A stretch of DNA of 64,000 nt from a virus (lineage: Duplodnaviria > Caudoviricetes). The translations under genes were made by a program, and so were the position numbers. The stretch lies in IMG/VR virus record IMGVR_UViG_3300033074_000233, positions 32,001 through 96,000 of that record. One strand, 5' to 3'. The notes beneath the pieces were generated by a model, which was given only the letters and a program-made list of their open reading frames with translations, made no database searches and was not told the DNA's origin. Shown here one piece after another: positions 1 to 64,000 of the stretch. Each line of letters begins with the position of its first letter. Position 1 is the first letter of the stretch.

Positions 1-486
1 CTCTTTTGATCTTGACTCGCGTTTTAGCCTGCGCTTTTCATGTACCTCATCTAGGTATGAGGGATTGGATACTCCATACCTCTTTTTCATTCCCTTGATA
101 CGGGCCTTAGTTAGTTTTTCTTGGTAGTTTGGACCTAACCTTCTTTCCAAGGTTCTTCTTTGGCCGTCTTTTATTTTCTTTATCTCGGACTTTGATTTTG
201 AAGACCAAGCCTCTCTTACTTTTTCTCGCCAAACATCTTTTACTTTTGAGTTAAGTGTACCACAAGTTCTAGAGCAGTGTTTAATGAAGCCTCGTTCTAG
301 CCCAAGGAAGTGTGTTTCATTACTACAGCCTTTCCTTGCACACATACCTTCAGTGTCTTTTGCTCTGTATTTTATGTAGTAGTCTCTTACTTTTAGATTG
401 TGTTCTTTTGATATGTGTATTCCCAATCCATTATAGGTTCTTGACTTGTATCCACAAACCTTGCAGGTACGAATAATAACTATCAT
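1..486 (-). CDS. Zn-finger homing-endonuclease-like protein, truncated at window edge (absent from ORF track)
   Basis: Manual translation from ATG at 486 with GAGGGG RBS stays open to base 1: MIVIIRTCKVCGYKSRTYNGLGIHISKEH (C2H2 finger), further Cys pairs, and KRYGVSNP motif typical of phage HEG-associated proteins; AT-rich. Confidence 0.7.
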   Translation of the reverse strand, partial: MIVIIRTCKVCGYKSRTYNGLGIHISKEHNLKVRDYYIKYRAKDTEGMCARKGCSNETHFLGLERGFIKHCSRTCGTLNSKVKDVWREKVREAWSSKSKSEIKKIKDGQRRTLERRLGPNYQEKLTKARIKGMKKRYGVSNPSYLDEVHEKRRLKRESRSKE

Positions 487-503
487 AACCGAGTCCCCTC
501 AGT

Positions 504-576
504 CTATCCAATGTATTTACGTTACACCAAGTGACTGGATGGGTCACGTTTCGGTAGCAAGCCTAGGTGTAACGTA
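504..576 (-). promoter_or_regulatory. Candidate structured cis-regulatory RNA in 5' UTR of the Zn-finger gene
   Basis: 11-bp perfect stem 518-528/566-576, inner hairpin GTGAC/GTCAC 531-547, loop complementary to 506-510 (possible pseudoknot). Confidence 0.55.
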
Positions 577-580
577 GTCT

Positions 581-1027
581 CTATCGGAGCAAGCGGGCTT
601 CAATTTGAGCCGCAAACTCCGAAAAATTTCCGTCCGTGTTTTCAACCTCTCCTTTCATTTCCTTTTCCATCTGTAGCAAGCGCGAGTAGTAATTTCCAGC
701 ACCTGATTCCATGAGGTGGTCTTTGGCAATAATCTTGGCCACGTCTTCATTGTCCGTGTGCTCGACTTCTACCTTGATACCCATCTCCAATTCTTTCGGG
801 TCGAAGGCTTCATCTGGTACGTTGGCGTGTTTGCCTACGCCTTTAAGCAGCGAAGACAGCAGGTGATAAATCTCACCTTCAAGGGACTCAGGTGAAAGCC
901 CGAGATCACGCGCCCACTTGTGGACTTCATGGTCCCGAGCGTTCTGGTTCTTGAGGAAGTAGTCAATGATAGCCGACTGGTGCCTAACTACCCTTGCTTC
1001 CTGCTTGTACCGTTTCAACTTAGGCAT
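581..1027 (-). CDS. DUF5661-like phage protein
   Basis: DPKELEMGIKVEVEHT...AKIIAKDHL...YY motif recalled for this family. Confidence 0.6.
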   Translation of the reverse strand: MPKLKRYKQEARVVRHQSAIIDYFLKNQNARDHEVHKWARDLGLSPESLEGEIYHLLSSLLKGVGKHANVPDEAFDPKELEMGIKVEVEHTDNEDVAKIIAKDHLMESGAGNYYSRLLQMEKEMKGEVENTDGNFSEFAAQIEARLLR

Positions 1028-1030
1028 AAA

Positions 1031-1846
1031 TCACCTCAGAGTAGAGAGGAACTTTGATATGTCACTTTTAGACTTGTAAGTCATAAAATCGCTCGGATAA
1101 TCAGCGCGCATATCCACAATCTGGAACAAGTCATCTTTGTTGAAAGATATTTCAGATAACGGAACTAACACTTCTCCCTCTGTTACCATGTTAGTGTAGG
1201 TATCTTCCTTGTAGTGTGCTTGTCTGTGTTCTTTGTAAACGTATTCAGACAAACCCGGTGCTGGAAGGATTTTATACTTCTTAATAGACTCTAGCCTGTC
1301 GTCTAATGCTTCCAGTAAAGTTAAGGCACTAAGTACCGGAAATCCAGCGTAGGACTTCTTAACCGTTAATTGAATCTTTCCTATTGAAATTCCTGAGTCG
1401 GTAGTTACTACGGTACTGCGTGTAAAGGAATGCCATTTCCATAAATGTTCCTTCGTCCTAAACTTTATGGTCTTTCCTTCAGATAACGAAGCCAGAATCG
1501 GTGAGTCACTACTTAGGGTTATGGTGCGGTATAGGTCTTGGCTGCTCGTAGATTTCTTTTTTATGAAGGCTGAGATCTTTTTCTCTAGGGTTTTTCCCAC
1601 GGGACTGGCGAAAAAGGCGACCTTTTTGGAAACAGGCTCACTAGAGCAATACTTAAAAATCCCACAGGCTACTGCTTGGTCGTTAGGAACCAGGCTTAGA
1701 CTTATAGCGTGTTCTATCAGGGTCTGCCTATTAGGAAGTCCCCTAGGAAAACTAGAAGACTTCAGGAATTTCTCAGGGTCTGCTGAGAAATAAGGCTTCC
1801 ACCAGTTAGGATTAGCCTTTACTAACTTAGGCATATCCAGCCTCAC
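1031..1846 (-). CDS. Hypothetical protein with ADP-ribosyltransferase-like R-S-E motifs
   Basis: LYRTI...WHSFT...EGEVLV in the expected order. Confidence 0.45.
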   Translation of the reverse strand: MRLDMPKLVKANPNWWKPYFSADPEKFLKSSSFPRGLPNRQTLIEHAISLSLVPNDQAVACGIFKYCSSEPVSKKVAFFASPVGKTLEKKISAFIKKKSTSSQDLYRTITLSSDSPILASLSEGKTIKFRTKEHLWKWHSFTRSTVVTTDSGISIGKIQLTVKKSYAGFPVLSALTLLEALDDRLESIKKYKILPAPGLSEYVYKEHRQAHYKEDTYTNMVTEGEVLVPLSEISFNKDDLFQIVDMRADYPSDFMTYKSKSDISKFLSTLR

Positions 1847-2127
1847 TTAAATCTGATTCGGTTGGCACGGTAGAAGTCATAGTCTACCTTGTCTAGCGCA
1901 TGAATGCCTCTCGGATTGCTTTTAAGTATCTTGGCAATACGATTGACTTGGTTGTTCTGGACCTGCTTCTCCTGAAACGGACGCTTATCCGATGCAACAG
2001 GTGCAGGCTTATTCAGCCGTTTCAGGACGTGTTTCTCAAGCCTTTCAATGCGCCGAATCAACCGCTGATATTCATTGATAGTCAGGTCGATTGATTGTGA
2101 TGCTGAGGCTCTAACCAGTGTTGCCAT
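1843..2127 (-). CDS. Hypothetical protein
   Basis: ORF in operon, GAGGT RBS, overlaps next start. Confidence 0.7.
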   Translation of the reverse strand: MATLVRASASQSIDLTINEYQRLIRRIERLEKHVLKRLNKPAPVASDKRPFQEKQVQNNQVNRIAKILKSNPRGIHALDKVDYDFYRANRIRFK

Positions 2128-2135
2128 AAGTCACC

Positions 2136-3311
2136 TCAGAAGATGTTCCGTTGACCGCCGAGCCACGTATTTTGGTTCCAGGGCCGTATGTTGGCAACAG
2201 GAGAAAGCGTAACACCAACAGTACCAATAGCACCATACTGGAGTTTGTTCGGATTCACGTTGCCATCACCGCCCGTATTACCACGCTTGGCAAGGAGACC
2301 TTTGAACTGGCGGCCAGGATCATTCAGAGAACTCTCCAGAGCAGACGCCATACCTTCGTAATACTGAGTGCGGTCAATGTTTAGCGAAATGGCTTGCCCA
2401 CCAAAGTCGAAGGCTGATTCTCCTTCGAACAAATACTGAGAGCGTAGCGCAGAAACTTTCGACCACCCGAGCCAATAAGCGCGCACACCACCTGTAGCAT
2501 TGGTGAACGTAAACGTAGTAGGTTGAGCGAAGGCATTCCATAGGTCACCACCCAAGCGCAAATGGGTGAAAGCATCCAACACAGAGAAGGTTGGACGATC
2601 ACCCAGGCTAGAACGTGCTTTGTTAATCTCGGCAAGCAGGTCTTTCATGGCTTGCATCATGCTTGGCGTAACGCAATATACCGCAGCGTTCTCCACACCT
2701 GTTGACGTGCCTGGGCCGTTGTTGTACGACCATAGCAGGTGATACGGAGCCAGAGTTGCTGGAACAATGGTTGGATCGAGCGTCAGTTGTAACGTGTACA
2801 GGTAGCCATCGGCAGTAGCGGTAGGACCACTAACAGTAGGTGGCAACGGATTTATCTTGGTATTCTGGAAGTAGAAATCTGCCGTTACGTTGGAGAAAAT
2901 AGCAGGCAGAACCAAGTTCATTTGAACCGTGTTGCCACTCAATTCAATTACGTCTTCCGCACCTTGGTACGTGAGACCAAGTGGCTGTACTACTATGTTG
3001 GAGTAGGCTTGGAACGTGGTATCTGCCGTTGTAAGCGTGAAACGAACTTGATAAGACTCACCAATTATGTTGGTGGGAATGTTGCTAGGAACAGCGACAA
3101 TAACCGTAGCCTGAGCCGACACGCCGTTAAGCGTGTTAGCAAATGAATAACCTGTGCTACCACCAGACGCATAGACTTGGCCTACAGCGTCAAGTAGTTC
3201 ATAGGTAATTGTACCACTGGAAGCATCCGTGCCCACAGGCAGCGTGAACTGCGCCACAGTGGTTGCGCTATTGCCCGCTACTACAGGTTCGAAGGCGTTT
3301 ACAAAAGGCAC
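2136..3311 (-). CDS. Virion structural protein (Ig-like N-terminus; possible neck/head-tail adaptor C-terminus)
   Basis: Thr/Val beta-rich N-terminal half, helical C-terminal part; located in structural block. Confidence 0.5.
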   Translation of the reverse strand: MPFVNAFEPVVAGNSATTVAQFTLPVGTDASSGTITYELLDAVGQVYASGGSTGYSFANTLNGVSAQATVIVAVPSNIPTNIIGESYQVRFTLTTADTTFQAYSNIVVQPLGLTYQGAEDVIELSGNTVQMNLVLPAIFSNVTADFYFQNTKINPLPPTVSGPTATADGYLYTLQLTLDPTIVPATLAPYHLLWSYNNGPGTSTGVENAAVYCVTPSMMQAMKDLLAEINKARSSLGDRPTFSVLDAFTHLRLGGDLWNAFAQPTTFTFTNATGGVRAYWLGWSKVSALRSQYLFEGESAFDFGGQAISLNIDRTQYYEGMASALESSLNDPGRQFKGLLAKRGNTGGDGNVNPNKLQYGAIGTVGVTLSPVANIRPWNQNTWLGGQRNIF

Positions 3312-3324
3312 TGGTCACCTCCTA

Positions 3325-5067
3325 TTAAGATACTTTCAGCGGAACGCCATCACCAATCTTGACCACGTACTTACTTGTGCTTGCACCTGGCTTCAAGTTC
3401 TCGAAGATAATCGTTACGAGTTCAGGCTCTACACGTACCGTTTGAACCTTGAGACCTGTACCTTTTACTCGCGGAGCAAGTGCAGCAAGGAACCTTTCTT
3501 TGGTTACGTTCGGTACAGCAGTAGGCGTTACAACCTTTTCTACGCCCATCAACTTGTACGTTATGCCAACAGAGGTCAGCACCGAAGTAACAATGTCCTT
3601 GATCTTCGTTACCATATCCGTAGGTACAGGCTCTGACTTGGTACCAGGAGGTGTAGCAACTGGCTTGGGTGCAGTCTTGGTCTGAGGTGCACTGTTGTCA
3701 TCGTTCGCAAGGTCTTCGTCAACCATCTTGTTGAACTGACGAACAAACTGCGTGGCCTGATTCGGTGTCCAATCGAACTCCTGAGCAAAACGATCAACCA
3801 TAGCCTGGTCAATACGAATGTCCTTCAGGTGCTGACGCGACGGCTTAACCACAACAAAGTCGATAACCCAGTTTGGACCAGCCTTGTAAACAGGACGACG
3901 CTTAACGGTACCAGCCTTAGGAGGCAGAACCTTAAGGATCAAGGTCTTGTTGATAACGTCTGCAATCGTCTCGGCGTCCTTCTTGTCCTTCACCTTCTTG
4001 CCATTAATTGCAAAGGACATGACGTTTTCTTCTACGCTCATGTCTACAATCATTTCGGCAGGAATACCCCAGCGAGTTTTCTTCAACTGGGTCTTGGTTA
4101 CTTCAAGCGGAACGCGCTCAATGAAGGTAGAGAAGTTCTCAGACTCCAGAGCGATAAGCAGGTCGTGCCAACCAGTTGCTTCCTTGGTGAACTGCACCTC
4201 AGGTACGAAACGACCCGGAGGTGCATAATGAGTCAGCGTGGTGAAGTGCATCGTCATTTGGTTGGATGGCGTTTTTACCACACCAGTGAAGATGATGTAG
4301 TATTTGGAGAAGATGGTCTCGGAGTCATTCTTGAAGTTGGTCAGTTCAAGGTAGTGGTTGTACTCAAAGGAGAACTGACCCTTGTTGTCAACCTTCGGGG
4401 TAACGTAAACGTATTCCGAATAGTCCTCGAACGAGTCCTTGAAGGTCTCTACCGTCTTCGCAACCAGATGCTTGCACATCAACTTGAATTGCTTAGGCTC
4501 GGTCTTCTTGGCCGTTGTCTGCATAAACTTGTAGGCATCTTCAAGCGCGGTCTGGAGAACCTTACGCTTGGCCTTGAGTTCCTTGGTGAACTTACCTGTC
4601 ATTGCAGGTTCGTCCGAGAAATCATCCGCTACTTTATAAATGAAGGCGTCAAGCGTTTCAATCTTGGCGTGCAGACGATTTAATGCCGCGTACTTCTTGA
4701 CCATCTGTTGGCCAGGAGGTGCGGTGAACTCAACAGGAATTGCCTGACCTTCTTTTACTTTCGGCTTAGGAGACTTGGCCGTAGGTTCAGGAGCCTTGAA
4801 ATCCTGGCCGCCATGCTTAATTACACGCATGGATTTAATACCAGAGGCCACAGCCTTCAGACGCATTAAAGCGCGGACATTGGCAGGTTCAAACATGGAT
4901 TTAAACCGTTTGATCTCGGCAATATCTTCCATAGCCGACCGCATCAATTCGTCAGCATAGGCTTCCGCTTCCTTCAAGGAACGGAAATTGTAAGTGGTAA
5001 CATCCGTAACGTCCGATTGTGCCAGAGACTGGAAACGGCGAATGGTACGCAGGTTAGTAATTGACAT
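3325..5067 (-). CDS. Hypothetical protein (possible virion/internal head protein)
   Basis: 580-aa ORF, GGAG RBS, preceded by CTAATTTCAT motif. Confidence 0.6.
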   Translation of the reverse strand: MSITNLRTIRRFQSLAQSDVTDVTTYNFRSLKEAEAYADELMRSAMEDIAEIKRFKSMFEPANVRALMRLKAVASGIKSMRVIKHGGQDFKAPEPTAKSPKPKVKEGQAIPVEFTAPPGQQMVKKYAALNRLHAKIETLDAFIYKVADDFSDEPAMTGKFTKELKAKRKVLQTALEDAYKFMQTTAKKTEPKQFKLMCKHLVAKTVETFKDSFEDYSEYVYVTPKVDNKGQFSFEYNHYLELTNFKNDSETIFSKYYIIFTGVVKTPSNQMTMHFTTLTHYAPPGRFVPEVQFTKEATGWHDLLIALESENFSTFIERVPLEVTKTQLKKTRWGIPAEMIVDMSVEENVMSFAINGKKVKDKKDAETIADVINKTLILKVLPPKAGTVKRRPVYKAGPNWVIDFVVVKPSRQHLKDIRIDQAMVDRFAQEFDWTPNQATQFVRQFNKMVDEDLANDDNSAPQTKTAPKPVATPPGTKSEPVPTDMVTKIKDIVTSVLTSVGITYKLMGVEKVVTPTAVPNVTKERFLAALAPRVKGTGLKVQTVRVEPELVTIIFENLKPGASTSKYVVKIGDGVPLKVS

Positions 5068-5105
5068 TTACGGTGTCTCCATTTGATCTATTGCGTACAA
5101 TGAAA

Positions 5106-5528
5106 TTAGCGTGTAGGTGTTATTTCTAACTCAATTACCCCTTTGCTAATTAGTCCATTAACCATAGCAAATGAATTGTGACCATATCTATTTTCCTTAA
5201 TGTATTTACCTATTGCAATACGCTTGGCCTTTTCTTTTGTTGGCACATCGGTAATTATGTAGTTGTATTTATTCGGGCCGTGAAGAAATACTACAACATA
5301 GTCCTTGTTGTTACTTTCAGGCTTACCGTGACGTGCATCCATTTCTTTCAGCATGTCACGGCGTATGCTTGAGTTAGGAGGACCACCAAAAAGAATTTTG
5401 TGGATTTCCGAAGGTTTAAGGTGAGAAGGATAATCACCGTCAACACGACCTTTGGCCTTCTTATAGGCCCAAGCAGGCCTTAGTGTTACGTTCTCGAACT
5501 CATCGTAGTCTTGTTTTGTGAAGGCCAT
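5106..5528 (-). CDS. Hypothetical protein
   Basis: ORF translationally coupled (TAATG) to upstream gene. Confidence 0.65.
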   Translation of the reverse strand: MAFTKQDYDEFENVTLRPAWAYKKAKGRVDGDYPSHLKPSEIHKILFGGPPNSSIRRDMLKEMDARHGKPESNNKDYVVVFLHGPNKYNYIITDVPTKEKAKRIAIGKYIKENRYGHNSFAMVNGLISKGVIELEITPTR

Positions 5529-5977
5529 TATTGTTTACCTACGCTTTTGATTTTAGAGAAGGTCTTATGCCAAATCCTTACGAAATAATAGTAAGGCAAA
5601 GCAAAAGCAAAACGATTTTCCCTTAGCAGATAAAGAAATACCAAGTCTACGTCTCTAAGAGACAACGGGTGCTGTGGAAAGAACTGGCACATAACATCAT
5701 GCACCATGGAAGCGTAGTAGGTCTGAGGATAATGAGTTTTGGCATCGTACAGACCATCCCATACACCTAGAATAAAGTCGTCTACCTTCCACTTAGGGGA
5801 GCATCCATCCCAAGAATAACCTTCACGCACTATCACAGTTAAGCAGGTTGGCTTAATAACAATAGTGGCCCAGTCTGTATATATTACCAGATTGAGTCGG
5901 GAATACCTTTCAAGTATTTCAGGATCGAATATCTTGATCGTTACGCTTTTTTCCAGGCGATATTTCCAAATGGCCAT
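5528..5977 (-). CDS. DUF1353-like protein
   Basis: GYSWDGCS...ASMVHD..CQ...D.VF motif; sits next to tail fibre genes as is common for this family; start moved to MAIWKY. Confidence 0.55.
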   Translation of the reverse strand: MAIWKYRLEKSVTIKIFDPEILERYSRLNLVIYTDWATIVIKPTCLTVIVREGYSWDGCSPKWKVDDFILGVWDGLYDAKTHYPQTYYASMVHDVMCQFFPQHPLSLRDVDLVFLYLLRENRFAFALPYYYFVRIWHKTFSKIKSVGKQ

Positions 5978-6024
5978 GAGACACCCCGTTAATGAGGTAA
6001 CCACTGTATATAGTACAGGACTAA

Positions 6025-6945
6025 TTACACGAAAGTGAAGGCCTCTATTCTACCAGTGTCAATCTCATAGCCAGCTGGCGAGGACAAATCGAATCCGGTG
6101 AGTGTTCCAGCTCCAGTTAGTATGTCATAGGGTAGGTCTACAAAGGTTTCAGATGTAAATGGAGAACCTCCGGAAGTAGGACAACCTTTTAGTCTCAACA
6201 GGTAACGCCAAGTGCCTGCTGTTCCTGAGGTTATATAGTTGTACACAAGGACTACGGTAAATTCAAGAGAGTAAGCATAGTTTACAACCCCCACAGTCTC
6301 TATTTTTGAAGGAAGAAGGCCGATTGATATATTTGGAGAATACAACGTAGTAGACAAAGGCCCAGAATAAGCCAGCCGTAAAAAGAACGAGGTCGTGTTT
6401 GCCGCATTCCTACTCTTTATACCAGTACAGGCTACCTTGAAAGATAAAGCCCTGGGATATCCACCAAAGAAACCAGTAAAGCAGTTATTTATTTCAGAGG
6501 TTAACCCACCAGCAGCATAGAAGCCTGTTCCATACCGTAGGTATATTCTTTTCCAGTCCGGAATATTTGGTGTCTGCCAGCTATAGGCATAGTCAGAGCC
6601 GGACGTTTTAGTGAGAACTTGGCTAGTAGAGCCACCGACTGGGGCTGCACCCGGAACTGCACCCCAACTATAGTCGTAGTTGCTACCAGAGTTCTTTTTG
6701 AGAACTTGGTTAGCGGTGCCACCTGATGGTGCTCCACCTCCAGCAGGACCTAGAATTTGCCAAGTATAGGAGCCGCCGTTTGCAACAAGCGCCTTGTTAT
6801 TATCACCAGGACTCGCCGGCGTAGGTACACCTGCTCCAGAACCCCAGGCGTAGTTATAGTCTGTTCCGTCTAGTTTAACTAAAGCTTGACCTGCTGTTCC
6901 ACCAGCAGGAACGCCACCGGCTATATCAGGTACTTTCTCTGTCAT
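6025..6945 (-). CDS. Tail fibre / receptor-binding protein with PxGGxxxQxLxK...DY.YxW repeats
   Basis: Three clear copies of the repeat followed by a beta-rich C-terminal domain. Confidence 0.65.
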   Translation of the reverse strand: MTEKVPDIAGGVPAGGTAGQALVKLDGTDYNYAWGSGAGVPTPASPGDNNKALVANGGSYTWQILGPAGGGAPSGGTANQVLKKNSGSNYDYSWGAVPGAAPVGGSTSQVLTKTSGSDYAYSWQTPNIPDWKRIYLRYGTGFYAAGGLTSEINNCFTGFFGGYPRALSFKVACTGIKSRNAANTTSFFLRLAYSGPLSTTLYSPNISIGLLPSKIETVGVVNYAYSLEFTVVLVYNYITSGTAGTWRYLLRLKGCPTSGGSPFTSETFVDLPYDILTGAGTLTGFDLSSPAGYEIDTGRIEAFTFV

Positions 6946-6970
6946 GGTCCTTTACTCCTACTAGAAAAGA

Positions 6971-9271
6971 TTAAGTGTAACGCTGACCCATTTCTTTTGT
7001 GTACATAGAAAACTGGTCAACGTATAGTGCTCTCGTTGCAATAGCACCTGTTTCCCTAACACGGCATATGGGCTGAATAAGATTACCTTCCGTGGCTACT
7101 GGTATTAAAATAGGGGTCCAAGTTCCGTTGTTTACACGGAAAAAAGCTTGGTAGTTATCACCACCAGATGGGCTGTACTCTATTCTAGCCTCTAGCACAT
7201 ACCAGTCAAAGGCAACTACGTCTGGGGATGCTCCATCAACCCCAATTCCAATGTAAGGAGAGCCCGCACCATCCATTACTACGAATCGCCATTTAGCGTG
7301 ATCTGTTGGATTAAAAATAAAGGCTATTCCGTTATCACCAAGACGATCACCGAGTACGTTATTAGTACCACCGCCGTCACCAAGACCTACGCCGTAGGCT
7401 ACGTTAGCAATACTGTTGACGGATACTATCCAGCGGAAATACCTAGTGTTTATCCTAGTAAACTGCTCTCGTTCGTACTGGTTGGTGTCATTCCCAAGAT
7501 GTAGCGCAGTGTAATTTGAGGCGTCGCATTGAATCCTAATTATTCCTGGGTGATCTACTAGGGGTAAAGAAGCGTCTAACACACCTATTCTAGAAATGTT
7601 ACCTCCAGATGAAGCAGTAGCAGACCAGCTTAATTCACCATAGGAGAGAGAACCGGGTGCTCCCGATTCTATTCTGCCAAGAAATTCATCTGACCAATAA
7701 GAAACATTTGGATGAGCCAGCGTTCTTTGGAAGCCATCAAATTGTGCGTAAGCGGGGATAGCAATACCAGATACACCACTAAAACCTTCATACACCTCAA
7801 AAGTAGTGTTGTACCTCATCCCGTAATACACTAAGGAGTCATCACGCTGGGCCGTGGTACCACCTGGCATAGAGAAACCTTTATTACCTGGAAGAGTCGT
7901 ATCGTCTTTGATACGTAACTGGCCAGCAGAAAGCAGAAGTGAACTGGTTCCTATGGAGATTTCTTCTACCGCGCCAGAACCGGCAGTTGTTCTACCTGCG
8001 ATACGCGCTGTATTTATAGTAAGACCTGAAGTCGTTATAGAGCCAGAATACAGGCTAACGTTGGTCCAAGAATAGTCTCCATTTGTTCCGCTATTCTTTA
8101 TAAGAGCCTGACCGGCAGTACCACCAGGAATAACCGTTGAATAGTCTAGTGTACGCGCAATGAAGTGTACGTTTATACCTGCGGGAAGGCCGGGATCAGG
8201 ACTCAATGTAATCTCAAATACATCAGACACTATGTATGAAGAAGGGGGCTGAAAGGCACTTCCAAAAAACATGATGGCCTGTTCAGCAACAACCGGGAAG
8301 GTATTGAACACGGTTTGACCTAGCGTAGATACTACGGTAGCAAACACGTTATCACCGCCAGCTGAACCGCTACCACCCCAGTTTACGTTGGCTATGTAAA
8401 CCTTAAACGTGGTCCCTGCCGGTGGGGCCGTCATAGGGCTAAACCAGTCTAGTGTATCAGTACCAGCAGCCGTGACCATCCGGACTACACCCTCATAGCC
8501 GTTATTCGTGAATACAAGGATATACATACCCAGTGCAAAGCCAGACACTAGGGTGTTGTTAAGAGACAAATCGGTAAGTTGGGTTGTTGTTGAACTATCT
8601 ACGAGGCCTGTCGAATAAATCTCATGGAGGTGAGTCGAAAAGGTCCAGTAAGTGTTGTCGTTCTTGTAAGCAAAAATCGAGTTGCCGTCTGTGTCCAAAC
8701 CATAGGGAGAGCCTGTTCCGTTAATAACGTAGGCATTCACCGGGGCTAGGGCCGGTGTTGGTAACACGTCAGGTGAGTTTATTACCTGAATGTTAGCATT
8801 TACCACAGACACAGGCAAGATAGAAATTGAGAGGGTAGCAATATTGGTTAAGGATAGAGTTGCGGTAACCTCAATTACGTTGCCAGCGTCTATCATTGTT
8901 AGGATTTGTTTTTTGATACGGCTTGGGAAAGCGTAAACAGCAACGCACACATAAGTAAGCGGTGCTGTCTCCTGATACAAAGCCATACTTCCGAAGTCGA
9001 AAGTACCAATAGACTGATCCATTCTCAGTGTATAGGCCACCTCTGAATCGCTAAGGATTTGGTAGTTCACAATAGGCAGGTATCCGTTAGTGGGTAACCC
9101 ATAGCCTGAAGTAAAGGGTGTTGGAATGTCAATATCGCCAACGGAAGGAGTGTATCCCTCGGCTACGCTATCAGGACCAACACGGAAACGTGTAATATCA
9201 ACTTTAGGTCCCATGCCACCTGCGGCTGTATATGCACCGAGACCTACAGTTGTAATTAGAAAACCAGGCAT
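6971..9271 (-). CDS. Tail fibre protein (baseplate-anchored)
   Basis: N-terminus LITTVG...FRVG...GTFDFGSMALY resembles the myophage fibre anchor domain; follows baseplate genes; lectin-like C-terminus. Confidence 0.7.
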   Translation of the reverse strand: MPGFLITTVGLGAYTAAGGMGPKVDITRFRVGPDSVAEGYTPSVGDIDIPTPFTSGYGLPTNGYLPIVNYQILSDSEVAYTLRMDQSIGTFDFGSMALYQETAPLTYVCVAVYAFPSRIKKQILTMIDAGNVIEVTATLSLTNIATLSISILPVSVVNANIQVINSPDVLPTPALAPVNAYVINGTGSPYGLDTDGNSIFAYKNDNTYWTFSTHLHEIYSTGLVDSSTTTQLTDLSLNNTLVSGFALGMYILVFTNNGYEGVVRMVTAAGTDTLDWFSPMTAPPAGTTFKVYIANVNWGGSGSAGGDNVFATVVSTLGQTVFNTFPVVAEQAIMFFGSAFQPPSSYIVSDVFEITLSPDPGLPAGINVHFIARTLDYSTVIPGGTAGQALIKNSGTNGDYSWTNVSLYSGSITTSGLTINTARIAGRTTAGSGAVEEISIGTSSLLLSAGQLRIKDDTTLPGNKGFSMPGGTTAQRDDSLVYYGMRYNTTFEVYEGFSGVSGIAIPAYAQFDGFQRTLAHPNVSYWSDEFLGRIESGAPGSLSYGELSWSATASSGGNISRIGVLDASLPLVDHPGIIRIQCDASNYTALHLGNDTNQYEREQFTRINTRYFRWIVSVNSIANVAYGVGLGDGGGTNNVLGDRLGDNGIAFIFNPTDHAKWRFVVMDGAGSPYIGIGVDGASPDVVAFDWYVLEARIEYSPSGGDNYQAFFRVNNGTWTPILIPVATEGNLIQPICRVRETGAIATRALYVDQFSMYTKEMGQRYT

Positions 9272-9289
9272 TGTATTTCTCCTTATCTG

Positions 9290-10504
9290 TTACAGATAGT
9301 GAATTGTTACGAGTGTGGGGGCTCCACCAAAATACATCGGTCCCATATCGACGGCCGCTTCAAGAATTACAAAGGCCACTACAAGGTTGATAGGAGATAT
9401 GTAAACGAAGAAGTCTTTTACGGCTTGTTCGTTCAGGGAATTTCCAAACTTAGCCAAGTCGTAATACAGGTTAACGTGTGACGTTGGGTACCAAGTACCT
9501 CCGTTCCATACGGGTGTTCCGATGCCCGCGTTGCCTGCAGGAAGCAGCACAGGATATTCGTCGTTACCGTTCTCATACGACCACAGTTGTTCTACGCGGA
9601 AGATCGCCTTAAAACAGTAGCCGAAGAAGTCGGCAAAGTTTTTGGTGCCTTTAGTGTGAATGTAGTATCCACCTAGCGTGTCCGAGAGAATCTGAATAGC
9701 ATCCGAGTTGTCATACTCGGTAGGCAGAGACAGGAAGTCAATGTCATTGTACACGAAACCAAGTTGGTTAAGTTTACGCGCCAGTTCAACGGAGTGTGGC
9801 TTCTCCACAATCTTTACGGCTGTACCAGCAACTTGACCACTTAGAAAGGTAATCTCATTCTGACCTGATACGTAATAGGCCGATTGTGGAACGAAAGCAT
9901 ACTGACTATCAGGAGAAGCCATCGTAGGTTTCGTATACACCAGCAGTCTATTCTTTGTTGGATAGCCTGTGTCGATAGTGCCCGTGCTGAAAATCGTTTG
10001 TAGAGCCGTGGCTTCCTGTGGACCATAAGAGTTCGTAGGACCATGAAAGTTATGAAGGTCAGCAATATCAAAGGCACCAGACGGAATGTTCTCGCGTCTA
10101 GCGATTTTAATTGTCTGACCTACAGCAACAGGCGTGATGAACTCTACGACCTTGTCAGAGGTGCCGTTGTAGTCATACTTGGAGATCAAGGCATACTCGG
10201 AGTCTGGGTCCGTAGTGGCCTTCTGGTATATCTGAATCTTGCTTGTGCCCGGATAGCCAGTGACTATGTTAGACAAGCCAAACACTGATCTTGGCGAATC
10301 TACAACGTCAAACACTTCAGGCGTGCTCTCCGTGCGCGTTACCCACTCCGTTGGGCCGAAGGCAAACGTATCACGCAGCAGGCGGAATACCAACTGTGGA
10401 TCGTCAATAGAGTCCTTGAATACCTCGTCGATTGCCTCTGCGAACTCTTTCCACACAGGCAATTCAGCAAGGTTTGGTGAGAGTAACTTTATTCTGTTGC
10501 CCAT
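9290..10504 (-). CDS. Baseplate wedge protein (P2 gpI / T4 gp7-like position)
   Basis: Between baseplate J and fibre; KGT..F..F and F...SPIN.V motifs; start at MGNRIK overlaps upstream stop (TAATG). Confidence 0.6.
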   Translation of the reverse strand: MGNRIKLLSPNLAELPVWKEFAEAIDEVFKDSIDDPQLVFRLLRDTFAFGPTEWVTRTESTPEVFDVVDSPRSVFGLSNIVTGYPGTSKIQIYQKATTDPDSEYALISKYDYNGTSDKVVEFITPVAVGQTIKIARRENIPSGAFDIADLHNFHGPTNSYGPQEATALQTIFSTGTIDTGYPTKNRLLVYTKPTMASPDSQYAFVPQSAYYVSGQNEITFLSGQVAGTAVKIVEKPHSVELARKLNQLGFVYNDIDFLSLPTEYDNSDAIQILSDTLGGYYIHTKGTKNFADFFGYCFKAIFRVEQLWSYENGNDEYPVLLPAGNAGIGTPVWNGGTWYPTSHVNLYYDLAKFGNSLNEQAVKDFFVYISPINLVVAFVILEAAVDMGPMYFGGAPTLVTIHYL

Positions 10505-12510
10505 TATGTCCTCAGGGAGTAAGACATAGTTATTTTTGTGGCCACATTCACAGTCCATCCGTTATCAGGAGATAGTGACGTGGTACCAGGTAGCAGTATG
10601 ATATTAATTCCAGACGTGTCCGAGTCAGGAAGACCAGACGTTGCGAGTGCTGATCCTAGATCAACGTATGTCGTTACCCCAGGGGCCAGCGCAACACCCA
10701 TCAATTTACCAGGTGCTACCAAATCTCTGCCATAAAGGAAAAGACCTGTGTACTGTCCTGGATACGTAGCAGTAGGTTCCGTCCACGTTATTGTTACGCC
10801 GTTATCTCCTGGGCCAAGCGTTACAGGGAAAGGTCCAAGCGCAATCGTTTCACCGAGAGCATTTATCAGGCTTATCCAGTAGCGGTACGTTGTGCTGGGC
10901 AAAAGCGTACCTCCCAGGTTACCGGGAACAAGCGTTAATTGTGGACGAAGGTCCATCAACTGAGCGATAACATCTACCGAGGGCGTATCCAGCAAAACGT
11001 AGTCAATAGAAGGATGCGAGTTCTTAATGGCGTCGATCAAGTCACTACGGTAAAGGTTGCGACTGATCTGACCAATGTTTGCGCCTTCCTTAAGTGGGCC
11101 GGCTGTAGATATGGCTTCATCCAGAATGCTTTTGATTGCAGGCAGAATATAGTTCTGGCGAACGTCATTCAGGTCAGCCAAGTTGTTGCAGAACACCCGG
11201 GCCTGAACATCAACCAGAATGTCGTTTAGAACAGCACCGTAATCCACGTCGGTAGACGTGGGCCAGAAGCGCATGGAATACATGGTCTTAGCCGTCATGA
11301 ACTCGATAAAGTCGTCATTCGCAACAGCCTGTGACGGGCCTGAGAACATTGGATACGTGATAACCTTAATCGTATTCATGAAGGAAGGACGATTCGGATG
11401 CGTGTCCCTCTGGCCAAGTAAGCGGGCGTCCACTATGCCTGGGTAGTTAAGGGCAAGTACGTTGTAGTCCTGTTCAACTACGCCACGCTCACCTTGATCG
11501 GCTGCATAGATACGTGCGCCGAGTTTCTGATAGTCAACAGCCGAGCGCTGGTTTGCTCCGTCTACTAGGCCATTGGTCAGCGAAGTATACGTGGTATCAA
11601 TCAAGCCAGAATACGTGGTGCAGTTCAGGCTAGAGTTGCTGAACGTGGAGTTACCAGCAGCACCTTTAGTCGTTACATAGGTAAGACGAATTGAGTCCAG
11701 CGAAGTCGGAACAGTGCCGAAGCCTGCGGACAAAGAGCCACCAGTAACCTTTGTGCCAAACAGGACGTGTAACTGACCACGCGAAGTAGTCATGTCTTGC
11801 CAACCCGGAGCCGCGTTCCTGTTGTTCCACAGGCCTTGCGTCTGTCTAGGTACCACAATGTTGTTCACTGTAACTACAACGTCGCTATCACAAATAACGA
11901 AGTTTTCTTCTGTGGAGATAATCGAAAAGAAGTCAGCACCAGTACCACGATAGTTTCTGGTGTTTATGGTTCCTTCATACAGAGCCACGTTCTGCAATTT
12001 AAGGCCTGTAGCCGAGTCAATCTGGTAGCCGTACTCAATCCCCGCGTCAAAGATAATGGCCTCACGGTTGAACAGGAGACCACTGCTGCTGCTAAACTGG
12101 GTATAGGCAGGAATCGTGTAGGCATTAGACAATGGATAAGACAGGCTATCCAGACGTTTGATACCTGGATTTGGTGTTAGGTTTACAGGAAAGCCACTTG
12201 GGTCTGCTACAGGTATATAGCAATCCATTGGAACCGAAGCAGGAGTTCTACGCGACAGACGCACACCAAGCATCTTGGTGATGCCCATTACGGTGCTATC
12301 AATACGCGCGGTCTCCGAGAACATTTCTTGGAACAGGCGCTGAATTGAATATTGGTCAAGTTCACCAACGGCCGCTACGAACTCCGTGAAAGTCTGACCT
12401 GTAGCAGTAGGAAGCAAGTCCTTCCACGCATTCTTTCCAGCCAGAACGTTCTGGAATTGGATAACAAGCGCGTCGAAGTCCGGATGAATTGTTGATAGTG
12501 ACTGTGACAT
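10504..12510 (-). CDS. Baseplate wedge protein J / gp6-like
   Basis: E.F.ETAR..S, LG...SRR.PA, Y.TT.G..GN and RGVVEQDY motifs; adjacent to gp25. Confidence 0.8.
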   Translation of the reverse strand: MSQSLSTIHPDFDALVIQFQNVLAGKNAWKDLLPTATGQTFTEFVAAVGELDQYSIQRLFQEMFSETARIDSTVMGITKMLGVRLSRRTPASVPMDCYIPVADPSGFPVNLTPNPGIKRLDSLSYPLSNAYTIPAYTQFSSSSGLLFNREAIIFDAGIEYGYQIDSATGLKLQNVALYEGTINTRNYRGTGADFFSIISTEENFVICDSDVVVTVNNIVVPRQTQGLWNNRNAAPGWQDMTTSRGQLHVLFGTKVTGGSLSAGFGTVPTSLDSIRLTYVTTKGAAGNSTFSNSSLNCTTYSGLIDTTYTSLTNGLVDGANQRSAVDYQKLGARIYAADQGERGVVEQDYNVLALNYPGIVDARLLGQRDTHPNRPSFMNTIKVITYPMFSGPSQAVANDDFIEFMTAKTMYSMRFWPTSTDVDYGAVLNDILVDVQARVFCNNLADLNDVRQNYILPAIKSILDEAISTAGPLKEGANIGQISRNLYRSDLIDAIKNSHPSIDYVLLDTPSVDVIAQLMDLRPQLTLVPGNLGGTLLPSTTYRYWISLINALGETIALGPFPVTLGPGDNGVTITWTEPTATYPGQYTGLFLYGRDLVAPGKLMGVALAPGVTTYVDLGSALATSGLPDSDTSGINIILLPGTTSLSPDNGWTVNVATKITMSYSLRT

Positions 12511-12514
12511 TTGA

Positions 12515-12892
12515 TTACCTGCTTACTACCAAGCCCAAACCACTAATCGTGTTCAGTTTGGGTATTGTGAAAGTGATTTGTATATCGAATCCGCCTGTAG
12601 GCAAGGGCGTCACTCTGGTCTGGTCTCTAATCAACTGTACTCTGGGCTCCCAGCGTTCGATTGACTGTACCAGATAGGTCTCTAGCTGAAAAGCCGTAGT
12701 GTCGTCACTAGGCTCTTGTATAAACTGCCAGAGCCTTGAGCCGTAATCAGGCCTGCGATAACGACTGCCTAACGGAGTAGTCAGGATGTTGTATATGGAG
12801 TTCTTAATCGCCTTTTCGTTATCGACTAACTCAGAATCCGCCGTCTGTCCAACCAGCGTATTCACGTCGCGGTAAATCACATACGCTGCCAT
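12515..12892 (-). CDS. Baseplate wedge gp25/GpW-like protein
   Basis: AIKNSIYNILTTPLGSR..RPDYGS.L...WEPRV signature. Confidence 0.9.
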   Translation of the reverse strand: MAAYVIYRDVNTLVGQTADSELVDNEKAIKNSIYNILTTPLGSRYRRPDYGSRLWQFIQEPSDDTTAFQLETYLVQSIERWEPRVQLIRDQTRVTPLPTGGFDIQITFTIPKLNTISGLGLVVSR

Positions 12893-12900
12893 GGGTCACC

Positions 12901-13575
12901 TTATGGAAGTGGGAACGGAGGTATAGAAATTCCCGAAGTTGTTACTGCTGTGCCTATTCCTAGATAGTGGAGCGTGTCATATATGTAGGTTTGCTGTGAC
13001 GCCTTAGATATTGCAACTCCTGTTGGCGTGTAGTCCGTAAACATTGAGCCCATGCCGAAGTCACTTATAAGTAGGCGCGCCGTGTTCAGTGCAATGTTGT
13101 ACTGGGTTTCTTCTACGTTAGAGGTTACGGAAGTTGTTACTGTTGCAATAGACGCTACCATCTTGGCTGATGTATACGGAGGAGGTCCACCGACTACAAT
13201 CATGTCGTCGTACCAGTCGACAGGATTGGATATTGTAGAAGCGGTAAAGCCGTCCATGTCGTATATGACGTAGGCATCCATCAGACCAATGGAACCAAAA
13301 CTCGTACCGTAGGCTACGTTAAGTGCGATGTATCCGTAGAGGGCTTGGATTAAATCCCGCCCTTTCTCTAGGGACCGCGGTACTTTGGTTGCGTTCTTCC
13401 ACGCGTTCATCTGTGTCATTAAATTAGTGAAGTAAACGTGCCATGCGGCTAATGCCGATGCATCAGCAATATAGTTTGTGTAGGTCCAATCCTCCTGATC
13501 AGTCAGTGCAACATAGAAGGCTGGGTAGTAGTCATTAACCCAAGTTTCGATTTCGGTTCCGGCATTAACTGGCAT
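12901..13575 (-). CDS. Hypothetical protein in baseplate cluster
   Basis: ORF tightly packed between PAAR and gp25 genes. Confidence 0.65.
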   Translation of the reverse strand: MPVNAGTEIETWVNDYYPAFYVALTDQEDWTYTNYIADASALAAWHVYFTNLMTQMNAWKNATKVPRSLEKGRDLIQALYGYIALNVAYGTSFGSIGLMDAYVIYDMDGFTASTISNPVDWYDDMIVVGGPPPYTSAKMVASIATVTTSVTSNVEETQYNIALNTARLLISDFGMGSMFTDYTPTGVAISKASQQTYIYDTLHYLGIGTAVTTSGISIPPFPLP

Positions 13576-13576
13576 G

Positions 13577-13882
13577 TTAGAGTCCTGCTAGAACATTGGG
13601 TGCGCCCACAATCATGTTGTACGAACCTCCAGGCGGAAGTCCCATATCACCAAGTCTGTGAACACCTAAGCCTACAGCAATTACAGTGGCGGCGCCTGTT
13701 AGGGCCACACTCACATGGCCACAACTGCACATTCCAATACTTCCAATCTGTGCAATCGGCGGACCTACAGCAAGGGTTGTTGGAGCCCCTGTGAGAATAG
13801 TTACGTTTATAGGCACTGGAATTATGTGTGCAGTACAAGTACCTACACCTATGTCTCCAATACGGCAGACTGGAACGCCCAT
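13577..13882 (-). CDS. PAAR-like spike tip protein
   Basis: PVCRIGD, PIAQIGS, CSCGH, GVHRLGD repeats; directly after spike gene. Confidence 0.85.
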   Translation of the reverse strand: MGVPVCRIGDIGVGTCTAHIIPVPINVTILTGAPTTLAVGPPIAQIGSIGMCSCGHVSVALTGAATVIAVGLGVHRLGDMGLPPGGSYNMIVGAPNVLAGL

Positions 13883-13891
13883 TGTGTCACC

Positions 13892-14605
13892 TCAGTTAAG
13901 CGTAATGAGTCCACTATTCACGGCTATTGTTGCAGGTGTTACGCTTATGGAAGAAGCACCTACGGTAACGGTAGCCGAAGCTGAGGCTGTAACCGTTACG
14001 CTAGTGGCGTTTACCGTAGAGGTCGTGGCATTAACCGTTACGTTATCCGAATTGACCGTCGTGTCTGTTGCGTTGACTATAACCGTAGGTGAATTAACTG
14101 TGGTAGTTCCTGTTACATTCACGTTTAGGTCTTTAACCGAAGTTACCGTGATAGTTCCATCGGGTGCAATGTTTATCAAGGAGTTGACAGCATTCTGAAT
14201 CAGAATATCGCCAGTAGCACGATTGATCTTTAGATAGTTGGAACCGTCACTAAAGCCCCAGGCATTCGGGTATTCCGCGCCGAAGACGGTACTAGCAAAG
14301 AACTGGGTGTTCAGAATGTCCGTGCTATAGATGGGAGAGTGTATGTTGCCTAGTTGGAAGAAAACGTAGACCTTGCTTCCTGCCAGGGGAATCATGCACG
14401 AAGCAGAACCACCTACGTTTCCTGCTGGGCCTGCCATACGATCAGGAATAGCCCAAGGCAAATCACCGTCGGCTACGTTGTCAAAGATATGTGGAACACG
14501 CACGGTTACACGACCCATTTTCTGTGGGTCGTTTCCGTTGACTACGGTTCCTACGTAGATAACGTCCTTGACATTCTGATTGCGTAGGTTTAATGGATTC
14601 TGCAT
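13892..14605 (-). CDS. Baseplate central spike (gp5/GpV OB-fold plus beta-helix)
   Basis: GTVV..DP...GRV.VRVP...WA.P...P..GS.V.V.F..G...P; Val/Thr/Asn repeats at C-terminus. Confidence 0.85.
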   Translation of the reverse strand: MQNPLNLRNQNVKDVIYVGTVVNGNDPQKMGRVTVRVPHIFDNVADGDLPWAIPDRMAGPAGNVGGSASCMIPLAGSKVYVFFQLGNIHSPIYSTDILNTQFFASTVFGAEYPNAWGFSDGSNYLKINRATGDILIQNAVNSLINIAPDGTITVTSVKDLNVNVTGTTTVNSPTVIVNATDTTVNSDNVTVNATTSTVNATSVTVTASASATVTVGASSISVTPATIAVNSGLITLN

Positions 14606-14615
14606 GGCTTAGTCC

Positions 14616-15785
14616 TTACTGTGCCGCCGAATTTTGCGCGGTCATTTGGTTACTTAGTACCGTAGTGAAGTTGTAGCCCTGACGCGCCAGTTCAAACTTT
14701 TCGTAATACTTACCAGACTTAGTTGCGAAAATGGTTTTGGCAATGATGATATATCCACCGCTTACTGCCTCATCCACTTTAACTTCGGATGTGGCGTTGT
14801 CATATACGATGTACTTTACAGGGTCGAACAAATCTAGGCCAGTAACCTGATCGGTAACTACCTGCATTCCCATGGCATATGTTGCTTTAATTCTGGTGTT
14901 CTGGTGCTCAGCCTTGTAGTAATTCGGATGGGTATTTCCCGAATCAATTGGCGTCATCACAACGCGCGAACCTTCCAGACGGTCATTCAGAACTTTGTTT
15001 ATCTGAAGGGTAGGCGAGGAATTCATCACGAACTTTACGCTGTTGTGATTCGTAACATCCGAAGGCGTTTGCTCAACGGTTTCCATCTTGTAGCCAACTA
15101 GGTTGTTAAAGAAACCAGCCTTGCTGACCTCTTTTCTACCCAGGATACGAAAGGAGTTCTTGGCATCACCTGAGCCTTGAACAAATACGTTCTTGGTAGT
15201 AGTTACGTTAATACCCGCTAGGTCCTTATAGCGCATTTGTCCAAGCAGCGTCATGCCCAACACCATACAACTCTGATCGGTTGCATAGCCATGCAGAGCC
15301 ACGTCTTTGGCAAACTCACAACGCTTCTGTCCCGCAGACAGCCAAGTCTGAGCGTCCGAGGTCTGATCTCCAGCAAAGTTCACGCCAATAAGAGTGGATA
15401 TTTGTTGGAGTACCTGAGTCGAGGAACCCGTTATGGAACCACGGGAGTTCTCGTTGAAGTAGCGCGGGCAGTTGAACGTGAGGAATATATCAAAGTTGTT
15501 TATCTTGCCATTCTTGTACTTACGGAACTTAAACACCCGGAATCTGTACAAGTAAGCCTCTGACTTGGAATCAGAGCGGCCTACGTATATATCAACCTTG
15601 GAGCCGTCGGCCAACGGATTTTTCTCGAAGTATCCGTAGATATCCGCAAGCATAATGCGGGCCATAGGTTGGGCGAACATCACGTTACTGTGCATCTGCA
15701 ACGGATCAAAGCCCATCCTTTCTACAGGAATCTCGGCTCCGTCTATCAGAATCATTAGGAAGAAGGTGTCGCCCAACTTAATCAT
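14616..15785 (-). CDS. Baseplate hub protein (gp27/GpD-like)
   Basis: Size and position immediately upstream of spike. Confidence 0.55.
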   Translation of the reverse strand: MIKLGDTFFLMILIDGAEIPVERMGFDPLQMHSNVMFAQPMARIMLADIYGYFEKNPLADGSKVDIYVGRSDSKSEAYLYRFRVFKFRKYKNGKINNFDIFLTFNCPRYFNENSRGSITGSSTQVLQQISTLIGVNFAGDQTSDAQTWLSAGQKRCEFAKDVALHGYATDQSCMVLGMTLLGQMRYKDLAGINVTTTKNVFVQGSGDAKNSFRILGRKEVSKAGFFNNLVGYKMETVEQTPSDVTNHNSVKFVMNSSPTLQINKVLNDRLEGSRVVMTPIDSGNTHPNYYKAEHQNTRIKATYAMGMQVVTDQVTGLDLFDPVKYIVYDNATSEVKVDEAVSGGYIIIAKTIFATKSGKYYEKFELARQGYNFTTVLSNQMTAQNSAAQ

Positions 15786-16180
15786 TAGCGCAACTCCGCC
15801 GTGATCGCACCCGAGAACGATGCGTTAGGGAACGCGGTATTGGACGTATCATTCGCCTTGTTCTGCAGGACGAACTCCACGTCGGCACGTGAAGGAATAC
15901 GTAGGAAGTTTCCCGTTACAAGTTCCCACAGTGGGTTCAGGATGCCGTTGTAGACACCAATCACCCACCACAGGTCAGGTGTACCGTAGACCTTGTTACT
16001 GATAATGTCCAGTCTGTACTCGTTGTCATCCGTAACTTGGAAAGCCGTGAAGTTACTTATGTTTCTTAGGGCTTCGCTGTATCTAGCCGAGTACAAGTCA
16101 AGGGCCTTTATCCTACCTGCGTCTGTGGTTATAAACAGGACCGGTAGGTAAGTTCCTCTATCGTATATAGAACCAGCCAT
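15785..16180 (-). CDS. Baseplate LysM/gp53-like protein
   Basis: RLDIISNKVYGTPDLWWVI..YN.I.NP...G..LRIP. Confidence 0.8.
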   Translation of the reverse strand: MAGSIYDRGTYLPVLFITTDAGRIKALDLYSARYSEALRNISNFTAFQVTDDNEYRLDIISNKVYGTPDLWWVIGVYNGILNPLWELVTGNFLRIPSRADVEFVLQNKANDTSNTAFPNASFSGAITAELR

Positions 16181-16192
16181 GTCTTAATCCTC

Positions 16193-17404
16193 TTAGGCCT
16201 GACTATTGTTCGCCGCGGTCTGTGTGGAACTAGGAATCTTGTAGATAGCGTTGAGGTCTTGAACGGTAACGTCGAACAGAGTCGTAAACTGGACGTTCAC
16301 GGTTGCACGAATCGGACGACCGTTTGCATCAAGGCGCATGTCGTATGCGGTACTCACGCTATCAATGACCACTTCCTTGAAGTACAGGAAGTTTCCAATA
16401 TACACCGACGTCCAAGTAAGGAGTTCTAGTTCATTGTCGATGATAGACTGGAGTTTCTGAGCCACGCTATTAATGGTGTCAGCAATAGCAGTTCCGTTTG
16501 CTATAGATTGTACGGGACCCGAGTTAGCAACAGAAGTGGCAGCACCAGATACTCCACTTATAACGCTGTTATAAAGTTGCATAAAACTATTGTCGCCATC
16601 CGTGTTCTCGGTTTGCGCTGTGTCCACGTTGTTCTGCGGAGTTACCAAGGCGTTGTTGGCACTGTCACCCGTCTGCGTTGCTGTAGACGTTGATTCGGCA
16701 TCGGTCTTCTTGAACCTGTAAGTAGCGCCTGGTGGTGACAGGAACAGGTTCTTCTTACCGTTTGCGGCTGAGGTCTGTGACGGAGCCACGAGTTTCTGCA
16801 ACTTGAGAATAGCCGCGTGAATATCACGGTCACTATCACCTGGCGGGCGAGTATCATCAAGGGCGAAGATAATAGGAACCTGCATCGTTATGCCTTGAGT
16901 AGATTCCCACACCTTGAACGACATTTCTCTGGAAACACCAGAGAAGCCAAAGGCCTTTATCGAGTTGTTCACGAACCCGCCACCAGACAGCAGGCCCTCA
17001 CCGAAGGCTCGCTGATATGTAGCGGATATGTCTAGGCTAACCTGCTCAGGAAGCCAGGCAGATACCCACACAGGATCCGATTCCCGAAAGTTATTCACGA
17101 TGAAGATTTTGTGCTTGTACGCACCATCTTTCTCAAGTGCGGCCTGAATACCAAGAGGAACACCTCCTATGTAGTTCAGGCCCTGCGAGTTTGCTACATC
17201 TTGTCCGGCAACTCCTTTTCCTAGTTCCCGGGCAGCCTCAAGGCCCAGGCCCAGTTTTAATGTTGCTCCAGCAACCCTGCCTAGAGGACTATTTAGGGCT
17301 GAGGACACTGAGGCTGAGGCTAAGCCGAATGCGGCTACTGTTCTAACAGCAACGGACTTAGCCGCATTCAGTCCATTATTCACTACTTGCGTTGCACCAG
17401 CCAT
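16193..17404 (-). CDS. Tail tube initiator / baseplate-tube protein
   Basis: C-terminal IG...F..VVIDSVS..YD...GRP.RATVNVQF motif; synteny. Confidence 0.55.
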   Translation of the reverse strand: MAGATQVVNNGLNAAKSVAVRTVAAFGLASASVSSALNSPLGRVAGATLKLGLGLEAARELGKGVAGQDVANSQGLNYIGGVPLGIQAALEKDGAYKHKIFIVNNFRESDPVWVSAWLPEQVSLDISATYQRAFGEGLLSGGGFVNNSIKAFGFSGVSREMSFKVWESTQGITMQVPIIFALDDTRPPGDSDRDIHAAILKLQKLVAPSQTSAANGKKNLFLSPPGATYRFKKTDAESTSTATQTGDSANNALVTPQNNVDTAQTENTDGDNSFMQLYNSVISGVSGAATSVANSGPVQSIANGTAIADTINSVAQKLQSIIDNELELLTWTSVYIGNFLYFKEVVIDSVSTAYDMRLDANGRPIRATVNVQFTTLFDVTVQDLNAIYKIPSSTQTAANNSQA

Positions 17405-17406
17405 GT

Positions 17407-19524
17407 TTATACCAACCCTCCAATGGAGATAAGCATTAGACCAGTGTCATCGACAAACATAGGTATGCTGTCAATGGACACTGGATTTTCTGCATTCTGG
17501 CCGACAGGACTTGCAGGTGGAGACGCAGGCGCTTGTTGTACTGGAGCAGGTGCAGGACCTATAGGAGCAGCGCGTGTTACCGAGGCACCTGAGTTAGCCT
17601 TACCTGACGTGTCTATTCTGTCAACTCTGAAAGTCTTGTCACCGAACTGTCCTTGACCTCTTTCCTCAGCACTGTTTACGCGAAGCACCTCTGCTGTTTG
17701 CATGGCAGTAGCCTTACCGCGCTCAACCTTATCGTAGAAAATCGCCAAGGCCTCACGGTTGGTCCTTCTTTTAGTTTTCTTATTACCGTCTTTATAGAAG
17801 ATATCCGGATTTGAAGTTTCCGTAGAGGGTGCGTCTGGGTTTGTTTTAACAGCCTTCAGGAACCGTTTTGCGCCAGTGACGCCCAATACGTAGGCTATAT
17901 AGGTGTTTTCGTCTGTTGCCACTACAGGGTCTTTACCCGACTCAAGTTGCCGCTGTTGGTCACCCAGGTATAGATCGGCCGCACGTATGGACGATCTAGG
18001 ATCCATGGCGTCTGCTTTAAGACCTGGATTTTTCTTATTTACTTCATCAAGGGTGGACTGCTCAAACTGGGCGATACCCTGAGCACCAACTAACTTTCCT
18101 TTATCATTCCGACGTGCCTTTTGTGCTTTTTCGTCTAGGCCTAGAGTAGACTCACTCGCTAGTACGGTGGCGAGCAGTCCAGAACTCACGCCCTTAGCAC
18201 CATTTTTCTCCCTGGCATCACGAATAAGATCAGCAACCGTGGCCTCACCTCTATTGTACTTTTGGGTTAGATCGTAGTTTCCTGTGGCTTCCATGCCAAA
18301 GTTCGTGAGTTCTCTAACGGCCGCAGTATCAGAGACATTTGTTCCTAGGTAGTTAAGAGCATCACCAGGACCGTGAACATCTTTCCACTCGTGTATTCTT
18401 TTGCCTTCTAGGAGACCCTTTAAGCCATCGTAAACTGTATATGCAAGGGCTGCAGCTGCGGCAAAGCGGGCTACGGCTGCAGCAAGTGTTTTCAGCGAGG
18501 TACCCAGAGGTAGAAGATCAGCACCTGACCCACCACCGTTTATAGCGTTCTCAACTACCTGAGTTGCTTCCAGAATCTGCGAGGAAGTGGCTGTAGCATT
18601 CAGGTCTTCCAGCAGCGACTTGATTTCCTTAGTGGTCTTGAGTAGAACCTTGTCGTGCTCAAGTGTCTCTTCCTGAAACATTCTTTCGCTGTTTTCTTTG
18701 GCCTCTCCTTGGTTCTCGAAACGCGCGGCCTGCGTCTCACGCTCACGCCTAACAATCTGGGACTCTTTTAGGGAGTTGGACCAGTATTCCTTTACGGCAT
18801 TGTAGAACGACTTATCCTCACCCAGCATTTCCTTTAGTGTATGCACTGTGGGCGAAGTATTACCCAAGAAAGGCGTTAGCAGTTCCTTGGATATTGCATC
18901 CTTACGCGAGCCTACTGACTGTTGCAGTTTGAGAGCCTGCGACATGAAAGTGTGCCAGTCCTTTCTGGCCAGTTCGGTGTTCTTCTTGTAAATCTTGGCT
19001 AGGCCGTCAACGTCCGTCTTCTTGCCTGCACCACTAGCCATCATAGCCGCATGTAGATCAGCCGTGCCCAACTGACCCATCTTGATGGCCGAAATGCTCT
19101 CGGCCAGTTTCTTCATCAGAGGACTAAGCGTCGCAAGGGATTCGTCTGATACTGCTTGACGCTTGGACAACTTGTTGATTACGGTCAGGACCTCTTTGAG
19201 TTCCTGACGCATTTCCTTCAGTTCTTTCAGGTCTTTCGGCTTACCGTCTTTACCGGTGTTAGCCTTCTGAGCCTTAGATAGTTCCGCAAGCACGGCCTCG
19301 TAGTCAGCGCCTGCACTGACGATATTACGCATGGCTTTTTCAAGAGCCTTGCGAGCCTTGTCCATCTCGGCCTTATCTCTTGGATCGACTTGCATCAAGT
19401 AAGCCAAGTCTTTCGCATAGTCTGGAGGCATTCGCTTGTTAGTGCGGTTGCCTAGACCGAGATAGGCCTGTCCAGCGGACACGCGCGGGATAGCGCGGCC
19501 GCCGGCAGTACGGTTTTGTGGCAT
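17407..19524 (-). CDS. Tape-measure-like tail protein with lytic transglycosylase (SLT) domain
   Basis: Helical N-terminal 400 aa; ES...GAQGIAQF...AA.LYL...AY..G SLT motifs. Confidence 0.7.
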   Translation of the reverse strand: MPQNRTAGGRAIPRVSAGQAYLGLGNRTNKRMPPDYAKDLAYLMQVDPRDKAEMDKARKALEKAMRNIVSAGADYEAVLAELSKAQKANTGKDGKPKDLKELKEMRQELKEVLTVINKLSKRQAVSDESLATLSPLMKKLAESISAIKMGQLGTADLHAAMMASGAGKKTDVDGLAKIYKKNTELARKDWHTFMSQALKLQQSVGSRKDAISKELLTPFLGNTSPTVHTLKEMLGEDKSFYNAVKEYWSNSLKESQIVRRERETQAARFENQGEAKENSERMFQEETLEHDKVLLKTTKEIKSLLEDLNATATSSQILEATQVVENAINGGGSGADLLPLGTSLKTLAAAVARFAAAAALAYTVYDGLKGLLEGKRIHEWKDVHGPGDALNYLGTNVSDTAAVRELTNFGMEATGNYDLTQKYNRGEATVADLIRDAREKNGAKGVSSGLLATVLASESTLGLDEKAQKARRNDKGKLVGAQGIAQFEQSTLDEVNKKNPGLKADAMDPRSSIRAADLYLGDQQRQLESGKDPVVATDENTYIAYVLGVTGAKRFLKAVKTNPDAPSTETSNPDIFYKDGNKKTKRRTNREALAIFYDKVERGKATAMQTAEVLRVNSAEERGQGQFGDKTFRVDRIDTSGKANSGASVTRAAPIGPAPAPVQQAPASPPASPVGQNAENPVSIDSIPMFVDDTGLMLISIGGLV

Positions 19525-19530
19525 AACACA

Positions 19531-19720
19531 TTACCTCGCCTTGTTAATAAGGTCCTGCTGCATCTTGGCGTTGTGCGCGTCGCGCAGGTCCTTATCGAGC
19601 ATGTCAGTCAAGTAAACAAACTCACGGAAATCAATATCATTTGGGAGATTGATGTGCATACGGGCGTGGTAGGAGTACACGCGATCCAGGATATTACGCT
19701 CGCTGAATCGCGGGAAAAAA
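19531..19720 (-). CDS. Tail assembly chaperone C-terminal part (gp51/GT-like), possibly reached by frameshift
   Basis: Short ORF between chaperone and tape-measure-like gene with no obvious RBS; overlaps upstream gene at TTTTTTCCC. Confidence 0.5.
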
Positions 19721-20713
19721 CGTGAGTGCATTGATGGACAATTTAATGTCCATCTTTGCACCACACTCCTTGCAGGCCACATTGACCCGCTCTTGTACGC
19801 CGTATTTAGAAATCTGAATGAAAAAGTCCAATTCACCAAGCAATTCAGGTCCGCAGTCTAGGCTATCAAAGAAAGCCATACGTTCCTGGAGTGTGCGCCC
19901 GTGGGTAAACGGGGAAAGCACAGAGGCATACTTGGCGGTCCAAAGGACGTCATCAGATGCAGGGAGGGGATCGCCGTCGGCATCCAGCAAAGGATTACCA
20001 GCAGCGTCAAGAGACTTTAATTCGGTTACGTCAACCACGTCAGCCATAAGGACAGGATACAGGTCGATGCCGTACTCTGCCTTAACAATGTTGATTTGGT
20101 CGTCAATCTTCTGCAGGTCAGGAAACACAATGTCCAACTCACTAGTATTGTGGATCGTAACCTTGTTGTACAACGACGGCTTGTCGATCTTCTTGTTTAC
20201 TACGCGCTCAATGTGCTCCATGCTGGTACAGGAGAAGCCTACTTCATACGGGCTTTTCTTGTACGAGTTCATACGCAGCCAGTACAAACAAAAATCGAAG
20301 TCTGGCCGAGTAAGTTGGAATGCACTCCGATCAGGCTGCAAGCACGACGAAATTGCATCGCACATAATACGCAGGCTGTTTCTGGAATGAGCAACGTGTA
20401 ACTTCTTTGCTTCCTGCAACTTCAATGGACGGAGAGCGAATCCATTGTACGGATAGAACGCAAGACGGCTAGGCATGTCATGCGATACTTCCGTAAAATC
20501 CATGTTGCGTTCAGCGTAGGACACTTCGGTGATGGAATCAACCAGTTGCTGCTGCGGCGCAATAGTAGGCTGTTGACCTACCGTATGACTACCAACTACC
20601 TCGGAGCCAGACTGCTTCATTTTGTCTGCAAGGCCTGGATTACCACGCGTTACATCACTTGCTTTCACAACAGGAATTTGTCTCCCATTTTCGCCTTTTA
20701 ACACGGTCTTCAT
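19694..20713 (-). CDS. gp26-like baseplate hub / tail assembly chaperone
   Basis: PSRLAFY..LRP, D.DF.LYWLR.NSY, C-terminal CKECG..TFFP. Confidence 0.7.
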   Translation of the reverse strand: MKTVLKGENGRQIPVVKASDVTRGNPGLADKMKQSGSEVVGSHTVGQQPTIAPQQQLVDSITEVSYAERNMDFTEVSHDMPSRLAFYPYNGFALRPLKLQEAKKLHVAHSRNSLRIMCDAISSCLQPDRSAFQLTRPDFDFCLYWLRMNSYKKSPYEVGFSCTSMEHIERVVNKKIDKPSLYNKVTIHNTSELDIVFPDLQKIDDQINIVKAEYGIDLYPVLMADVVDVTELKSLDAAGNPLLDADGDPLPASDDVLWTAKYASVLSPFTHGRTLQERMAFFDSLDCGPELLGELDFFIQISKYGVQERVNVACKECGAKMDIKLSINALTFFPAIQRA

Positions 20714-20742
20714 TTCTCATACCTCAAGGGCTTAGTTGAAAC

Positions 20743-21957
20743 TTATCTCGGTCCACCAGTCATCAAGCCACCTATTTTGGTAGAGGCAAACTTGTTGGCA
20801 ACACCGTTCAATTTGTCGTTGATACCTGCTTTCTCAATCATCATGTTGAGCAGCGGGTTCTGTGTCTTCAAGTGGAAGAATCCGTTTCCATTATTGTCTT
20901 GGAGACTTTGTTTAAGACCGCGACTTGGATCCATTGAAGTACCCGTTTGTCCGCTCCAGTCCTCCATCAAATAAACACCGTCGGTTGCAAAGTCAACTGT
21001 CAACTTTACAGTATCCGACGTGGCAGATTGAAGGGCAATTGGCTGGCGGGCGGTGGGCCAACAATTTACTGCACGGAAATGTCCAGCAATTTCACTGGTC
21101 GCATCATAGCAGTAAATGTCAATATCGCGCTTGAATTTGCTTGGCGGATTATACAGACCATCCGCAGTTCGGACTTGGTTGTGCCAGAAGTTGGCAAACT
21201 TGGACGCATACATCCTGTTGTCTTCATAGAACGTCAGTGATAGGCTACCAACGTCAATGAATCCCGGATAATAAACCTGAGAACCTTGTCGATACGTGGC
21301 CTCGGAGTTTATCGTTTGCAATCCTATGTTTGCGTCTTCCACGTAGAAATTGATCAGGTCATCGTTCGTAAACCCGTAGGTATTCACGAAGGCCATCATT
21401 ATGTCGTAGGGAAGACCAATGCCCCAGTCAAACCCCATAAGCGGATCGCCTCGTTGGCGCATTTTCGCTATATTGGAATCTGTTCTAAGTGCCTTACCTA
21501 TAGGAATAATCTTTGGTTCCGTAGGCGCATTCAGAATGTCTACTAGGTCCTTGTTGGCAAATAGGTCATAGATGCCAGTAAGGTTCTTGCCTGTCAACTT
21601 ATCCAGAAGACCTAGTCCAAGACCTATCTGTGCAGACTTACTCTTTCCGCCGGATACAACGAGGTCCTTGATATTACGCTGCGTTTTATCGCCAGCACCA
21701 AGACTTCCTGCTACTGCACCTACACCAAAGTCGATTGCTTTCGATTTGATCAGGCTAGCAGGCTTGCTCTTGGTATTAGCGCCAGCAGCCGCCAAAGCAA
21801 CAGCGGCCCCGAGCACAAGACCTGCTGCGCCGGAGCCCGTTTGCGAATCTGCTTTAGCACCCGTTGAGGGTGCTCCGTTGGAAGTAGGTGACGACGCCGT
21901 AATGCTCGTAGTCGGCGCCGCCACACTCTTGTCGCCCCGAGGGCTTGGTAATGACAT
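20743..21957 (-). CDS. Tail tube-like baseplate protein (gp54/gp48-like)
   Basis: C-terminal tube fold: SLTFYED...FW...KRDIDIY...NCWPT...KLTVDF. Confidence 0.65.
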   Translation of the reverse strand: MSLPSPRGDKSVAAPTTSITASSPTSNGAPSTGAKADSQTGSGAAGLVLGAAVALAAAGANTKSKPASLIKSKAIDFGVGAVAGSLGAGDKTQRNIKDLVVSGGKSKSAQIGLGLGLLDKLTGKNLTGIYDLFANKDLVDILNAPTEPKIIPIGKALRTDSNIAKMRQRGDPLMGFDWGIGLPYDIMMAFVNTYGFTNDDLINFYVEDANIGLQTINSEATYRQGSQVYYPGFIDVGSLSLTFYEDNRMYASKFANFWHNQVRTADGLYNPPSKFKRDIDIYCYDATSEIAGHFRAVNCWPTARQPIALQSATSDTVKLTVDFATDGVYLMEDWSGQTGTSMDPSRGLKQSLQDNNGNGFFHLKTQNPLLNMMIEKAGINDKLNGVANKFASTKIGGLMTGGPR

Positions 21958-21985
21958 GACTTACGGCCCTCCCTGTTGATATGGG

Positions 21986-22924
21986 TTAACTAGATAAGCC
22001 ATTGAGTTCATTGAAGGCTACCTTGAACTTTGTCCATGATAGTTCTGTCCAATTCTTGGGAATTTTGTAGCATTCCGTGCAGGTTCTAGTTTTCCTAGTG
22101 GAAATTTTTGGCATTAACAAGCAGAAGTCGTAGCCAAGTTCACTGCACCTAATAGCCTTACGCCGGTTTGTATAGTACGTTGACTTAACCTTGAACAGCG
22201 TATACGTGGACTTTACTTCTACGATCCGATTAAGGTCTTTTATATAGAGGTCAGGATAATATCTTTTCCAGTGGCCTTTATAGAGGTATCTTATGGTTGG
22301 AATATGCTTGGATAGACCGGCTTCGATTCTATCAGGATTTACCTTTTTTATCTTGGTCAAATACCTTAGGGCTGCATCCTCATAACCTTGAACGAAAAAT
22401 TTCTTTCCACCGAGTTTGATGCGTCTCCTCTCAAAAAAGTTACCTTTTGACCTGTCTGTATTGGAACAGAGCCTATCAAACAGGTCGCTCTGATGCTTAC
22501 TAAGGCTATCTTTTTTGCACTCGGGACACCTGTTGTATCCAGCCTTAGAGGTACAAACGTCAGAAGGTTTCACATCCCAGGAACATGAACACTTCAGGCA
22601 AGTGTGTAGAGAGGCTATTAGCATACCTTTGTAAGGCTCTGCTAATGCAACTTTTTTCCTTTTGCATATTACCGCATACTTGGCCTGCGCTTGAATCGAC
22701 CTAACAGACTCAGGCCCGACATGGGAGCAAGACCTGCATCCACTTCCAGTACGGGTTATGAACGAGGGTTTAGTCTCCCAAGTACGCTCGCAAGTAAGAC
22801 ACTTATGACTACTTGCAACCTTCCAGCCCTCATATTTAATACACCTGATTCCTTTCTTGGCTATGAGGGCCTTGTATTCCTTTTCTCTTTCTGAGCGATC
22901 ATACCTTAGATCGTAATTCGCCAT
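21986..22924 (-). CDS. Free-standing Zn-ribbon + PD-(D/E)xK endonuclease (homing-endonuclease-like)
   Basis: Four CxxC pairs, QGYE, RYYPDLYI...IVEVKS; AT-rich insertion between two tube-fold genes. Confidence 0.75.
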   Translation of the reverse strand: MANYDLRYDRSEREKEYKALIAKKGIRCIKYEGWKVASSHKCLTCERTWETKPSFITRTGSGCRSCSHVGPESVRSIQAQAKYAVICKRKKVALAEPYKGMLIASLHTCLKCSCSWDVKPSDVCTSKAGYNRCPECKKDSLSKHQSDLFDRLCSNTDRSKGNFFERRRIKLGGKKFFVQGYEDAALRYLTKIKKVNPDRIEAGLSKHIPTIRYLYKGHWKRYYPDLYIKDLNRIVEVKSTYTLFKVKSTYYTNRRKAIRCSELGYDFCLLMPKISTRKTRTCTECYKIPKNWTELSWTKFKVAFNELNGLSS

Positions 22925-22963
22925 TTGATACCTCGTCTTTTAGGACTCAGTATCAAATTAGTG
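22923..22963 (-). promoter_or_regulatory. RBS-sequestering hairpin overlapped by putative late promoter
   Basis: ATTTGATAC/GTATCAAAT 9-bp stem encloses GAGGT RBS and part of ATG; CTAATTTGAT overlaps the 5' arm. Confidence 0.6.
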
Positions 22964-22975
22964 AAAAGTGTCGCT

Positions 22976-23479
22976 TTATTCAGAATGAAAATCGTAGTTG
23001 AACGTAACCGTATAGAGAACCGGTTGCGAACCCGAACCGTCGAGGGATGGCTCGTCCAACGTCTGCGGGAATACCCCGTAGATATTGATAGTACGGACTG
23101 CGTTGCCTTTGTCATCATACAGAGCCAACTGGGCAGTGGCTTCGTAGTTGACCTTGAACTGCCCCGTGTTAGCGGCTACGTTCCGGGCGTATTCAATCCA
23201 ACTACGAATCGCATCCCGTGTCGTCATGTCACGGGTTTCGAGGAACGTAGCAGTGAACTGGTTGGTATACATTTCGCGACCAGCATACTTCACGGTTGCT
23301 CCGTGAAGAGTGATGGGCACGTCCTCTACCGCTACGCCCGGCAGAATTACGTTTTGACACTTAATCGTAAGCGGCCGGAAGTCCGCTCCCGACGGTACAA
23401 GCGGGATAAACAAATCCCAGTTGTACGACAGAAGCGGGTCTGGCAGACTACGGATGTCGGAAAGAGAAGTACGTGCCAT
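22976..23479 (-). CDS. Tail tube protein (gp19-like)
   Basis: 167 aa directly downstream of sheath; YAGR...F.ET...W...GVFP...VTFNYD. Confidence 0.85.
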   Translation of the reverse strand: MARTSLSDIRSLPDPLLSYNWDLFIPLVPSGADFRPLTIKCQNVILPGVAVEDVPITLHGATVKYAGREMYTNQFTATFLETRDMTTRDAIRSWIEYARNVAANTGQFKVNYEATAQLALYDDKGNAVRTINIYGVFPQTLDEPSLDGSGSQPVLYTVTFNYDFHSE

Positions 23480-23494
23480 TTTCGTTGTCTCCTA

Positions 23495-26125
23495 TTAGAC
23501 GTTGCCGCCAGAGGCGATCAGTTCCTGGAACGAAACACCCTGTTTGGTAATAATCATCTGCAACTGGATCACCCTTGCCGGAAGGATCGGTTGAATGTAA
23601 ACATCTACGTTCAACTGGCCGATATTTGCAATCTGTGGCGGGTTGTTCGACGAATCACTGATTACGGCGTAGTCAGCAATACCGCGACCGTTCTTGATTA
23701 CCTCAAGGAACTGTGCGATAAGCGTAACAATCTGCCGCTTCAGGAAGTCATCGTTCGGCTCGAAGTTGCTAAACAACAGCGCCTGCGATACCGATACCTC
23801 GATGATATCCAGCATACGACGCACGTTCACGAAGGACAGTGCGGACGTTTTGGATTGCAGCGTGGTTTGTTCCCATACTGCGATACCGAGACCCGGGAAG
23901 TTGCGGACGTAGTTGATCTGCGACGGAGCCAGCAAATCACGCTCGGCTTGGTTGTACTTGTAGCGAACACCAAGCACGTTCAGCGTACCACGATTCAAAC
24001 CAGCAGGTGCGTACCACACTTGCGACGTGAAGTCGGTGAAGGCGTACACGGCACCAACGTAGCCAGAAGGCGGAACGTAGATAACCAGGTCGTTGTAAGG
24101 ATCGTTGATACGCAGGTCCGGCGTGTACAGCGTCGCACGGTTGCTGTTGATATTCAGAACGTCACGACGATACACGACTGCCTGAGTCGCGTCCTGATAG
24201 GAGGTCGGTACGTCAAGAATCGCAATACAGTCCTTACGAGCCAGACACACGGAGTTCATCTTCAACTGGATAGCGGCTTGTTGCGTACCACCCTCCATGA
24301 GGATACGAACCGTGATCTTTTCCGGGTCAATAAACTGATCCCAGCCAGTAACGAAGGCACTCGCGCTAATGCTGCTATAGGCATCACCGTCAGCACCGCC
24401 AGCGAACGGGGTATCGACAACACTGAGAACTCCGTACTGGCCGTTGGTATCAGTGTAGGTGGTATTCTTGACGGCGCGAACTACCTTCGAGAAGGTATTT
24501 ACGCGGGTCTCGATATCCATCTGCTGGCCAAAGCCATCAAGTTTCTCGATCAGGGAAATGTCATATTCCTCGATCGGTTGGCTGCTGCTGATGCTGGTGT
24601 CAAAGATAGACAGGCGGAGCTCGTTGCTCAGCGTGAAGTTGGCACTCGGAATCGTTGCCGTAGTTCCGACAACAGTACCGCCATCAGTGAACGAAGCGTT
24701 ACCCGAACTCGGCTGATTCACGGAGCCAAGATACAGGTACGTGCCGTTAACAGTAGCAGGACGACCGTATATCTTGTAGTACGCTGCACCTTCGACACGG
24801 GTAATTGTCAGGACAGGCGACCCACCAAGAAGGCCCACGATAGCAGACACACCGGTTAGTGCATCCGTTTCTTGACCCAGCGAGTTAACCGCAGTTGCCT
24901 TGTAGTAGTACGTGGCAGCAGCCAGCGTACCAGTTCCAGTGGGCGGAGTCTGCGTGCCCGTACCAACTACTGCGCCAAGATCAGCATAGGCCACAGTAGG
25001 TGCAGTCAGCGTGGTAATCAGGCGGCTAGCAACAACAGTAGGTGCCGTTTGGGCACGATATACCTTGTAGTAAGCGGCGCCAGGAACTGGCGTAATCGTT
25101 ACTGTCGGGAAATCCGTCAGCGAGGCGATTACCGCAGAAGTAGCAGCCAGAGCACTTGTCTCATTACCAAGCGCATCTACTGCGGTTACTTGATAGGTGT
25201 AAGTACCTGCGGTCAGCGTACCTGCACCAGCAAGCGTAATCGGCGCCGTAATCGCAGGCGCATAGATCGTGCTTACCGTAGGTGCATACAGGTTCGTTGA
25301 GATAATGGAAGCCTTCAACGTGTCTGCATATACACCAGGGCCAATGGCATACAGGAAGAAAGCATCTTCGCTGATTGTGGGACCAACGGGAGGACTCTGG
25401 GTATCAGCGCCGAGAATAGCACCATCGTCAACATACACAGCATCACCCGTGGTGGGCTGAGCAACTGAGGTGATGTAGCGTTGAGCAACAGCGGTTACGT
25501 TGGTCTTCTCACGATAGACCTTGTAAGAAACGGCGCCAGCAACACGGGTGATGGTAACAGTTACCTTCTGGCCAAGCGTCAGACCAGCAACAGCGGTCGC
25601 TACAAGCGCAGCAGTCTCTTGGCCGTAGGCGTTTACTGCGGTGACTTGGTAGGCGTAGTCACCAGCGATCAACGTACCGCCAGTGCCACCCGCAACTGCG
25701 GAAGCCAAAGTCGGAGTAGTAACTGTAGCAAACTCCACGCTATCAGGCGTAGTGCCGCCAGTGACACCGCCAAGTACGGTAGTCGTAGGACGGGTTACGT
25801 TGACACCATTTTCTGATGCTGTCGTGATGTTCACGCCACACTTGATACCCGAGTATGCGTAAGCGCCTTCAACTACGCGGACAACGTAGAGTTGGCTCGA
25901 ACGCTCAAGGAAAGCAAGAGCAGCATAGGCACCGTATCCATTGGTCGGATGCGGATTGCCGAAGGTGTTGATGTACTCTTGAGTGTTGGTAACCAGAACT
26001 GGTGAGTTAATCTTGCCACGCTTGGCATGAAGAACGATTGCACCAACAGAGGTTGAAGTGGTCGGAACGACTTGGCTCAAGTCCTTCTCGACAACGTACA
26101 CTCCAGCGGATTGATAAACAGGCAT
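23495..26125 (-). CDS. Tail sheath protein with three inserted beta-sandwich repeats
   Basis: SAGVYVVEKDLS N-terminus; PPSG, WYAPAGLNRG, VNVRR, FEPND C-terminal motifs. Confidence 0.95.
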   Translation of the reverse strand: MPVYQSAGVYVVEKDLSQVVPTTSTSVGAIVLHAKRGKINSPVLVTNTQEYINTFGNPHPTNGYGAYAALAFLERSSQLYVVRVVEGAYAYSGIKCGVNITTASENGVNVTRPTTTVLGGVTGGTTPDSVEFATVTTPTLASAVAGGTGGTLIAGDYAYQVTAVNAYGQETAALVATAVAGLTLGQKVTVTITRVAGAVSYKVYREKTNVTAVAQRYITSVAQPTTGDAVYVDDGAILGADTQSPPVGPTISEDAFFLYAIGPGVYADTLKASIISTNLYAPTVSTIYAPAITAPITLAGAGTLTAGTYTYQVTAVDALGNETSALAATSAVIASLTDFPTVTITPVPGAAYYKVYRAQTAPTVVASRLITTLTAPTVAYADLGAVVGTGTQTPPTGTGTLAAATYYYKATAVNSLGQETDALTGVSAIVGLLGGSPVLTITRVEGAAYYKIYGRPATVNGTYLYLGSVNQPSSGNASFTDGGTVVGTTATIPSANFTLSNELRLSIFDTSISSSQPIEEYDISLIEKLDGFGQQMDIETRVNTFSKVVRAVKNTTYTDTNGQYGVLSVVDTPFAGGADGDAYSSISASAFVTGWDQFIDPEKITVRILMEGGTQQAAIQLKMNSVCLARKDCIAILDVPTSYQDATQAVVYRRDVLNINSNRATLYTPDLRINDPYNDLVIYVPPSGYVGAVYAFTDFTSQVWYAPAGLNRGTLNVLGVRYKYNQAERDLLAPSQINYVRNFPGLGIAVWEQTTLQSKTSALSFVNVRRMLDIIEVSVSQALLFSNFEPNDDFLKRQIVTLIAQFLEVIKNGRGIADYAVISDSSNNPPQIANIGQLNVDVYIQPILPARVIQLQMIITKQGVSFQELIASGGNV

Positions 26126-26127
26126 GA

Positions 26128-26451
26128 TTACTTACCTCCCCTAGTCAGGGTCTTGTCTGTTGGCTTCACTACCATTTCGGGTTGTTGAACTGCGACCGTC
26201 TTTCTTTCCTCTACGTCAGGCACTGCTTGTACCTCTTTCGGTTTCTCTATTACCGCAGGAATTACTTCCTTAGGTTTATCTTCCTTGATAATGAGTTGTG
26301 GAAATCTACCTTTTGTTTGCTCCGAAATAAAATAACCCTCGGGAACATTAAAGGTCTGCCTTGAAAGCAAGGTCGTACTGCGTTCATCACGTCCATTGCT
26401 AACCATAATTGGAATAGCGATGTTTGTTGGATTTCGTACTGTCGTTGGCAT
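26128..26451 (-). CDS. Hypothetical protein
   Basis: AGGAGG RBS, preceded by late motif. Confidence 0.7.
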   Translation of the reverse strand: MPTTVRNPTNIAIPIMVSNGRDERSTTLLSRQTFNVPEGYFISEQTKGRFPQLIIKEDKPKEVIPAVIEKPKEVQAVPDVEERKTVAVQQPEMVVKPTDKTLTRGGK

Positions 26452-26513
26452 GTATGCCTCCTTTCTGTCACAAGATTAAATTAGTGAGATTGTCGCTCAG
26501 CACTTACTTCTAT

Positions 26514-27077
26514 TTATGGTGTAGCCGAGATATCACCTGTGACTGACCAAGTTCCACCAATAAATGTCACCATGGCCCAGCCCCATTGTGGTATATATAC
26601 GACAGGTAAACTGCCGAGGGGGGTATTTATATTGGTCTCATCCTCTCGCGCAATACTTACCAGTGCTGCCGTATCTTTGTACACGCGGAAAGTAAAGCCC
26701 TCAGGTGCGTCATAGGTAAGTGTCATAGGAAGAATTACTTGTGACGCGGTCGTTACCCGAACAGGAAAATTAAGCCATGCAGCCGAGGCAATAGTCGTTA
26801 CAGCAATTTCAATTGGTGAATAAAGAGTCGAGGACACCAACGGAAGCCATTCTGTGGCCAACGGACCTGTCTTAATAAAGAGATTGATAAAGGTTTGATT
26901 GGCTCCAGGTGTTGCAACCTGAACATAAATAGCCGGAACACTTCCAGCCACGCCAAGACCAGTTCTCGGGTCCGCTGTTCCCGTAAAAGTTGTCAACTTG
27001 AAAGGAAAGTTTGCCTGAACATAAGCCTTGAAAGCATTTAAGCCTTCGTACATGGAATTGATGGTAATATCTGTCAT
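26514..27077 (-). CDS. Virion fibre/whisker-associated protein (paralogous N-terminus to 30015-30854)
   Basis: MTDITINSMYEGLNAFKAYVQANFPFKLT matches N-terminus of 30015-30854. Confidence 0.6.
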   Translation of the reverse strand: MTDITINSMYEGLNAFKAYVQANFPFKLTTFTGTADPRTGLGVAGSVPAIYVQVATPGANQTFINLFIKTGPLATEWLPLVSSTLYSPIEIAVTTIASAAWLNFPVRVTTASQVILPMTLTYDAPEGFTFRVYKDTAALVSIAREDETNINTPLGSLPVVYIPQWGWAMVTFIGGTWSVTGDISATP

Positions 27078-27096
27078 TTTCGTTCTCCTTGATTAA

Positions 27097-27963
27097 CTAC
27101 GGACCATACCACTTGTATTTAGTTAGGTAACTAGTGCTGGTATCCAGCATAGCGATTTCGTTGTCAATAATCCGTGTCAGGCTTCCCAGTGAGGTATATG
27201 AAGGAATTAGTAGTCCTGTACCATGTGCAGCCCAAATTGAACCATTCCAATCGTATACCTGTAGTGTCTGGGCATTTCCGTCAATGTAGGCAACCGACGT
27301 TGTTGTTAAATTGCACTGTATAGGGTTAAGCGTTGCTGGTATTGATAGCGGAGTACCTAGTAGTGTCCAAACGCCACCAGAGTATTGATACGCTCTTAAC
27401 TGGTCGTTTTGATTATCATTTAGGCAGTACAGGCCTGTGTCCATTCTTGAAAGAATGGGAATCGTCACGCTAACTCCAAGAGAAGTTCCCGCCAGGGCCC
27501 ACACGCTTCCGTTCCAATTATAGGTACGTAGTTGGTCTCCGGTACTATCAATGAAAGCAACATTAGAAGAATCTATTGGTGCCATAGAGCCAGAAGATTG
27601 CGAAATAGATAAAGACGAACCAACTTGGGCCCAGTCTGTTCCATCCCAAGAATAGGTCCTCAAGGTGTTAGTAACCGCAGAAGCGACCGCAACAGTTGTG
27701 GCATCTAGGTTTGTTATGGAGAAGTAGTTAGTCCAAGCACTAATTGTCAGTTCATTGCCAACAAGAGCAAAAGTCGAGCCTGACCACTGATACGTGGCCA
27801 ACTTAATGTCTGTACCGTTAGAATAGATAACAGCAAATAGGTCTGACCCTAAATAAACCAGACCTGATGCTACTGCGTCTGTTAAGGTAGGAGTTCCTTC
27901 TACACGCCAACCCGTAAGAGGTCCTGACGACTGGTTATAAATGCCAAGCATACTCATTGTCAA
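27097..27963 (-). CDS. Beta-propeller-like repeat protein
   Basis: About five to six repeats of LRTYxWxGxxWxxxGxxL. Confidence 0.65.
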   Translation of the reverse strand: MTMSMLGIYNQSSGPLTGWRVEGTPTLTDAVASGLVYLGSDLFAVIYSNGTDIKLATYQWSGSTFALVGNELTISAWTNYFSITNLDATTVAVASAVTNTLRTYSWDGTDWAQVGSSLSISQSSGSMAPIDSSNVAFIDSTGDQLRTYNWNGSVWALAGTSLGVSVTIPILSRMDTGLYCLNDNQNDQLRAYQYSGGVWTLLGTPLSIPATLNPIQCNLTTTSVAYIDGNAQTLQVYDWNGSIWAAHGTGLLIPSYTSLGSLTRIIDNEIAMLDTSTSYLTKYKWYGP

Positions 27964-28026
27964 AACTCCTTGGGTTTTTATTCTTGGTAATACCTCAAAG
28001 AGACATCCGTGTCCCTATAGGTATAT

Positions 28027-30003
28027 TTACGGAACCATGTCACCAACAGTTACCCAGGTGCTACCAGTCCCTAGGAAAATGCGGTTCTCCAGATAACAAG
28101 AGGCTACTTTGTTGGCGTTTACAGTCGTGGCACCTGCACCTTGCAGTATGTCTGCAAATCCGGTAGCGACGGTAATCTGAGCGGTGCCTTTGTTCCGGAA
28201 ATTGAATGTGAAGCCAGAGGGCAAAGCCAAACCAAGCTGGTTAGGAATTCTGATAGTGATCGGAGTATTCTCGTTGAAGACTAGCGTAGCACCATTGTCT
28301 GAGGCTGTAACTGTGTAGGTACCAGCCGAAGTAGAAACTGGAAGGCTACGTTGCAACATCGAACCAATCGGATACCAAGTACCGTCTGTGATCGACTTAA
28401 TCCAAAACAATCCGTTAGCGTAATCCTGAGTAACCTGACCAGGTAGAGCCGCAGCAGAAGCTGGCGTCGGATTTATGTTGGGGTCACCCGCGTAGGAATC
28501 GGCAAATGGAACGTACTGCTGAGGCTTTACATAATTAGCCGAGACTGTTTTTTCTACTTCATTCTGTTTTGTGTATATCGGGATGCTTGCACCATCAACA
28601 AAGTATGCGTCAGACTGCTGGGCTATGACCAATACAACACCAGCGTCCAGTTCATAGTATGCTAGGAACTGAGCGATGTTAATTATTTTGGAAGTTTCTC
28701 CAACTATGAAAGTATCGCTTATGGTTGCTATGGTTACAGCTGGGTCACCTGGGGTAGTCTGAGACTGCTGGATTAAAATGTTGAATGGTAGATTTTCCGT
28801 TCTGGTGAAGTTGGATTCAGTCAGGGTTATTGTCATATCTCCCGTCAATAAATCCGTACTGGTAGATAAGGTAGCCACCGGTGTATTAGGAGTGTAAACG
28901 AAAGATACTGTCGTTGACCAGGCTGATACGAGACCAATCTCGTTTATCGCACGACACCTTACGTAGTAGGTTCCACCTGGAAAGGCACCAAGTATGTTGA
29001 AGTCGGCTACGTTAGCCATCCGCAAAGAATCACTGTTGCCAACAGGAGACGACGCCGTATAAACTCCTAGCAGAGAGGAGGTGTTAAATAGGTTGTCAGT
29101 GGCCAGCTCCCAGTAGAAAGCCTTAATGGGCGAAGGGAAATCACCTACTAAAGGTGCAGGAGCAGAACTAATGAAAACACCCAAGTTAATGTCGCCCGCG
29201 ACTGAGGAAATTACGGGCGCTGTAGGAGTATAAACGTAATCGTAAGGTCCAGGTAGAGTTAGAGCAGAGTCAGGACGAGTGTACGCACGTACCTCCGATA
29301 TGTAGGTAGAGCCTGCAAAGTTATTTGTGAACAATAGGGTGGTCTTTACCGCTCCGTCCGACAGTTGTGCATTTTCAATGTCAGTAGGGGTTACTACATG
29401 GTAGATGTACTCAGCCTCGTATTCTCCAGGAGAAACTTGTCTCACGGACACAGGAGCAATGGTTGTAGTATTGTAGATTGTTGGATCGTATTGATTCGTT
29501 ACTTGTACATAGATACCAAGCCCCTGAACCGCAAGCACGGAGACAGCCTGACACTTAACCACTACGTGGATAAAATCCGCAGTAGTTGTTGACTGTTGCA
29601 TTGCATCAATTATCAGGTACTGACCTTGAGTCAGTAGATAACTGGTGTTAGAGGCCGTGCCATTGCCGTATCCAATATTACCAACCGTTGAGATTGGAGG
29701 AGGCGTACCCAGCCACTCTGCTACAATCATTGTGGGCTGAATCATTGCAAAAATAATGAAGGCACTGGAGTTTATGCCAGCGTCAAACACATAGAACTCA
29801 CCTACCTTATAAGAAGCGGTGCTTGCTACGGCCAGGGCGGTTATATTGCCTCCAAAAGAAGGGCCAACTGTGCCAGGATCGGCCATAGTTGACTGAGGAA
29901 GTGGATCAGTTATCGAAGTAGACGCCGCCACCATTGTTGAAGACGCTGCTTGCAGGGCGTTCAACAGCAGGTTAGGAGACTGCTGTAATGCAGAAAGTTT
30001 CAT
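28027..30003 (-). CDS. Virion structural protein (FN3-like domain; fibre-type C-terminus)
   Basis: GTYYVRCRAINEIG.VSAWS FN3-like motif; W...GD C-terminus shared with 26514-27077. Confidence 0.6.
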   Translation of the reverse strand: MKLSALQQSPNLLLNALQAASSTMVAASTSITDPLPQSTMADPGTVGPSFGGNITALAVASTASYKVGEFYVFDAGINSSAFIIFAMIQPTMIVAEWLGTPPPISTVGNIGYGNGTASNTSYLLTQGQYLIIDAMQQSTTTADFIHVVVKCQAVSVLAVQGLGIYVQVTNQYDPTIYNTTTIAPVSVRQVSPGEYEAEYIYHVVTPTDIENAQLSDGAVKTTLLFTNNFAGSTYISEVRAYTRPDSALTLPGPYDYVYTPTAPVISSVAGDINLGVFISSAPAPLVGDFPSPIKAFYWELATDNLFNTSSLLGVYTASSPVGNSDSLRMANVADFNILGAFPGGTYYVRCRAINEIGLVSAWSTTVSFVYTPNTPVATLSTSTDLLTGDMTITLTESNFTRTENLPFNILIQQSQTTPGDPAVTIATISDTFIVGETSKIINIAQFLAYYELDAGVVLVIAQQSDAYFVDGASIPIYTKQNEVEKTVSANYVKPQQYVPFADSYAGDPNINPTPASAAALPGQVTQDYANGLFWIKSITDGTWYPIGSMLQRSLPVSTSAGTYTVTASDNGATLVFNENTPITIRIPNQLGLALPSGFTFNFRNKGTAQITVATGFADILQGAGATTVNANKVASCYLENRIFLGTGSTWVTVGDMVP

Positions 30004-30014
30004 GTCAGTTCTCC

Positions 30015-30854
30015 TTAGATGGCCACGTTGTCATTGGTGCCGTCATAGGCCAGCGACAAGTTAGCGTAGTTCACATCGACAATCAGCGGGTTCGTATCGT
30101 TGGCAATCGTATACGTGGCAGCAATACCTTTCTGTATAGTCAGGTTGTTGGTAGCGAACGTACCGTTTGCGTCCTTAATAGGAACGTAGAAGGTATTAGA
30201 CAGAGTTACTGGCAAGGTCGCAGTTATCGGACCAGCAGCAGTATCTACTATGTAACCTTGGCCGGCAACGATGGTGAAGTTCGTGCTGACTACGTTCCAG
30301 ACAACAGCACCACCGCCACCGCCAGCAAACACAAGGGTCCACGTTGTGGCACCAGTTTTCAGGTATATTTCAGGCGTGTCAGTGCGCAGGTAGAAGTCGT
30401 TTACAAGGCCAAGAGTGTTCCCGTTGGGAACGCCTGTGCCACTGTACCAGTTGGTGCCAAGAGTCTTCTGAACCCAAGCTCCAGAAGACTTTGTGTAGAC
30501 GCCACGGGTTGAGGCGGACTGATCGAAGTACCAGTCACCATCTGCGCCGATTGCTGGGTTAGCGAGGCCTGTGCCAATATACCATGTAGTAGCCACTGTT
30601 GGTGCTCCTGAGCCGAAGATTTGCCAATCTATGTTGGCGGGTCCTACTTTGATGTAGGTGTTGAGTAGAACGCTTACGCTGTCATCCAGTGTGTCCACCT
30701 GCATATACAATGAGGGGATATTACCTGGATGCCCATCCGCAGATGGGTCAATCAGTCCTTTGTAGCAAGTCAACTTGTATGGCAGGTTGGCCTGTACAAA
30801 ATCCTTGAACTGATTTAAACCGGCGTAAACGTCGTTGACCGTCATATCTGTCAT
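30015..30854 (-). CDS. Virion fibre protein
   Basis: WY.GTG.P....G...D.Y repeats; GYIVDT..G.IT.TLP domain typical of phage fibres. Confidence 0.65.
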   Translation of the reverse strand: MTDMTVNDVYAGLNQFKDFVQANLPYKLTCYKGLIDPSADGHPGNIPSLYMQVDTLDDSVSVLLNTYIKVGPANIDWQIFGSGAPTVATTWYIGTGLANPAIGADGDWYFDQSASTRGVYTKSSGAWVQKTLGTNWYSGTGVPNGNTLGLVNDFYLRTDTPEIYLKTGATTWTLVFAGGGGGAVVWNVVSTNFTIVAGQGYIVDTAAGPITATLPVTLSNTFYVPIKDANGTFATNNLTIQKGIAATYTIANDTNPLIVDVNYANLSLAYDGTNDNVAI

Positions 30855-30896
30855 ACGAGTCTCCAGCAGGCTAGAAGGTTGATACCTCGATGGGTA

Positions 30897-33080
30897 TTAT
30901 GAAACAAAGATTGTTCGAGCAAGTGTACCTTCATCCCATCCAAAAGTAACGGTAGCCGAAGCTCCAGAGACAAGTGAAAAGGCTACAGAAAGAAGTTCAG
31001 CAGGCAAACTGAAAGTTCCGTCTATAGTATAGGCCGAAGTGTTGGTAAAACGTATTGAGTCTCCAGGCCTAAGGCCAGCACTAAACGGTATGTCGGCACC
31101 AGTTACAGCACCCGACGCTCGAAAGTTCACTTGACTCACTGGAACAGAAATTGCTGTGTTGGATCCTGGGACAGGCGAATAACTCATGGACTCCGACCAG
31201 CCATTTTCTACGGTAAAGTCTACAGGATTCCAGGTCATGGTAGACGTTAGATAGCACAAGTTTGATGGATATCCAAGAAGCCAACTATCAATATCTACAA
31301 CGGCTCCTGAACCCGACTTCTGAACTAACGTCTTGCCCAAAGGAAAGCCTCCAACGTTTATTACTAAGTAGCTCGGTGCAGTGTAAAATATGTTTGAGTC
31401 CGTATATATTTGGATTAGACCACTACCAAGAGCGTCTTGTGGACGTGTGGTTAGATCGCCTACAGTTACGCCTGCCAGTATCTCGGCTGATTCAATCTGT
31501 ATTGGAAGACCGTAACTCTCCTGACAATTTTCGTCATACTCCGAGACTACGATTCTGGAACCGTAAGAGTTAAGGTAACTCAAAACCGAGAGTTCGTTGT
31601 TCTGTAGTTTTGTGGAATAGTTCTGTACAGCACTAGCGGTGGAAAACCTAGACAAGCAGCGACCTCCATTATTCCCGAGTGCTATCTTGTTTTGGTTAGC
31701 GCCTCCACCACTTACGGTTACTACTAGGTCATCTGGATACATGATTTCACAATCATTTGTTCCATAAAACAGAGGTGTAAGTCCACCGAGGCCAAGAGAC
31801 GCATCAAAGAGGAGTTCTAGATTTTGAGTTATACCTAAGCCACTATAGTTTTGGAAAAGTAGTTTTGCGCCAGTCTGAACCCGGCCCAGTATAACGTCAC
31901 TAGAAAAGTGTGTTGACAAGTTGGACTTTATTAGCAGTCCGTGCTCTATGATTAAGGTACCTGAACGTACATTATAGGCCTCGTTAGTGCAGGTGACGGA
32001 GCAGTTATCCAAATTGCCACCAGAACCGGATATTACATACATTGCAACGTCGATGCGGTTACCTGAGGATGTAATAAAGTTTGGAGTCTGTATGTCAAAA
32101 GGAACAGTACCCGTGTATAGGGTTATGTCTGAGTTGATACCTGATATCTGCAGGAAGGACTGCATGTTTGTCAGTACGGAAACTACTCCATAAGGTTCTA
32201 TTACCAACGACGTTGATATAGAACTTATAGCAAAGTAGGACCCAAAGGATATAGGCATAGCAGCGGCTGTTGGACACGTAACCCGAATGTTGCCCTGTAC
32301 CGCTAGGCTACACTGGATAAACGCACCCTGCTCAAATCCAACTAGAGTCAATGGTTTGGCGGTTCCACCTAAGCCTGGAATAGCGGATAAACCTAGCGCT
32401 ACGTTACTGTCTAAGAATAGGAAACAGAAGGTTGCTGACTGAGAGCCTGACTTCTGAAAAGTCCCGTAGATTGCTTTAAGGCCATACTGTGGTAGCGTGG
32501 CTCCCGAATACACATACTCAATAGCACGGTTGTAGATGAAGAACGGAAGTGCATACAGGTAATACTTGTACTGAACCGTTATCGGAGTCGTAGCCACACC
32601 GCTGCTAAAAAATTGCAGCGTACCATACTGCAGGTCAATCTGTACCTCAGTCGCACTGGCTGGCGCAGTAGTCACAACCGTAAAGCCCGGAACAACAACT
32701 GTTCCAGGAACGATAGGATTAGTTCCAGCGGCTGTAAGTGTTACCAGAAGACCATTAGACGGGGTTACACCCTGGTTAGTAACGCCAGACTGTGCCGAAG
32801 GAAACACCACGTATTTCGGCAGGGCGTCCGAGTTCACAAAACAAGTGCCGCCAGTTGCTACCCGAATCGTTAGATACGGATAGTATCCTTCAAGTTTAAT
32901 TGGCTTAGACAGCACAGTGCCATTGGGTATTTCCAGAATAACGTCAGCAGACGAGGAGAAGGAGTTCTGATCTAGCCAAGTCAGAAATTCTTCTACGGTA
33001 GTTGCTGGATACCCAGAGCCCAAAATAAAAGTCATTGTGCCGCGCTTGGTATAGGGCGCGACCACAGAATAAAGTGCCAT
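30897..33080 (-). CDS. Virion structural / fibre-spike protein
   Basis: 727-aa Ser/Thr/Gly beta-rich ORF in structural block. Confidence 0.55.
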   Translation of the reverse strand: MALYSVVAPYTKRGTMTFILGSGYPATTVEEFLTWLDQNSFSSSADVILEIPNGTVLSKPIKLEGYYPYLTIRVATGGTCFVNSDALPKYVVFPSAQSGVTNQGVTPSNGLLVTLTAAGTNPIVPGTVVVPGFTVVTTAPASATEVQIDLQYGTLQFFSSGVATTPITVQYKYYLYALPFFIYNRAIEYVYSGATLPQYGLKAIYGTFQKSGSQSATFCFLFLDSNVALGLSAIPGLGGTAKPLTLVGFEQGAFIQCSLAVQGNIRVTCPTAAAMPISFGSYFAISSISTSLVIEPYGVVSVLTNMQSFLQISGINSDITLYTGTVPFDIQTPNFITSSGNRIDVAMYVISGSGGNLDNCSVTCTNEAYNVRSGTLIIEHGLLIKSNLSTHFSSDVILGRVQTGAKLLFQNYSGLGITQNLELLFDASLGLGGLTPLFYGTNDCEIMYPDDLVVTVSGGGANQNKIALGNNGGRCLSRFSTASAVQNYSTKLQNNELSVLSYLNSYGSRIVVSEYDENCQESYGLPIQIESAEILAGVTVGDLTTRPQDALGSGLIQIYTDSNIFYTAPSYLVINVGGFPLGKTLVQKSGSGAVVDIDSWLLGYPSNLCYLTSTMTWNPVDFTVENGWSESMSYSPVPGSNTAISVPVSQVNFRASGAVTGADIPFSAGLRPGDSIRFTNTSAYTIDGTFSLPAELLSVAFSLVSGASATVTFGWDEGTLARTIFVS

Positions 33081-33125
33081 GATTAAGCCCTCTGTTGAAT
33101 CCAGAGTTGCAGGGTGCCAGTGAAG

Positions 33126-34139
33126 TTACGCATTTCCATATCTCCTATTTTGTGCTTTTCTCATGTTATTTTTCCAAGAGTCGGAGAATACCGGACGACT
33201 CTTTCCAGTCTTGGAAGCAGAAATAGCAGCACAGTGTTCTGACGAATAAGGTCCTCTCTTTATGCCCTTCTTGGCTAAACTTAGTTTTCTCTTATGCTCC
33301 TCAGAGAGTTTCTTACCTGAGTGTGCTTTCCTTAGTTTATTTTTAGTCTTGTCAGAACAGGTTCGACCTATATTTGACTCCGATATTTTAGTTCTATGCT
33401 CAGCGGAAAGTTTTTTGCCTCTTTTCGACTCGGAAATTTTGTCTTTAATTTCCTGAGACATAGGTGCGCGTTCTTTCGCTTTCTGACTTAGTTTTCTACG
33501 ATGCTCGGAACTGAAGGTGTGACCCGTTAAACCGCCACCACCTTCTACCTTATTAAGTAACGGACCTGTACCTGATACTTTCTTTCCAATACAGGCTACA
33601 AGTTTTCTTTCTAGGCTCAAGGCTTCACGATCAGTAAGATCGCTTTGGATTATCTTGTATACTGGTGTTAGCCCTGCAGACTGTATTTTAGTTAGGAGTT
33701 TATTCAGTGGATAGTTTTCTTTCCTAGATTCATGGTGTTGCAGCCTATTTCCAGAACCTTTACCAATATAGATAGGTTTATTTGGAAATATCCAAGTTAC
33801 GTTGTCTGTATCCTTATATAGGAATGGACCTATTTTTCTCGGGTCCTGTACTATGTAGGTATAGAAGTGAGTCAACGGATACTTCTTATGCTTTATGGTT
33901 TCTAGTCTGGACGCTAGATCATCCGCGTTGTCTTCTGAGAGTAGTCCTTTAATGACTCGTATACCCAAATTTTGGTAGCCAACTTGGATGAACCTGTTCT
34001 TGGATTTTCTTACGTCCTTTAGTTTTCCAGAGAAAAACCTAAGAGGCTTGTGCTTAAGAAGGTGCTCGTCAACAGCGTATTTGCCAGGATTAGACAGGTC
34101 AACTACGCACCAAACAATTAGGCTCTTTGTGCTATCCAT
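33126..34139 (-). CDS. GIY-YIG homing endonuclease with NUMOD3 repeats
   Basis: FYTY...PIYIGKG.G.R...E...LLN; repeated S.EH..K.S....G (NUMOD3); AT-rich. Confidence 0.85.
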   Translation of the reverse strand: MDSTKSLIVWCVVDLSNPGKYAVDEHLLKHKPLRFFSGKLKDVRKSKNRFIQVGYQNLGIRVIKGLLSEDNADDLASRLETIKHKKYPLTHFYTYIVQDPRKIGPFLYKDTDNVTWIFPNKPIYIGKGSGNRLQHHESRKENYPLNKLLTKIQSAGLTPVYKIIQSDLTDREALSLERKLVACIGKKVSGTGPLLNKVEGGGGLTGHTFSSEHRRKLSQKAKERAPMSQEIKDKISESKRGKKLSAEHRTKISESNIGRTCSDKTKNKLRKAHSGKKLSEEHKRKLSLAKKGIKRGPYSSEHCAAISASKTGKSRPVFSDSWKNNMRKAQNRRYGNA

Positions 34140-34780
34140 AACTGCAAAGTTCCTGTAAAATTTTGGGAGGTAACAACGTCATTCAGGTACATGATGTACG
34201 CGCCGTTCGGATTAGGCGTACCTGCTACATCGCATATACGGAACTTCTGGCCAGCAGCATTACTCGGCGCGGTGACTTGGTCGTTGGTCAGTGCAAACAG
34301 AGCAACGTCCTCTACCTGTACTTTGGCCAGATCAGTGACCGTGTAGCCAATAGGTGCGATGCGCGATAGCATCGGGAACGTGACCAAGTGGCGTGGAATA
34401 GTGTAGTCCAAGGCATCCCCCGAGTTCGCAAGTCTGATGATTGTTACTGTGGAAGTTTTCGTTCCAGGATTATACAGAGTGAGTGATCCAACCTGTGTCG
34501 TGGTAACGAACATAGTCTGGTTGGTCATTGTCACAGGCGCGTTGGCTTCTATCTGCGTTGTAATCGTGATTGGGTATTTGCTATATAGAGCCACACCTAC
34601 TGTACCAACGATTTCGGAAACAATCATCGTGGAGTCAGGTGGAACGGAAAGAGTACGCTCGGCAATCATGCCAAGGTCTTCGGTAATGGCTGAACGAACT
34701 GCGAGCAAGTTCCTGCGTAGTTTTTCGTCCGCAGAGTATATACGCAGGTCAAGTGCCAGTGTCTTGGCGTTGGTAGTCAT
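34118..34780 (-). CDS. Virion structural protein
   Basis: ORF in structural operon. Confidence 0.6.
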   Translation of the reverse strand: MTTNAKTLALDLRIYSADEKLRRNLLAVRSAITEDLGMIAERTLSVPPDSTMIVSEIVGTVGVALYSKYPITITTQIEANAPVTMTNQTMFVTTTQVGSLTLYNPGTKTSTVTIIRLANSGDALDYTIPRHLVTFPMLSRIAPIGYTVTDLAKVQVEDVALFALTNDQVTAPSNAAGQKFRICDVAGTPNPNGAYIMYLNDVVTSQNFTGTLQLWIAQRA

Positions 34781-34783
34781 CTT

Positions 34784-35599
34784 CTATTCCTCTTCGGCGG
34801 AATCATCAAGGGTTTTTATCTCAAGGATAATTTTTTCCGTCTTAGTAGTCAAGTACGGATCGTCGTTTGGAATCTCAACGTAATTCGGTTCACGGCCAAG
34901 TTCCTGTTGTCTACTTATAGTCTCTCCAATGGTTTCACCCGGAGAAACAAGCACAGGACCAATTACGATGTTGCGGAAGATCGGATATTTTTCAACGTCT
35001 ACTATGGCTTTGTTCTCGGAGAAGTAACCTTTAATCTTGATGGTGCCTAGCATTTCGTAGTTGTTCGGAATATCTATCGTGTTGTCCTTTTCAGGTGTTG
35101 CCAGACTGGTATCTAGTTCAACCTGAATGGAAATAGCCACACCATCATACTTGACGTTGAAGTTCATATTCTTTCTTACTGCGGCAAACATCCAAGCATT
35201 AACGAAAGACATGGATTGCCAGAAATCGTTTGTGAGGAAAGACACCTCACACATCATGTTCACAGGAATAATTATGTGGCGATTATACGTGGTGAGGCTG
35301 TCGTTTGCCGATCCGTAAGTTCCCATACGCAGCATTGACTTGGCATTATATGAATCATTGCCCTGTGGTATTTCTACGCTGGTCATCCTCAGAAACAAAT
35401 ATGGGTACTGAAAAGTACCTGATTGTTCCTGAATCTGTTTCAGGATATGCCATTTGTCTGAGGTAGAAATGAACTTAGGTGTTATTGCGGAATTTGTACT
35501 TCCAGCATCCGTTGCCTCGGTATCAACCGTGGAACTAAATGCTTTGGCCAAATACTGTAATGCGCCTTGGAGAATTATTCTTTCGAGCGTCAAGTTCAC
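34784..35599 (-). CDS. Tail terminator / neck protein (putative)
   Basis: Position between capsid and tail genes; YPY.FLR...IPVN...EV.F pattern reminiscent of gp15-type proteins. Confidence 0.45.
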   Translation of the reverse strand: MNLTLERIILQGALQYLAKAFSSTVDTEATDAGSTNSAITPKFISTSDKWHILKQIQEQSGTFQYPYLFLRMTSVEIPQGNDSYNAKSMLRMGTYGSANDSLTTYNRHIIIPVNMMCEVSFLTNDFWQSMSFVNAWMFAAVRKNMNFNVKYDGVAISIQVELDTSLATPEKDNTIDIPNNYEMLGTIKIKGYFSENKAIVDVEKYPIFRNIVIGPVLVSPGETIGETISRQQELGREPNYVEIPNDDPYLTTKTEKIILEIKTLDDSAEEE

Positions 35600-35661
35600 G
35601 GTTCACACCTCGTTTATATCAGTGCTGAAATGAAATTAGTGTGACCAGCGAGCCGACGACC

Positions 35662-35697
35662 AAAAAAAGGCCCGCAAGCAATTAAGCCTACGGGCCT
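35662..35697 (-). terminator. Rho-independent terminator ending the capsid operon
   Basis: AGGCCCGTAGGC-TTAATT-GCTTGCGGGCCT followed by T-run on minus strand. Confidence 0.85.
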
Positions 35698-35725
35698 CAA
35701 AGTCCCACTCCAGGTGGGCGCGGTA

Positions 35726-36406
35726 TTACTTCTTACCTTTCGGTTTTCCTTTCGACTTATCCTTCGAAGGCTTGGCGGCAGGTTTTGCTGCTTTGCCTTT
35801 TGCGGCAGTCTCAGTCTTACCGGAAAGGATACGAAGATTTGCTTGAGCACGAATCTTGCGGCGAGCAATCAGCGAAGCCTCTTCATCGGCTTTCTTGAAG
35901 TCTTCGGCATCAATATCACCGTCGCCATCAACATCACCTTCAAATTCGTCTTCGTCCGATGCAGATTGAGCAGCAACGGCCGCTCTGCGCTGCGCGCGTT
36001 TCGTGGCAGACGCAAGCGCCTTGGCCATTACTTCGCCGTCGTCCTCTTCAACTTCCTCGTCATCAACCGTCATTTCGAGGTCTTCCTCGTCGATTTCGTC
36101 TGTTGCTTCCTCTTCTTCGAGGTCTGCATCCAGGTCGTCATCGTCAAGTTCGTCCGCGTCGGCTTCCTCAACTTCCTCATCTTCGTCTTCCTCTTCCCAG
36201 CCTTCTGCGTTGGCTGCGTTGAGAGTTTCGATGGTGTCGTCAAAGTCGTCCTGTTCGGACGCCAGTTGCATGTGTTTGGCTGCTTCCTTGAACTTGATCG
36301 TGGCCTCTTCTGGCTTTTTCGACTGTACGAGAGCAGAACCCTCTTTGTGTCGTAGGGAAGCCATCAGAAGGTGGTCAAGCGCACGGAGAGTTACTTTAGT
36401 TCCCAT
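35726..36406 (-). CDS. Acidic low-complexity protein with basic tail
   Basis: D/E tract followed by K/A-rich C-terminus; directly after MCP. Confidence 0.7.
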   Translation of the reverse strand: MGTKVTLRALDHLLMASLRHKEGSALVQSKKPEEATIKFKEAAKHMQLASEQDDFDDTIETLNAANAEGWEEEDEDEEVEEADADELDDDDLDADLEEEEATDEIDEEDLEMTVDDEEVEEDDGEVMAKALASATKRAQRRAAVAAQSASDEDEFEGDVDGDGDIDAEDFKKADEEASLIARRKIRAQANLRILSGKTETAAKGKAAKPAAKPSKDKSKGKPKGKK

Positions 36407-36492
36407 GGCTTAGCCCTCTGGTAGTTTTGGTTAGCAAAGTGGAGAGTGCCTTTGATATTATCGCCAGCACTCACACTTTACAATACGCCGTA

Positions 36493-37578
36493 TTAGATAC
36501 GACGCGCCTTGGCTACCGAGCGGGAGTTGGCAATGACCATCGAGATCAGCTCGGTCATCCACCAGCCCTTACCAGGAACCTGTTCAATCGAACCATCAAT
36601 CGGGGTGCTGGAAACGCCACCACGATCAGTGTAGATACCGTGGTTAACGGAATCCGAGATGATGAACATTTCGCCCTGGTTCAGGACTTTGTGCTGCGGG
36701 TGACGGAACGCGTCGGTGTAAACGGTCATGCCCAGGATCGTACCCAGTTGACCAGTCAGCAACAGTTCGTGCTTGCTAACCGGGTCGATGATGGCAGCGA
36801 ACTGCGCGTCACCAACAATGTCGCCCCAGATATCGGTAGCGATCAGGTAAGACGAGGCAGCCAGGTTCCAGCGGGTTACCAGAGTCTTGAGCGCAACAAG
36901 TGCGGACGGGTTCATCGTGCCCACGATAGTCGTGAACTCGTTGGACACGCCAACAGTGTTGGTAGCAAGACGGTACCACAGACGGTCTTCTGCAACCATC
37001 ACACCTTCTTGGGCTTCTACGAACTTCTCTTCCAGAACATCACCAACAGACTGCTGGATTTCACGCTCCTCGATGAACGGACGAGCGTTGATGTAAAACT
37101 CCGGCGGGAAGTACATATTGTCACGGACGATCTGCGAGAACGTCTTGGTCGGTGCACCAGCAACGGTTGCAACACCGTTCTTGAGGCGCATCTTGACGTA
37201 CGGACGCTGACCTTGCGACAGTTCCTGGCGAGCCAGGAAGCGACGCATGAAACCTTCACGGTTCGCAGCGATGTACAGTTCGTCGGCCAGGGTAGCACCG
37301 AGTTCCTTGTGGGCATCGCCGCTGTTGAAGGCAGCAGTCAGCATTTGCTGGTGAACCTTAGCCTTCTCTTGACGACGCTCGGCTTCGGTTTCGGTGATGA
37401 CGGACGAGGTCTCAGCGGCAGCCAGCAAACGAGTGATCTGGCCAAGCAGATCCTTGTTGCTGTTCGCGTTGACTTCGCCATTGCGACCAATGGCGCGGGA
37501 TTCACCCTTGCCTAGGCGCAGTTCAGTTGCAACTACCGGCTGTTTGAACGAAACGCCAGTCATGTTCGGCTTTTTCAT
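36493..37578 (-). CDS. Major capsid protein
   Basis: 361 aa, strongly biased codons, HK97-type pattern (EDR.W, G.LGTILGMTVYTD, GWWM.E..SM.I.N.RSV); follows scaffold and decoration-like genes. Confidence 0.8.
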   Translation of the reverse strand: MKKPNMTGVSFKQPVVATELRLGKGESRAIGRNGEVNANSNKDLLGQITRLLAAAETSSVITETEAERRQEKAKVHQQMLTAAFNSGDAHKELGATLADELYIAANREGFMRRFLARQELSQGQRPYVKMRLKNGVATVAGAPTKTFSQIVRDNMYFPPEFYINARPFIEEREIQQSVGDVLEEKFVEAQEGVMVAEDRLWYRLATNTVGVSNEFTTIVGTMNPSALVALKTLVTRWNLAASSYLIATDIWGDIVGDAQFAAIIDPVSKHELLLTGQLGTILGMTVYTDAFRHPQHKVLNQGEMFIISDSVNHGIYTDRGGVSSTPIDGSIEQVPGKGWWMTELISMVIANSRSVAKARRI

Positions 37579-37606
37579 GGTTTAGACTCCTGTTATCTCA
37601 GCCGGG

Positions 37607-38314
37607 TTAGATATCAAACACGAGGGCAGGAGTGGTCGTGCTCACGCCCGGTACTTCGATGATAACTGCGTTAGGAACCGCAGTTGCACCGCCGATCGTG
37701 TACAGACCATTCGCAGTCACCGTAAGAGCACCACCAGCCGACCAGTCTACACTGGTATCGAACTCAGTGGTAGCAATGCGGCCCTTACGGATGACACCCA
37801 TGGTGCCAAGCGTCAGGTTCGCAGCGCCGCCCGGCGGAATGTCACCTTGTACCGACAGAGCCTCGACCGTGGTCGGGCTGTAGCGATACGAAAGTGCCAG
37901 GGTCTTGCCTGCGCCGTGATGAGCGTAAGCAAGCGTCAGGACGTTGCCAGTCAGGTTGTACTCGTTGGCTGCGGCCGGAACCGGAACCGAAACGGTGATG
38001 GCCTGAGCCGTGGTGTTGTCGTAGAAACGGATGTTGCCAGTCGGGGTACGAGCCAGCGTGATGCTGAACGTAGCCGGTGCCGGAGCAATGGTCGGCGAAA
38101 CAACGCTTTCCATCATCGGCAGGTACAGCAGGGTCAGTTGCTGAGCCATCGAAGCACCGTAGTACTGGCCAGCACCAACAAGGCTCGGCTTAACGCCGAA
38201 AACGCCACCGGTGTAGTCAGAAACAAGGGCTTGACCTTCAGCAGTTACCGTGAAGCCGATTTGCACCGGAACTTCAACGGACTCAACGATACGAGTCTTA
38301 TCGAATAGCAGCAT
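37607..38314 (-). CDS. Capsid-associated (decoration-like) protein
   Basis: Between scaffold-like gene and MCP; beta-rich, biased codons. Confidence 0.55.
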   Translation of the reverse strand: MLLFDKTRIVESVEVPVQIGFTVTAEGQALVSDYTGGVFGVKPSLVGAGQYYGASMAQQLTLLYLPMMESVVSPTIAPAPATFSITLARTPTGNIRFYDNTTAQAITVSVPVPAAANEYNLTGNVLTLAYAHHGAGKTLALSYRYSPTTVEALSVQGDIPPGGAANLTLGTMGVIRKGRIATTEFDTSVDWSAGGALTVTANGLYTIGGATAVPNAVIIEVPGVSTTTPALVFDI

Positions 38315-38328
38315 GATTGCTTCTCCTA

Positions 38329-39882
38329 TTAAAAGATGCGGCCGCCGTTGCGACTACGAAGGTCGACAACGGTAGAACGGATGTCCGAAACTGCCAGGCT
38401 GGAAGTCTCTTGGGTTTTGCCACCACGACGAAGGCCTGCACCTTCGAGGCGAGCCTCGGTAGGTACGGTCTCGTCCATGTCCACTTCGTCACCAGCATCT
38501 ACTACGGTGGTCGGCTGGTAGTTCATGTCGCCAATCGAAGTCGCAAGTTCATTGCGGAATTCAACGGATTTCGACAGAAGTTCCTGAGCCTTCTCGAACA
38601 GAGACTTGTGATACGGGTCATTGTACTGGGCAAAGACCTTGTCAACTACACGGGAGGCACCTTTGAAACCAGATGCAGCCAGTTCGTTTTTGAAGGCTTC
38701 TTTCAGCACATGTGGTGAACCCTTGAACCATCCTTTGTTCAAACCAGCAGCAACGATGCCAACTGCTTGGCGGAAGTCGTCGCTTACATCCTTAATCTTG
38801 GATGCAATTTCACGCTGCGCTTTTTCGACGCCAGCAGTAACACGCTCATTGACCAACTCCGGAACAGGGAACTTTACAGCAGCCAGTTGGAAATTGTAGT
38901 GAGCAAGTGCCTTTTCTGCGCCTACTTTACGAACAGTGTGCTTGATGGCGTTTGCAAACGCGGTGGTTGCGAATACGCCTTCATTTTGACCCGCATTAGC
39001 GCGAGTCAGGTGACCTACCGGAATGCCGCCTACGAAGGCAACAATACGATCACCATAGCGTTCAATCGACAGGTCACCCTGAACGATTGCCGCAAGACAG
39101 GACTCCTCGAAGTCCACTTCTTCATCTTCACCGACCGCGTCATCTGCATCGTCTTCCGCGCTTTCTGCGGATTCGTCTGCATCTTCACTGTCATCGGCCG
39201 TGGCCAGCATGATTGGTTCAGTAGCCGGCTTCGGCTCCTCAACTGCTACAACAGGTGCATCAGCAGGCTTGACGTTATCGACAGGTGCAGCCGGTGCCTT
39301 AACATCGGTTTCTGCAGCCTTAGGAGCAGCGTCGGTCGCAGCGGCTGCGGCCTCAACTTCTTCCGTTTCGTCTTCTTCGTCATTGATGGTCAGATCAACG
39401 TCGTCCATTTCCTCGTCAGTCAGATCGTCGCCATCGGCAGACAATTCAACATCTTCAAGGTTTTCTTCAACGTCTTCGCCCTCAGTCGGGGGCATGTATT
39501 CGATTTCTGTGCCACAGGTGACACAGTGCATCTTTGTACCCAAGGCAGAGGCAGTTTCGAGAGTTACGATGTTGTGCGTTCCGCAAGAGGAACACTCCAC
39601 ATTCGCAAGATTCTCGTCGTCACCAATGTCCTCAGGAGAAAGAGCACCTTCACCGTCTTCAACGTCAACCTCATCCGAGCCACAAGTGACGCAGAACGGT
39701 TGGCTACCTGCAAGGGCAGAGAATTGCGTAGTGCAACCCTCACACTTAAATGCAGACAGGACCGTATCTTTGTTCACTTCTGGTGCGGCAGCGGCAATAA
39801 CGTAGAAGCCGGCGCCTTTCTCGTCAGAAGCGGCGTTAAGAACGCTCGCCTTGACTAGATGTGCCTTCTTCGCCTTCGCCAT
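38329..39882 (-). CDS. Prohead scaffold/core-like protein with Zn ribbons and acidic linker
   Basis: Four CxxC pairs, long D/E region, helical C-terminus; first gene of capsid operon. Confidence 0.55.
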   Translation of the reverse strand: MAKAKKAHLVKASVLNAASDEKGAGFYVIAAAAPEVNKDTVLSAFKCEGCTTQFSALAGSQPFCVTCGSDEVDVEDGEGALSPEDIGDDENLANVECSSCGTHNIVTLETASALGTKMHCVTCGTEIEYMPPTEGEDVEENLEDVELSADGDDLTDEEMDDVDLTINDEEDETEEVEAAAAATDAAPKAAETDVKAPAAPVDNVKPADAPVVAVEEPKPATEPIMLATADDSEDADESAESAEDDADDAVGEDEEVDFEESCLAAIVQGDLSIERYGDRIVAFVGGIPVGHLTRANAGQNEGVFATTAFANAIKHTVRKVGAEKALAHYNFQLAAVKFPVPELVNERVTAGVEKAQREIASKIKDVSDDFRQAVGIVAAGLNKGWFKGSPHVLKEAFKNELAASGFKGASRVVDKVFAQYNDPYHKSLFEKAQELLSKSVEFRNELATSIGDMNYQPTTVVDAGDEVDMDETVPTEARLEGAGLRRGGKTQETSSLAVSDIRSTVVDLRSRNGGRIF

Positions 39883-39951
39883 TTGCGTCTCCGAAGTCCC
39901 AAGTTGTGAAATGTACGCCCTCAGCGACTTTCGCCGTTGTGTGCGTGCAAA

Positions 39952-39981
39952 CTAAAATTAGTATGCACAAGATTAAATTAC
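39952..39981 (-). promoter_or_regulatory. Tandem putative late promoters for capsid operon
   Basis: GTAATTTAATCTTGTG and CTAATTTTAG; TAATTTAATCTTGTG is identical to 26469-26483. Confidence 0.6.
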
Positions 39982-40274
39982 ATTCGAGTGCCTACACAGA
40001 CCTACCGCCGGCCTATAGGACACTATTAAATGGATACCACTAGGATTAAGCCTGAGGCAGTGCGTTAGTCTCTACTTGAACTACAAAGTATCTACTTCCA
40101 TACTCTAAGTTATTGATTTAGATACAATTATCACTCGCCAGGCTATTTAATACCTAAATATGTAAATAGCAGCACTGGGAAGAGTAATGATATGTTCCAG
40201 ACGGTAGTCCTGAAAGGGTACTGCATACCAGTGCCACATTAGACTATTGGCTATACGGACACACGGAGTAACAG

Positions 40275-40499
40275 ATGGAAGTATTGAAGTTCATTGGATT
40301 GGTACTAGCCACTTGTCTGCTCTGGCTATGTATACTGGCTGTCAGTATTGGAGTGCCTATGGGTATTGTATATGTGGGCTATATACTGTTTATTGGTACT
40401 GACTCTGTTTGGGTTAAGATGGCTATTGTTGCCGGGTGTACCTTTCCATTAGTAGAGATTGTTCCTTTCATTACCTCGATCTTGTTCAAGAAGGCCTGA
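40275..40499 (+). CDS. Small two-TM membrane protein
   Basis: GGAG RBS, two hydrophobic segments. Confidence 0.65.
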   Translation: MEVLKFIGLVLATCLLWLCILAVSIGVPMGIVYVGYILFIGTDSVWVKMAIVAGCTFPLVEIVPFITSILFKKA

Positions 40500-40508
40500 T
40501 TACACGGT

Positions 40509-41471
40509 ATGAAAAAGGTTAAGATTAAGTACCTAGAAAATGACAGCGGTGAAAAGAAGAAGATGACCATGACTGTACACACGGTAGTGCGGTCTGAATA
40601 CTCTGCAGGTAAGGGCCGGGTGTTTAAGGTTAATGACAAGATAAAGATGCGTGATGTGGCATGTGTCAGTAGTGGACGTAGGTTCATTAAACAAGGATGT
40701 GCTTTGCTGGCCGAGACTGGGAGTCAGGTTTGGTACACCACGTTTACTTACGCTAAGAAGGTTAATAGTGGACGTGTGGCCTGTGAGGACTTGAAGTGGC
40801 TTAAGGAACAAGCCTGTGTGGATAAGGGTGACAGGTTCATTGGAGTAATTGAACTAAGTGAGGATGGCGATCTGCACCTGCATTGTCTGAGCAGCAAGGA
40901 GATTGGTACTGAGGCTATTTGGAATAAAGGACTCGTGCACAGCCGGGTTCGGTACTACAACGCCGAGCGGGCTGGCAAGTACATGGCCAAGCAGTATGGC
41001 AATGGTAAGGAGTACACGGTCAGTTATAGGGGTGTGACCAAGACCTTCAAGGGAATGGAAGGGTTCAGAAAGTTGTGGAAGAATCTGCCATTTGCTATTA
41101 TGGACAGCGTGACCAATTCCTTGGTTAAGGATACAAGTAAGACCCAGAAGGCTGAGATAACCGAAGAGCAAGTAGAGATTGGTGAGGGAGAGTTGTTCGC
41201 TGTGATAAAGGCTGATCTGGCCTGTTTGGGTAAGTATGAACTTGAGGCTCTGGACGTTAAAGGGTTCAGGCTACGTTTGAATAACCTGCAACTCAATCGT
41301 GGGCGTAACGGTACGCTCTACGCCAACAACAACGCTGCCAAGAGCAGCCCGCTGGTACAGTGGATGATCCAGAACAAGAAAGACGTTCTGGTGGCCACTT
41401 TTCTTAAGGCCAAGGAGAGGCTTCTGCTCGATTACGAAAACAACCTGAATACGAAGAACAAAGTGCTCTAA
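40509..41471 (+). CDS. HUH rolling-circle replication initiator-like endonuclease
   Basis: Motif I WYTTFTY, motif II GVIE......LHLHCL, motif III GKYMAK in canonical order. Confidence 0.7.
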   Translation: MKKVKIKYLENDSGEKKKMTMTVHTVVRSEYSAGKGRVFKVNDKIKMRDVACVSSGRRFIKQGCALLAETGSQVWYTTFTYAKKVNSGRVACEDLKWLKEQACVDKGDRFIGVIELSEDGDLHLHCLSSKEIGTEAIWNKGLVHSRVRYYNAERAGKYMAKQYGNGKEYTVSYRGVTKTFKGMEGFRKLWKNLPFAIMDSVTNSLVKDTSKTQKAEITEEQVEIGEGELFAVIKADLACLGKYELEALDVKGFRLRLNNLQLNRGRNGTLYANNNAAKSSPLVQWMIQNKKDVLVATFLKAKERLLLDYENNLNTKNKVL

Positions 41472-41692
41472 TGGGCTGGAAATCGTGCAGTCCTAGGCGA
41501 GTTTTAGGGCTGTCGGTGTCTCTATCACATAGACGCTCTAAAAACCCTGTTTTCCTGCATGGTTTGTCTATGTAGGTGTGGGTCGTATATAGCATCAAAA
41601 GTTTGCTATAAAGGCTAGTTTGTGAGGTGGCGTGTTTTACGACGTATTCTGAGGGTCGTGAAAATAGGCGTTTTCTCATGTAAAAACGCGCC

Positions 41693-41721
41693 TTGTGAGG
41701 GTCGTTAGAATGTGCTATAAT
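41693..41721 (+). promoter_or_regulatory. Sigma70-type early promoter
   Basis: TTGTGA-17 bp-TATAAT with extended -10 TG, upstream of small-gene cluster. Confidence 0.7.
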
Positions 41722-41780
41722 AGCAGCGTAAGTGGGCCATGCTAGAACAGCGATCAAAAGTTTGCGTAAAGGAGCAAGAT

Positions 41781-42062
41781 ATGACGACCACGCGAGTAGA
41801 CTTCTTGGTGAACACGGTAAGCCTTGAAGGAAAAGGGACCTCAGTGTCAGGCATGCAGGGCAACGCGGAAGTGGCGCTTGAACTGTGCGCCAAGATGCAG
41901 GAGATAATGGCCAACGATGCCTTCATCGGGTTCAGTGACGAACAACTCGCCAGTCACGTTCGCCACTTGTTCAAGTACGGCCAGCACATGAATGAGCACG
42001 AGGGCCCGGTCCGCGACATTCAAGGTGAACTGGCAATTCATCACTGGTCACGCAAGTCGTAA
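41781..42062 (+). CDS. Hypothetical early protein
   Basis: AAGGAG RBS before ATG 41781. Confidence 0.7.
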   Translation: MTTTRVDFLVNTVSLEGKGTSVSGMQGNAEVALELCAKMQEIMANDAFIGFSDEQLASHVRHLFKYGQHMNEHEGPVRDIQGELAIHHWSRKS

Positions 42063-42096
42063 TACCAAACCAAACATTAGGCAAGGAGTAATATAC

Positions 42097-42348
42097 ATGC
42101 AAACTACCTGGACTAACGGCCGAGTGGCACTAGCGAAAGACCTGATCTTCGGTCTTTGTGTGTTCACCGAAAACGACAAGGGTGAGACGGAGTGGATTCC
42201 CGTTGACGCGCTGGAACTTGATGAAGTGGAACTGATCCATCGGATGGTTGACTACAACCCCGGCTGTATCTACCAGAACGATCTGAACGCAATCCTCGAA
42301 GCCAAGAAAAAGGAGAAGCAAGATGCGACCAATGACAAAGCGGGTTAA
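42097..42348 (+). CDS. Hypothetical early protein
   Basis: AAGGAG RBS before ATG 42097. Confidence 0.7.
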   Translation: MQTTWTNGRVALAKDLIFGLCVFTENDKGETEWIPVDALELDEVELIHRMVDYNPGCIYQNDLNAILEAKKKEKQDATNDKAG

Positions 42349-42682
42349 GGTCCTGTGCTTCATTGCACAGTTCCTTCCGTTCAATGTGATGCACGTTGAA
42401 GCCGTGCGTATCGGCAACCGAGTTACTGACGGCCTGTTTCTTTTCGGCAAGCACGTGTGGACGGAAACGAAGACAGATGAATCACAAGTTTACATCCACG
42501 ACTATTCAGAAAGTGAATTGACGTGGTGGGCATCGGAAGCAGGTGCCTTCAAGGCTGCCAACAGTGTTCACGCGATTGAAGTGCTTAACGGGTATGGTGT
42601 ACGACCTTATGCAATGGGCCCGTATGATACTCTGGAAAAGGCGGATCACTTTTCAAAGAGTCTCGGAGGTCAGAATGCTTAA
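42323..42682 (+). CDS. Hypothetical early protein
   Basis: AAGGAG RBS, tiled operon. Confidence 0.65.
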   Translation: MRPMTKRVKVLCFIAQFLPFNVMHVEAVRIGNRVTDGLFLFGKHVWTETKTDESQVYIHDYSESELTWWASEAGAFKAANSVHAIEVLNGYGVRPYAMGPYDTLEKADHFSKSLGGQNA

Positions 42683-42995
42683 CATGAAGTTCTACCAACT
42701 CTCGGAAAAGATTCCTACATCAGGCACCGATATCATATGGTTCGATAACCCACCTAACTCGGCAGAATTGCTGATGGACCTGAAACAAGGCATCGTCACT
42801 GATGGTGAGGGCTTTGATGACTGGGATGACAATCTCATTGAAGAAGGTGATACACCAGAAGTTGTACGGAAACAAAACCACATTGTAATTGAAGGAGACT
42901 CCCAAGCAACCACCATCAAGAAAGACTGCGCTCATTTCTTTTGGTGCGACGCGAAACAAACTTTTGACCAACTCGAAAAACTTCTCGGAGGCTGA
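42675..42995 (+). CDS. Hypothetical early protein
   Basis: GGAGG RBS before ATG 42675. Confidence 0.65.
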   Translation: MLNMKFYQLSEKIPTSGTDIIWFDNPPNSAELLMDLKQGIVTDGEGFDDWDDNLIEEGDTPEVVRKQNHIVIEGDSQATTIKKDCAHFFWCDAKQTFDQLEKLLGG

Positions 42996-42996
42996 C

Positions 42997-43392
42997 ATGA
43001 AAAACAATCAACCGCTCAACGCGCAAGCCGTGAAAGACACTCGCTTTATTGATCGCGGCCTTCCACTCTGTGATACCCGTTGGCACGACAAAGATGGTCG
43101 TGTTACCCGCAAGGGTTTTCTCGACGGCTGCATCGAACGCTTCGACGTGAAAGGACGTGACGGCGTTACCGTAACAATTCGGTTGGTGCGTGACCAATTC
43201 GACAACGCAGCCAAGTATTTTTACACGGTTGAGTGTAGCGACAACTACACCCTGATGACGGGACTGTCCGTCAACGAGGTTGACTTCAATATGGACATAG
43301 GTCTGCACGTGACCTCGTCGCTCAAGGAAGCGCGCAAAGCCTGTACCTACTTCCGCAGCGGTAAGTTGAAGAAGAACGGCAAGTTCCAATAA
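42997..43392 (+). CDS. Hypothetical early protein
   Basis: GGAGG RBS before ATG 42997. Confidence 0.65.
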   Translation: MKNNQPLNAQAVKDTRFIDRGLPLCDTRWHDKDGRVTRKGFLDGCIERFDVKGRDGVTVTIRLVRDQFDNAAKYFYTVECSDNYTLMTGLSVNEVDFNMDIGLHVTSSLKEARKACTYFRSGKLKKNGKFQ

Positions 43393-43416
43393 CCACTGGT
43401 TGTCAAGAGGACTCCA

Positions 43417-44352
43417 ATGTACAAGTTCTATTCCGCACTGCTGGACGTAAACCTGAAGAGCATGAGACTGGTTGACAAGTCTCTTGGCAAGTGGGACCAT
43501 GTGAAGGCCGCTCAGGCCTTCTTTGGTCAATTTCCGCACATGACCAACACACTGGACTTCCTCATTATGGCCGACGAGTGCGGCTATATCGAGGAAGATT
43601 TGGCCGTTTCCTACTTCGTCAAGGACGCCACATCACTTGAGGCAATCAACAGCCTGAAGATCGACAAGGTGGATTTTTCTCTCCTGCTTCAGGCAAGTGA
43701 GTTGTTTACGGTTGCCTTTCCATACCACTCGGACGTGTCACCTGTTCTGGTGATGATCTCCGACCTTGACGACTTCCAACGTCGTATCAAACGTGTGCAT
43801 CCCAGCACCTCTGGCCTCAAGGGTCAGGGTGTTGAGGACAAGTACAGTTTCCACATGGTCATGAAGTTTCCAGCCACACCAACTGTGCCTGAGTCCTACT
43901 CGCGCCTGTCTCTGCCTCTTGGCATCATCGGCAAAGCAATCCAGTGCAAAGACAATCAAGAGTTTGCTGCCTTGATTCCGCTGGACGAGCGCGTAGCCGT
44001 TGAGGGCCTCACCTTAGAAGAAACGGCGATGCAGTTCCGTGCTCTGCAATTCGTGGCCAAGTTCCTCGTGTATCGTGCAGGTGCACCTGATCGTTTTGCA
44101 GACGGCTGCCCGTCGAACGAAAAGAGTAGCAAGTTCGTTTCGGCTGCTGGCCATCGCAAGACGTTCTCGGTGCCAGCGTTGTCTGCGGCAACCGAGCACT
44201 ACCGCTGTGCCCACTTCCGCCAACTTCGTGCCGAACGCTACTACACCAAAGAGCACAAAGACAAGGCTGTTGGCAGTCGCATTGTGTTTGTCCATGATTC
44301 CGTGGTGAATGCCAAAGTAGATGACATAAAAACCGTAGAGGAGAAAACGTAA
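43417..44352 (+). CDS. Hypothetical phage protein with HxRxxHxR motif
   Basis: C-terminal HYRCAHFR...IVFV...VV motif. Confidence 0.7.
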   Translation: MYKFYSALLDVNLKSMRLVDKSLGKWDHVKAAQAFFGQFPHMTNTLDFLIMADECGYIEEDLAVSYFVKDATSLEAINSLKIDKVDFSLLLQASELFTVAFPYHSDVSPVLVMISDLDDFQRRIKRVHPSTSGLKGQGVEDKYSFHMVMKFPATPTVPESYSRLSLPLGIIGKAIQCKDNQEFAALIPLDERVAVEGLTLEETAMQFRALQFVAKFLVYRAGAPDRFADGCPSNEKSSKFVSAAGHRKTFSVPALSAATEHYRCAHFRQLRAERYYTKEHKDKAVGSRIVFVHDSVVNAKVDDIKTVEEKT

Positions 44353-45494
44353 TGACCAAGAAGAAATGTGACTGTGGTCCCAACGAGGGCTGCTCCCTGT
44401 GTTGCAAGGCTCCAATGATGATATTGAAAGACCTCAAGCCTACAAAGAAGGTGAAAACCGTGAAAAAGAAAACTGATATAATCTCCGCAAAAGAGTTCGT
44501 CGCTGGTATAACGGCTCCGTTCCCCTACAAGCGTTCCGATCTGGACGTGATCGTTACGCTGGGTGTTGGCAAGTCCAAGATGGTGCCGAGGGTAACGGTG
44601 CGTCTGATAAAGAAGAACGACTACAAGAAGTGCCTCTGGGAGGGCAATTCCACTGTTGCCGAAGTCGAATCATTCAATGACGACGAAGCCTTGATGGCCT
44701 TTGTCAAAGCCAAAGTCGGCGTGGTCGTTCCGGTTGAGATTTCCTACGACTTCAAAGAGGTCAATAGCGGCCTGATAGGCCTGAACAACAAACTGAACCT
44801 TACTCTCGACACGGAAGAAAGTTACTTCACGCTTCGGATGTTCTCCAAGACAGGCAACAAGGTTGTCTGGAAGGAAAGGTTGTGTGCTGATGGCTACGAC
44901 GGTAGTGATACCGACATTAAAGACCTTGTTGAAAGACTCTGGTCTGATCCAAGCGACGGAGTTGCTAAGGCCTTCTTACGCGCGGCCTTTGACTGTGAAG
45001 AAAATGAGATACTTGCCTCAAAAGGAGGTATGGCCTCTTTGTTCAAAGCCTTGAAGAAATTCTCGGTCAAGAACAAGGACTCGGCACTTTCAGCCGTCGT
45101 ATCGGAAACTGATCCCTTGGTGATGCGCTATATTGCAGGTCGCATTATGGACCTGACTGACGGTATGGGTGACCAAATTACACTCGCCCGTACGCCACTA
45201 AGTATTGCTGTGGTTCCGTTCTTCCTCATGACCGACCTGAGTATGAGAAAGTGGCTGAATCGCGACTCTATTGTTGACCTCATACAGGTAGTCATCATGG
45301 CCTTTGGTGATCCCGCCTACACCAAGGTCGAAGTGAAGAAAAATCAGGATATCCTCGCGTTGGTTAGCAAGAAAGAGGCCGCCAATGTGTTCTTCGCGGT
45401 TGACGACCTAATCGTCATACGGGAAGTGAGTGAGGACAACCAAGTCCTCACCATGGACAGCGTGATTGAACGTGTGAATAACGGCCGCTTCTAA
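44352..45494 (+). CDS. Hypothetical protein
   Basis: 380-aa ORF coupled to upstream stop (TAATG). Confidence 0.7.
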   Translation: MTKKKCDCGPNEGCSLCCKAPMMILKDLKPTKKVKTVKKKTDIISAKEFVAGITAPFPYKRSDLDVIVTLGVGKSKMVPRVTVRLIKKNDYKKCLWEGNSTVAEVESFNDDEALMAFVKAKVGVVVPVEISYDFKEVNSGLIGLNNKLNLTLDTEESYFTLRMFSKTGNKVVWKERLCADGYDGSDTDIKDLVERLWSDPSDGVAKAFLRAAFDCEENEILASKGGMASLFKALKKFSVKNKDSALSAVVSETDPLVMRYIAGRIMDLTDGMGDQITLARTPLSIAVVPFFLMTDLSMRKWLNRDSIVDLIQVVIMAFGDPAYTKVEVKKNQDILALVSKKEAANVFFAVDDLIVIREVSEDNQVLTMDSVIERVNNGRF

Positions 45495-45741
45495 ATACTC
45501 ACAATTCTGTAAAGTAGTATTGTGGGAGTGACGCTAGGGGGGCTAATCAAAAGTTTGCACATATCAGGTGTTCAAGCCAATGATTATCTTCAATGCGAAA
45601 CTGTAAAGTAATTCGCTAATTTCAAGTCCCGCTAGAAATCGTGCAAACGAGGCCTAGCAACAGTATTCCAGGCAGGTTGACCCCGTTGCTGTCAGGAGTG
45701 CATCAAAAATCAATGGGACCCTTCTAGAAGAGGTAGGTAAC

Positions 45742-46509
45742 ATGGCGCGTGTAACGAAGAAAGCAACAAAGGCCGACAAAGCAGATGCGAAGGCGAAGAA
45801 ACTCGCTCTGCGTGAGAAGATGAAGGCCAAGAAGATGAAAGAGAAAGCCAAAGCGAAGAAAGGCGCGAAGGCTGAGAAGGCTCCGAAGGCCAAGCGCGGT
45901 CGTCCAGTGGGTTCGGGCAAAGCAGCCAAAGCCGAGAAAGCCCCGAAGGCAGCGAAAGTCCGTAAGGGCTCCGCAATCGAAATGGGCTTCGCAATGAACG
46001 GCAGCATTGCTGGCGTAGTTGGTGTTGCTCAAGAAGGCAGCGACATTATCCTGACGCTGGAAGACGGCGCCGTCAAGAAACTGGCCAACGCCACTTTCAC
46101 GCTGAACATCCAGGCTTCTACGGAAGCACGTTGGGAAGATGTTGGTGGCGACGCTGACGACGAGGAAGAAGACGACGAAGCCGCTGATTCCGACGAAGAC
46201 GGTGATGACGACGAGGAAGAAGCCCCTGCCAAGAAAGCAAAGAAAGGCAAGAAGGCTGCTGACTCAGACGACGACGCCGATTCCGATGATGATGGCGACG
46301 ACGAAGACGGCGATGATGAAGACGACGACGCCGATTCCGATGAGGAAGAAGCCCCCAAAGGCAAGAAAGCCAAAAAGGGCAAGAAGGCAGCCAAGTCTGA
46401 CTCCGACGAGGATGATGATGAGGAAGAAGCCGACGACTCTGACGAAGATGGCGACGACGACGACGAAGATGAGGAAGAAGATGAAGGTGGCGACGACGAG
46501 TGGAACTAA
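45742..46509 (+). CDS. Histone-H1-like basic N-terminus / highly acidic C-terminus protein
   Basis: K/A-rich N-terminus with AT-hook-like KRGRP; D/E tracts interleaved with KKAKKGKK. Confidence 0.75.
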   Translation: MARVTKKATKADKADAKAKKLALREKMKAKKMKEKAKAKKGAKAEKAPKAKRGRPVGSGKAAKAEKAPKAAKVRKGSAIEMGFAMNGSIAGVVGVAQEGSDIILTLEDGAVKKLANATFTLNIQASTEARWEDVGGDADDEEEDDEAADSDEDGDDDEEEAPAKKAKKGKKAADSDDDADSDDDGDDEDGDDEDDDADSDEEEAPKGKKAKKGKKAAKSDSDEDDDEEEADDSDEDGDDDDEDEEEDEGGDDEWN

Positions 46510-46536
46510 TCCACTTTAAGTCGTAACCAAGAATCA

Positions 46537-46570
46537 AGGGGCGTGTGCTACTCTGCACGTCCCTATTCTT
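46537..46570 (+). terminator. Probable terminator hairpin
   Basis: AGGGGCGTGTG/TGCACGTCCCT stem followed by ATTCTT. Confidence 0.5.
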
Positions 46571-46594
46571 CCTAACCATTTGAGGTAATGAGTC

Positions 46595-47041
46595 ATGGCT
46601 AAAGACGGCGAAGTCGAAATCGACACCGATGAACTGGAACAGGCTGTAGCAACGGAACTTGAGGGCGTCGATACGGCTGCCAACGAGATTCTGGAAGATC
46701 AGCAACGTGGTGAAGAGCCTGAAGGAAAGAAGGATGTGATCCTGCTGTACAAGCCAAAGTGCTTGGAATGCACACACCTCTTCCCTGAGGGAGGCAAGAA
46801 GGTCTACAACGGCTGCCACTTCAAGGCTGGAAACGATGAGTGTCCTGCCAAAGGTTTGAAGATTGTTATTGCTGTACCAGCAGAGCGCGTAAGCGACCTC
46901 ATGCTTGACGCAATGCTCTCCAATGACGTGGTGCGGTTGTCGGAACTTACGGCAAAACTCAACCGAAAGGACCCGGCCGAGATCGAGCGGGTTATGAAAC
47001 GCTTTCGTGAGAAGGTTGCTGCGCACGAAACTGGCGCGTAA
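46595..47041 (+). CDS. Hypothetical Cys-containing protein
   Basis: GAGGT RBS; CxxC...C...CP. Confidence 0.7.
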   Translation: MAKDGEVEIDTDELEQAVATELEGVDTAANEILEDQQRGEEPEGKKDVILLYKPKCLECTHLFPEGGKKVYNGCHFKAGNDECPAKGLKIVIAVPAERVSDLMLDAMLSNDVVRLSELTAKLNRKDPAEIERVMKRFREKVAAHETGA

Positions 47042-47122
47042 AAGGTCGAGGACTCAAGGGAAGCCTAAACGCAACCCGCGAGTCCTCTTCGTGTTTAATC
47101 TGGCTGAAACGGGAAGACCAAA

Positions 47123-49051
47123 ATGGGTGTCAAAGTAAACAAGAAAGATAAGGTCGAGGCCAAACAAAAACAAGGTCTAGCATACGGCGCAGAACATATA
47201 CAGTGGCAGAAAGGCCTTCAAGGTATTCGTAAACGCCCGGAAATGTACATCCACTCGGTTGACTCCGATGGTGTATGGACTCTAACGCGAGAAGCAGGCG
47301 ACAACGCCGCCGACGAAAACGGTGCTGGTCGTAACTCCTTTGTACACATTTGCCAAGACACCGATGATTCCATCTGGGTGATCGACCACGGGCAAGGCAT
47401 TCCAGTAGCACCTTATATTGATCCAGAGACAAAGAAGAAAGACGGTCGGACCACATTAGAGATTATCCTCAGCGAAACACACGCTGGCGGCAAATTCGGA
47501 TCGGGTGCTTACAAGGGCTCCCGAGGTACACACGGTGTAGGCGTAAAAGCCACGAACGCACTCTCCAGCCTGTTTCAGGTATGGACCTGCTTCAAAGGCC
47601 AGTGGTGGAACATCGAGTTCTCACGGGGCAAACTCAAGAAAGCACCAACAAAGGTGTCCAAGCCGCCGAAACTCCCACACGGCGCTGCGACATTGAAGAA
47701 GGGCACGGTTGTCCGCTTCATTCCTGACGACCAAATCTTCCACAAGGGTTCCAAGTTCGAGCCTGCACGTGCGGCAGAGTGGTGCGAACTGACTGCTTAC
47801 ATGCAAGCCGGCTTCGTTGTCAAACTCACCGACAAGAAGGGCAAGACCAAAGAGTGGTGCTTCAAGAACGGTTCCAAGGAATATCTGGATCGTAAGATCA
47901 AGAAACTGGAAGCCAACCAACTAGGCAAAGACTGTCTGATTCAGGAAGGCTGCTACAACATCGCGGTTGCCTTCACAGATTACGACGGCATTGCTCTCGC
48001 TGGTTTCACCAACGGCCTGAGCAACCCTGACGGCGGTACACACATTGACACCTTCTATAAGGCTCTCGCCAAGTCTTTGGAAGCGTACAAAGGCAAATCC
48101 AAGTACAACCCCTCGGACCTTCGTGAAGGCATAATTGGATTCATCAACGTGCGCCTTGACGAACCTAAGTTTGGTTCGCAGACCAAAGAGAAACTGGTAG
48201 ACGAAACACCCACGAAGCAATATGCCGAAGTGCTCAAGGGTCTTACCAAGTTCTTCGACAACAACAAAGGCCTTGCCAAGAAACTGACGCAACGTGCTGC
48301 CGAACTCAAAGGTCTCAAGGACCAGTTCGCCGATAACAAGAAGGTACTCAAGGAACTCAGCGGTGCTGCGCGTAAAGGCAAGTCCTTCGCATCGAAGCAT
48401 GCCCGTTGTGACTGTGCACCTGAACTGCGCGAACTGTTCCTTGTTGAGGGTGAGTCTGCATCTGGTACCGCGAAGCAAGGTCGCAATCCTGCGTATCAGG
48501 AGATTCTTCCACTCAAGGGTAAGATTCTGAACGTAATGAAGGGCGGTGCCAACAAGAAGGATAAGGCGTTCGATTCCGAAGAGGTCATGAACATCCTCAT
48601 TGGTATCGGATACGATCCGTCCTCGAAAGCACCTCTGGACAATCTACGTGTGGGCAAACTGATCCTGCTTGCTGACCCAGACCCAGACGGCAGACACATC
48701 AACACGCTGGAACTGACGCTGTTTGCCAAGTACCTTGCGGGCATCTACCAGAAAGGCACGGTGTACATCATCAACCTGCCTGAGTACGTGATGGAACACG
48801 GCGGCAAAAACTACTTCGGCGATAGTCCGAAAGACGTAGAGAAGTCATTGCCGAAAGGTGTAAAGTTGAAGAACGTGCAGCACCTTAAGGGTCTTGGCGA
48901 AATGACCGCCTTGCAGTTGAGGGAACTTGCGTTCAACCCTGATACACGCAAACTATTGAAAGTCGCTGCACCAAGTAAAGAGGATATGAAGGAGTTCAGC
49001 CTCCTCATGTCGGACAACACTGACTACCGTAGAAAGTTGCTCGGAGTATAA
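47123..49051 (+). CDS. gyrB: Type IIA DNA topoisomerase, GyrB/ParE-like subunit
   Basis: [59 protein letters not shown]. Confidence 0.95.
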
Positions 49052-49053
49052 CA

Positions 49054-50517
49054 ATGAAACGCTCCAAGAAATCAAGGAACAAGGTAATCGTCCGAGAAGA
49101 CCAGAACGTAAAAAGCATAGGCATGCTTGAGTATGGTCGCTATGCAATGAAGTTGTACGGCGCTGAGGTAATCGAGGAACGTGCGCTTCCTGACTTCCGT
49201 GATGGCCTCAAGCCCGTGCAGCGCCGCATCTTGTGGTCGATGTTCAAGCAAGGCCTGAAACCTAGCACGTCGCATGAGAAGTCGGCACGTACTGTTGGCG
49301 ATGTGCTTGCCAAGTATCACCCTCACGGTGACGTGTCCGTTTACGGCACGATGGTAACGATGGCGAATGCGCCAATGCCGATGGTTGATGGTAAAGGCAA
49401 CTGGGGTGGTCCGTTCGATCCGGCTGCTGCTTATCGTTATACCAACGCTCGCCTGTCACGCTACAGTTGGGAGGTGTTCTTCAACTCGCACTTCACCAAC
49501 ATCACAACTCTGGTCCCGAACTTCGATGACAAGGAGGTAGAGCCTCTTATCCTCAATTCCCTGCTGCCGAACATACTCGTTAACGGTTCGTTTGGTATTG
49601 GTGTAGCGGTTACTGCGAGCATTCCGTCGTACAAAGTAGAAGGCCTTGCGAAGGTAGTAGCGAAGGTACTCTCGGGTACTCCTTGTAACCCCAAGATGTG
49701 CGTGAAGAACCTTGAGTTCAACTCGCCCTTCGGTGGTGAAGCGCAGACCGACGAGAAGGACCTCATCGACTTCTACAAGACTGGTCAAGGCTCGGTGTCA
49801 TTCGTATCGGACATGACGTTCAATGAGGAAACCAGAGAGATTACCTTGAAGGGCATGGCTCCTGGGGTCAACGTACCCAAAGGTCTGGAGAAACTGCGTG
49901 ATAACAAATCGGTAGACCGGGTACTTGATGACACATCCATTGAGAACGGTTATCGCTGGCGCATTAAATTGGCCAAGTCTATACCACGCGTTTCGCTGAA
50001 AGAGGAAGTAGAGAAAATATGTAAAGTATTCGACAGTACGCTCAACTTCAAGATCAACATTACCGAGCGGCTGCTGAATGCGAAGGGCGATCCTGACGTT
50101 AAGTTCCGTAACACCAACGTACCTGAACTAATCAATGATTGGGTCAAGTGGCGCGTAGAGACCGAACTGAAATCGCTCCAGTACCAACGTGACCAGACGG
50201 CCAAGGAGATAGCGTACACACGGTTGCTCATCCTCGCAGCGGCAAGTCGCAAGGTTGTTATCGCAGCACTGGAGAAGGATGACCCCGCGAAATACTTGAT
50301 GAAGGCGTTGAAGATTTCCGAGCAGGACGCTAATGTCATTCTGGACCTGAAAGTCAGGATGCTGTCGAAACTCGACCAATCCAAGATGCAGGACAAACTC
50401 AAAAGTTTGCTTGCTCACGACAAAACGCTATCTGCCCACATGAAGAATCCGCAAGCCAAGATCACAACCGACTTGCAGGAAATGATTCGGGTAATCACGA
50501 AAGGAGACAAGAAATGA
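49054..50517 (+). CDS. gyrA: Type IIA DNA topoisomerase, GyrA/ParC-like subunit lacking the C-terminal pinwheel
   Basis: [33 protein letters not shown] catalytic Tyr; only 487 aa. Confidence 0.95.
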
Positions 50518-51398
50518 CCACGATATCGGATAAGACACTGGACGAAAACGTAGCGGCTGTAGATCGCGGTCTGCGCCGTGTTACCGCTTCCCTGATTATC
50601 GACCGCGATGATGCTGCCATGACCCGCGTACTCTCGATTAGGGAAACGCTGGCTACGCTGGTAGATCAGGTCAAGGCTGAACTGCCGCGCAATGCCGAGC
50701 GCAAGAATTTGCTGCTCGGTCTGTCCATCATGCACAACAACACGGCCTCAATTATCGACTTGGCAACGGAAAAAGAACTCACGACTGAGGCTGCCAACGA
50801 GTTTGTTGCCAAGAATCAAAAGCGCATTCTGAAAGTCAGTACGCTAATTTCATCACTACGAGAAGTAGCAGCCAAGAAGTCGCGGGCTTCCGAAGAAACC
50901 GAGATTGACAGTGATGGTCACACGCTTCACGAACTGGTTGTTATGCAGGATAACGCTATCCGCAAATACCAGCCTTACCGTGAGTTGCTGCCGAAGACCA
51001 ACCGTGAGGTGAACAAGCCGTTCATTATTCAGCGTGTGCCGATTCAGGCAAAGACCAAGCCGTTCATTTCGCCTGCTGACTTCCAGAGGGCTGGCTTCAA
51101 CTCCACACCGATTGATGAAGTCTACGCTGTGATCGAGAACCAGATGGTGCTTGGTCTCAACGTAAGGAAACTCCGCGAGGAGAAGAAAGACGTAAAGGAA
51201 TATCGTAAGGCAATCATCAAGATCATTTCCGCAAAACACCACACGAAGTTCATCGAACTGTCTGAAATGCGGCCCGGCCTGGGTAACACGGGCTTCGTCT
51301 ACTCCTGGATAATGGAGGAGAAGGAATACGACCGCATTCTCAAGGCCACGCATAAGCGTCTGAACATCGTCGAGTGGGGCTTTGCGTTTCGCGCATAA
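50514..51398 (+). CDS. Hypothetical protein
   Basis: ATGA overlap with topoisomerase stop; AAGGAG RBS. Confidence 0.7.
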
Positions 51399-51415
51399 CC
51401 ACATCGGAGAAAACC

Positions 51416-51949
51416 ATGTCCCTGACAACGATACCTAACAACCACGTTGCCGTTAAGCCTCTAGACTCTGAGGTACGGATGCTGATCGAGCCATACATTC
51501 GTCAGTGTCCTTTTAGGGCCGAACGTCCTGAAGACCTCCACTGTTCAGTCGCTTACGCTCAGTCCTCGATTCCAACCTCGATGATTGATCCTAACGCTGT
51601 GTACACGGGTGTCATCATTGGAGCCCAGATTTGGTTTGACCAGTACCTGGGCATCAAGGACATGGTCATCCTGCTTGATAGTAAAGACTTGGTAGACAGG
51701 CACAACAAACTTTTGAGTGATGCGGGCGTGGCCAGCGTTTACGACGACTACGTACCTCACATTACAATCGCCTACGACATACCAAACAGCAGTTCGCGGT
51801 ATCGTTGGTGGATCAACGACGTTATTGAGAGGTTCGCTACCCGTTACAAGGGTACGGTAATTCGATTCAGCGGGGAGTACATCGAGGACTCGGCCGGCAA
51901 CGTAGCCGTTCGTGGCCAAGAGTTACTCCCCGTAAAACCCGTGCTGTAA
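51416..51949 (+). CDS. 2H phosphoesterase, Acb1 / T4 57B-like (putative anti-CBASS nuclease)
   Basis: DLHCSVAY and YVPHITIAY (two HxS/T motifs); GGAG RBS. Confidence 0.75.
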   Translation: MSLTTIPNNHVAVKPLDSEVRMLIEPYIRQCPFRAERPEDLHCSVAYAQSSIPTSMIDPNAVYTGVIIGAQIWFDQYLGIKDMVILLDSKDLVDRHNKLLSDAGVASVYDDYVPHITIAYDIPNSSSRYRWWINDVIERFATRYKGTVIRFSGEYIEDSAGNVAVRGQELLPVKPVL

Positions 51950-52019
51950 CGCTGATTCTGTCGGTGTTGCGCCACCAAGTGTTGTAAAAGTGCTTGCAAA
52001 TCAGTGATTTACGACGCTA

Positions 52020-52049
52020 TTTACACGCTTGAGGGTCTTCTGCTATACT
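52020..52049 (+). promoter_or_regulatory. Sigma70-type promoter
   Basis: TTTACA-18 bp-TATACT with extended -10 TG. Confidence 0.55.
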
Positions 52050-52118
52050 GTCTGTGCTGAAAGCACGATATATCAGCGGTCGACTTCCCACTAAAACTTC
52101 CTACAAGGGAAACGAGAA

Positions 52119-52598
52119 ATGAAAGCCAAGAAAACCAAGGCAGACAAGGCTGAGAAGAAAGTCAAGAAGCCGAAGGCTCTGAAAGCGGTCAAGACCGTCA
52201 AAGAGAAGAAAGTCAAAAAGGTCAAGGCTGACAAACCGGCCAAGACCACCAAAGTCAAGAAGGCCAAGAAGGAAACCAAACTGAAAGAGACCAGCGTAGG
52301 CGGTATGCGCGCTGTTGTCATCAGCGGTTCCAAGAAAGCCCCGAAGGCGGACAAGTCTGACGACAAGGCTGCCAAGAAAGCCGCAAAGGCTGAGAAGGCC
52401 GCCGCGAAAGAAGCCAAAGCAGCGAAGAAAGCCGCTAAGGCCGAGAAGAAGGCCGCTAAAGCAGCCAAAGCCGAAAAGAAAGCAGCCAAAGCCGCTAAGG
52501 GCGAAAAAGCTGCCAAGAAATCGGCCAAGCCTGCCAAAGCCGCCAAGCCGGCCAAGAAAGTGAAGAAGGCCAAAAAAGCCAAGAAGTCCAAGGAGTAA
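52119..52598 (+). CDS. Histone-H1-like Lys/Ala-rich DNA-binding protein
   Basis: Almost entirely KAAK/AKPAK repeats. Confidence 0.8.
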   Translation: MKAKKTKADKAEKKVKKPKALKAVKTVKEKKVKKVKADKPAKTTKVKKAKKETKLKETSVGGMRAVVISGSKKAPKADKSDDKAAKKAAKAEKAAAKEAKAAKKAAKAEKKAAKAAKAEKKAAKAAKGEKAAKKSAKPAKAAKPAKKVKKAKKAKKSKE

Positions 52599-52603
52599 CA
52601 GCC

Positions 52604-53038
52604 ATGGTCAAGGCCATTATGTCCTCTATTGTCCTTGACCGCTGTTGGCTATGTGATGCTCCTAAGTCTGATACAAAGACCGAGGAGCATCACCTGGTTC
52701 CTCGTTGCTACGGAGGTCAAAACGGACCCACTGTTACTCTTTGCAGCAGTTGCCATACGCGGGTACACGAAGCCGCTGATGGACTGTACAAAGGCAATCC
52801 CATCGTTCCTTACGCCTCGCAAGCCGAAAGAGAACGCTGCCTATATCTGGCTACGGTAATCGTCAATTCACGGATCGCTATAGAAAGGGCAAATGACCCA
52901 AACAAGCGTACGGTATTCACGATGTGGCTGGACGGGGATTCACACGACACGTTAGTTCGCTTAACCAAACACCTAAACATTAGTCAAAAGAAGGTCATCC
53001 TTTTCGCGCTTAAAGAACTCGCCAAGAAACATCTCTGA
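52604..53038 (+). CDS. HNH endonuclease-domain protein
   Basis: CWLC...EEHHLVP...GG......LCSSCH..VH; RHH-like C-terminus. Confidence 0.8.
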   Translation: MVKAIMSSIVLDRCWLCDAPKSDTKTEEHHLVPRCYGGQNGPTVTLCSSCHTRVHEAADGLYKGNPIVPYASQAERERCLYLATVIVNSRIAIERANDPNKRTVFTMWLDGDSHDTLVRLTKHLNISQKKVILFALKELAKKHL

Positions 53039-53081
53039 TCCAAGGTGAACGTCGTTCCAATAACTCTACAGGAACAAAACA

Positions 53082-53888
53082 ATGTTGAAGAAGACCTCAA
53101 CGGACAAGGTCAGCCTGGGAATGCGCTGCGGGGACTGTATCCACTTCCAACGTGGTCCCGCCAAGTTTGAGAAAACGTGCAACAAAATGGGGGTAGATGG
53201 TAAGTCCAAAGCCCCTGACTGCTTTTCACCTGATGTTTTTCGGCTCAACTCTGGAACCAGTCCTGAACTTCTAGGCCAGATTGGCCGGTTGATCAAAGAC
53301 TTGGCGCCAGCCCAAAGTCGTATCTTGTCCCACATCCTTGCCAAGAATGGAAACTCCATACACAAGCACGGCTTCAAGTTCGGCCAGCCGGTGTACTTCA
53401 CTCTCGGCGATGAGTTCCTGTCCCACTACTTCAAAGGCTACGTTATCGGTGCTTGCGACGACTACGTTTACGTTGCGTCCAAACTGAACAAGGCCAGAAG
53501 CAATACCTCTGTTACGTTTATGCCGCAGTCACTTCTTTCCTACAAGCAGTACAAGGAGAAGGAAAAGCGGTTGTTGAAGTCCAAGAAAATCTTTATGTCC
53601 GAGCGTGACAAAGCCCTTGTCAAGAAACTGCCCCTGGCAGAGCACATCGACAAGCATGGCTGCGTGAAACTCCCAGAACAGGTTGAATTGGAATACGAGC
53701 CGCCTACGCTCGATACGGCACCTGCTGCATGGTTCAATATCTACGAGAGCACGATGCAGACCAAACTCCGCAAGAAAAAGCCTAAGGGCAAGAAGGCGAA
53801 GTTGGGCGACATTAAGTTCAAGGGAGACGATACCTATACCAGCGTTGGAGGCCTTAAGTCCCGTGTAATCCGTGCGAAGAAGTCCTGA
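53082..53888 (+). CDS. Hypothetical basic protein with Cys cluster
   Basis: CGDC.H...C...APDCF. Confidence 0.7.
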   Translation: MLKKTSTDKVSLGMRCGDCIHFQRGPAKFEKTCNKMGVDGKSKAPDCFSPDVFRLNSGTSPELLGQIGRLIKDLAPAQSRILSHILAKNGNSIHKHGFKFGQPVYFTLGDEFLSHYFKGYVIGACDDYVYVASKLNKARSNTSVTFMPQSLLSYKQYKEKEKRLLKSKKIFMSERDKALVKKLPLAEHIDKHGCVKLPEQVELEYEPPTLDTAPAAWFNIYESTMQTKLRKKKPKGKKAKLGDIKFKGDDTYTSVGGLKSRVIRAKKS

Positions 53889-53897
53889 GGCTCGCGC

Positions 53898-54983
53898 ATG
53901 ATAACCGGAGACTTCGGTAACTCCATCGAACGGCACATAGCCAAGCACTACAAGAATTTTCGTAGACTTCCCAAGACGAAGCGCAGGATTCTTGTCGATG
54001 CTACAATACGTTATGCTTTTCGCACCATAAACGCAAAGGACTACGAGGCCACTTTTCGCGCAGTAACGGAACACAAGATCAGGCTCATCGAACTCCGACG
54101 GTCCCTTTTGTCGGATGGGTACGTGATGAAGAACCTCAAGATGTATCTGTACTACGCACACACCAACAGGCGCACGGACCTGAAAGATGTGGAGAAGGCT
54201 TTTCGAGTTAAACTGCGTGATCGCCACTTGTACAAGACCCTGCTTCCTGAAACTCGCCGTCAACTGGACGAGTTCAAGCGTAAGGGTTTCAAGGCAATGA
54301 CCTTGTATGGCTTTGATGAATCCTGTGTACTTGCGTTGAAGAAAGTGAAAAACTTTACCCGGAAGTTCGTCAACCGGAAGATGAAGTTCATCATGACCTC
54401 CGACTCACAAGAGACCCACGACATTGCGGCCCATCTGGAAATGAATGGCTTGCAGGCCCTGATGCTTTACTATCCGGCCTTCGAGACAATGGAACACCTC
54501 ATCAACATAATGAAGCGTACCATCCACAACACCGGCATCAACTACATCGAAAAGCACACGTCGGCTAAACGGGGTAAATTGAGTCGGGACTCGGCTGGTG
54601 TTTTTACTGCGAAGGTTGTTCCGCTTCACAGTGTTGCAGTAGAGAAGGAATTGTCCACGATAGAAAATGGTACGCTAATAGATGGAAGCCGAGAGGACAC
54701 CTTCTCATTGCGTATTACGGTAGAGAAACTGCTTGCGAAGTTTAGCGACAAACGACAGCAGTTCCTTCAACTGATGATGGGACATTACAGCGAGGAATTT
54801 AGCCGCTACCTTAGAGAGGCGGGTCTGTCCACCTTGGACAACGACCTCCTTTGGGAACGTGCTCAAGACCTTGAAGACTATATCCAACACACCCTGGACT
54901 TTCTTGGGGTCAGTTATTCTACAGGCGATAAGTTCGTTAGTCACCTGCGTAAGGTATTGGCTGATTTCCACGAGGTAGCATGA
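53898..54983 (+). CDS. Hypothetical protein, possibly a divergent sigma70-like factor
   Basis: Helical segments resembling region 2 (DIAAHL...GLQAL..Y; MKRTIHN..INYI) and 4.1 (VEKLLAKFSDKRQQFL). Confidence 0.4.
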   Translation: MITGDFGNSIERHIAKHYKNFRRLPKTKRRILVDATIRYAFRTINAKDYEATFRAVTEHKIRLIELRRSLLSDGYVMKNLKMYLYYAHTNRRTDLKDVEKAFRVKLRDRHLYKTLLPETRRQLDEFKRKGFKAMTLYGFDESCVLALKKVKNFTRKFVNRKMKFIMTSDSQETHDIAAHLEMNGLQALMLYYPAFETMEHLINIMKRTIHNTGINYIEKHTSAKRGKLSRDSAGVFTAKVVPLHSVAVEKELSTIENGTLIDGSREDTFSLRITVEKLLAKFSDKRQQFLQLMMGHYSEEFSRYLREAGLSTLDNDLLWERAQDLEDYIQHTLDFLGVSYSTGDKFVSHLRKVLADFHEVA

Positions 54984-54990
54984 GGTAGTT

Positions 54991-55233
54991 ATGGCTACAA
55001 AACTTTTCCTGTTTGCAGAGACACAAAAGCAAGCCTTAGACTATGCGAGGAAGAACAAGTTTGGTATGGGGACTTTCGATGTGCTTTCACGGGTCGATGG
55101 ACTCTTGGCATACGAGCCACCTATCAACGTGTTGCTTATTGGCAGGGTCGAGAAGAGGGCAGACTATGAAGACCTGCAGGCGATCTTACTGGAGGTGAAA
55201 GCCACAGTGAATCGCATATCAGTGTCAGTCTAG
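54991..55233 (+). CDS. Hypothetical protein
   Basis: GAGGT RBS. Confidence 0.65.
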   Translation: MATKLFLFAETQKQALDYARKNKFGMGTFDVLSRVDGLLAYEPPINVLLIGRVEKRADYEDLQAILLEVKATVNRISVSV

Positions 55234-55259
55234 AATCAAAAGTTTGCTGCGGAAATGAG

Positions 55260-55286
55260 AAAGGGGCCCTTGCAGGCCCCTTTTTT
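55260..55286 (+). terminator. Rho-independent terminator between convergent genes (possibly bidirectional)
   Basis: AAGGGGCC-CTTGCA-GGCCCCTT followed by T-run. Confidence 0.85.
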
Positions 55287-55303
55287 ATTGCTCAAAAAAC
55301 GTC

Positions 55304-55786
55304 TTAAAAGCCTTCTACTGCGTCCTTGTGCTCGTCACAAAAGTACGCGGTGTTACCCATTACACCGAGCAGAATCAACTTTGACATTGACGGCTTATTG
55401 TTGCAACCGTCAATAGCACAGACTTTTGGATTACTCATCCTAAGTCTAGTCTCTTCCAATACAGGCACATGGAACTGTGGCTTGTTGTCTTCACCCTCAG
55501 ATAGGGCAATACCAACGAATGCCTCAGGTTCGTCATCTTCCAAAGCCTCGGCCTGAATCTCAACTCGATCATCCTCCTTAAATTCAAGAGTATTGACTAC
55601 GACCTTATCTGTTACGTCAACCTTAACGCCGTCTCTTGTTACAACAATGGCGCCGAGTGGATCGTTTTTGGCTGTCTGAAAAAGGGTTACCAACTGCTGT
55701 AACTCATCGGGCGACGGCGTCCAATCAGGCGATCCTGCTTGAATGTGCAGAACCTTTCTGGTACCTACGTCTGCAAGTGTCTTCAT
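55304..55786 (-). CDS. Hypothetical protein with C-terminal Zn-finger-like motif
   Basis: CAIDGC...FCDEH; abuts upstream stop. Confidence 0.65.
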   Translation of the reverse strand: MKTLADVGTRKVLHIQAGSPDWTPSPDELQQLVTLFQTAKNDPLGAIVVTRDGVKVDVTDKVVVNTLEFKEDDRVEIQAEALEDDEPEAFVGIALSEGEDNKPQFHVPVLEETRLRMSNPKVCAIDGCNNKPSMSKLILLGVMGNTAYFCDEHKDAVEGF

Positions 55787-56470
55787 TTAGTTCGCGCTCC
55801 CAACCTTGCCAGTGATACGCTGGATGTTGCGGCTGCAGAAACTACGCAACTGGGTGAACTCCTTGGGAGAGTTACGCAGCACATAACGATAGTCCTCTTC
55901 GGTCAGTTCACCGAGAGTACGCAGCGTATTGATCGCAGCCATTTCTTCCTTGTCTTCTTCCAGCGAGGAAACTACCTGGAGAACGGCCGGAGTGATGCGA
56001 ACATCTTCCTCGTTCATATCACCGCTTGCAACCTCAGAACGACCCGCCTGATTGCGTTGCAGTGAGGCCAGAGCAGGATCGACCACGTTGTCCTGGTTGC
56101 CATCCATGATATTGTCCAGCGACTGGACCGTATTCATGTAGGCCTGCTGTACGTTGTACAGCCGGTCGTTTTCTTCCTTGGCACCCTCTTGTCCCATCAG
56201 GCGAGAGTATTCCTCTTCCGAGATAATCTCCACGCGGCGCGAGTTTACGCACTTGCGGAACTCACTCGATTCCAGCAACTGCTTACGGCTCACTTGCTCG
56301 GTCAGGTCAATCGGAATGAATGTGCCTGGAATAATCACGGCGTCAGAACCCATGCCGTTTGCTTTTGGCACTGGAAACACGATACGGCCTTTCTCGATGC
56401 CTACCGTTTTGTTCAGTACGAAAATGCCACCTTTGTCACTTTTCTCAAGATCACGAATGGTAAGAGCCAT
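55787..56470 (-). CDS. Conserved-looking phage hypothetical protein
   Basis: GAGGT RBS, biased codons. Confidence 0.7.
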   Translation of the reverse strand: MALTIRDLEKSDKGGIFVLNKTVGIEKGRIVFPVPKANGMGSDAVIIPGTFIPIDLTEQVSRKQLLESSEFRKCVNSRRVEIISEEEYSRLMGQEGAKEENDRLYNVQQAYMNTVQSLDNIMDGNQDNVVDPALASLQRNQAGRSEVASGDMNEEDVRITPAVLQVVSSLEEDKEEMAAINTLRTLGELTEEDYRYVLRNSPKEFTQLRSFCSRNIQRITGKVGSAN

Positions 56471-56473
56471 TGG

Positions 56474-57088
56474 TTAGTACCTCTTTGGCGTTTGATTTAT
56501 GACTACCGCTATGGGTTTTTTCTTGCGGTTGAACGACTTGTTGCGATTAGACACCTTCTTGAGTACAGCCTCCCTCAAACCTAAAATACTGGACAACTTG
56601 AATTTGCCTACTGCCTTGTTCTCTTTAACGAAGGCCTTGTAGTTCTTCTTACGGCAGAGTTCCACAAATAGTGTCAGACTCATGCCGAACAAATCATTCC
56701 ACGCGAAGCCTACGTCTCTTAGTGACTTAAGGAAGGGATCGGCTTCCACTTCCTCATGCAACTTCCTGCCCCTCTTCGCCTTTACGAACTCGACATAACG
56801 GTCGAGGATCAGTATCTTCTGTATGGCCGACTTTGATCTGCGTACTTCCAACGCGGCGGCCTCCAAACTCATACCTCGTCTAACTGCTACATCCGTGTCG
56901 TCTGCCTTATCGCTGTAGGAACAATTACCTGATGCCTTAGTACAATGCCACATACACATGGTGTTAGGGCATTCGTGCATCTTTATTTCCGAGAGCGGGC
57001 ACGTGACCGTTTTAATCCTTTCTTGGCTTTTACCTTTGGCTTTGTTATTCTCTTGCGCTTGGGTTTTTTGAGCGGGCTTAACGTGCAT
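56474..57088 (-). CDS. Hypothetical Cys-rich basic protein
   Basis: Start moved to MHVKPA (purine-rich RBS); CP...CP..CMWH...NC. Confidence 0.6.
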   Translation of the reverse strand: MHVKPAQKTQAQENNKAKGKSQERIKTVTCPLSEIKMHECPNTMCMWHCTKASGNCSYSDKADDTDVAVRRGMSLEAAALEVRRSKSAIQKILILDRYVEFVKAKRGRKLHEEVEADPFLKSLRDVGFAWNDLFGMSLTLFVELCRKKNYKAFVKENKAVGKFKLSSILGLREAVLKKVSNRNKSFNRKKKPIAVVINQTPKRY

Positions 57089-57609
57089 TCCTCGATCCTC
57101 TCCTTCAAGCGTCTTAGTTCTTTTGGTTTTGCAAAGCGATCCAGAATGTCCACATTCCAAATCTTCTCTGCGGTGTAGAACGCCATAAACGTCGCGTCCA
57201 CCTCGTGAGCCTCTACTCTTATCTCCTTGTAGAATTCCTTAAGGTCGAAAAACTTGTTTGCTCTATTCTTCCAAACCGCCGCAGGCATTATCTGAATTGG
57301 CTGCTTATATGTAACGTGCATGCCACCAAGCATCATGTTCACCGATTCTACAAGCGGTCCTTTTATTCCGCGAGTCATATAACGCTCGGCTACAACGTGC
57401 GTAATCTTGTGTCCTTTAGTGTGGCGCTTTAATTCCTTTAAATACAAACCCAGTTCCTTCTGCATTGCTTTATTCTTTATGTCTGCCGTGCTGACTAATT
57501 TACCTGTCTTGTGCAGACAGTATTTAATCTTGGTACCTTCCTTTTTTAATGACATTACGGCAAAACCGTAATTTTTGGTCCCAGGATCATTGGCCAGCAC
57601 AGTTATCAC
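56983..57609 (-). CDS. ruvC: RuvC-like Holliday junction resolvase
   Basis: VLANDPGTKNYG, VVAER, PAAVWK, HEVDA catalytic motifs. Confidence 0.8.
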   Translation of the reverse strand: MITVLANDPGTKNYGFAVMSLKKEGTKIKYCLHKTGKLVSTADIKNKAMQKELGLYLKELKRHTKGHKITHVVAERYMTRGIKGPLVESVNMMLGGMHVTYKQPIQIMPAAVWKNRANKFFDLKEFYKEIRVEAHEVDATFMAFYTAEKIWNVDILDRFAKPKELRRLKERIEECTLSPLKKPKRKRITKPKVKAKKGLKRSRARSRK

Positions 57610-57625
57610 TATTGACCTCGGCTCA

Positions 57626-57671
57626 CTAATTTAATTCATGCTCGATATAATGCGCTACAGAATTAAATTAG
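57626..57671. promoter_or_regulatory. Face-to-face pair of putative late promoters (12-bp inverted repeat)
   Basis: CTAATTTAATTC 57626-57637 and GAATTAAATTAG 57660-57671 between divergent genes. Confidence 0.6.
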
Positions 57672-57766
57672 AATCTGCGTATGCGGGTTTGCATTCATTC
57701 TTTTCCGATTTTTCCTTCGGTAAAGTCCTGGTTACAATGGCACTTTACAGAATTAGGAGGTAGGCC

Positions 57767-58972
57767 GTGCCGGTCAACTATTCATCCAACCGAACTCTAC
57801 ATGCCCGAAATACCAAATCGGTACCCGTGGCGCAGAAAAGACTTGATCAGGTTGCCGACCTAGCCCAGGAACAATACAATAATGCCTTGTCCGTAAATGG
57901 ATATGATGCGTTGGTGTATGGAAGATTAACTACAGGCCGTCGTTGCACTTGCAGCACTGTATTTAATCACAACACAGAACAAATCCTGGACGAAAAAGGA
58001 AATGCAACTGAGGAACATATTCAGTCTCTCCTCACTGGCAGTGATTTCTCCATTGAGGATTATGCCACAACTGGAAACACGTCCAGTCCGGGTTCCGTAA
58101 TTAAGGGCATGCGTGTAATTACTCCTACAGGTTCTGTGGAGAAGAAAGCACCTTACAAGCCTTCGATTTCGGAAGACGATCCGTTTGCTACCGACATGAA
58201 CTCTGTGCAGACCATTGATGACGCCTTTGCTGAGGTTAATCTTGGATCGGTCTCGGCCAACAAGTGCTCACTCTGCTACGGCAGTGGTTATGTTGGTGGA
58301 TACTCGCTGCATAATGGAAACCGTTTTGTTCTGGACTCCACGTACGCGGATAAAGTCTGCTACGGCTATGCAATCATGCAGGAGCAATACCCTAACCTGT
58401 TTGATATGGCCGATGCTTCTGGCGAGGTTCGTTTCACAGTAACCTTGCCTATTGGCATATTGTCTGTGGATCGGATACAGGTTTGGAATAACAATGTCCC
58501 GGTTAAGGGTGCTGTCGTAAGAATCGGTACCAGTCTCGCTAATTTGATTCCGCTAGATGATGCGACTTTACTGACCTACGCAACTGGTACTCCATGCTTG
58601 ATTGTGGTATCGGAAGCGGATAAGTTTTCGCATCTGGAATTGCAGTTCAATTTGTCCTCGATCCATACCTACATTGAATATCCGAGACTCACCAAAACAG
58701 GTGACCTCAGTGTTCTGGAGGCGATAGACGCGGTACAAATAATCGTGAGTCCTCTTGTCCTGAACGTGCAGCCTTGGGACATCGTTGTTGACAACGTGTT
58801 CAAGAAATCTTGGCGTGTTACCTCAAGCAATTGGTTTAACGATAGAAAAATGAACATACACGGATGGGATTGCCAAGCCCGCTTGGTTCAGCCTTACGAG
58901 GTGTTCGTAAATATGGCAGGCAGATTCAACAATGGTACGCAGTATGTATCAACTAGATTGCCGCGCTTTTAA
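57767..58972 (+). CDS. Probable virion structural (head closure/neck-like) protein
   Basis: AGGAGG RBS with GTG start; RRCTC and CSLCYGSGYVGGY motifs; late motif upstream. Confidence 0.5.
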   Translation: MPVNYSSNRTLHARNTKSVPVAQKRLDQVADLAQEQYNNALSVNGYDALVYGRLTTGRRCTCSTVFNHNTEQILDEKGNATEEHIQSLLTGSDFSIEDYATTGNTSSPGSVIKGMRVITPTGSVEKKAPYKPSISEDDPFATDMNSVQTIDDAFAEVNLGSVSANKCSLCYGSGYVGGYSLHNGNRFVLDSTYADKVCYGYAIMQEQYPNLFDMADASGEVRFTVTLPIGILSVDRIQVWNNNVPVKGAVVRIGTSLANLIPLDDATLLTYATGTPCLIVVSEADKFSHLELQFNLSSIHTYIEYPRLTKTGDLSVLEAIDAVQIIVSPLVLNVQPWDIVVDNVFKKSWRVTSSNWFNDRKMNIHGWDCQARLVQPYEVFVNMAGRFNNGTQYVSTRLPRF

Positions 58973-58995
58973 ATAAAATAAACTCGGAGAAAACC

Positions 58996-59430
58996 ATGGC
59001 TGATGATATTCCGAGTGGTGAGATAGGGACGTTGGTGGACCACTTGTTTACGGGCGGAGCGTCCGATGCAGTAATAGCGATCCTCATGCTTGTTGTTGTG
59101 GCTCTTGGATTTTCAATAGTGCAACTGTACAAACGGTTGCTAGAAGCCGAGAAGGAAAGAGTTGCACAGAATGTGCAGCATCAGGATGACCTGAGGTCTC
59201 TGAATAAGGAATACCAGCAAGTAGTAAAAGACATTACCACTGAGTACAAGGATACGCTCAAACAACTGAACGCAGACAACCAAGCATTTGTAAAAGGCGT
59301 TATAAACGAGAACAATGAAAGTGCCGATGAGATTGCCCGGGCACTACAGTCAGTTCAAGTTACGATTGCCGAAATGAAAGCGGTTGTTTCTTTCACCAGC
59401 GCTCGAGGACAGAAACATGGCACGCCTTAA
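58996..59430 (+). CDS. Single-TM coiled-coil protein (holin/antiholin-like architecture)
   Basis: AVIAILMLVVVALGFSIV TM followed by heptad coil. Confidence 0.55.
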   Translation: MADDIPSGEIGTLVDHLFTGGASDAVIAILMLVVVALGFSIVQLYKRLLEAEKERVAQNVQHQDDLRSLNKEYQQVVKDITTEYKDTLKQLNADNQAFVKGVINENNESADEIARALQSVQVTIAEMKAVVSFTSARGQKHGTP

Positions 59431-60313
59431 AGTCAGTGACCTTATCAAGTCGGAGAAAGCACCGACTGATAAAACTGGTATGTATATGTCACTCTCTTTG
59501 CCATCAAGAGTCAACCTCAAGAACGTAGCCCGTTCCTTACAGGTTGACGCTGAGGAAATGCGTGAAACCATTAACACCTGGAAACAGGACTCAGCCGTCC
59601 TTAACCAGTTGTGTGAGGTTCTTTCCGACGCCGTTATTCGAGTCGATGGCAATGGCCTAATATTTGAGTTCAACGAAGCGGCATGCGCGTTGTTTCATTC
59701 CACTCCAGCCTATATGCTTGGAAAGAATATCTCGGTCATTCTATATACGGACTGGACATCTTTCCTAGATAACTTCGACGATCACCAATCGTTCGAGCAC
59801 ATGATTACAAGGTTAGACGGTTCTTCGCTGCTGGTTTCTACAGCCTTAACCCGTGTTGGTAGTAATGACGGAGAATACATACTGGTTATTCGTGACATTA
59901 CCCAGCGTGTTAAATCCGAGCAGGATATTCTGATACTGTCGGCCGCATTAAATCAGGCTTCCGACGTTATCATCATTACCAATAGCCTTAACAAAATAAT
60001 CTTCGTCAACAATGCCTTTGTAAAGCACACGGGCTATACAGAACAAGAGGCTATAGGTCAAGACCCAAAGTTCCTGAAGTCAGGTGAGACCCCACGCATT
60101 ACTTATGATGCCATGTGGGGTCTTTTGCGTGAGAAGCGCACTTGGGAAGGTGTAGTGATAAACAAGTGCAAGGACGGTAGGTTAGTTGAGGACTACATGA
60201 TTGTGACTCCTGTCATGAACGGTGATCCAGTAAGACCAGCCTTCTACATTTCCGTTAAGCGGACAGAGTGGTGCAAACCGTATGAAACAGATCAAAGTAA
60301 CCTCAAGGGTTGA
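59417..60313 (+). CDS. Stand-alone tandem PAS-domain protein
   Basis: DAVIRVD..G.I..FNEAA..LF......LGKNI and DVIIITN....IIFVNNAF...TGYTEQEAIGQ.P..L.SG...W.G...N..KDG; no output domain. Confidence 0.85.
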   Translation: MARLKVSDLIKSEKAPTDKTGMYMSLSLPSRVNLKNVARSLQVDAEEMRETINTWKQDSAVLNQLCEVLSDAVIRVDGNGLIFEFNEAACALFHSTPAYMLGKNISVILYTDWTSFLDNFDDHQSFEHMITRLDGSSLLVSTALTRVGSNDGEYILVIRDITQRVKSEQDILILSAALNQASDVIIITNSLNKIIFVNNAFVKHTGYTEQEAIGQDPKFLKSGETPRITYDAMWGLLREKRTWEGVVINKCKDGRLVEDYMIVTPVMNGDPVRPAFYISVKRTEWCKPYETDQSNLKG

Positions 60314-60602
60314 GGAAGGCGTTGACACAGACGCCTTGCAAAAGCGTTTGCAGTCTGCTTTCAACAGGTACCGCGCTACGATAACCGTTAAGGATACACG
60401 TTCAGGTATAAACGTGCGTGTTGGCCTTGTACCTAATACTCGCCTTGAACTGTCGCAGATAAAGGAAATGTACACCAAAGTAGATAGAATCATCGACGGC
60501 ACATATTCGGATATTTTCGAGGCGCGTGCCAGCTGGATAGAAACAAATGCTACTAAGGGCCTTGACCTCGTAGTCGATTATGTATTCGAGGGAGAAGGCT
60601 AA
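60282..60602 (+). CDS. Hypothetical protein
   Basis: Tiled ORF. Confidence 0.6.
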   Translation: MKQIKVTSRVEEGVDTDALQKRLQSAFNRYRATITVKDTRSGINVRVGLVPNTRLELSQIKEMYTKVDRIIDGTYSDIFEARASWIETNATKGLDLVVDYVFEGEG

Positions 60603-60970
60603 TGAAGCGCATTGAACAACAGGTCTTGGCCAGACTAGAAACGGCCGGAGGCTTTAGGTCCCCAGCACAAATGCGTGATCTCAAAATCATCCGCAAGAAG
60701 TTTGGCGTAGTCTATTTCGTCGATCCAAAAGATGCAATGGTATTCGCCAAAGGTAAGGGCTTCAAGGTAATAAACCACGGTGGTGCCGACGCCGAGAATG
60801 GCCAAGATGAAAGTGACATGGAGTTCCTCTATGAGGTCACTGATAAGTCCGGCAACACAGTAGGTCTTATCAGCGGCACAGGCCACGAAGGTGAAGGATA
60901 TATCTGTCCTTCAGCCCAGCATTACAAGAAGTGGGAAGCCTACCAACATTCACAACCGCAACGCTCTTAA
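60602..60970 (+). CDS. Hypothetical protein
   Basis: TAATG coupling. Confidence 0.65.
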   Translation: MKRIEQQVLARLETAGGFRSPAQMRDLKIIRKKFGVVYFVDPKDAMVFAKGKGFKVINHGGADAENGQDESDMEFLYEVTDKSGNTVGLISGTGHEGEGYICPSAQHYKKWEAYQHSQPQRS

Positions 60971-60987
60971 TTCAACGGAGAAAAGCC

Positions 60988-61335
60988 ATGAAAGAGATAA
61001 CCTTGTCTTACCTGATGAAAATGCTTGCTGTAGCCAAGGCTACAGCGCAGCGCGAAGCCAAGCGTTTGCTTCCTCTTATTGCCCTTTTGGGCATTTTCCT
61101 TTATGTGGACTACGATGGCACCTATGCCATTATCTACATGCTTGGCCTGATGACGTTGATTGCCCTGTTCAGCCACGTTGCACGTCGCCTCATGTTTCCT
61201 TATCTGGACATGAAGGTAATTGCAGATAAGGCCGATGAATCACCTATGAGTTCGGCGATTGTATTTGCCTCTATCGCATTTATCATCGGCTGTTTGATTC
61301 TGACTGTGGGCGGCATGCTGAAAGGCGGAGGCTGA
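60988..61335 (+). CDS. Three-TM membrane protein (holin-like)
   Basis: GGAG RBS; three hydrophobic segments. Confidence 0.55.
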   Translation: MKEITLSYLMKMLAVAKATAQREAKRLLPLIALLGIFLYVDYDGTYAIIYMLGLMTLIALFSHVARRLMFPYLDMKVIADKADESPMSSAIVFASIAFIIGCLILTVGGMLKGGG

Positions 61336-61336
61336 T

Positions 61337-62530
61337 ATGAAGGCTTTGGCTAGAAAGAAAGCCACAACAGAAGTAGCCTCTGACGGATATAAACCGTGTC
61401 CTGAATGCGGCTCTACTTCCGTAATGCGTGAGCGTTGTCGTGGTTGCAATACTCATTGCAGAGACTGTGGCTATACCTGTTCCAGTGCTCAATGGGATGA
61501 TATTAAAGCCTCAGTTGAGGTTGCTTTCCAGATTCCAGATTGGTTCAAAGAGTTACCCAAAGCAGGTCAGGACAAGTACCTTGAGGAGCATCCGAATTCC
61601 AAGTTGGCCAAGACGTTCAAGGCGAAGCAGAACAAGCCTGCTGATACCTCGAAGTCGCCCACCAACTTCAAAGGTCCAGCAAACAAGAAGACCGCAATGG
61701 GTGATGATCCACGTAAGGAACGCAACATCGTTTCTATGATGGACAAACTCGCCAAGATGGCTGCTGATGCAAAGGCTCAAGGTACTGCTGCACCGAACTA
61801 CGACCTGTGCAAGATTTCTATTCCTGGTACCAACCTGTTCTGCCAAAGCAACAAGGGCATTCCACGCAAGGATATGCCGCAGTTGAAAGGCAAGCCTACG
61901 GCGGGCTCCTGGGCTGATAAGAACCTTGAGAAGGATAAGAACGGTGAAGTAGATGGGGAAGACGCTTTCAAGGCCTTCCTTAAGCAGTCGAACGTGAAAC
62001 TTGACAACAAGCGAATTGACGTTGCCAAGTTGAAGGCCACGCAGACTGAACTGGTTGGTCCTAAAGTTGCTGGCATGCTACAGGCCTTGAAAAAGGACCC
62101 TAAGCATCCAGGTATCACTGCACCGATATTCGTCAGCAAAGACGGCTACATCCTTGATGGTCATCACCGCTGGGCTGCTATGGTTGGCCTGAACATGGCC
62201 GACGGTAAAGTTGATCCAGTAGAAATGGACATCATTGAAGTTGACATGGGCATTGAAGACCTGGTGAAACAGACCAACGACTTTGCCAGCAAGATAGGCG
62301 TAGCACAGAAGGCTGCCAAGACTACGAAAGAAGGCGCGAGTGCGAGATTCTCCTCCGGAGACAAGGTTTACATTTACTGGTTAGCCACGGACAAGTGGGA
62401 AGCGGTCAACTACCGAGGCCCTCTAGGGAGTGATAAGGCTGTAGTAGTGAAAGATGGTATGCAGTTTACTGTAAACGCCGCTGATCTTCGGGATAAACCT
62501 GAGAAGGCTTACACTGGTTGCTGCGGCTGA
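61337..62530 (+). CDS. ParB/Srx-like domain protein with N-terminal Zn ribbon
   Basis: LKATQ.E, PIFVSKDGYILDGHHRWAA; CPECG..C.GC..C.DCG. Confidence 0.75.
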   Translation: MKALARKKATTEVASDGYKPCPECGSTSVMRERCRGCNTHCRDCGYTCSSAQWDDIKASVEVAFQIPDWFKELPKAGQDKYLEEHPNSKLAKTFKAKQNKPADTSKSPTNFKGPANKKTAMGDDPRKERNIVSMMDKLAKMAADAKAQGTAAPNYDLCKISIPGTNLFCQSNKGIPRKDMPQLKGKPTAGSWADKNLEKDKNGEVDGEDAFKAFLKQSNVKLDNKRIDVAKLKATQTELVGPKVAGMLQALKKDPKHPGITAPIFVSKDGYILDGHHRWAAMVGLNMADGKVDPVEMDIIEVDMGIEDLVKQTNDFASKIGVAQKAAKTTKEGASARFSSGDKVYIYWLATDKWEAVNYRGPLGSDKAVVVKDGMQFTVNAADLRDKPEKAYTGCCG

Positions 62531-62537
62531 GGTGATT

Positions 62538-63554
62538 ATGAAACGATTAGTAGTCCTCGCTTTCACGGAAAAGGATTTCCTGATGTGGGATAAAGCAACC
62601 CAACGTCAGTGGATGAAGGATCATCCTGATTCCAAGTTCGGTGAAGCCCTAAAGAAGGCTAAGGGTAAAGGTGCTACTCTCGTTCCAAAGAAGCCTGAGA
62701 AGACTCCAAAACTCAGTCCTGAAGAAAAGAAGGCTGCAGCCGACCGTAAGTTTGCAGAGGACATGAAGTCCAAAGCACCGGAAGATCGCAAGCACTTTGA
62801 AGCGGCTTTGAAGGATAACATCCGTATTCCACCCGCTTGGAACGGTGTTACCTATTTCGGTGCTAGTCCCGAAGACGGTATTATTGCTAAAGGCACAGAC
62901 GAAAAGGGTCGTAGCCAGAGACTGGAACTCGCAGAATACCGTGAGAAAAAGATCGCCGAGAAGCACAAGCGTATTCAGGACGACCTTGAACCTAAGTTTG
63001 ATGACGCTGTAAATAGCCTAAGAGAAAAAGCGGCAAAGGGTTCACCAGAAGCACAGGTCCTGTACGTTATCACACAACTAGGTTTCCGTATTGGTGGCAG
63101 AGGCGACGGTCGAGCCAAGACTAAGGCCTACGGTGCAAGTAACCTAGAAGCACGCCACGTTAAAGTGAAAGGCGATAACGTAGCATTCGATTTCATTGGC
63201 AAAGAGGGTCGTAGGCAGCAACACGCTATCGAAGACCCCGTTATGGCCAAGTTCATTAGGTCCCGCCTGCGTGGTAAGACTAATACGGACAAACTCTTTC
63301 CTACGGACGAGGAAAAGATTCGCAAGGTATGGAAGCCTGTTGGTAGTGAGAAGGTCCATGATATCCGTTCTGTCTTGGCCACACGTATTGCCAAGAAGAT
63401 AGTGGATTCCGCTGACGTACCGAAGACCAAGAAAGAACTGCACACGCTTATGACTACCTGTGCTAAGGCTGCCTCTGAACGTCTTGGCAATAACCCGTCA
63501 GAAGCATTGAACACCTATATTGACGCTCGCGTCTTTCCAGGAGTAGGCGAATGA
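62538..63554 (+). CDS. DNA topoisomerase IB (bacterial/poxvirus type)
   Basis: IPPAW, G.D.KGR.Q, GFRIG, F.GK, HDIR, LGN...A...YID catalytic residues. Confidence 0.9.
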   Translation: MKRLVVLAFTEKDFLMWDKATQRQWMKDHPDSKFGEALKKAKGKGATLVPKKPEKTPKLSPEEKKAAADRKFAEDMKSKAPEDRKHFEAALKDNIRIPPAWNGVTYFGASPEDGIIAKGTDEKGRSQRLELAEYREKKIAEKHKRIQDDLEPKFDDAVNSLREKAAKGSPEAQVLYVITQLGFRIGGRGDGRAKTKAYGASNLEARHVKVKGDNVAFDFIGKEGRRQQHAIEDPVMAKFIRSRLRGKTNTDKLFPTDEEKIRKVWKPVGSEKVHDIRSVLATRIAKKIVDSADVPKTKKELHTLMTTCAKAASERLGNNPSEALNTYIDARVFPGVGE

Positions 63555-63934
63555 AAGCCCTAGTGACTCAATTCGACCGCGATGCAAAAGAATACGTTGA
63601 GGTTCTGCCTAAGGACGAAGGCAAGGCCATGAACTACGTCCTCAACAAACTCACAGGTAAAAAGGAGACGGCCAAAGTATCCAGGACCTTGATGACAGTC
63701 GCTAAGGCAGAGTCCTTATTCGATGACGAGTACCCGAAAAAGAAAAAGGGTAAAGGTCTGAAAGGCAGCAACACGCCGGAAGAATCACAAGACTTTGTAC
63801 AGGGTCTAGGGATAGATAGCGGTCCTGATGGAGGCAACATACCTTCAGGTGGTGGATACGGTGAAGGTGCAAGCATTAAAAGGCTTGAGGCGAGTATATC
63901 AAAAAGGCTGCGTAAGTCTAAAGGTGGCGTATGA
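63551..63934 (+). CDS. Hypothetical protein
   Basis: ATGA overlap with topo IB. Confidence 0.6.
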   Translation: MKALVTQFDRDAKEYVEVLPKDEGKAMNYVLNKLTGKKETAKVSRTLMTVAKAESLFDDEYPKKKKGKGLKGSNTPEESQDFVQGLGIDSGPDGGNIPSGGGYGEGASIKRLEASISKRLRKSKGGV

Positions 63935-64000
63935 AAAAGATTGAGACCAAAAAGGTCCGCGTTAAGAAGTCACTGGAAGTAAAGGCTGCGTCAAGGATAA
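63931..64000 (+). CDS. Hypothetical protein, truncated at window edge
   Basis: ATGA overlap; MKKIETKKVRVKKSLEVKAASRI open to end. Confidence 0.5.
   Translation, partial: MKKIETKKVRVKKSLEVKAASRI

Follow-up and report, generated by a model that had tools for sequence, protein, structure and literature searches.

What is the role of a folded, apparently non-coding stretch of about 230 nt that directly follows a gene for an HUH rolling-circle replication initiator (Rep)-like protein in a large double-stranded DNA phage? The stretch occupies positions 41472-41700 of the window, the 64,000 nucleotides of DNA analyzed here, which correspond to bases 32001-96000 of an IMG/VR virus record of 215,992 bp (216 kb; estimated to be 84% complete). 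Positions refer to the window unless given as genome positions, which refer to the whole record. The original prediction described a single G-U-rich multi-hairpin that might be a nuclease-associated non-coding RNA (ncRNA) or a single-strand origin or terminus. We find that the stretch is a composite of two joined parts, ~41472-41580 and 41570-41700. We tentatively read these as mRNA hairpins of a Rep cassette followed by a promoter control region, not as a single RNA or origin, an explanation that we regard as plausible but somewhat short of probable.

Genomic context of the spacer

The major head protein of the phage is ~47% identical to its counterparts in jumbo myophages of the phiRSL1, BcepSauron and GR7B type. 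Gene direction switches at the locus, from leftward (up to 39882) to rightward (from 40275), and the late and early gene blocks diverge at the Rep cassette, where a sustained rise of the record-wide cumulative GC skew also begins. The Rep-like gene lies on the same replicon as the folded region and ends 1 nt before it; the spacer under study is bounded by the stop codon of this gene and by a sigma70-type promoter that drives the first early gene (Table 1). Small ORF, Rep gene, spacer and promoter all fall within a C-poor island (~40150-41900; C ~17%, GC skew ~+0.25 with a local range of +0.2 to +0.37), and the skew of the adjoining genes is ~+0.03. The 74-aa product of the small ORF had no informative family match, and a tRNA scan of the region found none.

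Table 1. Positions of features in and around the spacer (window coordinates unless marked as genome)
Feature	Position	Strand	Details
Small hydrophobic ORF, 74 aa	40275-40499	+	From ORF list; first gene of C-poor cassette; GC skew +0.23
HUH rolling-circle Rep-like gene, 320 aa	40509-41471	+	Motifs FTYAK, HLHCL, YMAKQY
Hairpin H1, 6 pairs	41473-41493	+	z -2.25; pair probability 0.98-0.99; starts 2 nt past stop codon
Hairpin H2, 16 pairs, one bulge, one mismatch	41502-41545	+	-15.2 kcal/mol, z -3.9
Hairpin H3, 9 pairs including 2 G-U	41554-41576	+	-11.8 kcal/mol, z -5.6
55-nt module around 13-mer	41572-41627		Paralogous to genome 161675-161731
Hairpin H4 (TATAGCA/TGCTATA)	41588-41610	+	Loop and stem contain 13-mer 41594-41606
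Region H5, near-isoenergetic alternative stems	41629-41692	+	From fold ensemble
Two 19-nt direct repeats, 84% alike	41647-41665 and 41693-41711	+	Flank hairpin 41668-41692
Terminator-like hairpin with T-run, 8 pairs	41668-41692 (scan site 41689-41668)	-	Tail CTATTTTCAC; from terminator scan
Sigma70-type early promoter TTGTGA-17-TATAAT, extended TG	41693-41721	+	From promoter scan; first early gene ATG 41781
Second local 13-mer copy	41753-41765	+	40 nt past start of TGCTATAAT; leader of first early gene
13-mer copies, window	41594-41606, 41753-41765, 45546-45558, 55235-55247
13-mer copies, genome	128817-128829(-), 128947, 161697-161709(-), 161827, 167945

A metagenome scan for related DNA returned a single match, contig L004 (94% identical), in which late gene, spacer, small ORF and Rep follow one another as they do here. 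This contig breaks off inside the HUH gene, at Rep residue 86, and so ends without the Rep 3' flank. Compared with window 40190-40225, L004:590-640 carries inserts of 10 nt and 18 nt, the longer one duplicating GGTACTGCATACC; both fall in the structured spacer upstream of the small ORF. Megablast of 40400-42400 found no match among phage records, the adjoining late ATPase-like protein had no relatives in viral_contigs, and the promoter-plus-box DNA pattern described below was absent from the same collection.

On the evidence of its sequence, the 320-aa ORF encodes a genuine but orphan HUH Rep, whose recognizable distant relatives are the Reps of small Zot-encoding filamentous phages. Its three motifs occur in the order of the HUH Rep motifs and are invariant across the alignments of its few relatives, which are named rolling-circle replication initiators in PHROGs. 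The protein itself matches the Pfam family REP_ORF2-G2P (PF23343) below the cut-off (E 1e-4); one family member (P0004) scores above it, and distant relatives (P0005-7) reach E 1e-17 to 1e-19. A profile search of 1.84 billion representative proteins yielded only five hits for the family. The distant relatives lie on viral contigs, mostly of 4-9 kb, and because genes for a Zot-type ATPase and a serine recombinase are likewise present on both of the contigs examined, we take these to be filamentous-phage-like elements. Searches with the protein and with the alignments found no member in viral_contigs, and the alignments found none in genome_contigs either; tblastn (E <= 1) against 50,697 phage records and 72,556 plasmid records found nothing, and the profile had no match among PDB sequences. 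An AlphaFold model (pLDDT 45) was too poor for use, agreeing with the HUH core in secondary-structure order only. Conservation within the family extends along the entire protein, at 46% identity, which argues that the cassette is under selection.

Folding of the spacer

On the + strand, the RNA fold of 41472-41700 reaches -77.2 kcal/mol (z -3.65), with none of 200 dinucleotide-shuffled sequences folding as well; the z-score of the minus strand is -2.38. DNA parameters give z-scores of -4.34 (+) and -3.40 (-). When gaps of 150-420 nt from a rough ORF call of the whole 216-kb record were ranked with 40 shuffles each, the stretch came second on the + strand (z -4.6). The sole better-folding "intergenic" gap, genome 131219-131623, was rejected as coding sequence that the ORF call had missed, and 41472-41700 is the best-folding true intergenic region of the record on that strand and in that size range. 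As the fold both beats shuffled sequences and stands out among the gaps of the genome, it is more than chance.

All five stems proposed in the original prediction can be read directly from the sequence at their positions: 41480-90/41555-65 (11 pairs, two of them G-T), 41502-10/41535-43 (one G-T), the perfect stem 41588-94/41604-10 (TATAGCA/TGCTATA) with the 13-mer in its loop, 41629-40/41680-92, and TTTTACGAC/GTCGTGAAA. The two last were held to be mutually exclusive and to abut an early promoter, and both points are correct: alternative stems in 41625-41695 differ by at most 0.3 kcal/mol, and the abutting sigma70-type promoter is real. By contrast, the long stem 41480-90/41555-65, although it could pair, is 4.3 kcal/mol worse than H1 plus H3 and has an ensemble probability of ~0. 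The proposal that G-U richness signals selection on one strand also fell away. G-U pairs make up 13 of the 76 pairs (17%) in the + strand fold, fewer than in shuffled sequences (24 +/- 3.6%), and their ratio between + and minus strands, 13:2, compares with ~17:3.7 after shuffling. Both the G-U pairing and its excess on the + strand therefore reflect C-poor composition.

The stretch thus folds unusually well over its ~230 nt but is not the single element that had been envisaged. Its two parts differ in strand preference. The z-scores are -3.61 (+) and -1.06 (-) for 41472-41580 versus -1.20 (+) and -3.21 (-) for 41615-41700. A search of 39500-42500 against Rfam 15 (E <= 10) gave no match in the region and one spurious eukaryotic lncRNA model (E 8.7) outside it. 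No copies of the region were found elsewhere in the genome apart from the promoter and DNA modules described below. Some 9-11-mers are shared with other intergenic regions (GAAATCGTGCA, ACGCTCTAAAA, CTGTCGGTGT), at counts close to chance, and were discarded as evidence.

Sense-strand hairpins behind the Rep gene

The 5' part, 41472-41580, contains three hairpins (H1-H3) that occur nowhere else in the genome and reach significance only on the + strand. H1 and H3 have pair probabilities near 1 in the ensemble. H3 is stable on the + strand alone, its minus-strand counterpart reaching only -2.9 kcal/mol; for H2, the minus strand gives z -2.1. H2 has no directly adjoining U-run and was not flagged in the terminator scan. 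Indeed, no + strand intrinsic terminator (a hairpin followed by a U-run) that could serve the Rep gene was found in 41472-41700, and canonical GC-rich terminators are present elsewhere in the genome. Because no U-tract directly follows them, we infer that H1-H3 do not terminate transcription. A 34-aa ORF (41471-41575, +) runs through all three hairpins; its start codon shares bases with the stop codon of Rep (TAATG) and has no visible ribosome-binding site ahead of it.

We suggest that these hairpins belong to the Rep cassette, formed by the small membrane ORF and the HUH Rep gene, and would be carried on its mRNA if the region is transcribed together with it. There they may impede 3' exonucleases or serve as sites of processing, and would thereby determine how much Rep message is present and keep it apart from the downstream early operon. 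Intercistronic mRNA hairpins are familiar from the REP elements of Escherichia coli operons and from the RNase III sites between genes of phage T7. Like these, H1-H3 are stable, lack a U-tract, follow immediately on a stop codon and precede the next transcription unit; unlike REP elements, which are repeated, they have no further copies in the genome.

Early-promoter modules in the 3' part

The 3' part, 41570-41700, is assembled from modules that recur elsewhere in the genome. Local alignment of the 55-nt module with its paralogue, which lies on the opposite strand relative to its neighboring genes, scores 50-69.5, compared with 22 +/- 4 for shuffled sequences. A paralogue of the 41668-41692 hairpin precedes the promoter at genome 161787; relative to it, the hairpin here is inverted, which places its T-run on the minus strand. 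The second of the 19-nt direct repeats that flank this hairpin contains the -35 hexamer; a third, shorter copy, TTGTGAGG, is found at 41620, and TTGTGAGG also forms the -35 area of another early promoter. Beyond the hairpin, 41697-41783 shares 76% identity with another early promoter and its leader (genome 167891-167975). In region H5, the pairing options are 41680-92 with either 41629-40 or 41668-75, and 41633-41 with 41657-65.

At the center of the 55-nt module is the 13-mer ATCAAAAGTTTGC, of which the record holds nine exact copies, all intergenic, where 0.006 would be expected by chance. Four copies follow a TGCTATA(A/C)T extended -10 element, at a distance of 39-40 nt from where that element starts. 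Three promoters additionally carry a 13-mer in inverted orientation 74-79 nt upstream; inverted copies bracket these promoters ~118 bp apart. One copy stands between a stop codon and a terminator. At the locus studied here, the upstream box at 41594 has the direct orientation, with 107 nt separating it from the -10 element, unlike the inverted boxes at 74-79 nt of the other three promoters, which means that the locus is not a plain copy of the common layout. A reading of the 13-mer as a sigma54 or ordinary promoter was rejected, on account of its spacing and of the copies in 3' positions.

The 13-mer (ATCAA-AAGT-TTG) matches all nine specified bases that follow W in the IHF consensus WATCAANNNNTTR (PMC9452768, PMC10380432). 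The W itself (A or T) precedes six of the nine exact copies, as counted from their flanks. The phage encodes a Bac_DNA_binding protein of the HU/IHF family (genome 144182-144679, +; 24.2 bits, above the Pfam cut-off). About 100 nt downstream of the gene for this protein lies a one-mismatch copy of the 13-mer (genome 144780, minus strand). IHF sites are known to flank promoters and origins, for example at lambda pL and in the f1 origin enhancer. The 13-mer resembles such sites in fitting every specified consensus base and in standing at fixed distances from promoters, but all 13 of its bases are identical in nine copies, a conservation far stricter than that of ordinary IHF sites, and this makes a specific binder encoded by the phage equally likely. 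Only three of the seven H4 stem pairs would form in the paralogous copy at genome 161675-161731, as read from the alignment, indicating that it is the box and not the H4 hairpin that is conserved.

We propose that 41570-41700 acts as double-stranded DNA to control the early promoter at 41693-41721. Its upstream 13-bp box is probably bound by host IHF or by an HU/IHF-family protein of the phage, the hairpin at 41668-41692 would stop leftward transcripts, and the repeated -35-like words may form a further part of the control DNA. A sequence at 41713-41725, TGCTATAATAGCA, is a perfect 13-nt palindrome, and the minus strand therefore reads TGCTATTAT, which is extended -10-like too. A leftward start at TGCTATTAT would reach the terminator-like hairpin (41689-41668) after ~35 nt and could yield an RNA of ~50 nt.

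Alternative explanations

What speaks for the composite reading is the strand-specific significance confined to 41472-41580, the lack of a + strand terminator, the paralogy of the modules and of the promoter with its leader, the number and placing of the 13-mer copies, the fit of the box to the IHF consensus, the Bac_DNA_binding protein of the phage and the lack of an Rfam match. Counting against it are the differing orientation and distance of the upstream box at this locus and the fact that one-strand hairpins beside a Rep gene also have the appearance of a single-strand origin. The whole region could be the cis DNA site of the HUH Rep, with the + strand hairpins of 41472-41580 as a single-strand (lagging-strand) origin and, additionally or alternatively, with H4 and its 13-mer loop as the nick site and three TT(G/C)TGAGG repeats as binding repeats. 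We consider this unlikely. Single-strand origins have a length of ~160 nt and a strong fold, and their function depends on orientation (PMC5703833); conserved sequence elements such as RSB (PMC5703833) and priming by RNA polymerase also characterize them. Both the one-sidedness of the 41472-41580 fold on the + strand under RNA parameters and the DNA-parameter z-score of that strand for the whole stretch favor an origin; however, the minus strand of the stretch also folds well under DNA parameters. What adjoins the region appears to be a genuine HUH Rep, with the Reps of small filamentous phages as its closest recognizable relatives, yet among the distant inovirus relatives it is mostly a small ORF, not a folded spacer, that comes directly after rep. 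The C-poor bias covers gene and spacer jointly, as expected for present or past single-stranded DNA, and the cassette stands at the onset of the sustained skew rise, but the carrier is a 216-kb dsDNA phage. As for the proposed nick site and repeats, neither the 13-mer nor the 55-nt module nor the hairpin at 41668-92 is confined to this locus, since all recur at early promoters far from HUH genes. The paralogous copy has not retained the H4 stem, and TGAGGGTC occurs ahead of a promoter without a neighboring Rep gene as well.

The comparison with known systems is similarly divided. The single-strand origins of rolling-circle plasmids (ssoA, ssoU) and the Ff intergenic region are, like the stretch described here, non-coding DNA of 100-230 nt beside an HUH Rep. 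Strong folding is shared, in part of the stretch on the sense strand only, and the Rep is of the filamentous-phage (G2P) kind. The differences are the 216-kb dsDNA genome and the fact that more than half of the stretch is common to promoters elsewhere in that genome.

The stretch might instead be a functionless relic, in which left-over palindromes of a captured filamentous-phage-like module, having drifted from C to T on the + strand, are joined to an ordinary promoter region. This, too, we find improbable. It would account for the C-poor island, which is real, and for a G-U frequency no higher than composition predicts, and the 19-nt direct repeats around the hairpin do look like a duplication or insertion scar. 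Composition does not explain the z-scores of -3.6 to -4.6 against dinucleotide shuffles or the top rank in the genome, however, and full-length conservation of the HUH family at 46% identity speaks for a cassette under selection.

A bolder version of the Rep-site proposal is the domestication, by a giant dsDNA phage, of a filamentous-phage-type Rep and the cis sites that go with it, namely H4 as nick site, the TT(G/C)TGAGG repeats as binding sites and 41472-41580 as single-strand origin. The other 13-mers would then be further sites addressed by the Rep, either nick-primed origins or programmed nicks. We hold this to be quite unlikely.

More doubtful still is a separate small ncRNA made from the + strand, whether as partner of a nuclease or as a regulatory sRNA. 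The significant + strand fold would suit such an RNA, an extended -10-like sequence, TGCTATAAA, can be read at 41604-41612, and the alternative stems in 41625-41695 resemble a switch. Against this, Rfam yields nothing for the region even at E 10, no + strand terminator bounds it, the genome has no copy other than the DNA modules, and the region divides into parts of differing strand preference. Pfam and PHROG scans of the neighboring genes found no guide-using nuclease (TnpB or IscB) and no Y1 TnpA beside the region. The resemblance to the omega RNA at the right end of IS200/IS605 elements, which is likewise a structured non-coding stretch 3' of a gene with an HUH enzyme involved, therefore goes only so far: TnpB and IscB are missing, the Rep has 320 aa in place of the ~140 aa of a Y1 transposase, and Rfam gives no match.

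That the stretch is coding is extremely improbable, since the 117-aa minus-strand ORF (41404-41757) would cross the early promoter and overlap the Rep gene, and its product, not a called gene itself, has no homologue among 5.8 billion clusters, and since the 34-aa + strand ORF has no ribosome-binding site ahead of it as read from the sequence, even though both frames are open and the TAATG overlap resembles translational coupling.

The explanations differ in what they would mean. Should H1-H3 function as an origin or as an RNA that partners the Rep, this would be a case of a giant dsDNA phage employing rolling-circle machinery acquired from a filamentous phage, with a bearing on how replication starts at the divergence of late and early genes. 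If the stretch is an mRNA and promoter spacer, which we hold to be the likelier case, its value is smaller: it would illustrate how early promoters are assembled from a few shuffled modules, here an IHF-like box, a hairpin and -35-like words.

Some further short words recur near early promoters. Three of the four genome copies of TGAGGGTC lie just upstream of such promoters. At window 52008-52049, TTTACGACG is followed by TGAGGGTC upstream of a fifth TGCTATACT promoter, in the same order as in 41636-41657. The hexamer GCTAGA is present in four early-promoter leaders (window 41741-41746; genome 128923, 161802 and 167933), at a distance of ~6 nt behind the -10 element or of 6 nt ahead of the 13-mer, and once more in another early intergenic region (window 45627).

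Follow-up and report, generated by a model that had tools for sequence, protein, structure and literature searches.

The stretch of DNA analysed here, called the window below, covers 64,000 nucleotides, from base 32001 to base 96000, of a virus record of 216 kb, G000, whose estimated completeness is 84%. The genome encodes a tail sheath, a major head protein and baseplate wedges, and the phage is by sequence an RSL1-like (RSL1/Motura-like) jumbo myophage. Three studies that sampled metagenomes of wastewater, activated sludge and digesters contain matching fragments (87-99% alike), some of which fall inside the TM1, PAS and holin genes described below; no RNA datasets are listed among the sequencing runs with matches.

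The locus under study lies on the forward strand and is headed by a late-type promoter motif, CTAATTTAAT (57626..57635), which stands 141 nt 5' of the operon's first gene, g401 (57767..58972). This motif occurs in 11 copies in G000, and copies are found upstream of the sheath, baseplate and, as a variant, head operons; a second copy at 57671 points in the opposite direction, facing RuvC. It is retained 5' of the first gene of the operon in 9/9 related loci. Because the copies precede structural operons and the motif is conserved at this locus in nine related loci, the operon is likely a late operon, and we infer that the motif is a late promoter. The late motif claimed in an earlier, sequence-only reading of this DNA is therefore real. 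Scans for sigma-70 promoters and for terminators gave results at chance level.

The g401 gene (phrog_21298) is conserved in RSL1/BcepSauron/Motura-like jumbo phages, with homologs at 29-30% identity in phiRSL1, BcepSauron, BCSR5 and Motura. It precedes TM1 at every locus of sufficient length, and it is kept also by cultured relatives that have neither TM1 nor PAS; it is a marker of the locus and probably not part of the sensor. A single 219-nt contig from one RNA run is located in g401.

TM1 (58996..59430) encodes a single-pass membrane protein of 144 aa, with a transmembrane segment at residues 26-44 followed by a long helix to residue 138 (AlphaFold model: helix 22-138, pLDDT 79). The predicted topology leaves a short N-terminus outside and a coiled coil of about 100 aa in the cytoplasm. 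All 17 of 17 homologs share the same charge bias (0-1 K/R before the transmembrane segment, 4-5 K/R after it), which puts the coil in the cytoplasm, the side that a soluble PAS protein could reach. Indels within the family measure 7, 11 and 22 residues and preserve the helical register, and dN/dS is about 0.09 (against locus L013). The homologs recovered by profile search are confined to the same phage clade as the PAS family. TM1 profile scores of 15-19 bits are about the level reached by an unrelated ORF with a transmembrane segment and a coil (15.1 bits). TM1 matches neither Pfam BhlA (PF10960) nor Holin_2-3, nor any other holin or antiholin family, so that "holin-like" describes its architecture only. 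A fold search among viral structures was empty, and 29 of 30 neighbours in the ESM Atlas are unnamed clusters, the best three being viral. We propose that TM1 is the membrane anchor or partner of the PAS sensor. Two other identities were rejected. An Rz/i-spanin needs the N-in/C-out orientation and a lipoprotein as its pair, whereas the charges give C-in in 17/17 homologs; in addition, the weak PHROG matches to Rz are compositional and below the cut-off, and better spanin candidates exist at positions 100733 and 101413 of G000. Matches to SieB are likewise compositional and below the cut-off, and the topology also speaks against this assignment.

The PAS gene (59417..60313) starts at an ATG with its own ribosome-binding site and, as had been claimed, overlaps the end of TM1, by 14 nt. 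Its product is an output-less coil-PAS-PAS protein of 298 aa (Pfam PAS E 7e-22, in two stretches) composed of a variable N-terminus, a helix at residues 34-68, PAS-A, a helical linker, PAS-B and a 16-residue tail. A Pfam domain scan found no kinase, GGDEF or HTH domain in it, confirming the previous description of a tandem PAS protein without kinase, GGDEF or DNA-binding output; no receiver, HisKA or GGDEF genes were found elsewhere in the 84% complete record. A frameshift fusion of TM1 with PAS was considered and rejected. The frame offset between the two genes is 0, 1 or 2 among the loci, in-frame stops intervene and the gaps range from -14 to +51 nt, so TM1 and PAS are separate proteins; no fused or longer TM1-PAS form came out of a search of low sensitivity.

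PAS-A (residues 69-161; 59621..59899) ends in a DIT motif and has only 3 invariant columns out of 93. The proximal His of haem-type PAS domains (FixL/DosP) is absent from it, no His column exceeding 10/19, and it has no conserved flavin residues. PAS-A is likely a dimerisation or relay domain. The linker from PAS-A to PAS-B is always 23 or 30 residues long in the 20 family members, lengths that are one heptad apart.

PAS-B (residues 179-282; 59951..60262) is the most conserved part of the protein, with 20 of 104 columns invariant, including W234, W243 and N249. Its best matches among solved structures are MmoS (3EWK, E 2e-32) and NifL (2GJ3, E 8e-23), and it superposes on the NifL fold with an rmsd of 1.7 A at 34% identity. 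NifL-type FAD domains form a cluster (cluster 4 of Xing et al. 2023) defined by a Trp in F-alpha and an Asn (PMC10468136). The F-alpha Trp, the primary FAD determinant, is present as W234 in 19/19 members and aligned with the Trp of NifL, and N249, equivalent to the Asn that bonds flavin O4/N3 (Aer N85, MmoS N164), is likewise found in 19/19. Aer R115 and R57 served as the FAD-contacting basic positions for comparison (PMC9668731), with residue equivalences to Aer and MmoS mapped by HMM alignment. Residue 281, on the last strand near N5 (equivalent to Aer R115/MmoS R195), is K in 18 and R in 1 of 19 members, and the phosphate-binding position 221 (equivalent to Aer R57) is K in 13, R in 2 and H in 1. 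The ring-stacking position, occupied by H53 in Aer, H132 in MmoS and, by alignment, E70 in NifL, is an invariant P217; Pro is found there in 104/157 cellular domains that have both the Trp and the Asn (W+N domains), and a stacking His is confined to clusters 9 and 14 and is not required in cluster 4, defined by W+N (PMC10468136). The photoactive Cys of LOV domains (NCRFLQ motif) is absent from PAS-B, the position being Pro in 19/19. The assignment of the second PAS domain to the NifL/MmoS FAD type thus holds at the level of individual residues (W234, N249 and the basic residue 281), and PAS-B probably binds FAD.

PAS-B departs from its cellular counterparts in its exit and in one loop. The DIT motif closes a PAS domain and leads into the output helix (PMC4810494). 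It is found in 0/18 phage PAS-B domains versus 146/157 cellular W+N domains, and all family members terminate 9-44 residues after K281. Most phage members have a loop of MNGDP pattern that occurs in 0/908 cellular domains. We infer that the PAS protein is a dimeric sensor that may still pass on a conformational signal, either towards its N-terminus or through this private loop.

The family comprises 20 output-less members of 283-333 aa, with one of 443 aa that carries three PAS domains, and spans identities from 93% down to about 30%. The homologs were thirteen full-length proteins (93-37% identity), four more distant ones, the three-PAS version and one from a 77-kb contig; the candidates L024 and L021-L023 were rejected as generic PAS matches. 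Compared with the 70 closest cellular PAS domains, the phage PAS-B domains form one clade with a support of 100/100. With L013 as reference, dN/dS is about 0.05 for the whole protein and about 0.03 for PAS-B, and GC and GC3 of the gene resemble those of the rest of the genome. No family member was found in 185,579 prokaryote genomes (GTDB), where only multidomain bacterial PAS proteins matched, and none was found in cultured phages. Scans of IMG/VR with PAS, TM1 and g401 gave no matches in a searched set that may leave out the genome's own kin.

Between PAS and a further membrane protein gene lie two short ORFs for soluble proteins of 106 and 122 aa (60282..60970). They belong to one subclade only, being found in the window's own locus (W), L005, L011 and L013 and absent from L006, L007, L010, L016, L017 and L020, and are not core to the module. 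The membrane protein gene itself (60988..61335; 115 aa) had been singled out as a three-TM gene three ORFs downstream. Its position stands, as do two clear transmembrane segments (residues 47-61 and 91-105); the third, a short one at 27-41, is weak in homologs, and we therefore score the product as having 2-3 TM. Five of seven members of its family match phrog_8226 (PHROG E 1e-3 to 2e-5), HHalign gives 91.9% to proteins annotated as holins in Sonora, MW2 and YuA (gp61) and 96.8% to g290 of Yersinia phage phiR1-37, and the ESM Atlas returns Holin_2-3 with a score of 0.89, Pfam PF13272 itself being unmatched. These matches to YuA-type proteins suggest that the gene probably encodes a holin. The sequence-only reading had spoken of holin-like membrane proteins in the plural; this fits the downstream gene, a probable holin, and not TM1 as far as holin-family matches go.

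The holins of Sonora, MW2 and YuA, as well as phiR1-37 g290, each directly precede the same N-terminally anchored transglycosylase endolysin. G000 encodes such an exported transglycosylase endolysin at 97241-98026 and spanin-like genes at 100733 and 101413, all outside the window; they lie 4.9-9 kb further on the same strand and had been missed in the earlier reading. YuA-like phages have the same holin-endolysin pair with no PAS nearby, which shows that the pair does not need the sensor.

Gene order was compared across 12 informative loci (W, L005, L006, L007, L010, L011, L013, L014, L016, L017, L018 and L020). TM1 lies directly 5' of PAS in 12/12 of them, in both deep subclades. The linkage, whose lack of conservation would have told against the sequence-only reading, is therefore conserved. 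A lysis gene follows PAS within 2 kb in 9/12 loci, a count that overstates independence because the loci are related by ancestry. The holin comes directly after PAS in L007 (11 nt), L016 (21 nt) and L017 and L020 (both overlapping), and 0.7-2 kb beyond it in W, L005, L006 and L011; L017 consists of g401, TM1, PAS, holin and endolysin without gaps. In L010 the holin slot is occupied by an unrelated membrane gene and a different phage lysozyme. This replacement, together with presence in both deep subclades, makes the stronger case for a link to lysis, the region after PAS being otherwise highly variable. Three loci have no holin near PAS, over a distance of 10 kb for L018, 5.5 kb for L019 and 2.9 kb for L013; the PAS protein of L013 is 88% identical. 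The adjacency of g401 and TM1 is conserved as tightly as that of TM1 and PAS. In L019 the gene before the three-PAS member looks similar to TM1 but counts as architecture only, since its TM1 profile score of 16.1 bits is close to the 15.1 bits of an unrelated ORF. The proposal that PAS may gate lysis through its membrane partner is thus favoured by gene context in 9/12 loci and weakened by the three loci without a nearby holin.

Among cultured phages, TM1, PAS and the holin are all three absent genome-wide from RSL1, BcepSauron, Motura and BCSR5. The best match of the TM1 profile in phiR1-37 is g302 (E 5e-4), and the gene that follows, g301, aligns with the coil and the first half of PAS-A. 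The PAS call for g301 depends on a profile score of 13.7 bits, compared with at most 7.2 bits in 2000 shuffles and at most 5.5 bits in about 300 decoy ORFs; Pfam, PHROG and PDB gave no match to g301, which was not recovered in a genome-wide search either and lacks an FAD-type PAS-B. Both genes are transcribed, g302 lying downstream of a sigma promoter (PMC4848604). The pair stands ahead of tail-fibre genes, on the same strand as these and as g290-g289, about 19 kb off. There is a good chance that g302-g301 is a distant TM1-PAS pair, which we treat as a lead and not as membership in the family.

The interpretation that we prefer, at somewhat under an even chance, is that TM1 and the PAS-PAS protein form a redox sensor, split between two proteins and tethered to the membrane, that adjusts the time of lysis to the redox or energy state of the host. 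Its parts differ in strength: TM1 and PAS-PAS are likely to act jointly, and lysis has a slightly better than even chance of being their target. From the layout of the genes, TM1, PAS, holin and exported endolysin would be made from one operon, late if the motif is read correctly. Given the residues conserved in its pocket, PAS-B would bind FAD, whose oxidation state would track oxygen and electron flow, as in NifL, MmoS and Aer. Since the usual C-terminal exit (DIT) is erased, the signal may travel backwards, through the register-conserved linker to PAS-A and on to the N-terminal helix. That helix might dock on the cytoplasmic coiled coil of TM1, yielding a TM-coil-PAS-PAS receptor from two genes; a predicted complex of PAS(28-290)x2 with TM1(45-140)x2 scored 0.23 against a mark of 0.32, in a job unlike those used for calibration, and speaks neither for nor against such docking. 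TM1 could then be an antiholin-like brake or a trigger on the 2-3-TM holin, of either sign. Holins trigger on de-energisation of the membrane, and depolarisation frees exported endolysins; because both steps depend on a de-energised membrane, lysis is sensitive to failing respiration. By depolarising the membrane the holin would free the exported endolysin, so that a premature burst might be avoided, or an early one set off, when respiration fails. The most specific version is held tentatively: a flavin redox receptor of a lytic jumbo phage, made of a membrane anchor and a PAS-PAS protein of reversed polarity, that gates the holin directly by oxygen or respiration, without transcription or phosphorylation.

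An unlikely but substantial alternative is that TM1-PAS is a true membrane-tethered redox sensor with a target other than lysis, which could be a respiratory or membrane complex of the host, the exclusion of superinfecting phages or a step of virion assembly at the membrane, and that the holin is near only as a fellow late gene of a conserved operon. TM1 and PAS are an invariant pair, g401 is linked to them equally tightly, no holin lies close by in L013, L018 and L019, and both L019 and phiR1-37 g302-g301 lie before tail-fibre genes, all of which suits such a target. It accounts less well for a holin that stays next to PAS or close to it in both deep subclades despite the variable region after PAS, and for the unrelated lysis genes in the same slot of L010.

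TM1 might instead be a one-TM holin or releasin itself, PAS a soluble, redox-switched antiholin and the 2-3-TM gene a second lysis membrane protein. One transmembrane segment with a cytoplasmic coiled coil recalls BhlA-type holins in outline, the ESM Atlas neighbours, largely unnamed and with three viral ones ranked best, leave room for this, and T4 RIII, which binds the cytoplasmic domain of the holin, offers a precedent (PMC11413866). TM1 nevertheless matches neither Pfam BhlA nor another holin family and has no fold match among viral structures, and the operon contains a better holin candidate at 60988-61335, which makes this arrangement improbable. Rather improbable too is a PAS protein that acts as a dominant-negative decoy, heterodimerising with host PAS kinases, cyclases or NifL-like regulators. 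The missing output domain would suit a decoy, as would the close resemblance to a PAS type that is very common in cellular organisms, and phage interference with c-di-GMP enzymes is known (PMC8085984). A decoy should, however, resemble its host partners, and this family has a private loop (0/908 cellular domains) on a long phage-only branch; strict co-inheritance with TM1 and the late operon would be left unexplained, and the signal-preserving register of the linker suggests a conformational output of its own. Loop, co-inheritance and register together make the decoy less likely than the sequence-only reading allowed. The final idea, a recently captured, truncated and functionless fragment of a host sensor kinase, can point to the absence of PAS from cultured relatives, but is already refuted by an old monophyletic family under purifying selection (dN/dS about 0.05) that keeps its architecture at about 30% identity, matches its genome in GC and GC3 and has no member in the prokaryote genomes searched.

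Burst size depends on when lysis occurs, and this time is usually taken to be fixed by an intrinsic clock in the holin that only superinfection can shift, as in T4 lysis inhibition. If the split sensor does tune lysis, phages read host respiration directly via a sensor of their own making wired to the lysis membrane proteins. Lysis time would then be under environmental control by a phage-made cofactor sensor, which would bear on how phages behave where oxygen is scarce, as in sludge, biofilms and guts. With only two or three genes the module is small, and a distant version of it may exist in the cultured phiR1-37, which has a holin-endolysin pair of the same type; the question is therefore directly testable.

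NifL PAS1 (2GJ3), MmoS PAS-A (3EWK) and Aer (8DIK) share with PAS-B the sequence, the fold and the W and N determinants. NifL also has tandem PAS domains, one sensing and one relaying, as proposed here (PMC11509896). Unlike these three proteins, the phage protein has no kinase-like, cyclase or MCP output, carries the FAD-type domain last and not first, has lost the DIT exit, bears a private loop, is encoded by a phage and is paired with a separate membrane protein. The lysis pair of YuA/Mesyanzhinovviridae and phiR1-37, a homologous Holin_2-3-like holin, so labelled by annotation, with an exported lytic transglycosylase (phrog_669), has no PAS or TM1 alongside in the YuA-like cassettes, and no phage PAS protein linked to holins or lysis cassettes was found in the open literature searched. 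T4 lysis inhibition (holin T, antiholins RI and RIII) resembles the proposed system in its accessory proteins, one of them cytoplasmic, and in a lysis time set by a signal (PMC11413866). In T4, however, superinfection is sensed in the periplasm and by no cofactor, whereas a cytoplasmic flavin sensor, a YuA-type holin and an exported endolysin are predicted here; no PHROG or Pfam match connects the module with RI, RIII or T. VqmA_Phage of vibriophage VP882 is likewise a phage-encoded PAS sensor tied to a host-killing decision; it is a protein of a temperate phage that binds the autoinducer DPO and controls qtip transcription through a LuxR-type HTH (PMC8284805), whereas the present protein has no HTH or DNA-binding domain and is of the flavin type. 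The parts of the module are thus of known kinds, and its nearest systems are T4 lysis inhibition and VqmA_Phage, neither of which is homologous to it as a system.

The late-type motif occurs twice, in divergent orientation (window 57626, plus strand, and 57671, minus strand), between RuvC and g401, the conserved first gene of the operon that carries TM1, the one-TM coiled-coil gene, and the output-less PAS gene. Genome-wide (whole record, G000), this motif has 11 copies; a second enriched upstream motif, ATTCTGTAAA, has 10. Five operon ORFs (window 60602; G000 96238, 98013, 101035 and 102652), otherwise unrelated, share the N-terminal motif MK[HR]IE..V..RL, possibly a capsid-targeting or processing tag, and similar starts are present in related loci. 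Downstream of the probable holin, window 61337-63554 encodes a protein with a ParB-like nuclease domain as well as a topoisomerase IB, each with a short repeated WF..L....Q..Y...HP module that also occurs in several other ORFs.

A lipoprotein (G000 101413-101904; L015:13414-13905) that has a lipobox at its N-terminus and is hydrophobic at its C-terminal end resembles, in outline, a unimolecular spanin; an i-spanin-like gene lies nearby at G000 100733. A GIY-YIG endonuclease ORF interrupts the endolysin gene in three related loci (L007:13449-14824, L008 and L009); the interruption is probably an intron. In L010 (10268-11205) the slot after PAS is occupied by a phage lysozyme and a membrane gene that differs from the probable holin and weakly matches phrog_6637, a probable lysis-cassette replacement. 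The PAS family member in L019 (510-1841) has three PAS domains and is basal in the tree; downstream of it are tail-fibre-type genes, not lysis genes.

Elsewhere, anti-CBASS Acb1 family genes (precomputed Pfam; L005:2567-3094 and L018:3167-3700) adjoin type II topoisomerase in related phages, and G000 83374-83949 is equivalent to them in position. Judged by eye only, ORFs at G000 156002 and 125816 are CsrA-like and class II (oxygen-independent) ribonucleotide reductase-like, respectively.

In the cultured Yersinia phage phiR1-37, g302-g301 (AJ972879.2 226571-227548, minus strand; L038:872-1849), both without annotation, look like a distant TM1-PAS pair: g302 has one TM and a coiled coil, and g301 a helix followed by a divergent PAS-like half. 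The gene preceding the phiR1-37 endolysin gene, g290 (L026:2093-2443), also lacks annotation; because it is homologous to the probable holin of the window (HHalign 96.8%), g290 is likely the phiR1-37 holin.
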